From Thermotogota bacterium (GTDB lineage: Bacteria; Bipolaricaulota; Bipolaricaulia; UBA7950; UBA9294), in NCBI GenBank assembly GCA_039679545.1, contig JBDKUT010000108.1, forward strand, positions 1 through 44,385: a DNA stretch of 44,385 nt, in the 5' to 3' direction. Of the stretch, positions 1 to 44,385 are shown in pieces. The translations under genes and the position numbers were made by a program. Position 1 is the stretch's first letter; every line of letters begins with the position of its first letter. A model generated the notes under the pieces. The model was not told where the DNA came from, searched no databases, and saw nothing but the letters and a program-made list of their open reading frames with translations.

Positions 1-412
1 CGGCCTGGAAGAGAGAGAACGCCTGCACCGCGCCGAGGTAGGTCGGCAGGTCGCAGACCACGACGTCTCCGGGGTCGAAGAACGCCTTGCAGAGGAGGTC
101 CAACCCCTGTTGAGACGCCGACGTCACCAAGAGCTCGTCCAGGGTCACGTCAATCCCCTGCGGCCGCAGCCACTCAATCATTGCCCGACGCAGGGTTCGG
201 CTTCCTTCTGTCGTTCCGTACTGCAGGACGTTTCGGTAATCGTTTCGCAAGAGATCCGCCGCGATGACGGCGAGCTCCTCGTGCGGGAAGCTCTCCGGCG
301 CGGGAAGACCGCCACCAAACGAGATGATGTCCGGTTGTTCGGTCAGCTTGAGAAGCTCTCGGATCGCGGATCGTCTTGCGCCTGCGGCACGACTCGAGAA
401 GTGTTGTTTCAT
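1..412 (-). CDS. PLP-dependent aminotransferase class I/II (LysN/2-aminoadipate transaminase-like), 3' end runs off the window
   Basis: Not in the ORF track. Manual translation MKQHFSSRAAGARRSAIRELLKLTEQPDIISFGGGLPAPESFP...LQYGTTEG...SQQGLDL...PTYLGA; AAGGAG SD upstream of the ATG at 412. Confidence 0.85.
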   Translation of the reverse strand, partial: MKQHFSSRAAGARRSAIRELLKLTEQPDIISFGGGLPAPESFPHEELAVIAADLLRNDYRNVLQYGTTEGSRTLRRAMIEWLRPQGIDVTLDELLVTSASQQGLDLLCKAFFDPGDVVVCDLPTYLGAVQAFSLFQA

Positions 413-452
413 CGAACGCTCCTTGGTCACGCTTTCGGTCCTAGACACTGAG

Positions 453-482
453 ATTCTACGGGACACCCTGAAGCGCTGTCAA
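453..482 (-). promoter_or_regulatory. sigma70-type promoter for the aminotransferase
   Basis: TTGACA (482-477), 18 nt spacer, TAGAAT (458-453). Confidence 0.6.
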
Positions 483-1048
483 AGCAGAACCGAGCGGAGA
501 AGCGGCAGAAGCCCGGCGGCAATGGAGGTCCCGAGCGCGGCGCCGGCCAACACGTCGAAGAGGAAGTGCTCGCGGACGCAAACTCGGGACAGGGCAATTG
601 TTGCAGCCGTAGCGTAGACAAGGCCCTGAACGACGGGGTACGGGTAGCACGACGAGACGATCCAGGCAATCCCGAACGACGTCGTCGCGTGCCCCGACGG
701 GAAGGAGTACGTGTCGATCACCCGCGCCCGCGGGCCGTCGGTGATCAGGTCGGGGCGCTCGCGCGCGCAGAGAAGCTTCAGAAGCCGCAGCACGGCAATG
801 TTGACGACCGTGACGCAGAACGCGAAGAACACGTTCCAGCGGTCGACCCTTTGTCCGAAGAGGAGGAGTCCAAGGGCCAGCGCGCCCCACAGGTACCCGT
901 CACCGAGGTACGTCGCGGCACGGAAGAAGCGCGGAACCCGCTGGAACAGCCGAACGCCGCTGATCGCTTCCATCGCCCGGACGTCCCACGCGTGTGCAAG
1001 GTCGCCCAAGATCTCAAGACGGTCGACGAACCGATTCCAAGTGGTCAC
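479..1048 (-). CDS. PAP2-family membrane phosphatase
   Basis: KxxxxRERP, SFPSGH and SRVxxxEHFxxDV motifs with hydrophobic helices; GTGA overlap with the lysS stop. Confidence 0.9.
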   Translation of the reverse strand: MTTWNRFVDRLEILGDLAHAWDVRAMEAISGVRLFQRVPRFFRAATYLGDGYLWGALALGLLLFGQRVDRWNVFFAFCVTVVNIAVLRLLKLLCARERPDLITDGPRARVIDTYSFPSGHATTSFGIAWIVSSCYPYPVVQGLVYATAATIALSRVCVREHFLFDVLAGAALGTSIAAGLLPLLRSVLL

Positions 1049-2514
1049 GCCTCGTCCTTCCTGCGAAGTGCGGGGAAGAGGATCACGTCACGGATCGACG
1101 CGGAGTCGAGGACGAGCATCGCGAGGCGATCGAGGCCGACGCCAATCCCTCCCGTGGGGGGCATCCCGTGCTCCAGGGCAAACAGGAAGTCCTCGTCGAT
1201 CCGCTGGGCCTCCTCGTCGCCGCTCGCCCGCAGTCGTTCCTGGTCCTCGAAGCGCGCTCGCTGGTCCACCGGGTCGTTCAGCTCGGAGAACGCATTCGCG
1301 ATTTCCATGTTCATCACGAACAGCTCGAACCGCTCGGCAAGGTGCGGCGCATCGACGCGGCGCTTGGCGAGCGGCGAGATCTCGACGGGATAGTCGGTCA
1401 CGAACGTCGGCTGGACGAGCGTCGGCTCGACGAACCGATCGAACAGGTGCTCGATGAGCTGCGAACGCGACAGGTTCGGAAGGCCGATCCCCTTGGCCTT
1501 CGCCGCGGTGATGATCTCCGCCGCCGTGAGTGTCCCGATCTCGAGACCCGAGGTCTCGGCGATCGCATCGAGCATCGCGACGCGGCGCCACGGGGGCGAG
1601 AAGTCAAGCCGCGTCCCCTGATAGTCGGCGACGAGCGATCCCACGGTCGTTCGGAACACGGCGGCGATAAGGGCCTCGACAAGTCGCATCATCCCTTCGT
1701 AGTCGGTATACGCCTGATACAGCTCGAGCATCGTGAACTCGGGGTTGTGCTTGGTCGACACGCCCTCGTTGCGGAAGCACTTGCCGATCTCGAACACGCG
1801 GTCGAGGCCGCCGATGAGGGCTCGCTTCAGGTAGAGCTCCAGCGCAATGCGGAGGTACAGGTCGAGGTCGAGCGCGTTGTGGTGCGTGACGAACGGCCGC
1901 GCCGTGGTGCCGCCCGGAATCGGGTGCAGGGACGGCGTTTCGACCTCGAGGAAGCCGAGCGCGGTGAGTTCGGAGCGCACCGTCGCCATCATCTTCGCGC
2001 GACGTACGAACCGCTCACGGGTCTCGTCGTTCGCGAGGAGGTCGAGCGAGCGGTGGCGGTAGCGGAGCTCGACGTCCTTCAATCCATGCCACTTCTCCGG
2101 CAACGGGCGGATCGCCTTCGCGAGGAACGTCCACGACTCCGCGGCGACCGTGAGCTCACCGCGCTTCGTTCGAAAGACCTCGCCGGCGACGTGGAGGAAG
2201 TCGCCGACGTCGACGTCGCCGAGCCGACCGTAGGTTTCCTCGCCGAGTCGATCGGCGGCGGCGTGGATCTGGATCTTCCCAGACCCGTCCCGAAGATCGA
2301 GGAACGATGCCTTCCCCATCTGGCGGCGGGCCATCAGTCGGCCGGCCACGGCAACCCGTTCGCCAGTGTGTTGCTCTGCGGCGAGCTTCTCGTGGCGTTG
2401 CACAACGTCGCTGATCCGTTCGGAGGCGGGAACTCTCGCCGGGAAGGGATCAACGCCCTCTTTCCTGAGCGCCTCGATCTTCTCGAGACGCGCGTGGACC
2501 AAGGGATCGGACAT
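1045..2514 (-). CDS. lysS: Lysine--tRNA ligase (class II)
   Basis: OB-fold N-terminus, PLPEKWHGL, FRNEG...HNPEFTMLE, GMPPTGGIGVGLDRL. Confidence 0.98.
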   Translation of the reverse strand: MSDPLVHARLEKIEALRKEGVDPFPARVPASERISDVVQRHEKLAAEQHTGERVAVAGRLMARRQMGKASFLDLRDGSGKIQIHAAADRLGEETYGRLGDVDVGDFLHVAGEVFRTKRGELTVAAESWTFLAKAIRPLPEKWHGLKDVELRYRHRSLDLLANDETRERFVRRAKMMATVRSELTALGFLEVETPSLHPIPGGTTARPFVTHHNALDLDLYLRIALELYLKRALIGGLDRVFEIGKCFRNEGVSTKHNPEFTMLELYQAYTDYEGMMRLVEALIAAVFRTTVGSLVADYQGTRLDFSPPWRRVAMLDAIAETSGLEIGTLTAAEIITAAKAKGIGLPNLSRSQLIEHLFDRFVEPTLVQPTFVTDYPVEISPLAKRRVDAPHLAERFELFVMNMEIANAFSELNDPVDQRARFEDQERLRASGDEEAQRIDEDFLFALEHGMPPTGGIGVGLDRLAMLVLDSASIRDVILFPALRRKDEA

Positions 2515-2529
2515 GGTCTCTCCGGCTGC

Positions 2530-3009
2530 CTACTTGTTGATCGCGATGACGCGGAAGCGCGACGTGCCCCAAGGGAACTCGGCCTTCACCTGATCCCCTT
2601 CTCGCTTTCCGAGCAGGAGCCGCCCGACGGGGGACGCAACGGAGATCTTCCCCGTATCGAGGTCGACCTCGGCGGGGCTCACGAGGGTGAACGTGCCGCT
2701 TTCCTTCAGGGTGAGGTCCTGAAGAAGGAAGCTCGATCCGATGCCGATGACGTCCTTCGAAATGGCTTCGTCGGGAAGGACCTCGGCGACCTCAAGAATC
2801 GACTGCAGGCGCCGCACCTCACGCTCGTAGTACTCCTGCTGGCTCTGCAGGTACATGTACTCCTTGTTCTCGCGGAGGTCGCCGCCGTTCAGCTTCGACG
2901 TCTTCAACTTCTCCGGGATCTCCTCGTAGAGGGTCTTCTCGACCTTCTCGAGCTCCTGTCGCATGAGCTCGTACCCTTCCTTCGTGAGGTAGATCGTCTC
3001 TTGATTCAT
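2530..3009 (-). CDS. greA: Transcription elongation factor GreA/GreB
   Basis: YLTKEG, GDLRENKEY, ISVASPVGRLLLGK; usual greA-lysS gene order. Confidence 0.93.
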   Translation of the reverse strand: MNQETIYLTKEGYELMRQELEKVEKTLYEEIPEKLKTSKLNGGDLRENKEYMYLQSQQEYYEREVRRLQSILEVAEVLPDEAISKDVIGIGSSFLLQDLTLKESGTFTLVSPAEVDLDTGKISVASPVGRLLLGKREGDQVKAEFPWGTSRFRVIAINK

Positions 3010-3021
3010 CGGCGTTCCTCC

Positions 3022-3372
3022 CTATCGTCCGATCGCTCGGCTCGCTCCTTCGATCAACAGCTCCGCGATCTCATCCACGGTCGCTTCACGGCAGTCCAGG
3101 CTCGGTCGCACGAGGATGTCCGCGCTCGGCAGCCGCTCCACGTTCGCGCGAAAGGCCTCGCGGATCCTCCGCTTGGCGCGGTTCCTCTCCACCGCCGTCC
3201 CGTACTTGCGCGAGATGACGATTCCAAGGCGAGGGCCTTCGGCCCTCGGAAGGACGTGAAGAGCAAAACACGCCCCGGACCACGTCGCGCCCTTTCGGAA
3301 GACCCGGAGGAAGTCCGTGCGTTTCTTGAGGCGCATCGCGACCGGGAAGCGGCTTCCGCTCCCGTCAAGCAT
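3022..3372 (-). CDS. rnpA: Ribonuclease P protein component
   Basis: RLKKRTDF, RLGIVISRKYGTAVERNRAKRRIRE (RNR motif). Confidence 0.95.
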   Translation of the reverse strand: MLDGSGSRFPVAMRLKKRTDFLRVFRKGATWSGACFALHVLPRAEGPRLGIVISRKYGTAVERNRAKRRIREAFRANVERLPSADILVRPSLDCREATVDEIAELLIEGASRAIGR

Positions 3373-3378
3373 GCCGGT

Positions 3379-3407
3379 ACTATAGTGTCAAGCCCGCTGG
3401 CTTTCAA
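3379..3407 (-). promoter_or_regulatory. sigma70-type promoter, probably leaderless rnpA transcript
   Basis: TTGAAA-17 nt-TATAGT ending 6 nt before the ATG; no SD. Confidence 0.6.
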
Positions 3408-3473
3408 GGTTAGCGACATCGTCGCTGAGGCCGGACACCAACACTCCGGCCCGGTACACTCTCGACGATTCGT

Positions 3474-4688
3474 ATGGCCGAAGAGTACGTCTACACCGTA
3501 TCGGAGCTGAACAGGACCGCCCGGGAGATCGTCGAGGGCGGCCTGGGAGGCGTCTGGGTAAAGGGAGAGGTCTCCGAGATCTCGCACGCCAGCTCGGGCC
3601 ACATGTACTTCACCCTGAAGGATCCGAGCGCCGAAGTGAGCGCCGTACGCTTCCGGGGCCGGTCGCCGATCCTCTCCGCCATCGAACCCGGTACCACGGT
3701 CCTCGCGTTCGGCAAGGTTACGATCTACGAGCCGCGAGGCCGGTACCAGTTTGTCGCCACCCTCGTTCAGCCTGTCGGCGCCGGCATCCTTCAGGCGGCA
3801 TTCGAGCGGCTCAAGCAGAAGCTCCAGGCCGAGGGGTTGTTCGACCCGGAGCACAAGAAGCCGATTCCCGCCTACCCGACGCGGATTGGTGTCGTAACGT
3901 CGCCGACCGGAGCGGCTCTCCACGACATCGTCTCGGTGTTGTCACGGCGGTGGCCAATATCCGAGGTTCTCCTCTTCCCGTCCTCCGTGCAGGGAGATGC
4001 GGCGGCCGAGGAGCTCGTCGCCGCCCTCGATCGCGCCATCCAGTTCTCGCAGACCAGCCAGCCGCTCGACCTCATTCTGATCGGACGAGGGGGAGGGGCC
4101 GCCGAGGACCTCGCGCCGTTCAACGACGAGCGCCTGGCCCGCGCCGTGTATGCGTCTCCGATCCCTGTCGTATCGGCGGTGGGCCACGAGATCGACTTCA
4201 CCATGGCGGACTTTGTCGCCGACCTCCGAGCGGCGACGCCGACGGCGGCGGCCGAGCTCGTGACCCCCGACGCTTCCGACGTCGCAGGACAAGCAGCACG
4301 ATGCGTCGACCGCGCAACCCGCGCGCTGTACGATCGCTTGGCGGAGTGCGAGTTGCGGCTCCAAGCCGGCCTCCGTCGCCCGCTGTTCCGGACTCCAAGC
4401 CGCCTCCTCGAGACGGCCGAGCAGCGACTCGATCTGCAGGTGGTAGCCCTGGGTCGCGCCCCCAGGCGAACGCTTGCACGGCCGCACGAGCGGCTGGCTC
4501 GGCTGGATGCGGTCCTTCGGCTGTCGAGCCCCACGCGGCCCCTCGAGCGCGGGTTCTCCATCACGTACGCCGACGGGACGTCGCGCCCGCTCCGAGATGC
4601 CCGTTCGGTTACCCCCGGAACGCACATCACGACCCGGCTTGCCAAGGGTCGACTCACGTCGTCGGTCGAGGAGGTGGACGAGGAGTGA
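3474..4688 (+). CDS. xseA: Exodeoxyribonuclease VII large subunit
   Basis: TVSELN, VWVKGEVS, SGHMYFTLKD, GRGGG, SAVGHEIDFT, TPTAAAE. Confidence 0.97.
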   Translation: MAEEYVYTVSELNRTAREIVEGGLGGVWVKGEVSEISHASSGHMYFTLKDPSAEVSAVRFRGRSPILSAIEPGTTVLAFGKVTIYEPRGRYQFVATLVQPVGAGILQAAFERLKQKLQAEGLFDPEHKKPIPAYPTRIGVVTSPTGAALHDIVSVLSRRWPISEVLLFPSSVQGDAAAEELVAALDRAIQFSQTSQPLDLILIGRGGGAAEDLAPFNDERLARAVYASPIPVVSAVGHEIDFTMADFVADLRAATPTAAAELVTPDASDVAGQAARCVDRATRALYDRLAECELRLQAGLRRPLFRTPSRLLETAEQRLDLQVVALGRAPRRTLARPHERLARLDAVLRLSSPTRPLERGFSITYADGTSRPLRDARSVTPGTHITTRLAKGRLTSSVEEVDEE

Positions 4689-4900
4689 AGATCGAAGAAA
4701 CGCTGGAGAAACTCGAGGAGATTACCTCCGCGCTTGAACGCGAGGACATCCCGCTCGACGAAGCGATCGCCCTGTTCGAGCAGGGGCTCACCCTAGCGGC
4801 GTCCGCGAAGACGGCGCTCGACGAGGCGCGCCTCAAGGTCTCGAAAGTTGTTGAGAAGGCAAAAGGTGTGCTCGACCTCGAGCCTTTTGACGTTTCGTAG
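4685..4900 (+). CDS. xseB: Exodeoxyribonuclease VII small subunit
   Basis: GTG start overlapping the xseA stop; KIEETLEKLEEITSALEREDIPLDEAIALFEQG. Confidence 0.93.
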   Translation: MKIEETLEKLEEITSALEREDIPLDEAIALFEQGLTLAASAKTALDEARLKVSKVVEKAKGVLDLEPFDVS

Positions 4901-4914
4901 CGCTCTCCTATAAT
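4887..4914 (+). promoter_or_regulatory. sigma70-type promoter, probably leaderless trxB transcript
   Basis: TTGACG-16 nt-TATAAT ending 7 nt before the ATG; no SD. Confidence 0.6.
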
Positions 4915-4921
4915 CGCAGCC

Positions 4922-5869
4922 ATGACCGAGACGGTGGCTCGCCACGACGTGGTCATTGTGGGCGCCGGCCCGGCGGGGATGACGGCGGCGGTGTACGCGG
5001 GGCGCGCCCTCCGCTCGACGCTCGTCATCGAGAAGGGAATCCCGGGCGGACAACTCAACGAAACCGATCGCATCGAGAATTGGCCGGGCTTCGCAGAGCC
5101 GGTTTCGGCGCCGGACCTCATGGCGACGCTCCGAAGCCAGGCCGAGCGCCTCGGCGCGGAGTTCGTTCAGGATGAAGTGCTCCGGGTTGAACCCGGTCGA
5201 CGGATCCATCGCGTCGTGGCTTCGTGTCGCACAGTCGAAGCGAGGGCCGTCATTCTGGCTCCGGGGGCGCGGCCGCGTGAGCTTCCCGCCGAGGGGGCCG
5301 CGCGTCTCAAGGGAAGAGGCGTGTCCTACTGCGCGACGTGCGACGGGTTCTTCTTCCAGGGCAAGCGGGTCGTTGTGGTCGGAGCGGGAGACTCCGGACT
5401 GATGGAGGCGCTCTTTCTGACGCGTTTTGCAGACTCGGTTTCGATTGTCGTTCGTCACCCGAAGGAGGATCCGCGGGCGATCCGAGCCTCGAGGGTGCTG
5501 CGGCAGCGAGCCGAATCGCACCCGAAGATCCGCTTCCTGTGGAACCGGGAGGTCGCGGAGGTGGTGGGCGACCGAGGCGTAACCTCGATTCGACTTCGGC
5601 GCCTCGACGACCGAGGCGTCGAAGACGTCCCCGTCGACGGGATCTTCGTCAGCGTGGGGCACCTGCCGGAGACGGAGTTCCTTCGCGGCAGCGTTCCCCT
5701 CGATTCGGACGGGTACATCGCCACCGATTCCCGCCTGCGCACATCGATCCCGGGGATCTTCGCTGCGGGGGATGCACGAAGGGATGCCCACCGTTATGCC
5801 CAGGCCGTCATCGCGGCCGGGGAGGGCGCGACGGCGTCCCTCGAAGCCGAGCAGTACCTCGCCGAGTAG
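4922..5869 (+). CDS. trxB: Thioredoxin-disulfide reductase
   Basis: GAGPAG FAD motif, GVSYCATCDG active site, GAGDSG, TSIPGIFAAGD. Confidence 0.95.
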   Translation: MTETVARHDVVIVGAGPAGMTAAVYAGRALRSTLVIEKGIPGGQLNETDRIENWPGFAEPVSAPDLMATLRSQAERLGAEFVQDEVLRVEPGRRIHRVVASCRTVEARAVILAPGARPRELPAEGAARLKGRGVSYCATCDGFFFQGKRVVVVGAGDSGLMEALFLTRFADSVSIVVRHPKEDPRAIRASRVLRQRAESHPKIRFLWNREVAEVVGDRGVTSIRLRRLDDRGVEDVPVDGIFVSVGHLPETEFLRGSVPLDSDGYIATDSRLRTSIPGIFAAGDARRDAHRYAQAVIAAGEGATASLEAEQYLAE

Positions 5870-5925
5870 TTCGGTCGGGCGCCGAGGCGTAGAGAGCCCA
5901 ACAGCAGCAAGGGAGGATGAGGCCG

Positions 5926-7557
5926 ATGTACCCAGCGGTGTCGAAGCTGTTCGAGGAGGCGGTGGAGGCCCACAAGGATCGGATCGCTCTGTGCATGCCG
6001 ATCCCCAAGGAGAGAAAAAGTGGACGAGGCGTTCAACTCGTCCTGAACGAGATTTCCTACAGCCGCCTGGGGGAGATGGTCGGCCGACTGGCTCGCGCCC
6101 TGTCCGAGTTGGGCGTCGTTGCGGGCGATCGAGTTGCCTTGATCTCCAAGCCCCGCGCGGCGTGGGCGACGAGCTTCTTCGCGATTCTCCACAGCGGGGC
6201 GACCGTCGTTCCGCTGGATCCCGAGTTGCAGAAGGGCGAAATCGAGCGAATCCTCGCCGAGGCGGGGGTCAAAGGCATTCTCTGCTCCGGCAGCAAGATC
6301 GACGACATCGCGGAACTCCAGCATGGCATCCTCAAGGGAACGTTCGTCATCTCCATGGATCGCACGAAGTACGACGACGTTCTTTTTCTTGACGCTCTCC
6401 TGCTCGGGAAGACCCCCCTGCCACGCGTGGACGTCGACTCGTCCAGCCTGGCGATCCTCATGTACACGTCCGGGACGACGGGAAACGCGAAAGGCGCGAT
6501 GCTGACGCACGCCAACATCTCCGCGAACGCGCTCGCCGCCCTGAAGGTCGTCGATCTCGGCCCGACCGACCGGTTCCTCTCCATCGTGCCGTGGAATCAC
6601 ATCTACGGCCTCACGATCACCCTCGTCACGCCGCTCTTTGCCGGGGCGACCACCACGTACACCCCCGTCGACCGAAACCTCGCCGAAGTCATGAAGAAGG
6701 CCCGCCCGACGATCATCCTCGGGGTACCGAAACTGTACAACGTGCTGTACGGCCGGGTGCGCGAGTCGATCGAGAAGAGCGCCCTCAAGCGACTGATCGA
6801 CCGCTCATCTCCAGCTCTCATGGGGACGCTGGTTCGAAACAAGCTGTTCGGCAAGCAGTTCCGGTTTTTCACCTCGGGCGGTGCCCCTCTCAACCCCACG
6901 GCGGCGGCCGGCTTCCGCCGCATGGGCCTCGGCACCATGGAGGGGTACGGCCTCACCGAAACCTCTCCGCTTCTCTCGATGGCTGAGGCGTTCCCTCCAG
7001 AGCCGGGCATGGTAGCCATCGAGGGAGTGGAGCTGCGCATCGACCGTCCCGACGAAAACGGCGTGGGGGAGATCCTCGCTCGTGGGCCGAACATCATGAA
7101 GGGGTACTACAAGAACCCCGAAGCCACCGCGGAGGTGCTCGAGCCGAATGGGTGGTTCCACACGGGAGACCTCGGGACATACGAGCACGGTCGCCTCTTG
7201 ATCTGCGGCCGGGCGAAGAACGTGATCGTTCTTGAGACGGGGAAGAACGTCTACCCGGAGGAGATCGAGTGGGAGTTCGCGACCATCCCCGCGATCGAGG
7301 AGATCATGGTCCACGAGGGCGAGCGACAAGGAGCTCCCGCCGTCTGCGCCAAGATCTACCCGAACTGGACGTACCTGAAAGCCCACGGCATCAGTACTCC
7401 AGACGCCGCCATTGAGCATCTCTGGGACGCGATTCGCGAGAAGAGTGAGAACCTCGCGATGTTTAAGCGCATCAAGTACAAGGAGTGCATCTCGCTCGTC
7501 GCCGAACCCTTCCAAAAGAGCGCCAAGCTCGATATCAAGCGCCACTTGCACCAGTAG
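5926..7557 (+). CDS. AMP-binding long-chain acyl-CoA synthetase-like protein
   Basis: YTSGTTGNAKG, EGYGLTE, HTGDLG, GRAKNVIV...GKNVYPEEIE; start chosen from GGAGG spacing (5917 is the alternative). Confidence 0.88.
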   Translation: MYPAVSKLFEEAVEAHKDRIALCMPIPKERKSGRGVQLVLNEISYSRLGEMVGRLARALSELGVVAGDRVALISKPRAAWATSFFAILHSGATVVPLDPELQKGEIERILAEAGVKGILCSGSKIDDIAELQHGILKGTFVISMDRTKYDDVLFLDALLLGKTPLPRVDVDSSSLAILMYTSGTTGNAKGAMLTHANISANALAALKVVDLGPTDRFLSIVPWNHIYGLTITLVTPLFAGATTTYTPVDRNLAEVMKKARPTIILGVPKLYNVLYGRVRESIEKSALKRLIDRSSPALMGTLVRNKLFGKQFRFFTSGGAPLNPTAAAGFRRMGLGTMEGYGLTETSPLLSMAEAFPPEPGMVAIEGVELRIDRPDENGVGEILARGPNIMKGYYKNPEATAEVLEPNGWFHTGDLGTYEHGRLLICGRAKNVIVLETGKNVYPEEIEWEFATIPAIEEIMVHEGERQGAPAVCAKIYPNWTYLKAHGISTPDAAIEHLWDAIREKSENLAMFKRIKYKECISLVAEPFQKSAKLDIKRHLHQ

Positions 7558-7584
7558 AGGGGCCCAACGCGAGGAATTGCAGGC

Positions 7585-7610
7585 AGCCCCTCGCTCTCGG
7601 AGGGGCTCTT
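7585..7610 (+). terminator. Hairpin / possible intrinsic terminator
   Basis: AGCCCCTC-7 nt loop-GAGGGGCT followed by CTT (weak U-tract). Confidence 0.45.
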
Positions 7611-7637
7611 GCCTGTCGTCCTGCAATAGACTATAAT
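7609..7637 (+). promoter_or_regulatory. sigma70-type promoter for the RHH gene
   Basis: TTGCCT-17 nt-TATAAT. Confidence 0.6.
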
Positions 7638-7658
7638 AGGTTGCGAGGGGTGACGGCG

Positions 7659-7829
7659 ATGGTTAAGCGAGACAACGCGATCTCCATCTATATCCCGAAA
7701 TCGAAAGCGGGGCAAAAACTGATGGATCGGCTCTCCAAGCTGGGGCGCAAACGGGACCGATCGGTGAACTACCTCATCGTGGAAGCGATCCTCCAGTACA
7801 TCGACAACCAGGAGAAGAAGAATCCCTAG
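7659..7829 (+). CDS. Small ribbon-helix-helix (CopG/Arc-like) DNA-binding protein
   Basis: 56 aa MVKRDNAISIYIPKSK...LMDRLSKLGRKRDRSVNYLIVEAILQYI; beta strand then two helices with the RS-x-N turn; own promoter and GAGGGG SD. Confidence 0.75.
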   Translation: MVKRDNAISIYIPKSKAGQKLMDRLSKLGRKRDRSVNYLIVEAILQYIDNQEKKNP

Positions 7830-9187
7830 GACGCCCGGTGCGGCGGTGCCGTACCTTCGGAGGACGGAGACGGGGCGCCTTGTGTCAACGCGCGCAGCCG
7901 CTCAAGGCGTTCTTTCAAGCCGCGCTCGGCTCCCCGGTCGGTAGGACTGTAGTACCGCCGATCGGCCAGAGAGGCCGGGAGACACGACATAGGGGCCACG
8001 CCGTCCGCGAAATCGTGCGCGTAGAGGTACCCGTTCGAATACCCCAGGCCTTGCATCAGCGCTGTCGGGGCATTTCGCAGGTGAAGCGGGACCTCCTCGA
8101 CCGGGCGGTCCGTCACGTCGGCGCGGGCTGCCCCCAGGCCCACGTAGAGTGCGTTGCTCTTCGGCGCACACGCGAGGTACACAGCGGCCTGGGCAATCGC
8201 AAGTTCGCACTCCGGCAACCCCATCACCTCGACGGCCTTCCACGCGGCCACTGCCTGTTCGAGGCCTTGCGGATCGGCGAGGCCGACATCTTCTGACGCG
8301 GCGCGTAGGAGACGTCGGACGATGAAGCGTGGGTCCTCGCCTCCCTCCAGCATGCGCGCCAACCAGTAGAGGGCGGCGTCGGGATCTGAGTTGCGAATCG
8401 ACTTGTGGAGGGCAGAGATCAAGTTGTAGTGCTCGTCCCCGGCGCGATCGTAGCGGAACCCTTTGTGCTGCACGGCGCGCGACACCGTAGCCTCGTCGAT
8501 CGTCTCCCCGTCGGCGATCGACGCCGCAAGGTCGAGGGCCGTCAGGGCGCGGCGTGCGTCCCCGTCCGCCACGGCAAGCAGGAGCTGCCGCGCCGGCTCG
8601 TCAAGCCGGAACGCGCCGGCAAACCCTCGCTCATCGGCGAGCGCCCGGTCGACCAAGCGCGCGAGGTCGGCGTCCTCGAGCGGCTCGAAGGGGAAAAGCT
8701 GGCTGCGCGACAGCAGGGCCGAGGTGAGGGCGAACGAAGGATTCTCGGTCGTCGCCCCGACAAACATGACGCTTCCCTCCTCGATGTAGGAGAGGAGCAC
8801 GTCCTGCTGCGCCCGGTTGAAACGATGGATCTCGTCGAGGAAGAGGAGGTCACGTTTGCGCTCGGCCCGCCACCGGAACTGCGAGGCCTCAAGCACACCG
8901 CGCACTTCCTTCACGCCGGCGAGTGCGGCGGAGAGATGGACGAAGCGCGCTCCTGTGCGTTCGGCGAGGATGCGTCCCACCGTCGTCTTGCCGGTTCCCG
9001 GCGGTCCCCAAAAGAGGAACGACCGGCACATGCCTTTCTCGATCGCTGCTCGGAGAGGACCGTCCTTGCCGAGGAGGCGCTTTTGTCCGACCACTTCGTC
9101 GAGCGCCCGCGGCCGCATCCGATCCGCGAGAGGACTGTCCCCCCGCGGCTCATCCAACACCGCCTCCCACTCGAACAGACCGGCCAT
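7826..9187 (-). CDS. rarA: Replication-associated recombination protein A (RarA/MgsA AAA+)
   Basis: PLADRMRP, WGPPGTGKTT, DEIHRFN, GATTENPSF, ISALHKSIRNSD, ASEDVGLAD, VPLHLRNAPT; start moved to ATG 9187. Confidence 0.95.
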   Translation of the reverse strand: MAGLFEWEAVLDEPRGDSPLADRMRPRALDEVVGQKRLLGKDGPLRAAIEKGMCRSFLFWGPPGTGKTTVGRILAERTGARFVHLSAALAGVKEVRGVLEASQFRWRAERKRDLLFLDEIHRFNRAQQDVLLSYIEEGSVMFVGATTENPSFALTSALLSRSQLFPFEPLEDADLARLVDRALADERGFAGAFRLDEPARQLLLAVADGDARRALTALDLAASIADGETIDEATVSRAVQHKGFRYDRAGDEHYNLISALHKSIRNSDPDAALYWLARMLEGGEDPRFIVRRLLRAASEDVGLADPQGLEQAVAAWKAVEVMGLPECELAIAQAAVYLACAPKSNALYVGLGAARADVTDRPVEEVPLHLRNAPTALMQGLGYSNGYLYAHDFADGVAPMSCLPASLADRRYYSPTDRGAERGLKERLERLRALTQGAPSPSSEGTAPPHRAS

Positions 9188-9269
9188 GCGATGATCGTAG
9201 TCGAGCGGCGGGGGTTCTCCAACAGCGAACGACGGGATCTGCGCACCGGCCGCAGGCCGTGGGCGCCCG

Positions 9270-10574
9270 TTACCAGAGATGGAACAGGGCGATGAGGACG
9301 AGGCCGACGGTTCCAACCGCACAGCTCACCAGAGTAGCGGGAAGCGCGCTTTGGAACCATCGTCGAACTGTGATGGGGGTGCCCCATCGGCGTCCGAGCG
9401 AGAGCATCAGGACGCCGGCCGCGGAGCCGATCGGCGTCAGGTTCCCACCGAAACCCGCGCCGATCGCGAGCGCCCACCACAGAGGACCGATCTCTCCACC
9501 CTGGGCGCCGAACGCCAACAGAACGGGGATCATCACCATCGTGATCGGGATGCTCCCCACGACGCCGGAAAGGATCGCGGTCCCCCAGAGGAGGGCGACT
9601 CCGGCCACGACGGCACCGTGGGTGGTGAGCGCAGCGATGCCGCGCGCCACGAAGTCGAGGACTCCGGAAGCGCTCAGGCCGCCGATCAAAACGAACATCC
9701 CAACAAAGAAGACGAGGACGTCCCATTCGACGCTCTTCACCAGATCCTCGATCGACGGTCGCACCCAGAGAAGGGCAACGGATGCACCGATCAGCGCCAC
9801 AAGGCCCGGCCCAATGCCAAGCTGACTGTGGAAGACGTAGAGGAGAATGGTGCCGAGGAAGACGACGGCCACTTCGACTGCCTGCCGCGGTCGAATGAGG
9901 CTGGCCCTAGCATCCAACGTATCGAGGGCGCCCGGCGTCGCGTCGTCCCGCCGCAGGTCCTTCCGAAAGAAGAAGAGGAGCCCCAGTTGTGTGACGAGGG
10001 CTGCGCAGAAAGCGATCGGAGCGAGGTGAACGAGCACGTCGTTGAACGAGAACTTGGCCGCCGACGCGATGAGGATGTTCGGCGGATCGCCGACGAGGGT
10101 CGCGACTCCGCCGACGTTCGAGAGCAGAACCTCGCTCATGAGAAGTGGAAGTGGGCTCACGCCGACAAGTTCGGCAATGGCGACCGTGACGGGAGCTACA
10201 ACGATGATCGTCGTAACATTGTCGAGCATCGACGAAAGTAGGGCGGTCAGGATCCCGAGCGTGAACGCGAGGAGGATGGGGTTCCCACGCGTCCACCGCG
10301 CCACACCCACGGCGAAGTACGCGAAAAGCCCCGTGGATTGGATGATCCCCACGAGGATCATCATCCCGAACAGGAGCGCGATCGTGTTGTAGTCGACCCA
10401 ACCAAACGCTGCGGCCTCGTCGTAGAAGCCGAGACCTATCCCGGCGGCCAGCATCGCCGCCGCGCCGACGATGCTCGCGATCGAGCGATGGATCTTCTCC
10501 GAGAGGATGGCGATGAACGTGACGAGGAAGATCGCCGAGGCGACGACGACGGGCACGATCCGCACCGATTCCAT
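9270..10574 (-). CDS. ArsB/NhaD/CitMHS-family ion transporter
   Basis: About 11-12 TM helices; SSMLDNVTT, SNVGGVATLVGDPPNI, GGNLTPIGS. Confidence 0.88.
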   Translation of the reverse strand: MESVRIVPVVVASAIFLVTFIAILSEKIHRSIASIVGAAAMLAAGIGLGFYDEAAAFGWVDYNTIALLFGMMILVGIIQSTGLFAYFAVGVARWTRGNPILLAFTLGILTALLSSMLDNVTTIIVVAPVTVAIAELVGVSPLPLLMSEVLLSNVGGVATLVGDPPNILIASAAKFSFNDVLVHLAPIAFCAALVTQLGLLFFFRKDLRRDDATPGALDTLDARASLIRPRQAVEVAVVFLGTILLYVFHSQLGIGPGLVALIGASVALLWVRPSIEDLVKSVEWDVLVFFVGMFVLIGGLSASGVLDFVARGIAALTTHGAVVAGVALLWGTAILSGVVGSIPITMVMIPVLLAFGAQGGEIGPLWWALAIGAGFGGNLTPIGSAAGVLMLSLGRRWGTPITVRRWFQSALPATLVSCAVGTVGLVLIALFHLW

Positions 10575-10626
10575 GGCGCAAGGACACTAGCCGATGACCG
10601 GCCTCCGCGCAATCCTCACGACCCAC

Positions 10627-10902
10627 CTACGCTTTCCAGATCGTCCAGACGCCGACGAGAATGAACAACGCTCCCGCGCCAATGCGGATCCATTTCGTCC
10701 ACACGTCGGGCAGTAGATGATGAACGGCAACGGCAAGGAGCACAGCAAGGACTGTGGATAGAAGCAACGCGACGCCAGCTCCGATCAAGACTCCCCACGG
10801 CGACGTGGTCTCCATCGCAAGACAGAACACCGTGAGTTGCGTCTTGTCGCCGAGTTCGGCAAGGAAGACGCGAGCCAACGTGGAGAGCGCGATCTTCAAC
10901 AT
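10627..10902 (-). CDS. UPF0016/GDT1/TMEM165 family protein, single repeat
   Basis: FLAELGDKTQL motif, 3 TM helices, AAGGAGG SD before ATG 10902. Confidence 0.88.
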   Translation of the reverse strand: MLKIALSTLARVFLAELGDKTQLTVFCLAMETTSPWGVLIGAGVALLLSTVLAVLLAVAVHHLLPDVWTKWIRIGAGALFILVGVWTIWKA

Positions 10903-10982
10903 GCAATCCTCCTTGAGCGCAGAGCGCAACGGCCGGTCCGCCGGCCTCGACCGCCAACGGCGAGAGGATATCGCGCCCCCGA

Positions 10983-11011
10983 TTGCGTTTCGCGGGAGAC
11001 CCCGCTATCAT
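10983..11011 (+). promoter_or_regulatory. Putative promoter of the hydrogenase operon
   Basis: TTGCGT-17 nt-TATCAT, with GCGGG/CCCGC inverted repeat in the spacer. Confidence 0.45.
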
Positions 11012-11082
11012 CCGCCGACGCGCCAAGGGCACTTCCCTCGGGCGCGTTGCCCGGCGGACAGTGGATGGGGTCTGTAGAGAAC

Positions 11083-12516
11083 ATGAGAGAAGGAATCGTG
11101 CTTCTCGTAGCGGTGTTTGCCCCCCTAGCGGGGGCGTTCCTGCTTCCAGTCCTTGGAATTGCGTCGAAGCGACTACGCGATGTGTCCGCCCTGGCGATGG
11201 TGCTCGTGTCGCTCGGCGTGTCGCTCGCCCTCGTACCCGGAGCCCTGCGCGGCGAGATCGTCTCCTTCGGCGTCGCCGGCCCGCTTGGGCTTTCGTTCGC
11301 TCTCACCGCGGACGCGCTCGCCGTCTTCATGGCCGTCGTGTCGTCGCTCGTCGGCGCGATCATCATCCTCTTTTCGTTTGACTACATCAGCCACTACGAG
11401 AACCAGAACGAGTACTACACCATGGCCGTCGTCTTCCTCGGCGCCATGATGGGCCTCGTCTTCTCGACGAACCTCGTGTACCTCTACGTCTTCTGGGAGA
11501 TCACGGGGATCGCGAGCTGGCGGCTGATCGGCTTCTACCGCGGCAAGACCGACGTTCTAAAGGCGGACAAGGCGTTCCTGATGACAGCCCTCGGCGCACT
11601 CGTGATGCTGATCGGCGTCCTCGCCGTCTACGGACTGACTGGAACCTTCGACCTCGGGGCCATGAGAGGAACGGCGCTTCCGCTCGGGATCTCGCTGCTT
11701 CTCCTCGTCGGGCTCCTGTCGAAGTCGGCCACGCTGCCGTTCCAGACGTGGCTCCCTGACGCGGGCGTTGCTCCGTCGCCGGTGACCGCACTCCTGCACG
11801 CCGCCGTCCTCGTCAAGATCGGTGTCTACGTGTTCGCGCGTCTCTTCCTGTCGACCTTCGTCTTTGACGAGGCGCTGCGGACGATCGTCGCGTCGATCGC
11901 CGGGGCGAGTGCGCTCGTCAGTGCGGGAGCCGCGCTCGTCGAGACGGACTTCAAGCGGATCGTGGCGTACTCGACGGTGAGCCAGATCGGCTTCATCTTC
12001 CTCGGACTCGCCATGGGGAACGCGCTCGGCGCGGCCGGCGCGCTCCTCTACATCCTGATGCACGGGCTCGCGAAGGCCGGCCTCTTCCTCTCGGCCGGCA
12101 TCGTCGAGCAGAACGCGGGCACGAAGGACATCACGAAGCTCGGCGGGCTGATCCGTTCCATGCCGTGGACGGCAGTCGCCTTCCTCCTTTGCGCGTTCTC
12201 GGTCATGGGGATCCCGCCGTTCGGCGGCTTCTTCAGCAAATACATGGTGATCTCGGCGGCGGTTAGCGCAGACGAAATCGTCTTCGGCGCCGTGTTCCTT
12301 GCCGGCGCGCTCCTGACGATCCTCTACCTCTTCCGCCTGTTCACCAAGGTCTTCCTGGGCGAGCCGCACGGAGTTCTCGCGCCGGAGACGTCGCGCCTGA
12401 TGGTGGCGTGCGTGGTTCTGCTCGCCGCGCTCTCGCTCGTGGGCGGGCTGGCGGTGGGTTGGCCGTCTGAGCTGGCGCGCGTTGCGATCTCGCAGATGCT
12501 GGGGGTGGCGGGATGA
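11083..12516 (+). CDS. Antiporter-like membrane subunit 1 (NuoL/MrpA-D family) of group 4 hydrogenase
   Basis: YVFWE, KSATLPFQTWLPDAGVAPSPVTALLHAA, KRIVAYSTVSQIG, GIPPFGGFFSK; start may be 11065. Confidence 0.9.
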   Translation: MREGIVLLVAVFAPLAGAFLLPVLGIASKRLRDVSALAMVLVSLGVSLALVPGALRGEIVSFGVAGPLGLSFALTADALAVFMAVVSSLVGAIIILFSFDYISHYENQNEYYTMAVVFLGAMMGLVFSTNLVYLYVFWEITGIASWRLIGFYRGKTDVLKADKAFLMTALGALVMLIGVLAVYGLTGTFDLGAMRGTALPLGISLLLLVGLLSKSATLPFQTWLPDAGVAPSPVTALLHAAVLVKIGVYVFARLFLSTFVFDEALRTIVASIAGASALVSAGAALVETDFKRIVAYSTVSQIGFIFLGLAMGNALGAAGALLYILMHGLAKAGLFLSAGIVEQNAGTKDITKLGGLIRSMPWTAVAFLLCAFSVMGIPPFGGFFSKYMVISAAVSADEIVFGAVFLAGALLTILYLFRLFTKVFLGEPHGVLAPETSRLMVACVVLLAALSLVGGLAVGWPSELARVAISQMLGVAG

Positions 12517-14372
12517 CGCCGCTTCTGCTCATCCTGACGATCGCTGTTCCGGTTGCCGCGGGGCTCCTGGTCCTGCTCTTGCCAAGTCGCCGTGCGCCGT
12601 GGGCGCCTGCCGTCCTCGCCACGCTCGCCTGCACCTTCGAGCTTGCGCTCGCTGTCTACGTATTCCCGCACGACTTCACGTTCGCCTGGCCGTGGATGGG
12701 GTTCGGTGCCGAGTTCGCGCTCAAGCTCTCGCGGTTCAGCGCGTTCATCCTGCTCGGGATCGCGACGTTCTCGTTCCTCGTCACGGCGTACTCCGCCGTC
12801 TCGCTGGCAAAGGCACCGTCGTCACGCCGGTTCCACGCGTGGGTTCTCTTTACGGTGGCGCTTTCGGCCGGCGCCGTCCTCGCCGACAACCTGATCCTCT
12901 TCCTCGTCTTCTGGGAGGGCCTGCTCCTCACGCTCTTCGCAATGATCGCCGCGGGGAAGACGCGGCCGTTCGCGACGGCCGTCAAGGCATTCGTCATCGT
13001 CGGGCTGACCGACCTCGCTCTCATGTTCGGCGTCATGCTGACCGGCCACCTCGCGGGGACGATGTCGATGTCGGCGATCCGTCTTCCGCTCGACGGGCTC
13101 GGCGCGGTCGCCTTCCTCCTGCTCATGATCGGAGCGATGGGGAAGGCGGGGGCGATGCCGTTCCACAGCTGGATCCCCGACGCCGCGATCGACGCGCCGC
13201 TGCCGTTCATGGCGCTCTTGCCCGGAAGCCTGGAAAAGCTGCTTGGGATCTACTTCCTCGCGCGTATCTCTCTCGACCTGTTCGTCCTGACGCCCGAGTC
13301 GTGGGTCTCGCCCGTCCTCATGGGGATCGGCGCCGCGACGATTCTTCTCGCGGTCTTGATGGCCCTCGTGCAAAAGGACTACAAGAAGCTCCTCGCGTAC
13401 CACGCCATCAGCCAGGTGGGGTACATGATCCTTGGGATCGGGACGGCGCTCCCGGTCGGCATCGTCGGCGGTCTGTTCCACATGGTGAACAACGCGATCT
13501 ACAAGTCGTCGTTGTTCCTATCCGCCGGCGCGGTAGAGAAGGAAGCCGGAACGACGGACCTGCGCGAGCTGGGCGGGCTCGGACGAAGCATGCCGATCAC
13601 GACCGTCTGCTTCCTGATTGCCGCGGCCTCGATCTCGGGCGTACCGCCGTTCAACGGGTTCTTCTCGAAGGAGCTGGTCTACGACGGCGCCCTCGAACGA
13701 GGGTGGATCTTCTACGCCATCGCGCTCGCCGGCTCCTTCTTCACAGCGGCGTCGTTCCTGAAGTTGGGCCACGCCGCGTTCTTCGGCAAGCCCACTAACG
13801 CGAAGCGAACCGTGAAGGAAGCGCCGTGGCCGATGCTCTTGCCGATGATCATCCTCGCCGGCTTGTGCGTCGTCTTCGGCGTAGCGAACTCGCTCCCGCT
13901 GGAGCGGCTGATCCAACCTGTCCTCGGGACGTCGATGGAGGGAGCGCACGGCGGGACGTTCGCCGGTTTCCCGACGAACATGATGCTCGTGGGGTTGACC
14001 GCCGGGGTGCTTGCGCTGGCCGTCGCGAACCACGCGTTCGGCGTCCACCGCACCGGCAAAGGAATCGGCGCCGTCGACCACATCCATCACGCGCCCGGAC
14101 TTTCGTCGGTCTACAAGCTGCAGGCGACGGGTGCCCTCGATCCGTACCGGATGCTCGGCGGCGTCGTGGGGGTGGCGTCGAGAGGGCTCTACGCACTCGA
14201 CCGAGCCATTGACTGGGTCTACAGCGGACTCGCCGCGCAGTCGGCGCTCGCCGTGAGCTGGGCCTTGCGCAAGGGCCACAACGGAAACGTCAACCGGTAC
14301 GTCCTCTGGGCGCTCGTCGGCGCGGCCGCCGTGGTCCTCGCCGTGCTCGCTGTCGTGGGAGGCGGACGATGA
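12513..14372 (+). CDS. Antiporter-like membrane subunit 2 (NuoL-like, long C-terminus)
   Basis: LVFWE, KAGAMPFHSWIPDA, KKLLAYHAISQVG, GVPPFNGFFSKE; C-terminal lateral-helix-like region ending HNGNVNRY. Confidence 0.9.
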   Translation: MTPLLLILTIAVPVAAGLLVLLLPSRRAPWAPAVLATLACTFELALAVYVFPHDFTFAWPWMGFGAEFALKLSRFSAFILLGIATFSFLVTAYSAVSLAKAPSSRRFHAWVLFTVALSAGAVLADNLILFLVFWEGLLLTLFAMIAAGKTRPFATAVKAFVIVGLTDLALMFGVMLTGHLAGTMSMSAIRLPLDGLGAVAFLLLMIGAMGKAGAMPFHSWIPDAAIDAPLPFMALLPGSLEKLLGIYFLARISLDLFVLTPESWVSPVLMGIGAATILLAVLMALVQKDYKKLLAYHAISQVGYMILGIGTALPVGIVGGLFHMVNNAIYKSSLFLSAGAVEKEAGTTDLRELGGLGRSMPITTVCFLIAAASISGVPPFNGFFSKELVYDGALERGWIFYAIALAGSFFTAASFLKLGHAAFFGKPTNAKRTVKEAPWPMLLPMIILAGLCVVFGVANSLPLERLIQPVLGTSMEGAHGGTFAGFPTNMMLVGLTAGVLALAVANHAFGVHRTGKGIGAVDHIHHAPGLSSVYKLQATGALDPYRMLGGVVGVASRGLYALDRAIDWVYSGLAAQSALAVSWALRKGHNGNVNRYVLWALVGAAAVVLAVLAVVGGGR

Positions 14373-15781
14373 GCGACCTTCTTCTTCTCGTCCCGTTCGT
14401 CGCCGTCGTGCTCCTCTACCTCCTGCCGAAGCGCGCGCGGGCGGCAGGTCTGTGGATCGCGTTCGGGATCCTCGCCCTCGAAGCCGCGGCCGCGGCCCTC
14501 GATCGGTTCGCCACGATCGACGTCGGCCTCCTTGCGCCGCTCGAGAAGCTTCTCGGCTTTCACCTCGCGACGGACGGGCTCTCCGGGCTTCTGATTCTCT
14601 GTACGGGACTCGTCGGCATGGCGGCGCTCCTCGTCGCGCGTCGCACGCTCGAGAGCGTCAACGAGAGGTTCCTCTTCGCCAACCTTGTCCTCGTCGCCGT
14701 CGTCGGCATCAACGGGATCGCCATGGTGCGCGACCTGTTCTCGCTCTACGTCTTCGTCGAGGTCACGGCGGTCGCCACCTTCATCCTGATCGCGGCGGGA
14801 CGAGGCGACCACGTCTTCGAGGGGGCGTGGAAGTACATCTTCCTGTCGGTCGTGGCGAGCGTGCTCATGCTGACCTCGCTCGGCTTCTTCCTCCTGTCGA
14901 CCGGCGGCATCACGCTCGACGCGGCACGGACGGGGCTCGAGGCGAACGCTCCTCTGGCATGGATCGCGATGGCCCTCTTCCTCTGCGGCCTCTTCGTCAA
15001 GGGAGCCATGGTGCCGTTCCACGGCTGGCTGGCGGACGCGTACACGGCGGCGCCGGCGCCGGTGTCGGTCTTCATGGCGGGGGTCGTCACGAAGGCTTCG
15101 GGAATCTTCGCGCTCCTGCGGATCGCCCAGTCGACGCTCGGCGGCGCGACTCCCGGCCGCGAGATCCTTCTCGTCGTCGGAGCGGTGACGATCGTCGGCG
15201 GCGCCTTCCTGGCCCTGACGCAGACGAACTTCAAGCGCATGCTCGCGTACTCGAGCATCAGCCAGATGGGCTACATCGTGCTCGCCCTCGGCGGCGATCT
15301 CCACCTCGGGATCCTCGCGGCGGGCCTGCACTTCTTCAACCACGCGATTTCGAAGTCCCAGCTGTTCGCGAACGCCGCCGCCATCGAGCAACAGCTCGGC
15401 ACCCTCGACATGGACGAGATGGGCGGGCTCGGCGCCCGCATGCCGGTGACGGCGGGGACGTCGGCCGTAGCTTCGCTCTCGATCGCCGGGCTGCCGCCGC
15501 TCGCCGGCTTCTGGAGCAAGCTCTTGATCGTCCTCGCTCTGTGGAACGCGAAGGAGTACGCGTTCGCCGCCGTGGCGATCCTGGCAAGCCTGGTGACGCT
15601 CGCCTACTTCCTCTCGCTTCAGCGGAAGGTCTTCTTCGGAAAACCGCTTAACAAGTGGTCTGGCGCGCGCGAGGCCTCCGCGGGGCTTCTCGTGCCGGCG
15701 GTGGTGCTCGCCCTGATCACGATCGCCCTTGGGGTCGGATTCCCGTTCGCGCTTCGGATCCTCATGGGAGGTGGAGCATGA
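14369..15781 (+). CDS. Antiporter-like membrane subunit 3 (NuoN/MrpD-like)
   Basis: LYVFVE, EGAWKY, KGAMVPFHGWLADAY, KRMLAYSSISQMG, GLPPLAGFWSK. Confidence 0.9.
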   Translation: MSDLLLLVPFVAVVLLYLLPKRARAAGLWIAFGILALEAAAAALDRFATIDVGLLAPLEKLLGFHLATDGLSGLLILCTGLVGMAALLVARRTLESVNERFLFANLVLVAVVGINGIAMVRDLFSLYVFVEVTAVATFILIAAGRGDHVFEGAWKYIFLSVVASVLMLTSLGFFLLSTGGITLDAARTGLEANAPLAWIAMALFLCGLFVKGAMVPFHGWLADAYTAAPAPVSVFMAGVVTKASGIFALLRIAQSTLGGATPGREILLVVGAVTIVGGAFLALTQTNFKRMLAYSSISQMGYIVLALGGDLHLGILAAGLHFFNHAISKSQLFANAAAIEQQLGTLDMDEMGGLGARMPVTAGTSAVASLSIAGLPPLAGFWSKLLIVLALWNAKEYAFAAVAILASLVTLAYFLSLQRKVFFGKPLNKWSGAREASAGLLVPAVVLALITIALGVGFPFALRILMGGGA

Positions 15782-16272
15782 TTGGATTCACGCTCCTTCT
15801 GGTCGTCCTCGTCCTCGCCGCGCTGTGGGCGTCGATGACGACGACCCTCCTGCGCGCAACTCTAGGGCTCGCGCTCGCCAGCGCGCTCCTCTCCGTCGTG
15901 ATGTTCAGCATGGGGGCGACGCTTGCGGCCGTCATGGAACTGTCGGTGTGCGCCGGCCTGATCTCCGTCGTCCTGGTGAGCGTCGCCAGCCTCACGCGAC
16001 CGCGATCGATTCAGGAAGAGATCGCCAGCCGCCGCAGCCGGCTCCGCCGGATCTGGCCCCTTCCGCTGGTGCTCATCGCCGCCGGCGTCGCCCTGTCGTT
16101 CGTTCACGCGCCGGTCGACATCGTCCTGCGCCTGCCGCAGAGCGACGGCGACGTGCGCACGGTCCTGTGGAGCATGAGGCAACTCGACCTCTTCGGGCAG
16201 ATCCTCATCCTCCTCGCGGGCGCGCTTGGGGTGCTCGTTCTGTTCCGGAAGGAGGCCAAAGATGACGATTGA
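15778..16272 (+). CDS. NuoJ-like membrane subunit
   Basis: About 5 TM helices, ELSVCAGLISV, LWSMRQLDLFGQ; ATGA overlap with the previous gene. Confidence 0.75.
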   Translation: MIGFTLLLVVLVLAALWASMTTTLLRATLGLALASALLSVVMFSMGATLAAVMELSVCAGLISVVLVSVASLTRPRSIQEEIASRRSRLRRIWPLPLVLIAAGVALSFVHAPVDIVLRLPQSDGDVRTVLWSMRQLDLFGQILILLAGALGVLVLFRKEAKDDD

Positions 16273-16582
16273 GATGCCCCAGTCGTTCTGGCTCTACTTC
16301 ACCTTCTTCGTCCTCCTCCTTGTGGACGGGCTGTGGTGCATGCTCGCGACCCGCAACCTCGTGCGAATCCTCATCGGCCTTGAGATCCTCATGAAGTCGG
16401 TGACGTTCTTCCTGATTGCGGCGGGGTACCTGTCGGGGCGCATGGCGCTCGCTCAGGCGTTGGTCATCACGGTGATCGTCATCGAGGTTGTCGTCGTTGT
16501 GGTTGTCGCGGGGATCATCCTTGGGTTCTACCGCAAGCATGATTCTCTCGACGTCGGGAACACGCGGAAGATGAAGGGATAG
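16262..16582 (+). CDS. NuoK/MrpC-like membrane subunit
   Basis: 3 TM helices, RNLVRILIGLEIL, IEVVV, C-terminal SLDV...KG. Confidence 0.82.
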   Translation: MTIEMPQSFWLYFTFFVLLLVDGLWCMLATRNLVRILIGLEILMKSVTFFLIAAGYLSGRMALAQALVITVIVIEVVVVVVVAGIILGFYRKHDSLDVGNTRKMKG

Positions 16583-16585
16583 CCC

Positions 16586-16924
16586 ATGTCGGGATCGATG
16601 CTCCTCCTCGTTCCACCCGTCGTCCTGACCCTCCTCGTTGTCTTCGTCGCGGCGTTCTCGTCCGCCTTGAGCCCGCTCGCAGCCCGCAGGAAGGGCCCGA
16701 AGGGTGCCCTCGACAAACCGTACGCCGGCGGAGAGAACCTCGAGACTCACCGCGTGCAGCCTGACTACAGCGAGTTCTTCCCGTTCGCGTTCTTCTTCAC
16801 GATCCTCCACGTCGTCACGTTGATCGTCGCGACGTCGCCGACCGGGGCCGTCGGTAGCCTTGCCTTCTCGATCGTCTACGTGCTCGGGGCCCTGCTCTGC
16901 CTGTTCATTCTCTTCCGGAGGTAA
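16586..16924 (+). CDS. NuoA-like membrane subunit
   Basis: 3 TM helices, loop KPYAGGE (compare NuoA PYECG), FPFAFFFTILHV. Confidence 0.7.
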   Translation: MSGSMLLLVPPVVLTLLVVFVAAFSSALSPLAARRKGPKGALDKPYAGGENLETHRVQPDYSEFFPFAFFFTILHVVTLIVATSPTGAVGSLAFSIVYVLGALLCLFILFRR

Positions 16925-16931
16925 CGTCGGC

Positions 16932-17369
16932 ATGAACGTCGCTCGCAAGATGGTCCGCTGGGGACAGAGAAAGTCGCCGTGGATCCTGCATTTCAACACC
17001 GGCGCCTGCAACGCCTGCGACATCGAGATCATTGCCGCCCTGACGCCCCGCTTCGACCTCGAACGCTTCGGCGTTCTCCTGAAGGGGACTCCCCGCCATT
17101 GCGACATCATGGCGTGCTCGGGGCCCGTGACGCGGCAGATCGAGTCGCGCCTCGTGCGCATCTACGAGCAGGTCCCGGAGCCGAAGCTCGTGGTCGCCGT
17201 GGGGTCCTGCGCTACGAGCGGTGGAGTCTTCAACGGCCTGTACAATGTGAAGGGCGGGATCGATCAGGTGATCCCCGTCGCGGCGTACATCCCCGGATGC
17301 CCGGCGAGTCCGCAGGCGATCATCGACGGATTCGCGAAGCTTCTAAAGACGCTGGAGGAGGGGAAATGA
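16932..17369 (+). CDS. Group 4 [NiFe]-hydrogenase small subunit (NuoB-like)
   Basis: SPW...GACNACDIE, FDLERFG, TPRHCD, VGSCATSGG, YIPGCP. Confidence 0.93.
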   Translation: MNVARKMVRWGQRKSPWILHFNTGACNACDIEIIAALTPRFDLERFGVLLKGTPRHCDIMACSGPVTRQIESRLVRIYEQVPEPKLVVAVGSCATSGGVFNGLYNVKGGIDQVIPVAAYIPGCPASPQAIIDGFAKLLKTLEEGK

Positions 17370-17830
17370 GCGAAGCCGAGGCCCTGGTTGACCAACTCGT
17401 CGCCGCATTCCCGGCCCTCACTGGGCGTGTGACGGTTCAACGCGCCAAGCGCGTCTGGATCGACGTCGATCGACAGGCCTTTCCCGAGGTGTTCCGTCGC
17501 CTCGCGAAGGACCTCGGATTCGAGGTCTTCTGCATGATCACCGGGCTGGACGAGGGGGCCGACCTCGGGCTCATCTACCACCTCGCCCGCAACGACGGGT
17601 TGATGGCGAACGTGAAGACCCGCTGTCCGAAAGGGGAGTCGATGCAGACGATCACGTCCATCTTCCCCGGCGGCGGCATCTACGAGCGGGAGTTGATCGA
17701 CCTCCTCGGCGCGCACATCGAAGGGCTTCCCGAGGGGGCCCGCTACCCGCTTCCGGACAACTGGCCGAAGGACGAGCACCCACTGCTCAAGGACTGGAAG
17801 CCAAAGGACAAGGGAGCCCAGGATGCCTGA
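17366..17830 (+). CDS. NuoC-like subunit
   Basis: MITGLDEG, YERELIDLLG, PLPDNWP...HPLLKD. Confidence 0.88.
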   Translation: MSEAEALVDQLVAAFPALTGRVTVQRAKRVWIDVDRQAFPEVFRRLAKDLGFEVFCMITGLDEGADLGLIYHLARNDGLMANVKTRCPKGESMQTITSIFPGGGIYERELIDLLGAHIEGLPEGARYPLPDNWPKDEHPLLKDWKPKDKGAQDA

Positions 17831-19049
17831 CAAGAAGAGAACCGTTCGCGTTCCCATCGGCCCCCAGCACCCCGCTCTCAAGGAGCCGGAGAGCTTCATG
17901 GTCGACCTCCAGGGCGAGAAGATCTCCTCCGTCGCCCTGCGGCTCGGCTACAACCACCGCGGCATCGAGAAGGGATGCGAAGAGCGTACCTACATGCAGG
18001 ACCTGTACTTGGTCGAACGCGTCTGTGGCATCTGCTCGCACTCCCACGCGACGGCGTTCATCCAGGCCGTCGAAGAGATCGCAGGGCTCGAGATCCCGCG
18101 GCGCGCGAAGTACATCCGGACACTGATCGCCGAACTCGAGCGCGTCCACAGCCACCTCCTCTGGCTCGGCGTGGCCGGCCACGAGATCGGCTTCGACACG
18201 CTCCTCATGTACTCGTGGCGCGACCGCGAGCTCGTCATGGACCTGTTCGCGGAGCTGACCGGAAACCGCGTCAACTACGCGATGAACACCCTCGGCGGCG
18301 TCCGCCGGGACATCGCCGCCGAGCAGTTCCCGCACATCCAGAAGATCGTCGACACGCTCGAGGAGCGGACGAAGTACTACATCGAGCTTGCGATGACGGA
18401 GGAGACGCTGGCCCAGCGACTGTCGGGCGTCGGGTACCTCTCGAAGGAGGACGCGGTCCGGCTCGGCGCCGTCGGCCCGACGTCGCGCGCCTCGGGAGCG
18501 GACCGCGATACGCGCCGCGACGATCCGTACGCCGCCTACGACGAGCTCGACTTCAAGGTCATCACCGACGACCGCTGCGACGTCTTGGGCCGCGCCGTCG
18601 TCCGCCTGGGCGAGCTGATGCAGAGCTACTCGATGATCCGTCAAATCCTGAAGCAGATGCCCGAGGGCCCCATCACCGTCAAGGCGCCGCTCAAGATCCC
18701 GGCCGGCGAAGCGGTGAGCCGGTACGAGGCGCCGCGCGGCGAGGACGTGCACTACGTCCGCGCCAACGGGACGGACAAGCCCGAACGCGTCAAAGTGCGG
18801 GCTCCGACCCTGGCCAACACGCAGTCGGTCGCCAAGATGCTCGAGGACGGCTACCTCGCGGACCTGCCGATCGTCGTCGCGGCCATTGACCCCTGCTTCT
18901 CGTGCACCGACCGCACGATCGCGGTGCAGGGCAACGGGGACTCGAAGACCATGGGGTGGGAGGAACTCGTCCAGTACGGCGTTCGCTGGTATCGCGATCG
19001 CGGCGTGGATCCGTCGAGAATCAAGGTGCGAGGAGACGAATCGGCATGA
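17823..19049 (+). CDS. Group 4 [NiFe]-hydrogenase large (catalytic) subunit
   Basis: GPQHPALKEP, GYNHRGIEK, L1 ERVCGIC, EAPRGE, L2 DPCFSCTDR followed by an ~40 aa C-terminal extension. Confidence 0.95.
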   Translation: MPDKKRTVRVPIGPQHPALKEPESFMVDLQGEKISSVALRLGYNHRGIEKGCEERTYMQDLYLVERVCGICSHSHATAFIQAVEEIAGLEIPRRAKYIRTLIAELERVHSHLLWLGVAGHEIGFDTLLMYSWRDRELVMDLFAELTGNRVNYAMNTLGGVRRDIAAEQFPHIQKIVDTLEERTKYYIELAMTEETLAQRLSGVGYLSKEDAVRLGAVGPTSRASGADRDTRRDDPYAAYDELDFKVITDDRCDVLGRAVVRLGELMQSYSMIRQILKQMPEGPITVKAPLKIPAGEAVSRYEAPRGEDVHYVRANGTDKPERVKVRAPTLANTQSVAKMLEDGYLADLPIVVAAIDPCFSCTDRTIAVQGNGDSKTMGWEELVQYGVRWYRDRGVDPSRIKVRGDESA

Positions 19050-19987
19050 CGGTCGGCAGCGCGGTCTTGAGCATCCTGGTCTTCCCGGGCTTCCTCTTCC
19101 TCGTCGCCTTCGGGCTCGCCGGGGAGTTCGTAGACCGGAAGCTGTACGCGCGCCTGCAGAACCGCCAGGGTCCGCCGTGGTACCAGCCGCTCGCGGACTT
19201 CCTGAAGCTCCTCGGCAAGGAGAACGTCATCCCCGAGGACGCCGACCGGCCGATCTTCCGGCTTGCCCCCGTGTTCGCCCTCGCCGCCACCATCGCCGCA
19301 ATCCTCTACATTCCGCTTTGGAGCACGACGTCGGTCCTCCCGTTCGAGGGAGACCTGATCGTCGTTCTCTACCTGCTCGTCATCCCGACCGTGGCGTTCT
19401 TCCTCGGCGGCTGGACGTCACGCAGCGTGTTCGCGACGATCGGCGCGTTCCGCGCGATCACTCAGGTCTTCGCTTACGAGATTCCGCTCTTTGTCGCGCT
19501 CCTCGCGCCGGCGCTCCTCGCCAACACGTGGTCCATCTCCGGGATCGCCGCGTACTACGGCAGCCACCCTTGGATGTGGTTGGTGAACCTCCTTGGATTC
19601 GGCGTCGCGCTCGTCTCGTTGCTCGGAAAGCTCGAAAAGGTTCCCTTCGACACGCCCGAAGCGGAGACGGAAATCGTCGCCGGCAGTTTCACCGAGTACA
19701 GCGGGCGGCGGTTGGCCTTCTTCCGCCTGGCCATCGACTGCGAGGCGATCGTCGGGGCGTCGCTCGTGGCTGCCGTGTTCCTGCCGTTCGGCCTCGGGCT
19801 CCCGCCGGTTCTCGGAATCCTGGTGTACCTGGCGAAAGTGCTCTTGATCCTCGGGACCCTCGCGCTCCTGCGGACGCTGTTCGCACGCCTTCGCATCGAC
19901 CAGATGGTGCACTTCTGCTGGTCCGTCGTCGCGCCGATCGCGTTCCTCCAGATCCTGATCAACCTTGTCGTAAGGGAGCTGATCTAG
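19046..19987 (+). CDS. NuoH-like membrane subunit
   Basis: DRKLYARLQNRQGPP, DFLKLLGKE, PFDTPEAETEIVAG, ARLRIDQ. Confidence 0.92.
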   Translation: MTVGSAVLSILVFPGFLFLVAFGLAGEFVDRKLYARLQNRQGPPWYQPLADFLKLLGKENVIPEDADRPIFRLAPVFALAATIAAILYIPLWSTTSVLPFEGDLIVVLYLLVIPTVAFFLGGWTSRSVFATIGAFRAITQVFAYEIPLFVALLAPALLANTWSISGIAAYYGSHPWMWLVNLLGFGVALVSLLGKLEKVPFDTPEAETEIVAGSFTEYSGRRLAFFRLAIDCEAIVGASLVAAVFLPFGLGLPPVLGILVYLAKVLLILGTLALLRTLFARLRIDQMVHFCWSVVAPIAFLQILINLVVRELI

Positions 19988-19989
19988 TC

Positions 19990-20418
19990 ATGGCGTGCAC
20001 GCTGTGGCGACGCCCGGGGCGAATGGTGCCGTCCCTGTTGCGATCGTTGTTCCGCCACCCGGCGACAACGCGGTACCCGTTCGTGAAGTGGGTCATGCCC
20101 GCGGACTTCCGAGGCCGTCCCGTCGTCCACACCGAGAATTGCATCGGCTGCAAGATGTGCGTCCGCAACTGCCCGTCGGCCGCGATCGACATTGAGAAAG
20201 TCGGCGAGAAGCAGTTCGAGGCGAGGATCGATCTCGGGCGGTGCGTCTACTGCGGTCGTTGCGCTGAGGTGTGCCCGAAGAAGACAATCGAGCTCACCAA
20301 GGACTTCGAACTCGCCGCCCTCGACCGGAAGACCCTGAAGGTCGTCTACGATGCCCCACCGCCGCCCGCCCCTGCTGCAAGCCCTGAGTCAGGCTCTGAG
20401 AGCGACGCCGGAGCTTGA
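19990..20418 (+). CDS. NuoI-like 2x[4Fe-4S] subunit
   Basis: PATTRYP, CIGCKMCVRNCP and CVYCGRCAEVCP. Confidence 0.9.
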   Translation: MACTLWRRPGRMVPSLLRSLFRHPATTRYPFVKWVMPADFRGRPVVHTENCIGCKMCVRNCPSAAIDIEKVGEKQFEARIDLGRCVYCGRCAEVCPKKTIELTKDFELAALDRKTLKVVYDAPPPPAPAASPESGSESDAGA

Positions 20419-20857
20419 CCGCCGCGTCGTGGTCGTGGGGGTCGGGTCCACTCTCCGCTCGGATGACGCGGCGGGGTTGCGAATCGCTGAGGCTCTCCGC
20501 ACATTGGCCCTTCCGAACGTCCTCGTCCTGTTCGGCGACACCGCCCCGGAGAACGTTACGGGGGAGGTTCGCCGCGCACGCCCGTCCCACGTCCTCTTCG
20601 TCGACGCCGCGGACCTCGGCGAGTCGCCAGGGTCCGTGCGTCTTCTCGACGCCGCAGAGATTGGCGGGATGTCGTCCAGCACTCACACACTTCCACTCGG
20701 CGTGATCGCCGACTACCTGACGCGGGATCTCGGTTGCCGGGTCCTCTTCCTGGGGTTGCAGCCGAAGTCGGTCGCGTTCGGCGAAGGCTTGTCCCGCGAA
20801 GTCTCCTCCGCGGTGGCCGAGACGACAGAGGCCCTTGCGTGCGCCCTCGGCGCGTGA
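20351..20857 (+). CDS. hycI: Hydrogenase maturation endopeptidase (HycI-like)
   Basis: VGVGSTLRSDDAAG, TAPEN, VDAA, SSTHTLPL, GLQP; start uncertain. Confidence 0.88.
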   Translation: MPHRRPPLLQALSQALRATPELDRRVVVVGVGSTLRSDDAAGLRIAEALRTLALPNVLVLFGDTAPENVTGEVRRARPSHVLFVDAADLGESPGSVRLLDAAEIGGMSSSTHTLPLGVIADYLTRDLGCRVLFLGLQPKSVAFGEGLSREVSSAVAETTEALACALGA

Positions 20858-20870
20858 GATCCGAAGCCCA

Positions 20871-21491
20871 TCACTCAGGTCGGCGCCGCTTCGCCCGCGC
20901 CTGACGGACGACAAAGACAGCCACCAGGCCAGCGAGAGCGGCAAGCACGAGGATATCGACAAGGCGCGCGTACCGGAGCACGACCTCCCAGTTGGCACGC
21001 AGGACGTACCCGCACCAGGCGAGAAAGGCATTCCAGGTCGCCGCTCCGGCTACGGTGAGGAGACAGAACGGGACAAGACCCATCCTCGCGACCCCGGCCG
21101 GAATCGAGATGAGGTGGCGAACCACGGGGATGAACCGTCCGAGGAAGATTGTGAGACGGCCGCGTCGGGAGAAGAACCTCTCAGCACGGTCGAGATCGGC
21201 GACGTCAAGCAGAAGAACTCTTCCGTACTTCACGACGAGCGGCCGCCCGCCGAAGCGCCCGATCGCGTACGAGAGAAGCGATCCCACAAGACTCCCGAGC
21301 GTAGCCAGCGCGACGGCAATCGGAGCCGACATCGTCCCCTCGGCGACGAGAAACCCCACAAACGGCATGACCGCTTCGCTGGGCACGGGGAGGACCATGC
21401 TTTCCGCGACCATCAAGAAGAAGACGCCGGCATAGCCGGTCGCCTCCATCACCTGCATCCCCACGGCCGCGAAGAACTCGGTGACTCCCAT
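20871..21491 (-). CDS. DedA family membrane protein
   Basis: AESMVLPVPSE, GSLLSYAIGRFGG, GRFIPVVRHLISIPAG. Confidence 0.93.
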   Translation of the reverse strand: MGVTEFFAAVGMQVMEATGYAGVFFLMVAESMVLPVPSEAVMPFVGFLVAEGTMSAPIAVALATLGSLVGSLLSYAIGRFGGRPLVVKYGRVLLLDVADLDRAERFFSRRGRLTIFLGRFIPVVRHLISIPAGVARMGLVPFCLLTVAGAATWNAFLAWCGYVLRANWEVVLRYARLVDILVLAALAGLVAVFVVRQARAKRRRPE

Positions 21492-21605
21492 GCGCTCCTG
21501 CGCCGCCGGTCTTTAGACAAGACCTGCAGCGTCTGAGTGACTTCACTCGATCGGACGAGGAATGTCAAGCAGGAACCTGCCCGAAACCCAGCGTCCGTTG
21601 CTGCC

Positions 21606-21635
21606 TTGACAGCGCGGCGGCGCCTCCCATACCAT
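21606..21635 (+). promoter_or_regulatory. Promoter of the tRNA cluster
   Basis: TTGACA-18 nt-TACCAT, 15 nt upstream of tRNA-Lys. Confidence 0.6.
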
Positions 21636-21650
21636 TCACTTCGGCGTTTC

Positions 21651-21722
21651 GGGTCGTTAGCTCAACGGTAGAGCAGCGGACTCTTAATCCGTCGGTTACA
21701 GGTTCGAATCCTGTACGGCCCA
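21651..21722 (+). tRNA. tRNA-Lys(CTT)
   Basis: Acceptor GGGTCGT/ACGGCCC, anticodon arm GCGGA-ctCTTaa-TCCGT, GGTTCGAATCC; CCA not encoded. Confidence 0.96.
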
Positions 21723-21755
21723 CAGTGCTCCCGAGGGTATTCCTCTCGGGCTCTC

Positions 21756-21829
21756 GGGTCGTTAGCTCAGCCGGTTAGAGCACCTGACTTTTAATCAGGG
21801 GGTCGCTGGTTCGAGTCCAGCACGACCCA
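21756..21829 (+). tRNA. tRNA-Lys(TTT)
   Basis: Acceptor GGGTCGT/ACGACCC, CCTGA-ctTTTaa-TCAGG; CCA not encoded. Confidence 0.96.
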
Positions 21830-21835
21830 CGTTGA

Positions 21836-21865
21836 TTGAAACGGGATCGCACGGGATCCTATAAT
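21836..21865 (+). promoter_or_regulatory. Internal promoter before tRNA-Glu
   Basis: TTGAAA-18 nt-TATAAT; ACGGGATC occurs twice across the spacer. Confidence 0.55.
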
Positions 21866-21877
21866 TCCGATCGACCT

Positions 21878-21953
21878 GTCCCCATCATCTAGTGGCCCAG
21901 GATACCGGGTTTTCATCCCGGCGACAGGGGTTCAAATCCCCTTGGGGACGCCA
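21878..21953 (+). tRNA. tRNA-Glu(TTC)
   Basis: Acceptor GTCCCCA/TGGGGAC, CCGGG-ttTTCat-CCCGG, encoded CCA. Confidence 0.96.
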
Positions 21954-21990
21954 GCGAGTATCTTGCGAATCCAGAGGTGCTCGCTATAAT

Positions 21991-22063
21991 GGGCGAGTAG
22001 CTCAGTTGGGAGAGCATCCGGCTTACATCCGGAAGGTCGCAGGTTCGAGTCCTGTCTTGCCCA
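21991..22063 (+). tRNA. tRNA-Val(TAC)
   Basis: Acceptor GGGCGAG/CTTGCCC, TCCGG-ctTACat-CCGGA; CCA not encoded. Confidence 0.95.
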
Positions 22064-22077
22064 CTGGCTATCCGTAC

Positions 22078-22153
22078 GGGGACGTGGTCCAGTCAGGCCT
22101 AAGACGCTGGATTGTCACTCCAGAGATCGCCGGTTCAAATCCGGTCGTCCCCG
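22078..22153 (+). tRNA. tRNA-Asp(GTC)
   Basis: Acceptor GGGGACG/CGTCCCC, CTGGA-ttGTCac-TCCAG; CCA not encoded. Confidence 0.95.
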
Positions 22154-22162
22154 CATGATCCC

Positions 22163-22238
22163 GCCGAGGTAGCTCAGCTGGTAGAGCACGGCCCTGAAAA
22201 GACCGGTGTCCCCAGTTCGACTCTGGGCCTCGGCACCA
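22163..22238 (+). tRNA. tRNA-Phe(GAA)
   Basis: Acceptor GCCGAGG/CCTCGGC, CGGCC-ctGAAaa-GACCG (one C-A mismatch), encoded CCA. Confidence 0.94.
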
Positions 22239-22387
22239 CTTCCCAGCCCTCGACCTTCGACCGAATTTCCCAACAAGTCTTCCGAAGCTTCGTAGCGCGC
22301 CCTGAGCCAGGAGAAGCACGTTTCCGGGATCGACGCGGAAATGCCTCATCTCATCTGCATTTCCGACCTGTGACACAGGCTGCGTCC

Positions 22388-22584
22388 TGTGGACAACCCT
22401 GTGGACAAAGGGTCCGAAATGGCTCTCGATGAGAGGTTTGCTGTGGATAAGTTTCGGCGGCAATGAAATGCCCCACACGTGAAGTCCGAGTCACACGCAC
22501 CGAACCCCGCCGTCCCCATGTTGTCCACAGACCGGCATATAGCTATATGCCTTATCAGGATTGCGTTTCCGAGCGTTTTCCACA
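22388..22584. other. DnaA-box cluster upstream of dnaA (oriC part 1 / dnaA autoregulation)
   Basis: TGTGGACAA 22388-96 and 22400-08, perfect TGTGGATAA 22442-50, TTGTCCACA 22521-29, TTTTCCACA 22576-84. Confidence 0.8.
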
Positions 22585-22817
22585 ATCCCCAGCTGCCGTG
22601 CTCGTGGCGATAGGTCGTCGCCCAGCGAAATCGACCGGGTAGCAGTCCGGGGACACGTGTCTCGCCATCGCATAGGTCTTCCGGCGCTTCGGCGAGAGAC
22701 GGGCTTCCGCTGCTGCGTTGCCATCCGACCTCGTCGGCCTTGCCTCCATCGTCCCCCCTTGACCCCACGACTTGTCGTTCGTTACGCTCACCTTCGGTGA
22801 AGCCATGAGGAGGACTG

Positions 22818-24176
22818 GTGGGCGAGAGTCCTGTTACTGTTTGGGATAGCGTAATGTCCGATCTTCGGACTCAGGTCCCGTCAACAAGCTACGAAGCCTG
22901 GCTCTCGGACATCGAGCCGCTCGAGGTGAGTGAGGGATCGCTTGTCATCGGGGTCCCCGACAGCTTCAAGAAAGGCGGCATCGAGCGCCGTTACCGAGCG
23001 ACCATCGAGGAAATCGCGTCGTCCGTGTGTCAGCGGCCGCTCGCCCTTGAGGTCCGCGTTGTCGGTTCGGAGAGTGAGGACGCCACTCCCGCATTGGTTC
23101 ACAACGAGCTGGTCGTATCGGCCTCTCAAGGCGCGCTGCCTCTGAACCCGGACTACACGTTCGCTTCCTTCGTTCGCGGAGAAAACAACCGCCTCGCGGT
23201 GGCCGCCTCCGAAGCGACGGCGGACGCCGTCGTACGACGCCTCAAGAAGCCGTACAACCCCCTCTTTATCTATGGAAGCGTCGGTCTCGGGAAGACACAC
23301 CTGCTGCAAGCGATCGGGAATTTCGTTTCGTCCGCGGATCGGGACTGCGCCGTTACGTACACCACATCGGAGCGCTTCGCCATCGAGCTGATCAACGCCA
23401 TTCGCAGCAACACCACCGCCGCGTTCCGGGAGAAGTACCGCCAGGTCGACCTTCTGCTCATCGACGACGTCCATTTCTTGAAAGGCAAAGAAGCCACGCA
23501 GGAGGAGCTCTTCCATACGTTCAACGACCTTCATGGCAACAAGAAGCAAATCGTCCTCTCCAGCGATCGCCCTCCCGAGGACCTCTCGGGCCTCCAAGAG
23601 CGCCTGGTGTCGCGCTTCAAATGGGGACTCGAAGCCGACATTCAGCCGCCCAACTTCGAGACGCGGATGGCCATCCTGCGGGAGAAGGCGATCACACGCG
23701 GCATCGACGTCGACAACGATATTCTGGAGCTTATTGCAAAGCGCATCTCATCGAACGTCCGGGCCCTGGAGGGTGCCCTGGTGAAGGCGATTGCCTACGC
23801 CGAGCTTCAAGGCGAGAAGCTGACCCCGAAGAACCTGGAAGGGATTCTGCCCAAGGAAGGCCGACGGCCGAAACTAACGATTGCGCACATCAAAGATGAG
23901 ATCTCGACACGCTACCAACTCCCGCGCAGTGAGCTCGAAGGAGCAAGCCGCAAGAAAGAGATTTCGCAGGCTCGGCAGATCGCCATTTACCTCGCGCGCG
24001 AGCTGACGGAGCACTCTTTTCCCGCGATCGGGCGCGAGTTCGGCGATCGCGACCACACGACCATCATGCACTCATACTCGAAGATCAAAGCCCTGCTGAC
24101 GGATACACCGCTTCTCTACGCGGAGATCATCGAGATTCAGGAGACCCTCGAGTCGCGCTACTCACTCCTTCGATAG
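22818..24176 (+). CDS. dnaA: Chromosomal replication initiator DnaA
   Basis: YNPLFIYGSVGLGKTHLL, LLLIDDVHF, RLVSRF, SNVRALEGAL, RDHTT; GAGGAGG SD before the GTG start. Confidence 0.98.
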   Translation: MGESPVTVWDSVMSDLRTQVPSTSYEAWLSDIEPLEVSEGSLVIGVPDSFKKGGIERRYRATIEEIASSVCQRPLALEVRVVGSESEDATPALVHNELVVSASQGALPLNPDYTFASFVRGENNRLAVAASEATADAVVRRLKKPYNPLFIYGSVGLGKTHLLQAIGNFVSSADRDCAVTYTTSERFAIELINAIRSNTTAAFREKYRQVDLLLIDDVHFLKGKEATQEELFHTFNDLHGNKKQIVLSSDRPPEDLSGLQERLVSRFKWGLEADIQPPNFETRMAILREKAITRGIDVDNDILELIAKRISSNVRALEGALVKAIAYAELQGEKLTPKNLEGILPKEGRRPKLTIAHIKDEISTRYQLPRSELEGASRKKEISQARQIAIYLARELTEHSFPAIGREFGDRDHTTIMHSYSKIKALLTDTPLLYAEIIEIQETLESRYSLLR

Positions 24177-24231
24177 AGGATCGGGTTGCAGTTCCCCGTT
24201 TCCCTGACCGAGGACACCACGGGGCAAGCTC

Positions 24232-24446
24232 TGTGAACAACCTGCGACGTTTCACCTTCAATTGGGGGACGCGCCCTGGGGAAAGCCGAAGGCGTACGTT
24301 TTCCCCCAGCGATGTCCCCTGATTAACCAAAATTCTCTGCTGGTTTTCCACGAGATACCGGTAGCGCAAGATGGGACAAAGACGATTCTCCCGTAGTTGT
24401 CCCCCGTTTCCCAATCGCCTACAACTACAGCAAGAAGTACAAATAG
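24232..24446. other. Degenerate DnaA boxes and candidate unwinding region downstream of dnaA (oriC part 2)
   Basis: TGTGAACAA 24232-40, TTTTCCCCC 24299-307, TTTTCCACG 24344-52, TTGTCCCCC 24397-405, then A-rich triplet-periodic CTACAACTACAGCAAGAAGTACAAATAG. Confidence 0.55.
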
Positions 24447-24447
24447 A

Positions 24448-24910
24448 GAACTCCTAGAAGTTGTCCGGCACCGTAGCTCAGCCAATACGTACACCAAGCA
24501 GAAGGGCATCTTCCTCTGGCCGAAGGTCGTGGGGCAACTGGATAGCTTCGCCTAAATCTTGTTCGTGCAAGAGCTAGATCTACTTGATGCGGAGCTTCCT
24601 GGAAAACTAAATCAGCAACTCCACGAGGAGAAACTTCAGGGGAGACGTCCACCATCCACGACACAGAGGTCGCAGAGTGCGTATGGGCAAGCTATTGAGC
24701 TACGAAGTCGATCTCTTCGTCGACGTGGGCGATCCCGCGCTTCGGACAACATCCCTTGGGGGCTACCGGCGACAGCGTAGCCGTGAAGCTGCGCTTGCGG
24801 AAAGCAGTGGGCGTCGATGCTCGCGATGTGGGATCGCCTATGTAGGCCAAGACCCTGTATGTCCCGACTGTTGCTACAACGCGATTGAAGAGTCTTCGCA
24901 AGCGAACTAG
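24448..24910 (+). pseudogene. Disrupted DUF721/DciA-like protein with C-terminal Zn ribbon
   Basis: Frame 1: ELLEVV...IFLWPKVVGQLDSFA*(TAA 24553)ILFVQELDLLDAELPGKLNQQLHEE; frame 2: VGDPALR...GRRCSRCG...VCPDC; no start codon seen. Confidence 0.6.
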
Positions 24911-24922
24911 AATGGCGTCCTC

Positions 24923-25468
24923 ATGAAGCCCGTACGAAACACGACCATTCTCGCCATGTACTCGCCGGACGAACGCCGCGCCGTCATTGCCTGCGACGGA
25001 CAGGCGACGCTGGACACCACGGTGATCAAGAAGAACACGAGGAAGGTCTACCGATTGAATGACGACCGTGTGCTCGTCGGATTCGCCGGCGCGACGGCCG
25101 ACTGCCTCGCCCTCCTCGACAAGTTCGAAGGCAAGTTGAAGAAGTACGACGGCAAGCTCAAGCGTTCTGCCGTAGAGCTGACGAAAGAATGGCGGACGGA
25201 TCGGATCCTCCGCCACCTCGAGGCCGTCATGGCGGTCACGAGCGAGGAAGGAGTCCTCATGATCTCCGGTGCCGGCGACGTGCTCGAGCCGGACGGCGGA
25301 GTCCTCGGCATCGGATCGGGAGGCGCGTACGCGCTGGCGGCCGCGAAGGCGTTTGCGAGCATAGGGACTCTCAAAGTGGACGAGATCGCGCGGCGGTCGC
25401 TCGAGATCGCTGCGGAGATTGACATCTATACCAATGACCAGATCGTGGTCGAAGGCATCAGCTGGTAG
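24923..25468 (+). CDS. hslV: ATP-dependent protease peptidase subunit HslV
   Basis: TTI...DGQAT, GFAGATAD, KEWRTDRILRHLEA, GIGSGG, DIYTN. Confidence 0.96.
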   Translation: MKPVRNTTILAMYSPDERRAVIACDGQATLDTTVIKKNTRKVYRLNDDRVLVGFAGATADCLALLDKFEGKLKKYDGKLKRSAVELTKEWRTDRILRHLEAVMAVTSEEGVLMISGAGDVLEPDGGVLGIGSGGAYALAAAKAFASIGTLKVDEIARRSLEIAAEIDIYTNDQIVVEGISW

Positions 25469-25475
25469 GTGACGG

Positions 25476-26846
25476 ATGAGCGCATGGGCGGAAGTTCCCG
25501 ACGACCAGATTGCCGGCCTCACGCCGGGACAGATCGTCGAGGAACTCGACAAGTACATTGTGGGCCAGAAGGATGCGAAACGTGCCGTGGCGATCGCGCT
25601 CCGCAATCGAATGCGCCGGCAGTTTGTCGACGAGGAGATGCGGTACGAGATCAAGCCCAAGAACATCCTCATGATCGGTCCGACCGGCGTGGGGAAGACG
25701 GAGATCTCGCGGCGGCTGGCGCGTCTAACGACGTGCCCGTTCATCAAGGTCGAGGCGACGAAGTTCACGGAGGTCGGCTATGTCGGCCGTGACGTCGAGT
25801 CGATGGTCCGCGATCTCGTCGACATGTCGGTTGACATGATCCGCGAGGAGGAGATCGATCGCGTCGAGGATGAGGCCGAGCGGCTCGTGACGGAGGAGAT
25901 CCTCGACGCTCTTCTGCCGCCTCCGGCCGAGGGCGAGAAGGCTCCGACCGAGGAGTCTCCCCACAAGACGCGCGACAAGCTGCGCGAGAAGCTCGAGGCG
26001 GGGGATCTCGAGGAGCGCTACATTGAGATCACCGTTGAGGAACAAGCGCTGCCCCAGATCGAAGTCTTCTCGCAGGATGGAATGGACCAGATGGGGATTG
26101 ACATGGGCGACGTCCTCTCGGGGCTCCTCCCGCCGAACCGAAAGCAGAAGAAAGTTCGCATCCGCGAGGCCCGCGGCATCCTGTTCGAGCAGGTCGTCGA
26201 TCGGTTGATCAACATGGATGAGGTGCGCCAGGAAGGCCTGCGGCTTGCGGAGGAGATGGGGATCATCTTCATCGATGAGATCGACAAGATCGCCGCCGGT
26301 GGCCGCGAGGAGCTTGGAGGACCCGGCGTGTCGCGCCAGGGCGTACAGCGTGACCTCTTGCCGTTCCTTGAGGGCACGGCGGTACGAACGCGCTACGGGA
26401 CCGTCAGCACGGAGAACATCCTTTTCATCGCGGCGGGCGCGTTCAACATGTCGAAGCCGAGCGACCTCATTCCTGAGCTGCAGGGGCGCTTGCCCATCCG
26501 CGTCGAGCTCGACAACCTCACCGCCTCCGACTTCCTCCGGATCCTTACGGAGCCCAAGGATGCGCTCACCAAGCAGTATGCGGCGCTCCTGGCGACGGAA
26601 GGCATCGTGCTCGAGTTCGCGCCCGACGCGGTCGAGGCGCTCGCCGGGATTGCCTATGAGCTCAACCAGACGACGGAGAACATCGGGGCGCGCCGACTGA
26701 CGACGGTCATGGAGAAGCTCATCGAGGAAATCTCGTTCGAGGCAGATCGTCGCCGCGGCGAGACGATCGTCATCGACCGCGCGTACGTCAGCGCCCGCCT
26801 CGCCGGGATCGCCAAGGATCCCGATCTTTCTCGCTACATCCTGTAG
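25476..26846 (+). CDS. hslU: ATP-dependent protease ATPase subunit HslU
   Basis: [63 protein letters not shown]. Confidence 0.98.
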
Positions 26847-26910
26847 CGTTCCGTTGTAGCGCACGCGCGTTCCTGAGTAAGATGCTTCGCTTCGGAAGGA
26901 GGCTTTGGGG

Positions 26911-28845
26911 ATGATTCGGATTACGTTGCCTGACGGATCTGCCCGTGAAGTGCAGGAGGGGACGACCATTCTCGAGGTCGCCGAGGAGCTCGGCCCCCGG
27001 TTGGCCCGGTCGACCGCCTGCGCGCGGCTGGATGGGGAACTCCGCGACGTGCGCGAGCGGCTGACGAACGACGGCACGCTGACGCTCCTCACGACAGGAT
27101 CCCCCGAAGCGCTGGAGACGCTCCGCCACACGGCAACCCACGTCATGGCCCAGGCCGTGAAGCGCCTCCTCCCCAACGTGAAGCTCGGCATCGGTCCGGC
27201 GATCGAGGACGGGTTCTACTACGACTTCGACCTCCCGCGGTCCCTCACCGAGGATGACCTTGCGAAGATCTCAGACGAGATGAAGAAGATCATCGCCACC
27301 GACCTCCCCATTACGCGGCGGGAGGTCTCGAAGAAAGAGGCTCGCGCTCTCCTCGAGAAGCGCGGCGAGACCTACAAGCTCGAGCTCGTCGAGGATCTCG
27401 AAGGCGACCTCGTGACCCTGTTCGAACAGGGCGAGTTTGTCGACCTGTGCCGCGGGCCGCACCTGCGCTCGACCGGCGGCGTCAAGGCGGATGCCTTCAA
27501 ACTGCTGTCCGTGGCCGGCGCCTACTGGCGAGGCGACGAGAAGAGGCCGATGCTGCAGCGCATCTACGGCACCGCGTTCGAGAAGGCGAAGGACCTGGCC
27601 GATCGCCTGTGGCAACTCGAGGAGGCGGCGAAGCGCGACCACCGGAAGCTCGGAAAGGAGCTTGACCTCTTCAGCATCCACGAGGAGGGCGGAGCCGGCC
27701 TCGTCTGTTGGCACCCGAAGGGGGCCCGGTTGCGTCGGACGATCGAGGAGTTCTGGTACGCCGAGCATGATCGCGCCGGCTACGAGATCGTTACGACGCC
27801 GCACATCGGAAAGGCCGATCTCTGGTCGATCAGCGGGCACCTCGGCTTCTACCGCGAGAACATGTACTCGCCGATGGACATCGACGGCGTCGACTACTAC
27901 ATCAAGCCGATGAACTGCCCGTACCAGATCCTGATCTACAAGACCCGCGTGCACTCGTATCGTGAGCTTCCGATGCGGATGGCCGAACTCGGCACCGTCT
28001 ACCGCTACGAGCGGTCGGGCGTGCTCCACGGCTTGCTGCGGGTACGCGGATTCACGATCGACGACGGGCACATCGTCTGCCGGCCGGACCAGATCGACGA
28101 GGAGATCCGGCGGGTATATGAGTTCAGCATGAATATGCTGTCCGCGTTCGGCTTCGACACGTTCGACATCTACCTCGCTACGCGGCCGCGCGAAGGGAAG
28201 GCGGTCGGCGAGCCCGCGCAGTGGGAGCAGGCCACCGCGGCGCTCAAGAGCGCCCTCGATGCGCGCGGCCTCCCCTACGCGGTTGACGAAGGCGGTGGCG
28301 CGTTCTACGGCCCGAAGATCGACATCAAGGTCCGCGACTCGCTCGGCCGGCCGTGGCAGTGCTCGACGATCCAGTTCGACTTCAATCTCCCCGAGCGATT
28401 CGACATGACGTACATCGCCGAGGACGGCAGGCAGTCGAGGCCGTATATGGTACACCGAGCGCTCTTGGGAAGCCTCGAGCGGTTCATCGGTTGCCTGATC
28501 GAGACCTACGGCGGTGCGTTCCCGGTCTGGCTGGCGCCGGTTCAGGCGGCCGTCATTCCGATCGCCGATCGCCACGTGGCGTACGCGCACGAGGTTGCGA
28601 CGAAGATGAAGGCCGCGGGGATTCGAGCGACCGTCGACGAGACCTCTGAGCGCATGAACGCCAAGATCCGGAACGCCCAGCTGCAGAAGGTTCCCTACAT
28701 GCTCGTCATCGGGGATCGCGAGCAGGAGGCCGAAGCCGCGTCCTTGCGCCTTCGAACGGAGGAAGACCTCGGCGCGAAGCCGATCGGCGAGATCGTCGAC
28801 CTCGTCCGCCGAATGGTTGAGACCAAGTCGCTCGAGCTGGTGTGA
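26911..28845 (+). CDS. thrS: Threonine--tRNA ligase
   Basis: TGS domain, HTATH, DLCRGPH, RDHRKLG, KPMNCP, GAFYGPKID; SD AAGGAGG. Confidence 0.98.
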   Translation: MIRITLPDGSAREVQEGTTILEVAEELGPRLARSTACARLDGELRDVRERLTNDGTLTLLTTGSPEALETLRHTATHVMAQAVKRLLPNVKLGIGPAIEDGFYYDFDLPRSLTEDDLAKISDEMKKIIATDLPITRREVSKKEARALLEKRGETYKLELVEDLEGDLVTLFEQGEFVDLCRGPHLRSTGGVKADAFKLLSVAGAYWRGDEKRPMLQRIYGTAFEKAKDLADRLWQLEEAAKRDHRKLGKELDLFSIHEEGGAGLVCWHPKGARLRRTIEEFWYAEHDRAGYEIVTTPHIGKADLWSISGHLGFYRENMYSPMDIDGVDYYIKPMNCPYQILIYKTRVHSYRELPMRMAELGTVYRYERSGVLHGLLRVRGFTIDDGHIVCRPDQIDEEIRRVYEFSMNMLSAFGFDTFDIYLATRPREGKAVGEPAQWEQATAALKSALDARGLPYAVDEGGGAFYGPKIDIKVRDSLGRPWQCSTIQFDFNLPERFDMTYIAEDGRQSRPYMVHRALLGSLERFIGCLIETYGGAFPVWLAPVQAAVIPIADRHVAYAHEVATKMKAAGIRATVDETSERMNAKIRNAQLQKVPYMLVIGDREQEAEAASLRLRTEEDLGAKPIGEIVDLVRRMVETKSLELV

Positions 28846-28861
28846 GCGAGGTCCTCGATCG

Positions 28862-30043
28862 CTAGCGAGCGGCGGCCTGGAGGGCGGCCGTCCGGTCTGT
28901 CTTCTCCCACGGGAGGTCGAGGTCGACTCGCCCGAAGTGGCCGTAGCTCGACAAGGGTTCGTAGATCGGCCGGAGCAAACGGAATCCGTCGATGATCGCC
29001 CGTGGGCGGAAGTCGAACGTATCGAGGACGGCCTTTCGGATCCGCTCATCGGGAACCCTTCCCGTTCCGTGCGTGTCAAGGTTCACGGCGAGCGGTGCAG
29101 CGCGGCCAATCGCGTAGGCGATTTGGATCTCTACTTCGCGGGCCAGTCCTGCGGCGACCACGTTCTTCGCGGCGTAGCGTACCATGTACGAGGCCGATCG
29201 GTCGACCTTGGTCGGATCCTTCCCCGAGAACGCGCCGCCGCCGTGCGGGCAGAACCCTCCGTAGGTGTCGACGATGATCTTCCGGCCGGTAACCCCGGTG
29301 TCCGACGCCGGTCCGCCGATCACGAAACGACCGGAGGAGTTGATCAGGATGTGGGTCTTCTTGTCGAGCCACTTCCCGACGACCGGGTGCACAATCTCCT
29401 CGGTGATTCCCTCCACGAGGTCCTCGTTGGAGATGTCGGGGTCGTGCTGCGCCGCGATCAGGATGGTGTTGGCGCGCACCGGCTTTTCGCCGTCGTACTC
29501 AATGGTGACCTGCGACTTCCCGTCCGGGCGGAGGAACGGCAGGATTCCTTCCTTGCGCGCGGCGGTCAAGCGGCGGGTGAGCCCGTGGGCGAGATGGATG
29601 GGGAGCGGCATCAAGGTCTCGGTGTCCGAGCGGGCGTAGCCGAACATGATCCCCTGATCCCCCGCCCCTACGGCGTCGAACGGGTCCTTGGAGCCGCCGT
29701 CTCGACTTTCCAAGGCGTGGCCGACGGCGCCGGCGATGTCCGGTGACTGGCCTTTGATGGCGGAGAGGACGGCGCAGTCCTGGAAGTGGAACCCGAGCCC
29801 CGGCCGGTCGTAACCGATGTCGGACAAGACGCCGCGGACGAGCGACGGGACGTCGATGTACGTCGTGGTGGTGATCTCCCCGCCGACGACGACGAGCCCC
29901 GTCGTCAAGAAGGTCTCGCACGCGACATGGGCATCCGGATCATCGCGGAGGATAGCGTCGAGGACGGCGTCGGAAACGCGGTCCGCAACCTTGTCGGGAT
30001 GGCCCTCGGTGACCGACTCTGAGGTAAGATAGACTCTGCCCAC
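28862..30043 (-). CDS. metK: S-adenosylmethionine synthetase
   Basis: SESVTEGHPDK, GAGDQG, GRKIIVDTYGG, HGGGAFSGKDPTKVDRS; GTG start at 30043 with GGAGG SD. Confidence 0.98.
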   Translation of the reverse strand: MGRVYLTSESVTEGHPDKVADRVSDAVLDAILRDDPDAHVACETFLTTGLVVVGGEITTTTYIDVPSLVRGVLSDIGYDRPGLGFHFQDCAVLSAIKGQSPDIAGAVGHALESRDGGSKDPFDAVGAGDQGIMFGYARSDTETLMPLPIHLAHGLTRRLTAARKEGILPFLRPDGKSQVTIEYDGEKPVRANTILIAAQHDPDISNEDLVEGITEEIVHPVVGKWLDKKTHILINSSGRFVIGGPASDTGVTGRKIIVDTYGGFCPHGGGAFSGKDPTKVDRSASYMVRYAAKNVVAAGLAREVEIQIAYAIGRAAPLAVNLDTHGTGRVPDERIRKAVLDTFDFRPRAIIDGFRLLRPIYEPLSSYGHFGRVDLDLPWEKTDRTAALQAAAR

Positions 30044-30135
30044 AGCGCCTCCCCTCTTGCTTGCGGGTAAGCGTAGTCTCCGCCTGGACGCCCCGCAACT
30101 TCCATGGACCGAAGAGACGTCCGAGAAGGAGGACG

Positions 30136-31386
30136 ATGCCACGATTCGATCTTGCCTACGGGCGGACGGCAATTCCCGTCGACGTCCCCGATCGAAACCT
30201 GATCGGAGTTCTCGAGCCGCGATCGGCGCCGAAGATCGATCTGTGCGACGCGTTCGACGCTGCATGGCGGAGCCCTCGCGGCCTTTCGGACCCACTGACC
30301 CGGCTCACACCCGGTGCAAGCATCGTCCTCGTCGTCACGGACCACACCCGCCCGACGCCGACGAAGGAGATCCTCCCGCTCTTGTGGGAGCGGATCCGCA
30401 CTCGGGTCTCCGCCTCGAACGTGACGATCGTCGTCGCGACGGGAACGCACCGAGCGCCGACCGACGCCGAGCTCGAGCGGATGTTCGGCGAGTGGCGGAG
30501 AACGTTCCGCGTCCGCGTTCACGACTGCGACGCTGCCCTCGTCGAGGTGGGACGAAGCTCCCGCGGGACGCCCATTCTGATCAACCAGGTGGTCGTGGAG
30601 GCGGACGCCGTCGTCACGATCGGCCACGTCGGGATGCACTACTACGCCGGCTACACCGGCGGGCGAAAGAACATCCTTCCCGGCGTCGCCGGACGCGCCA
30701 CGATCGAGGCGAACCACGCCCAGCTCCTCGATCCGAGGAGCGCAGCCTGTGTCTACGACGGGAATCCGATCAGCGAAGAGATGGTTGAGGCGGCGCGGAG
30801 GGTGAACGTCGCCTTCATTGTCGACGTCGTGATGGACGCGGACCGCGACGTGGCCAAGGTGGTTGTCGGGGAGCCGGAAGAGGCGCACGCGGAGGCGCGT
30901 GCCTTCTGGGACTGTCACTTCAAGATCCACCTCGAGCGGCCGGCGGACCTCGTCGTCGCGTCCGCCGGGGGGCATCCGAAGGACACCGATCTTTACCAAG
31001 CGTACAAGGCGCAGTACACGGCGGTGCGAGCCCTACGCGATGGTGGAATGCTCCTCCTCTTGGCGGCATGCCCGGACGGGGTCGGCTCCCCCGTCTTTGA
31101 GGACTGGATCAAGCGAAGCGAGAAGCCGTCTGACGTTTTCGAGATCCTTCGCAAGGAGGGGTTCAAGCTTGGAGGGCACAAGGCCGTCCACCTTGCCGCC
31201 GACCTCACGCGCATCGACGTCTACCTCAAGTCGGAGCTTGACGACGACGAGGCTCGACGGTTCTTCCTCCGCCCGGTTCGCAGCCCCGATGAGGTGTTCG
31301 CCGAGGCAGAGCGACGGTTCGGGGACGACTTCCACGTCCTTGTGCTCCCCCACGCCGCCGACACGTTCCCGGTCCTCGCACCATGA
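30136..31386 (+). CDS. larA: Nickel-pincer-dependent lactate racemase family protein (LarA homolog)
   Basis: DHTRP, ATGTH, HYYAGYTGGRK, NH, GGHPKD.DLYQAYKA; SD AAGGAGG before ATG 30136. Confidence 0.88.
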   Translation: MPRFDLAYGRTAIPVDVPDRNLIGVLEPRSAPKIDLCDAFDAAWRSPRGLSDPLTRLTPGASIVLVVTDHTRPTPTKEILPLLWERIRTRVSASNVTIVVATGTHRAPTDAELERMFGEWRRTFRVRVHDCDAALVEVGRSSRGTPILINQVVVEADAVVTIGHVGMHYYAGYTGGRKNILPGVAGRATIEANHAQLLDPRSAACVYDGNPISEEMVEAARRVNVAFIVDVVMDADRDVAKVVVGEPEEAHAEARAFWDCHFKIHLERPADLVVASAGGHPKDTDLYQAYKAQYTAVRALRDGGMLLLLAACPDGVGSPVFEDWIKRSEKPSDVFEILRKEGFKLGGHKAVHLAADLTRIDVYLKSELDDDEARRFFLRPVRSPDEVFAEAERRFGDDFHVLVLPHAADTFPVLAP

Positions 31387-32075
31387 GACAACCTGCACGC
31401 GTTATCCATCGCTTCTCGACCGCCTCCTCCACCCAGGATGAGGCACGGCGCCTGCTTGAAGCCGGGGAGGCGTCGCTCGGCCACGTCGTCGTCGCCGATG
31501 AGCAGACGGCGGGTCGCGGCCGCTTCGGTCGGCTGTGGGCATCGCCCTCCGGGGGGCTCTACGCGACGTTCCTCATCTCTTCGGCGCCGGGGATCGCTCT
31601 GTTCGCGGGTGTCGCCGCCGCACGGGCCCTCGAGCGGCTCGGCGTCGCCGTGGGCCTCAAGTGGCCGAACGACATCTTTGTCGACGGCAAGAAGCTTGCC
31701 GGGATCCTGATCGAGGCCGACCGCGACCTCGCCCTTGTCGGCGTCGGGATCAACATCGACGAACCCTTCGTGGAAGGAGCGACGAGCCTTTGGCGAATCG
31801 GTGTGAATGTGCGACGGGGCGAGCTCCTCCTCGCGCTCCTGGACGAAATCAACACGCCGGCCGATCCAGGCGACGTCCTCGCCGCGTACCGGGCGCGCTC
31901 CGTCACCGTCGGTCGGCGGGTGAAGGTTCTCGGGCGCGCTGGAGAGCTTGTCGAAGGGCGCGCCGTGGACATCGATGTCGAAGGCCAGCTCGTGGTTGAG
32001 ACGAGCGCCGGCACCCTCCACGTTTCATCCGGCGACTGCGTGCACCTCGAGCCCACGGCCGACGCCGCCCAGTAG
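31383..32075 (+). CDS. birA: Biotin--protein ligase (no N-terminal HTH)
   Basis: STQ, EQTAGRGRFGRLW, KWPND, KKLAGIL, GVGIN. Confidence 0.95.
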   Translation: MRQPARVIHRFSTASSTQDEARRLLEAGEASLGHVVVADEQTAGRGRFGRLWASPSGGLYATFLISSAPGIALFAGVAAARALERLGVAVGLKWPNDIFVDGKKLAGILIEADRDLALVGVGINIDEPFVEGATSLWRIGVNVRRGELLLALLDEINTPADPGDVLAAYRARSVTVGRRVKVLGRAGELVEGRAVDIDVEGQLVVETSAGTLHVSSGDCVHLEPTADAAQ

Positions 32076-32149
32076 ACCTTCTTGCCGTGCACCGCTACCG
32101 TGAGAGTCGGACGGAGCGGCGTGCGCGAGGTGCTGCAAAGGAGGCGGAC

Positions 32150-32629
32150 GTGGGACTGATCGAAGAGGCTGTGGCGCTCGAGAGGAAGGCGGAGGCGGGC
32201 TACCGTGCAGCGGCTGCGGCGACCCCCGATGTTGGCGCGCGGACGGTTCTGCTTCTCCTGGCTGACGCCGAGGCGGAGCACGTCGTGGCGCTTCTCGGAA
32301 GGAAAGGTGTCGCGGACCTGCACGGCCGGAACCTCGTCGAGGCTGCGCAGACTTGGGTTCGCGGTGCGGTGGAGGGCGGTGGACCGCTTTCCACGGACGC
32401 AGGACTGCTTCCCGCGCTGCGCCGAGCGATGGACAGCGAGCGGGCGACGGAGGCGTTCTACCGCACTCAAGGAGCGACCGCCGATGATCCGCGAGTCCGC
32501 GCCCTGTTTGCCGTCCTGGCCGATGCCGAAGCGGACCACTACCACTTTGTGAGTTCGCTCGTCGAGTACTACAACCGACCGAACGAGTGGGTCGAGTCCG
32601 CCGAGTTCGGGCTGCGGCCGGAGTACTAG
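32150..32629 (+). CDS. Ferritin-like/rubrerythrin-family diiron protein
   Basis: Duplicated E...Y...ExxH pattern (LADAEAEH, LADAEADH); GTG start with AAGGAGG SD. Confidence 0.8.
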   Translation: MGLIEEAVALERKAEAGYRAAAAATPDVGARTVLLLLADAEAEHVVALLGRKGVADLHGRNLVEAAQTWVRGAVEGGGPLSTDAGLLPALRRAMDSERATEAFYRTQGATADDPRVRALFAVLADAEADHYHFVSSLVEYYNRPNEWVESAEFGLRPEY

Positions 32630-33039
32630 CCTTCCCAGTCGAGGAGCCGCATCTCGCCCTTCAGGGCGCGCAGCTTGGTCGCATCCTGTGTCACCTCGAG
32701 GCACCCTTGGTACTCGCCCGCGGCGGAGTGCACAGCGATGTACTGGATGACGATGTGCCGGCCGTCGAGTTCAAGCCAAAACTGGGCGTGATTCCTGCGC
32801 CCGGTCTTGAACGCCTCAAGGATCTTCCGCACGGTCGAGACGCTCTTCTCTGGATGGCATTTCTCAACGTGCCGACCGATGACCGCTGGAGTGCGCTTGA
32901 AGATGCGGGACGGGCTTTCGGAGTAGTAGCGGAGAACTCCATCGGCGTCGACGAACGACACGTCGACGGGAAGATGGGTCAGCAGGGCATCAAGCTGTTC
33001 GAGGGAGAGGCTCCCTGTGGAAAGGGTCAGGTCCTTCAT
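32626..33039 (-). CDS. Stand-alone PAS-domain protein (DUF438-associated PAS type)
   Basis: LPVDVSFVDADG, RIFKRTPAVIGRHVEKCHPEKS, FWLE, GEYQGCLEVTQD. Confidence 0.85.
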   Translation of the reverse strand: MKDLTLSTGSLSLEQLDALLTHLPVDVSFVDADGVLRYYSESPSRIFKRTPAVIGRHVEKCHPEKSVSTVRKILEAFKTGRRNHAQFWLELDGRHIVIQYIAVHSAAGEYQGCLEVTQDATKLRALKGEMRLLDWEG

Positions 33040-33052
33040 GGTTTCTCCTTCT

Positions 33053-33286
33053 CTAGACGTAGGCCGAAAGCCCGAGCAGGAGGTGGAACGTCGCGAGCAG
33101 GGCTGTCGCCACCGCAAAGCCACGATGGATCGCCACAGGGACGCGGCGGAGCGTCTTGATCTGGCGCTTCAGTCCTGCAAGGGCCGCGGTCAGAAGCAAC
33201 AGAAGGTACGTGGCGAGCCCGATCCACACCACGACGGGGAACGGCCCCCAAATTGTACCGAACCCGACGGTGCGCAGGAAGTTCAT
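33053..33286 (-). CDS. Small 2-TM membrane protein with H-x13-H helix
   Basis: 77 aa, SD AAGGAGG; IHRGFAVATALLATFH. Confidence 0.7.
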   Translation of the reverse strand: MNFLRTVGFGTIWGPFPVVVWIGLATYLLLLLTAALAGLKRQIKTLRRVPVAIHRGFAVATALLATFHLLLGLSAYV

Positions 33287-33339
33287 CGATCGTCCTCCTT
33301 GGAAACCACATTGTGGGCCGCCTCGGGCGGCCTGGCTGT

Positions 33340-33924
33340 CTACGTCGCGCTCGGCGGCGCGGGATTCTGGAACTCGAATCGGTTCCACGACGCCACCGTC
33401 TCGAGCGGCCGGCGTTCCCGCGGCCCCAGCTCGATCGCGCGGTGCTTGTCGGACAACGTGGCCGGATCTCCCGGCCTCCCTACGATGACCAGCGTGATCA
33501 GCGTGTACTCGGCCGGGATCCCGAGCGCGACCTTCACCTCTTCCGGCTTGTAACCGCCGATCGGATGGGCGATGAGGCCCATCGCCGTCGCTTGGATCGT
33601 GAGGTTGCCCACCGCCATGCCGCAGCCGAAGAGGAAGTAGTCGCGGCCGTCGGAGAGCGTACAGTCAAGGTCGCGGCGGGACGCGACGGCGAGGATCACC
33701 GGCGCTGGTTTCGCCCAGTAGTTGCCGCCGGGCAGCGCAGCCTTCACGGCTTCCAGGGTGACGGGATCGTCAACGACGACGAACCGCCACGGTTGGCTGT
33801 TGTTGCACGACGGGGCGAGGTGGGCGGCGCGAAGCAGGGTCTCAACGTCCTCACGCGACACGGGCGCCGTCGACAACGCCCGCCTTGCCCGTCGCGTCTC
33901 AATGGCTGGAACGAGGTTCACCAT
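33340..33924 (-). CDS. Nitroreductase family protein
   Basis: RRARR, APSCNNSQPWRF, ATAMGLIAHPIGG. Confidence 0.92.
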   Translation of the reverse strand: MVNLVPAIETRRARRALSTAPVSREDVETLLRAAHLAPSCNNSQPWRFVVVDDPVTLEAVKAALPGGNYWAKPAPVILAVASRRDLDCTLSDGRDYFLFGCGMAVGNLTIQATAMGLIAHPIGGYKPEEVKVALGIPAEYTLITLVIVGRPGDPATLSDKHRAIELGPRERRPLETVASWNRFEFQNPAPPSAT

Positions 33925-33934
33925 CACTCCTTCG

Positions 33935-34276
33935 CTACAGCTTGAGGGATCCTTCCCACAGGCCGTGAATGTTGCAGTACTCGACGGCGACGAGCTCCGA
34001 GAGCCCCTCCAGGTTTGCGTGCGTGACCACCGTTGGCTTGCCGTAGGTCGGGCCGAGGTCGAACGTCGCAATGTGCACGGCGACGCCGTTCTTCACGCCG
34101 AACAGGGCGATCCACTTGATGTGGTGTTCGACCGTGTTCGGATGAGCGACCTCCTTCCCCACGGTGACCTTGACCGCGTTTTCCCCACATTCCTTGCAGC
34201 TCACGAGTTCGACGATCGGAACGTGCTTCTCCTTCCCTTCCTGCGCTCCGCCCTTGACCAGATCTCCGAGCTTCAT
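33935..34276 (-). CDS. Superoxide reductase (1Fe-SOR/neelaredoxin)
   Basis: EKHVP, HPNTVEHHI, YCNIHGLW. Confidence 0.93.
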   Translation of the reverse strand: MKLGDLVKGGAQEGKEKHVPIVELVSCKECGENAVKVTVGKEVAHPNTVEHHIKWIALFGVKNGVAVHIATFDLGPTYGKPTVVTHANLEGLSELVAVEYCNIHGLWEGSLKL

Positions 34277-34302
34277 CGTCTTCCTCCTTTTCTGAACGTC
34301 CT

Positions 34303-34806
34303 CTAGAACACCTTGAACGTATCGCGCTTAGCGCCGCACACCGGGCACATGTCGGGAGCCGGGCCCTCGACCGTGTACCCGCAGATTGGGCAGATGGACA
34401 CCGGGCCGAGCGTCAGATCCTTACCACTTTCCACAACGGCTTTGGCGTCGGTGTACATCCTCTCGTGGACCTTCTCCGCTTCGAGCGCGTAGTGTGTCGA
34501 ACGGACGGCGCCCTTCTCTCCTTGGAACCCGGCGGCGAGGTGGTAGACCGGATACATCTCCGTGACCTCGAAGTGTTCGCCGTCGATGCACGACTGCACG
34601 TTGGCGGCGGCGTCTCCGATGTGGTCGAGCTCGCGGAAGTGGTTCGTGGCGTGAACCTGCTCGGCGTAGGCGATCGCGCGGAACAGACGGGAGAGCTGCG
34701 GAAGGCCCTTCTTCTCCGCTTCTTGGGAGAAGATGAGGTACTTCATGTGGGCCTGGCTCTCGCCGGCGAACGCCGCCTGCAGGAACTCCTTCGTCATCGC
34801 ATGCAT
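34303..34806 (-). CDS. Rubrerythrin family protein
   Basis: AFAGESQAHMKY, AEQVHA, EKVH, C-terminal CPICG...CPVCG; start ATG 34806 with GGAGG SD. Confidence 0.92.
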   Translation of the reverse strand: MHAMTKEFLQAAFAGESQAHMKYLIFSQEAEKKGLPQLSRLFRAIAYAEQVHATNHFRELDHIGDAAANVQSCIDGEHFEVTEMYPVYHLAAGFQGEKGAVRSTHYALEAEKVHERMYTDAKAVVESGKDLTLGPVSICPICGYTVEGPAPDMCPVCGAKRDTFKVF

Positions 34807-34817
34807 GCTTCCTCCCA

Positions 34818-35279
34818 TCACAGTTCGCGTAACACCTTCATCTGCTCGTCGAGGTCGGGAAGCTCCTTGAGCGGATAGACCTTCACGAATCGAACGATCC
34901 CTTTCTCATCGAGGATGACGGCGGCGCGCTCGGAGAAGCCTTGCTTCTCGCGGAAGAGGCCGAGCGCCGCGGCCGCTCGGCCGTGGGGCCAGAAGTCCGA
35001 CAGAAGACGGGTCTTCTCAATCCCGATCGCCTCGGCCCACGCCTTCTTGCACGGCACGGGGTCGACGCTGACGCCGAGCGGCACGGTGCCCAAGCGCGTG
35101 AAGTCGGTCACCCTCGCCTCGAGCGCCTGCATCTGAAGGCGACAGACCTCCGTCCAGGCGAGCGGGTGGAACGAGAGAAGGACGCGCTTCCCTTGGAGCG
35201 TAGTCAGGTTCACAAGATCTCCGTCCTGATCCTTCAGCGCCAACCGCGGCGCCGCGGTCCCGACGCGGACGATCTCCAT
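34818..35279 (-). CDS. Peroxiredoxin (AhpC/TSA, AhpE-like)
   Basis: FHPLAWTEVC (PxxxTxxC), LLSDFWPHG, SERA. Confidence 0.9.
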   Translation of the reverse strand: MEIVRVGTAAPRLALKDQDGDLVNLTTLQGKRVLLSFHPLAWTEVCRLQMQALEARVTDFTRLGTVPLGVSVDPVPCKKAWAEAIGIEKTRLLSDFWPHGRAAAALGLFREKQGFSERAAVILDEKGIVRFVKVYPLKELPDLDEQMKVLREL

Positions 35280-35297
35280 GCGACCTCCTTTCTCTTT

Positions 35298-36170
35298 CTA
35301 GTCCTTGTTCACGACAAACGCCGCGAGGCGAGCTTCGATCTCCGCGCGCTCGACGCGCGGCAGTCTCGCGAGCGGCCCGTCGCCGACGCGAGTCCGGTAC
35401 GACTCGGCGAACACAGGTCTCTCCGCGGTTTCGTAGAGGACCCCCACGGGGAACCGATCCGGGCTGTCGAGGGCGAGGCCCAAAGCGGCGCTGCGGTCCG
35501 TCGCGTTGTGATCGGCGGGCACCGGGACGACGCGCTCGCGGTACCAGGCAAGCGGGTGCTTCCCCCACGTGATGCACGGCTGGATGACGTCGACGAACGA
35601 CAGACCGCGGTGGGCGATCGCGCGCGCGAGGAGGGTCGACAGACCTTCGAGGTCTCCCGCGAACCCCCGCGCCACGAACGAGCAGCCGTGGACGACGGCG
35701 GTGGCGAGCATCTGAGCCGGATCGATCTCCACTCCGTCGAATTGCAGGCGCGTCGGCTCCCCCCGCGGCGTTGTCGGCGACGCTTGCCCCTTGGTCAGGG
35801 CGTAGATGCGGTTGTCGTGCACGATCACCGTGATGTCGGGGTTGCGGCGGAACGCGTGCAGGAGGTGGTTGCCGCCCTCACCATACAGGTCTCCGTCTCC
35901 CGATGTGACGATCGTCGTGAGCGTCGGATTCGCGACGTGGATTCCGATTGCGGCCGGGATCGCCCGACCGTGAAGGCCGTTCCACGCGTGGCAGCGCAGG
36001 TAGTGGGGCAGCTTCGCCGCTTGCCCGATCCCCGACACGAGACACACCTCGTGCGGCGCGCGCCCCAAGGCGACAAGCGCACGCTCGAGAGCCGTCAGAA
36101 TCCCGTAGTTCGGGCAGCCGGGGCACCACTGGTTCTCGATCGGGCTGCGGTAGTCCTGGGTCGTCGTCAC
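35298..36170 (-). CDS. 2-oxoacid:ferredoxin oxidoreductase beta subunit
   Basis: WCPGC, SGIG, LHGRA, GDGD TPP motif, TKGQASPT, QPCITW; GTG start overlapping the alpha stop. Confidence 0.93.
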   Translation of the reverse strand: MTTTQDYRSPIENQWCPGCPNYGILTALERALVALGRAPHEVCLVSGIGQAAKLPHYLRCHAWNGLHGRAIPAAIGIHVANPTLTTIVTSGDGDLYGEGGNHLLHAFRRNPDITVIVHDNRIYALTKGQASPTTPRGEPTRLQFDGVEIDPAQMLATAVVHGCSFVARGFAGDLEGLSTLLARAIAHRGLSFVDVIQPCITWGKHPLAWYRERVVPVPADHNATDRSAALGLALDSPDRFPVGVLYETAERPVFAESYRTRVGDGPLARLPRVERAEIEARLAAFVVNKD

Positions 36171-37834
36171 GCGAGCGCCTCCACGATCGTCGTCGCGTCG
36201 AGCGGCAGGCCGTCGTACCGACCGATTCGCCCTTCGACTCGAAGACCGCCGTCGCTCCCCAAGAGGCGAGCCAACTGGCCGGTCGCGTTCCCTTCGACCG
36301 TCCAGTAGTCGACGTCGTCGCGCCACGCGATCTCCGGCAGCGGCCACAGCTCCGTGAAGTGGAGCGCTCCAACCCGGCGACCGGTCCCACGCAGGCGGAC
36401 CACCGCCTCGTCGATGGCTCCCTTCGTCGACCCCCAGCCAAGGAGGATCATCTCTGCATCCTCGTCCCGGTTGCGCGAGGGCGGCGCGATCTCGCCTCGA
36501 AGCCTGCGCCCTTTCTCGAGCCGCTTCTCGACCATCGACGGGCGCACGACCCGGACATCTTCGGTGATGTGTCCCTCCTCGGTGTGCTCGTCGCTGTCGA
36601 GGTACACGAGGTCCTCCGCCTGACCCAGATAGAGGCGCGGCGAGACGCCGTCCTCGGTCAGCGCGTACCGCCGGTATTTGCCGTCGATCGTGTCTGGGTC
36701 GGCGAGGTGCGCATCGGGAATCTCGCTCGGGAGCGACATCGCCGGAAGCGAGAAACGCGAGTCGGCGAGGAACTGGTCCGAGAGCACGATCGCGGGGATC
36801 TGGTATCGGTCGGCGAGATCGAACGCGCGAACCGTCTTCTCGATCGCGTCCTGGGGATCTGCGGGAGCGAAGACGAGGCGCGGCGTCTCTCCGTGTCCGG
36901 CGTGGATCGCAAACAGGAGATCCTCCTGCGCAGTCCTCGTCGGGAGACCGGTCGCGGGACCCGGGCGCTGGCCGAGCACGACGACGATCGGCGTCTCGAT
37001 CATCCCGGCAAGGCTGACCGATTCGACCATCAGCGCGAACCCTCCCCCCGAGGTCGCTGTCATCGCACGGGCGCCGGCGGCGCTTGCTCCGAGGGCCATC
37101 TCGATCGCTGCGATCTCGTCCTCGGCCTGCTCGACGAACACACCGAGCTTCGGGTCGTGCGCAAACGCGGTGATGATTCCTGTCGACGGCGACATCGGGT
37201 ACGCGGACATGAACCGGCATCCGGCCGCCGCGGCGGCGAGCGGAATCACGTCGTGGGCGGAGACGAACGCGTAGGTGGCCTCTCGCCGGGGCAAGGACTT
37301 TGGAGCTCGCCTGCCCAGCGCGACGCGAGTGGTCTCGAACCCCGCCTCGGCCGCGGAGACGTTCCCCGCGACCACCGCGTCTCCATGACGGGTGACCGCG
37401 GCGGTGAGTGCTTGCACGACGATCTCGATGGGAAGACCGAGGACCGCGGCCAGCGCCCCCGCAGCGACGGCGTTCGCGTAGAGATCCGACCCGCCATGCT
37501 TGACCGCAAGATCGTGGAACGGCACGACGATCGTCTCCTCGTCGGCGGCTTCCGGGGCGAGCAGTGTTCCTCCGGCCCGCAGATCCGGAACGTAATGGTC
37601 GCGGGCCTTGGGGTTCAGTGCCAGGAGAACGTCGGCGTCGCGCCGCGGAGCGTTGGCCGGCTCGGACGCGATCCGCAGGCGATGGCTCGAGTTGCCCCCG
37701 CGGATCCGCGACTCGTACTCCTGCACGGCGAAAACGGGATACCCATAGGCAAGGAACGCGCGCGCGACCACGTCACCGATGGTCTGAATCCCTTCTCCGG
37801 CCGCTCCTGCGATGAAGACGCTTTGTTCGTCCAT
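36167..37834 (-). CDS. 2-oxoacid:acceptor oxidoreductase alpha subunit (gamma-alpha fusion)
   Basis: GAAGEG, YESRIRGG, YPMSPST, QAEDEIAA, TATSGGG, RPGPATGLPT. Confidence 0.93.
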   Translation of the reverse strand: MDEQSVFIAGAAGEGIQTIGDVVARAFLAYGYPVFAVQEYESRIRGGNSSHRLRIASEPANAPRRDADVLLALNPKARDHYVPDLRAGGTLLAPEAADEETIVVPFHDLAVKHGGSDLYANAVAAGALAAVLGLPIEIVVQALTAAVTRHGDAVVAGNVSAAEAGFETTRVALGRRAPKSLPRREATYAFVSAHDVIPLAAAAAGCRFMSAYPMSPSTGIITAFAHDPKLGVFVEQAEDEIAAIEMALGASAAGARAMTATSGGGFALMVESVSLAGMIETPIVVVLGQRPGPATGLPTRTAQEDLLFAIHAGHGETPRLVFAPADPQDAIEKTVRAFDLADRYQIPAIVLSDQFLADSRFSLPAMSLPSEIPDAHLADPDTIDGKYRRYALTEDGVSPRLYLGQAEDLVYLDSDEHTEEGHITEDVRVVRPSMVEKRLEKGRRLRGEIAPPSRNRDEDAEMILLGWGSTKGAIDEAVVRLRGTGRRVGALHFTELWPLPEIAWRDDVDYWTVEGNATGQLARLLGSDGGLRVEGRIGRYDGLPLDATTIVEALA

Positions 37835-37842
37835 CGATTCTC

Positions 37843-39015
37843 CTACGACAACTCCTTGTGTCGTCTCGCGATCTCGTCGGCAAGCGTGTCGAGAGACTTG
37901 TACGTCTCCGCGTTCGGCGCGCCTCGCGCGAACACCGAGTCAAGCCACTCGACCTGAAGGCTCGAGCACAGCGAACGAACTGTTTCCGGTGCCTTGCCCG
38001 CCCAGCCGAACGACCCGATCGTGGCGGCGTAGCGGAGCTTCGGACGCAGAGCCGCAGTCAGGTACGCGGCAAAGACGACGCTCGGATGGGGTCCCACGAG
38101 GACCGTAGGCGTCGCAAAGACCACCGTGGCGGCGTCGACGAGCCGCGCGGCGTACTGCCCCACGTCGGTGACTGTCATGTTGAAGGGCTGAACCGCGACG
38201 TGCCTCTCACCGAGCGCAGTGACAAGGTGATCGACGATCTTCGCCGTGCTGGCGTGCATCGAGGCGTACGGGATGAGGACGAGGTTGGACGGAGGGTCGT
38301 TCACCCAGTGGCGGTACGCGGCGACGATGAATGATGGATCCTTGTAGGCGGGGCCGTGGCTCGGCGCGATGACACCGATGTCGATGTCGCTCAGCTTTTC
38401 GAGATGCTTTTGGATGAGCCCGGCGAACGGCATCATGATCTCGGCGTAGTAGCGCTTTGCTGCCTCGTAGACGCGCGCACGATCTGTGGCGTAGAGGTCC
38501 GAGGTCGCAAGGTGCGAGCCGAAGAAATCGCACGTGAACAAAATGCGCTCCTCGCGCAGGTACGTGAGCATCGTCTCCGGCCAGTGGACCCACGGAGCGT
38601 GGATGAACTCGAGCGTTCGATCGCCGAGCGACACGGTCTCTCGATCCTCGACGGTCGTGATGCGCTCGGCGGGGATTCCTAGGTGGTCGACAATCATCGG
38701 TTTCGCCTTCGGGCTCGCGAGAACACGCACGTCTGGATAGCGCTCTACGACCGCGGGCGCCGTCCCCGAGTGATCCTGCTCGACGTGCTGGATCACGAGG
38801 TCGTCGATCCGAGCAACGGAGTCGAGCGCGGACAAGAGGACGTCGGCCTTTGTCGGATCCGCTGTGTCGATAAGAGCCGTTCTCTTGCTTCCTCGGACAA
38901 GGTACGCGTTGTAGCTCGTTCCGTCCGGGAGTGGGATGAGTTCGTCGAACAGCCGTCGATCCCAGTCCTCGGCCGCGAGCCGGTCGACACCCGGGCAGAT
39001 CGTTCTGACACTCAT
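37843..39015 (-). CDS. fprA: Flavodiiron protein (A-type flavoprotein)
   Basis: GTSYNAYL, HVEQDH, PWVHWPE, CDFFG, PSHG, C-terminal flavodoxin domain. Confidence 0.94.
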   Translation of the reverse strand: MSVRTICPGVDRLAAEDWDRRLFDELIPLPDGTSYNAYLVRGSKRTALIDTADPTKADVLLSALDSVARIDDLVIQHVEQDHSGTAPAVVERYPDVRVLASPKAKPMIVDHLGIPAERITTVEDRETVSLGDRTLEFIHAPWVHWPETMLTYLREERILFTCDFFGSHLATSDLYATDRARVYEAAKRYYAEIMMPFAGLIQKHLEKLSDIDIGVIAPSHGPAYKDPSFIVAAYRHWVNDPPSNLVLIPYASMHASTAKIVDHLVTALGERHVAVQPFNMTVTDVGQYAARLVDAATVVFATPTVLVGPHPSVVFAAYLTAALRPKLRYAATIGSFGWAGKAPETVRSLCSSLQVEWLDSVFARGAPNAETYKSLDTLADEIARRHKELS

Positions 39016-39254
39016 AGGAGCCTTCCTCTCTTTGTCTCGTAGAAACGTGAACCGCGACTTGCTAGGGTGAACAACATGCTCTGATCGCAGAATGTGCCGC
39101 GCACCGAGCCCGCCGAACTCCGTCCCGTAGTCCCCTTCCCTGGTGTCGAGCTCGGGCGCGGCACTCTATATACCCCTATCTCTCTCGTTGGGTTCATCCC
39201 ATCTGGTTGACTCTGCCGTCCGCGACGGGCGAACGGGCAGAGTCGTTATCCTGT

Positions 39255-39416
39255 CTACGGAACCTGTTCGAACAGCTCCTTTCCCACCCCGCAGTCTGGG
39301 CAGACCCAGTCCTCCGGCAAGTCGGCGAACGAGGTGCCGACGGGAATCCCGCTCGTCGGGTCTCCGATGCTGGGGTCGTACACGTACCCGCACACCGTGC
39401 AGATCCACTTGTCCAT
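39255..39416 (-). CDS. Rubredoxin
   Basis: [15 protein letters not shown]...[20 protein letters not shown]. Confidence 0.96.
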
Positions 39417-39421
39417 CGCGA

Positions 39422-39934
39422 TCACTTCCTTCGCATCGACTTTCGGTACTCGTTGTACGTCAGAGGCTCCCCGCCCTCGCGGCTCGCGGCCCGGTCGACC
39501 AAGGCGACGAAGAGCGTGTGCGTCCCGAGATCCTGTGTAAACTCCGGCAGCACGGAGAGCTCGAAGACGGCCACCGCATTCGGGAGGTAGGGAATCCCGC
39601 GCTCCGTCGTCTCGTGGGGGAAGTCGGCAAACTTGTCGACATCGCGCCCCGATTGAAACCCAAATCGTCGGATCGTGTCCGAACAGGCGGGGTCGGCGCG
39701 GTCGAGGACGCTGACGACGAGGTGCCCCGTCGCGGCGATCATCTCGTGCGTCAGCGTTCGCTTCCCAATTCCGAGGGCGACGCGCTGCGGCGCGCTCGTG
39801 ATCTGCATCAGCGCGTCGAGGCACTGGCCGTTCGCCCGGCCGCTCGCCCTAGCCGTGACGATGTATAGACCGTGCGTGATCTGGAACAGCGCCGGGCTGA
39901 TCACCGCCGGGTCGCTCGAGAACGTGAACGTCAT
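39422..39934 (-). CDS. Flavin reductase-like FMN-binding protein
   Basis: [33 protein letters not shown]. Confidence 0.9.
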
Positions 39935-39982
39935 CTCTCGCCTTCTCTTCCGATTATCTCTTGTCTCCCCTCTTCATCCTTT

Positions 39983-40555
39983 CTACCAATTCTCGGCGAG
40001 AAGCTCAAAATACGCCTGCGGATGGGCGCACGCCGGGCACTGAACGGGGGCCTCGGTTCCCGTATGGAGGTAGCCGCAGTTGCGGCAGCGCCAGACGACC
40101 GACGTCGGTTTCTTGAAGACGGTGCCCGATTCGATGTTCTTCGCGAGCGCGAGGTAGCGGCGTTCGTGCTGCTTCTCCGCAATGGCAATGGCCTCGAAGA
40201 CGGCGGCGATCTCCTTGAACCCCTCCTGCCGCGCCACCACAGCGAACTCCGGGTACATCGCCGACCACTCGTGGTGCTCGCCGCCCGCCGCCGCGCGCAG
40301 ATTGTCGGCCGTCGTCCCGATCACGCCGGCGGGGAACGCGGCCGCGATCTCGACGTCGCCGCCCTCGAGGAACTTGAACAGCTGCTTCGCGTGCTCCTTC
40401 TCCTGGTCTGCCGTTTCCGTGAAGACGGCCTCGATCTGGATCAGCTCGTCCTTCTTTGCTTGCGACGCGTAGTACGTGTAGCGGTTGCGCGCCTGCGACT
40501 CGCCGGCGAACGCGGTGAGCAGGTTCTTCTCGGTCTTCGATCCCTTGAGCTTCAT
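39983..40555 (-). CDS. rbr: Rubrerythrin
   Basis: LKGSKTEKNLLTAFAGESQARNRY, EKEHAK, EKQH, WRCRNCG...CPACAHP. Confidence 0.96.
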   Translation of the reverse strand: MKLKGSKTEKNLLTAFAGESQARNRYTYYASQAKKDELIQIEAVFTETADQEKEHAKQLFKFLEGGDVEIAAAFPAGVIGTTADNLRAAAGGEHHEWSAMYPEFAVVARQEGFKEIAAVFEAIAIAEKQHERRYLALAKNIESGTVFKKPTSVVWRCRNCGYLHTGTEAPVQCPACAHPQAYFELLAENW

Positions 40556-40571
40556 GCGTCGTCCTTTCTCT

Positions 40572-41369
40572 CTATCGTTGGCACTTCGGGCAGAAACACG
40601 TCGACCGCCCGGCCTGGATGACCCGCTCGATCGTCTCTCTGCAACGCTCGCACGGTTCTCCCTCGCGTCCGTAGACGGCAAGGTGGTTCTGATATGACCC
40701 TCCCTCGGCCGCTGTCGGGCGGTAGTCGGACACGCTCGACCCGAGCGTCGTTCCGAGCTGTGCGACCGCCTCGCCGAGCACGCCGACGATTGCCTTGTGC
40801 AACCGGCCGATCTCCACTCCCGTGAGCTCGTTCGCCCGACGGCGCGGGTCGATGCGCGCCTGCCACAAGGCCTCTGCGGCGTAGATGTTTCCGATCCCCG
40901 CGACCTTCCGCTGATCGAGGAGGAAGGATTTGATCGGCGCCCGCGACTCACTCGTGAGCTTGCTGAGAACCGCTCGTGTGAACAGCGGATCTAGCGGCTC
41001 GACGCCGAGCGGCGCATCGTCCCCGTCTTCGCAAACATCAGCGGTTCCCAGCCGTCGTGGGTCGACGAAGTAAACGGCCGTCCCATCGTCAAGGTGAAGG
41101 ATCATGCGCACGTAGTCCCGTTCGCATTCGTCGCAGTCAAGCCGCAACCGTCCCGACATCCGCAGGTGCACGACCAGCCTTCGTCCGTCCTCGAACTCGA
41201 TCCGGATGTACTTTCCCCGCCGCACGATCGCGGCGATCCGCGCGCCGGCGATGTCCTCTGCAGTCACCGCAAGGCGCGTGTCGAGCACATCGGCCGACGC
41301 GATCGTCCGACCGACCGCCGGAGCCAACCCACGCACGAAGGTCTCGACCTCAGGAAGTTCAGGAGGCAT
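40572..41369 (-). CDS. mutM: Formamidopyrimidine-DNA glycosylase
   Basis: MPPELPEVE, RRGKY, HLRMSG, GIGNIYA, zinc finger CERC...CPKC. Confidence 0.93.
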   Translation of the reverse strand: MPPELPEVETFVRGLAPAVGRTIASADVLDTRLAVTAEDIAGARIAAIVRRGKYIRIEFEDGRRLVVHLRMSGRLRLDCDECERDYVRMILHLDDGTAVYFVDPRRLGTADVCEDGDDAPLGVEPLDPLFTRAVLSKLTSESRAPIKSFLLDQRKVAGIGNIYAAEALWQARIDPRRRANELTGVEIGRLHKAIVGVLGEAVAQLGTTLGSSVSDYRPTAAEGGSYQNHLAVYGREGEPCERCRETIERVIQAGRSTCFCPKCQR

Positions 41370-41940
41370 TGCGCGTCCTCCTTGCGCGGGAGCCGTCGGA
41401 CGCGTCAGGAGAACGTCTTCTCGAGCCGTTCTCCGGCGCGGTTCCCGCGGTCGGTGTGCTCACAGAAGGTGCCTGCGGCTTCTTTCCACGTTTGCCATCT
41501 CCAGTCGCGGCACCCTCAGGCCCGGGCTTCCCCTCTTCGCGGCACGACGCGCAGACCCCGAACGCATACGTTCGGATCGCCTCAACTTGGTGGCCGTCCA
41601 CTTCCTTACCCAGGCATCGCTGTTGTCGCGCGTCGATGTCGTAGACCTTCTCGCACACCCGGCAGCGGAAGTGCACGTGCGGTCCCGTATCTGCGTCGTA
41701 CCGCGCCGCGCCCTGGTCCATCGTCAACTGCAGGATCGCGCCCGCTTTTGTGAGCGCCTCGAGCGTGTTGTAGACCGTCGCCCGCGCGATTGTCGGGTAC
41801 GTCTTGTGCACTGCCGTATACACCTCGTCGGCCGTCGGATGCGCCTTCGTCCCCTCCAAGAACTCGAGGATCGCCAGACGCTGCATCGTCGGCGTTACTC
41901 CTGCATCGCGCATTCTCGCCATCCGCTTCTGGGGGGGCAT
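41359..41940 (-). CDS. perR: Fur-family repressor, PerR-like
   Basis: TMQRLAIL, HPTADEVY, ATVYNTL, HVHFRCRVC, CASC; heads the oxidative-stress cluster. Confidence 0.85.
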   Translation of the reverse strand: MPPQKRMARMRDAGVTPTMQRLAILEFLEGTKAHPTADEVYTAVHKTYPTIARATVYNTLEALTKAGAILQLTMDQGAARYDADTGPHVHFRCRVCEKVYDIDARQQRCLGKEVDGHQVEAIRTYAFGVCASCREEGKPGPEGAATGDGKRGKKPQAPSVSTPTAGTAPENGSRRRSPDASDGSRARRTRNAS

Positions 41941-41949
41941 AGTAGAGGC

Positions 41950-41978
41950 AATATAACTTTGGACCAAGTCTAAATCAA
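41950..41978 (-). promoter_or_regulatory. perR-cluster promoter with a Per-box-like operator
   Basis: TTGATT-17 nt-TATATT; imperfect palindrome TTTAGAC-TTG-GTCCAAA (41974-41958) covering the spacer. Confidence 0.65.
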
Positions 41979-42128
41979 GAGCCGTTTCGGCGCGGGTCAT
42001 CACTCGGTGAACCAGAACTCGGGGGCGAGCTACTCATTTTCGTTTGCGAGGAGTGAGTGCGAGTACAGAGCGCCGCCGGGCCGGATGCACAGGGTGTTCG
42101 AGAGAGTAGAGACAGAAAGGATTTCGCT

Positions 42129-44063
42129 ATGACGATCGCAGTGCAATCCGCGTCGGTTCACGATGCTGCTGTTTTCGACGAGCTTCGCGTGCACATCGAA
42201 CGCGAGATGACGTCGCGGGGTGTCCCGGGGCTCGCCGTCACCTTTGTCGAGGGGGATCGAGTTCTGTGGAGCGAGGGCTTCGGCGTCACCGACCGACGCA
42301 CGCAACGACCAATCACGTCGGAAACGCCGTTCAGCGTGCAATCCATTGGCAAGACGTATACCGCCACCGCGTTCTTGGTTGTCGCCACGCGCGGCCTTAT
42401 CAGCCTGGATGATCGGCTTCGGGAGGTGGTCCCCGAGTTCCGTGTCCGCAGCCGCTGGGGGGACAAGGAGTGTGACAAGATCACGTTCCGCCATTTGCTC
42501 ACTCATCGCTCCGGCTTGGGTCACGAGGCGCCGGTGGGGAACAACGACGACCTGCGTCCGTGTACGTTCGAGGAGCACATCCGCAGTATGGGCAAGACGT
42601 GGCTGCGGTTCCCGGTCGGCGAACGCTTTGGCTACTCGAACCTCGGAATGGATCTCATTGCGTACTCGATCGAACGGCTCACCGGAAAGGCATTCCCTGA
42701 CTTCGTGCGAGAGGACCTCCTCGTTCCACTCGGCATCACGACCGCGACGTACGATCCTACGGAGTTCTGTGCTCCCGGCCACAGCGGGGCACATGAGAGG
42801 CGGCGCGTCCCTGTGCCCATGCTCGGAGCCGGCGGCCTCTATATCTCAGCCAGCGATGCTGCGCGCTTCATCTCATTCCATCTGCGGGGGTGCACCGTGG
42901 ATGGGGTGCCCGTGGTTCGCCCGGACCTCCTGCGGGAGATGACGAGCGTTCAGTACGCCGCGGAGGGACAGAGGGGCGGATACGGACTCGGCATCGCTAT
43001 CGATTCTTCACGGGCTCTCGACGTGCTCCAGCATGGTGGTGGTGGCTATGGTTATGCGGCCGTGCAAGCATGGATGCCCGAAGCGAACCTCGGCGTCGCT
43101 CTCGCGATCAACCAGGAGGAGGCCTATGATCTTGGAGAGAGCGCGAGCCTGCCTGTCCTGGAGAGGCTTGCTGCGCTGCGAGGCTACGTCCGTCCTGGGG
43201 CGGCGCGCCCGCCGTTCGGCGGCGAGGTGGCCGTCGAAGTCGACTCGAATGAGCTACGCCGTCTGCAAGGAACCTTCCTCGATCGCGGACTTGCGTACGA
43301 AGTCCGGGAGGAAGCGGGGACGCTCCTACTGAATGGCCGGCCGCTGCGGCCCTGTGCGCCGAGAACATTCGCAACGCAAAGGGGAAACCGAATCACATTC
43401 AGGGTTGGAAGCGACGGCCAGCCACTCGAAATACAGGCTCTCGGTCCGTTCGTCTCTGGCGAGTTTGCGGTCGACCACACCCCGTTCGATTCCCCCGGTC
43501 CGAACAAGCCGGAGTGGCAAGAGCTCGTAGGCATCTATCGACTCGCGATCGAGGACGGCGATCTTGGACCGCAATGGATGCCGGTCGTTCTCAGGGACGG
43601 ATACCTTTGCGCTGAGCGTGGGGAGTGCAGGATGCGGCTTCACGAGCATGCGCCGGGTCTCTTCTTCACCGCCGAAGGCGACAGCGCCGAATTCGAGAAT
43701 GGGGAACTCCTTTGGGCCGGCGGAGCGCGCCTGCGCCGCGAATCGACTCCCCCATACAATCGCGTTCTGGCCCTCGTGACGGCTGACCCCAGCCACGAAC
43801 TCGCGAGTTGGGAGTCGCTCACGGGTCTGGCCAGCGCCTACCGAGCGCTTGGGGAGCACGAGATGGCTCGGCGTCTCCTGCGGGCCTGCGTCAAGATCCA
43901 TAAACCCTTGCCAGGTGCCCTCTACGGGCTCGCGCAAGCGAGCCACAGCGCGGGGGACGAGGAATACGCAAGCGAGCTCTGCCGCCTCGTCCTTGCAGCG
44001 GAGCCCGAGCACGAGGCCGCGCTGGAACTGCTGCGCATTCTGAGCGCCCCGAACGTCTCGTAG
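42129..44063 (+). CDS. Beta-lactamase-family serine hydrolase with C-terminal beta-rich and TPR-like domains
   Basis: SIGK (SxxK), LLTHRSG, YSN, HGG; TPR-like tail; AAAGGA SD before ATG 42129. Confidence 0.85.
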   Translation: MTIAVQSASVHDAAVFDELRVHIEREMTSRGVPGLAVTFVEGDRVLWSEGFGVTDRRTQRPITSETPFSVQSIGKTYTATAFLVVATRGLISLDDRLREVVPEFRVRSRWGDKECDKITFRHLLTHRSGLGHEAPVGNNDDLRPCTFEEHIRSMGKTWLRFPVGERFGYSNLGMDLIAYSIERLTGKAFPDFVREDLLVPLGITTATYDPTEFCAPGHSGAHERRRVPVPMLGAGGLYISASDAARFISFHLRGCTVDGVPVVRPDLLREMTSVQYAAEGQRGGYGLGIAIDSSRALDVLQHGGGGYGYAAVQAWMPEANLGVALAINQEEAYDLGESASLPVLERLAALRGYVRPGAARPPFGGEVAVEVDSNELRRLQGTFLDRGLAYEVREEAGTLLLNGRPLRPCAPRTFATQRGNRITFRVGSDGQPLEIQALGPFVSGEFAVDHTPFDSPGPNKPEWQELVGIYRLAIEDGDLGPQWMPVVLRDGYLCAERGECRMRLHEHAPGLFFTAEGDSAEFENGELLWAGGARLRRESTPPYNRVLALVTADPSHELASWESLTGLASAYRALGEHEMARRLLRACVKIHKPLPGALYGLAQASHSAGDEEYASELCRLVLAAEPEHEAALELLRILSAPNVS

Positions 44064-44227
44064 ACCGTTGCCCGCGTAGTCGTCGGACGCATCATGGAAC
44101 GGCTGCGTGCACGTCGCCCGCCGGGACGCGCGCTTTCGCCCCGTCGGAATCCTCCAGAATTGCGAAGCTGCATCGTTGGCGTTACGCCCGTATCTTGTAT
44201 CCTTGCCATCCTCTTCTCGGGCGCCAT
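44041..44227 (-). pseudogene. Decayed partial duplicate of the perR/fur 5' half
   Basis: MAPEKRMARIQDTGVTPTMQ / FAILEDSDGAKA...DVHAAV* / RPTTTRATVYETFGAL aligns with PerR residues 1-62 across two frameshifts. Confidence 0.85.
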
Positions 44228-44264
44228 AGCGGACGCCAGCTAGCTCTAGCCAGGCGCCGGGGTC

Positions 44265-44385
44265 AGATGCTGTATCGAATGTCAAGTCACCTCCTCGGCC
44301 GGAGCCCTGAACGGCTCGCCACTTTCGTAGATAGCATGCGCCAGCAGTAGAAGCTTCCTGGCTGCGGCGATGCGCGCCACTTTGT
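44265..44385 (-). mobile_element. Right end of an IS110-family element (rest lies beyond the window)
   Basis: Transposase C-terminus followed by TTGACA-TTCGATACAGCAT-CT end. Confidence 0.75.
44282..44385 (-). CDS. IS110-family transposase/recombinase, C-terminal 33 aa (partial)
   Basis: Manual translation KVARIAAARKLLLLAHAIYESGEPFRAPAEEVT*, matching the IS110 C-terminal A-x-ARKL...HA...PF helix. Confidence 0.75.
   Translation of the reverse strand, partial: KVARIAAARKLLLLAHAIYESGEPFRAPAEEVT

Follow-up and report, generated by a model that had tools for sequence, protein, structure and literature searches.

The right margin of the window, positions 44265-44385 on the minus strand, is in our estimate (probability roughly 90%) the right end of an IS621-type insertion sequence of the IS110 group that lies within a REP-like repeat. 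The window comprises contig C108 in full (44,385 nt), one of 163 contigs of a 2.35 Mb assembly that is 93.6% complete, and this contig ends 121 nt into the element. Judging by its relatives, the element would be about 1.23 kb long. The evidence consists of the layout of the right end and its recurrence elsewhere in the genome, of unoccupied target sites, of a left end on another contig whose putative guide segments match both target and donor, and of full-length relatives whose guides and flanks vary together.

Results

Layout and recurrence of the right end

Read on the minus strand, 44282..44385 is the 3′ end of a recombinase gene, comprising its last 33 codons and a TGA stop (44284-44282). 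The open reading frame (44383..44282) translates as KVARIAAARKLLLLAHAIYESGEPFRAPAEEVT up to the stop and runs unbroken to the contig end, where 44384-44385 form a partial codon; the C-terminus is homologous to that of the relatives described below. The stop codon is overlapped by TTGACA (44280..44285, minus strand), a −35-like hexamer that is conserved in relatives, and this is followed by the 15 nt TTCGATACAGCATCT (44279-44265) and then by the flank GACCCCGG. The coordinates given in the first-pass annotation for the ORF end, the stop, the hexamer, the 15 nt and the flank were all reproduced. The final 13 nt of the element, TTCGATACAGCAT (44267..44279, minus strand), close with seven nucleotides that are conserved in relatives and form the putative left-donor (LD) half-site ACAGCAT (44273-44267, minus strand); the left-end RNA contains ACAGCATCT in the same sense. 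The next two positions (44265..44266, minus strand) are the core dinucleotide CT, common to the element end and the target at right junctions, left junctions and unoccupied sites. Beyond the core stands GACCCCGGCGCC (44253..44264, minus strand), the right half of the target and part of the REP-like repeat, which is found at occupied and unoccupied sites alike. Its first five nucleotides on that strand, GACCC, are the putative right-target (RT) bases and are complementary to GGGTC in the left-end RNA. After the stop codon, 19 nt remain before the target begins.

The final 133 nt of C108 recur at the start of contig C87 (98.5% identity) and at C130:118-250 (95.5% identity). Because the same 121-133 nt stand at the ends of two further contigs in this genome, the layout of the right end is not a product of chance. 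Among relatives, the order hexamer, 13 nt and CT was recovered at 72 of the 80 loci in which the protein match reaches the C-terminus, and at L009 in addition. In these 73 right ends the hexamer, 13 nt ahead of the core, is TTGACA in 63, the last seven nucleotides are ACAGCAT in 71, and the core is CT in every case. Of the eight loci missed, two are cut short by the contig (L027 and L083), four have insertions that carry the end past the search window (L019, L025, L043 and L097), one has a replaced end (L052), and one has the hexamer GTGACA, which lay outside the pattern used (L085).

The recombinase and its full-length relatives

Relatives were collected by searching 41 genomes (the source and 40 relatives) with C130:1-250. 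Ten genomes matched, the source included, and 10 genome loci and 80 metagenome loci were fetched. The hosts of the genome loci are MAGs labelled Bipolaricaulota/Bipolaricaulia, 'Thermotogae', 'Atribacteria' and 'Gemmatimonadaceae'.

The 33-residue peptide of the window alone matched no Pfam family, its residues lying C-terminal to the Transposase_20 domain; its assignment to IS110 comes from the longer copy on C130/C134, which carries Transposase_20, and from the full-length relatives. The C134/C130 copy matches Transposase_20 (PF02371) at 48.8 bits against a cut-off of 21.3, the only such match in the MAG, and reads QSGTSVHGKSRISKRGN, a segment that aligns with the IS621 S241-G242 region in L005. 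DEDD_Tnp_IS110 (PF01548) had no match anywhere in the 93.6%-complete MAG. The proposal that the ORF belongs to IS110 was borne out by L005, a relative with the same C-terminus and right end, which has both DEDD_Tnp_IS110 (43.3 bits, cut-off 29) and Transposase_20 (76.6 bits). Of the two domains sought under that proposal, Transposase_20 is present in the genome's own C134/C130 copy, and DEDD, which would lie beyond the contig end, is seen in relatives. Every IS110-subgroup feature that we examined in sequence appears in this genome or in a full-length relative.

L005 further scores 150.2 bits (cut-off 140) on NF033542, 'IS110 family RNA-guided transposase', a score that applies to this relative only. 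The L005 gene has 319 codons from its ATG, and its DNA is 77-81% identical to the right ends of the present genome. Residues 1-311 of L005 align with the IS621 transposase (8wt6; E 4.9e-20, 75 bits), and the protein also aligns with ISCro4. In the alignment, L005 has residues identical to D11, E60, D102, D105 and S241-G242 of IS621, which PMC11208158 describes as catalytic or loop-forming. Compared over 1207 nt, L005 and L009 are 72% alike; conservation is highest in a noncoding stretch of ~250 nt upstream of the gene. The repeat finder reported no terminal inverted repeats in L005. The proposed layout of the element would comprise a noncoding left end of ~250 nt that encodes the bridge RNA, a recombinase of ~320 aa, and a 19-nt right end; the recombinase would combine a DEDD (RuvC-like) domain with a Tnp domain that carries the catalytic serine.

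GC-rich palindromic insertions of ~45 nt occur within the last ~25 recombinase codons of several relatives (L019:1790-1950, L025, L043, L045, L049, L057, L058 and L097), where they cut off or alter the C-terminus of the protein. They may represent a small hairpin-forming mobile repeat.

State of the copies

An account that we consider unlikely, and that still deserves discussion, is that the window holds a dead remnant, either a solo or truncated right end or a broken recombinase gene, and so records a past insertion only. The end of the contig 121 nt into the element is compatible with such a remnant, as is the lack of a DEDD match in the whole MAG. The genome moreover contains a truncated 3′ fragment of the same element on C134+C130, and it offers one left end (on contig C7) for three right ends; L019, whose left end is 99.4% identical to that of C7 over 156 nt, is disrupted, with an interrupted C-terminus and a degenerate right-end hexamer, CTGACC. 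Against a remnant, the reading frame of the window copy runs on unbroken until the contig stops, and contigs from the source runs continue for up to 37 nt past the end of the window without diverging. The element interior has ~3.5 times the depth of the flank (18.5 vs 5.2 in X1), with summed contig depth serving as a rough guide; run X3 covers parts of the stretch only, and the interior is fragmented in all four runs. The element portions of C108 and C87 are identical over 121 nt, and differences occur in the flank only, which suggests that the two are recent copies. Multi-copy insertion sequences usually break contigs in short-read assembly and binning, so that breaks within them are normal. 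The missing body fits the usual picture of a multi-copy insertion sequence that has collapsed out of a binned short-read assembly, although the window copy may still be a broken one.

The 3′ fragment on C134:1-160 + C130:1-250 (L110, L111) is ~326 nt long and includes part of the Transposase_20 domain; C130:1-66 is the reverse complement of C134:1-66. On C134 the fragment starts inside Tnp-domain coding sequence, directly after a complete target-like site, GTGAAGAT-TT-GACCCCGGCG, and both of its flanks show direct repeats of ~50 nt. The segment ACCCCGGCG is a short overlap between the element interior, where L019 reads YPGVNRQQ, and the target. Because the interior shares this segment with the target in this sublineage, the fragment likely arose by deletion through the short overlap. 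We dropped the idea that the repeat upstream of the fragment is itself derived from the element, as homology to relatives stops at approximately C134:142-151.

The boundary and the target

The right ends on C108, C87 and C130 are alike up to ...TTGACATTCGATACAGCAT-CT, continue with GACCCC-GG/AT-CGCC, and then differ. The two differences between C87 and C108 both fall inside the 12-nt flank. In the same genome, GAAGAT-CT-GACCCC is unoccupied at C87:~2592, C150:27340 and C64:~8515, where element-free copies of the flank adjoin GTGAAGAT-CT; a fourth site of the unoccupied type, beside the C134 fragment, has the core TT rather than CT. Since GACCCC..CGCC is present at sites without the element, it belongs to the target and not to the element. 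Three agreeing right ends, together with a flank that exists without the element, fix the boundary at the CT core, 44265-44266. The core proposed in the first-pass annotation is therefore upheld by other copies and by three unoccupied sites of the same genome. The target of the element is thus read as AAAGTGAAGAT-CT-GACCCC. In relatives, the sequence after CT is mostly GACCC and is unrelated beyond that. In runs X1 and X2, a possible source of the assembly, several contigs join the right end to differing flanks, with similarity beginning at 44253-44261.

It is highly improbable that the true end lies 12 nt farther out, at 44253, with GACCCCGGCGCC as part of the element. BLAST identity of the three copies does extend to 44253, but a like 12-mer adjoins GTGAAGAT-CT at the three element-free sites and in the same-genus genome G005, both C87/C108 differences lie inside GACCCCGGCGCC, relatives differ beyond GACCC, and the bridge RNA is complementary to CT+GACCC. 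A boundary at 44253 fails the unoccupied-site test and was rejected; the element ends at the CT core.

In the independent sediment run X4, a contig (record 24) agrees with 44106-44257 apart from 2 differences and then passes into the left target half, ...AGATCTTCACTTTT, with no element in between. This continuation, ...TGGCAGATCTTCACTTTTGG, complements the left half of the target; across the core it meets a variant right half, in which GCCA stands in place of GACCCCG. A further 30 nt follow on the contig, and their complement is the left flank of the unoccupied target at C87:2586-2640 (L107). Two readings fit the X4 site: the repeat unit may be longer, or copies of the target may have exchanged their flanks.

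Also beside the target, 44130-44229 of the window is a DNA copy, ~73% identical, of the 5′ part of a FUR-family regulator gene (41359..42003; Pfam FUR, 82.6 bits). The ORF of the copy (within 43922-44229, minus strand) starts MAPEKRMARIQDTGVTPTMQ, after which similarity is lost; by its sequence the copy looks like a partial duplicate or a pseudogene.

The left end and its guide segments

The first-pass annotation had predicted a left end of the form CT-NN-TAnnnT, and such an end was found on contig C7 of the same genome, which reads CT-CG-TACATT. The junction is ...AAAAAGTGAAGAT-CT-CGTACATT... (in a longer reading, the flank before the core is ...CACAAAAAGTGAAGAT), with the core at C7:17413-17414 and 166 nt from there to the contig end. 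Left ends were found for 71 of the 87 relatives examined. Five of their junction cores are cut by a contig end, and the 66 that could be read comprise 63 CT, two TT and one CC.

Guides for ACAGCATCT and for CT+GACCC had likewise been anticipated, and both are encoded in the left end. The first guide of C7, GGTGAAGATCGG, equals the left target (GTGAAGAT) plus C, in the same sense. A hairpin follows, and then GTGGGTCAGATGG, within which GGGTCAG complements CT+GACCC and ATG could pair with the donor CAT. The third guide segment, GGACAGCATCTGG, equals the left donor plus the core (ACAGCATCT), again in the same sense, and the contig ends within the hairpin that comes after it. A fourth guide, TACGAG, stands after that hairpin in L019 and in all relatives and is complementary to CT+CGTA, the core with the left end's first 4 nt; it was read from relatives because the left end of this genome stops before it. 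The GTC that follows TACGAG in relatives could pair with the final GAC/GAT of the left target. Within the present genome, the guides agree with their sites: GTGAAGATC with the C7 flank, ACAGCATCT with the right end, and GGGTCAG with the CT+GACCC flanks at C108, C87 and C130. In L005, the sole end-related inverted repeat reported by the repeat finder pairs the guide GGGTCAGATG with the junction CATCTGACCC.

In the plan described for IS621 (PMC11208160, PMC11208158), left guides pair with the bottom strand and right guides with the top, and handshake guides come next. On the sequence evidence, the arrangement of guides in this left end is the IS621 plan. We give practically no weight to an element of the IS1111/seekRNA type, or of another IS family, with a guide RNA downstream of the gene and TTGACA present by chance or as an outward promoter: nothing specific speaks for it, the window by itself being compatible, whereas only 19 nt lie between the stop codon and the target, the guides sit in the left end of ~250 nt upstream of the gene, and the L005 protein passes the IS110 equivalog model NF033542.

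The predicted fold of the bridge RNA

The noncoding left end of this IS621-type element is predicted to encode a two-loop bridge RNA. We folded 52 distinct left ends (<97% pairwise similarity) out of 62 unique ones, a step that the first-pass annotation had suggested, and a two-loop, IS621-like model fits them. In this model, 96.6% of cells are paired, compared with 30-45% when the partners are slid. Compensatory changes point in the same direction for the two inner hairpins, which contain all seven pairs in which both partners change (0 of 500 shuffles). The two outer stems do not vary and hence are uninformative, with no covariation, and the outer-stem pair of columns 100/150 forms in only 20 of the 52 sequences. 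In the RNAalifold prediction, the second loop has both its stems and the first loop its inner hairpin, and the first, target-binding loop is closed by a long-range alternative, GCCCTCCC with GGAGAGGGC. The IS621-like outer stem of the first loop was not reproduced by RNAalifold and is retained as an analogy only. The target-binding loop lies entirely within the 166 nt of left end on C7, as does the first guide for the donor. An Rfam scan (evalue mode) of L005 and L009 matched no family.

Guides and flanks among relatives

If the left-end segments act as guides, they should vary with the flanks of the copies that carry them. Of 55 distinct pairs of right guide and flank, 43 show exact reverse complementarity between the guide and the right-target 5-mer, nine show one mismatch and three show two; none of 5000 shuffles had as few mismatches, a test that is inflated by kinship among the sequences. 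Seven right guides depart from the consensus, and four of these match their own flank exactly (L028, TCCCC; L050, AGCTC; L051, GTCCC; L082, AACCC), each of these 5-mers being absent from the other 54 loci. The remaining three are off their flank by one (L087), two (L091) and one (L101). For the left-target 8-mer, agreement with the guide in the best register averaged 6.15/8 over 54 distinct pairs, relative to 4.84 (sd 0.14) in shuffles, the highest of 2000 being 5.33, and the same inflation by kinship applies. L057 was left out of this comparison, its left flank being the right end of another copy. The strongest sequence evidence that guides track their flanks is the four private, re-programmed guide/flank pairs.

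The target repeat and RAYT genes

The motif CCAAAAGTGAAGAT-CT-GACCCCGnCGCC occurs in G005 twice in 48-nt tandem units and once elsewhere, and these unoccupied copies mark the target motif as a genus-wide repeat. The two tandem units, each with an unoccupied motif, are at G005 C38:12482-12560 (L118:1453-1531). When the window flank and the C87 site were compared with five same-genus genomes, matches were weak or short only, with no orthologous unoccupied locus.

The target copy on C150 lies just upstream of a gene for a REP-associated tyrosine transposase (RAYT; 82.3 bits, cut-off 80; Y1_Tnp), and the C7 junction is at the 3′ end of a RAYT homologue that is 72% identical. The presence of target copies at these RAYT genes indicates that the element targets a REP-like repeat, and in this it resembles IS621, which itself targets REP repeats. 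According to literature abstracts, several IS110 elements target REP-like repeats.

At C7:17390-17430 (L106), the ORF of the RAYT homologue runs through the insertion junction (…TQKVKI-SYIA, then a stop); in that frame it has no N-terminal Y1 domain. The insertion adds four codons, since without the element the T of the core and the right-target GA would form a stop codon.

A broader reading of these observations is tentative, in our judgment possible without being probable. It holds that a clade of bridge-recombinase elements is spread across Bipolaricaulota-type genomes, that its guides have been re-programmed naturally, into at least five classes of right target and several of left target, and that the ancestral target was the core of a host REP-like repeat beside RAYT genes. 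Chromosomal flank exchange between target copies is a possible further part of it, because the X4 contig joins the right flank of the window to the left flank of the unoccupied C87 target.

The predicted circle junction

Joined across the core, the two ends read right-end TTGACA, 13 nt, CT, CG and left-end TACATT, which gives the 17-nt spacer that the first-pass annotation had foreseen. The left-end hexamer is TACCTT in 61 of the 71 left ends, TACATT in eight and TACCCT in two, with TACATT carried by this genome, L019 and six others. The TTGACA/TACATT pair of this genome agrees with the sigma-70 consensus at 10 of 12 positions, a consensus that may not be that of the host, and TACCTT, the form in most relatives, agrees at 3 of 6 only. 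A promoter scan of the integrated C7 left junction found no sigma-70-like site, as expected.

On one metagenome contig (L057:~560-660), a decayed right end, with TTGGCACA in its hexamer region and palindromic insertions, directly adjoins an intact copy's left end, with one CT between them. A promoter scan of this natural right-end/left-end junction found no promoter, the hexamer being degenerate. Such an arrangement may stem from an insertion in tandem, at the junction of the copy already present, or else from the capture of a junction.

For IS621 and its relatives, it is established that the circle junction reconstitutes a promoter (PMC11208160). By analogy with the IS621 work (PMC11208160, PMC11208158), the present element would excise as a circle that joins its right end, CT and its left end. 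The circle junction would set TTGACA 17 nt from TACATT, and the resulting promoter would drive both the bridge RNA and the recombinase. The two loops of the RNA would then hold target and donor, and a recombinase tetramer would exchange strands beside CT through a phosphoserine intermediate.

Discussion

The element described here is most simply read as a further programmable recombinase of a kind already known, a distant orthologue of IS621 with its own target and its own right-donor half-site. The first-pass annotation had suggested an uncharacterised programmable recombinase with its own target specificity. Uncharacterised is a fair word for this element; the family, on the other hand, has already been described, and the activity is ascribed to the element by analogy.

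The likeness to IS621 (Escherichia coli, PDB 8wt6; PMC11208160, PMC11208158) extends to a left-end bridge RNA, a DEDD+Tnp recombinase and a short right end, as well as to left guides in the same sense as the DNA with right guides complementary to it, three-base handshake-like extensions, and a right-end −35 and left-end −10 that face each other across the core. The core is CT in both, and the protein of the relative L005 aligns end to end with that of IS621. The left donor of IS621 had been given as ACAGTAT in the first-pass annotation, and a donor oligonucleotide in PMC13396178 contains ACAGTATCTTGTAT, which confirms it; the left donor here, ACAGCAT, is one base apart. The two elements differ in several respects. 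The relationship between the proteins is distant (75 bits). The target is ATCAGGCCTAC in IS621 (PMC11208160) and AAGTGAAGAT-CT-GACCC here, the right-donor half-site is TGTAT in IS621 and CGTAC here, and the left end, 191 nt in IS621, is ~250 nt here. The host here is an uncultivated Bipolaricaulota-type lineage, and the present element is known from sequence alone, a difference that applies equally to the comparison with ISCro4.

ISCro4 (PDB 9t56) and other engineered IS110 bridge recombinases belong to the same family, and ISCro4 aligns over the full length of the protein (E 1.1e-19) as a distant orthologue. ISPpu9 and ISPpu10 of Pseudomonas putida are IS110 elements whose natural targets are likewise multi-copy intergenic repeats, either REP or conserved. 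Host and target sequences differ from those described here, and ISPpu9 has a further gene, for a small RNA, downstream of its transposase gene; no counterpart was seen here.

The current understanding of IS110 biology is unchanged by this finding. For the annotation of the genome, the element explains four contig breaks (C108, C87, C130/C134 and C7). The orthologue tables of Durrant et al. might already list this clade. What the present analysis adds is a natural bridge-recombinase element, delimited in full and belonging to a phylum without cultivated members, together with its target, donor, guides, unoccupied sites and re-targeted relatives. Sets of this kind are useful raw material for orthogonal programmable recombinases, and they also show IS110 elements tracking the REP/RAYT repeats of their hosts.
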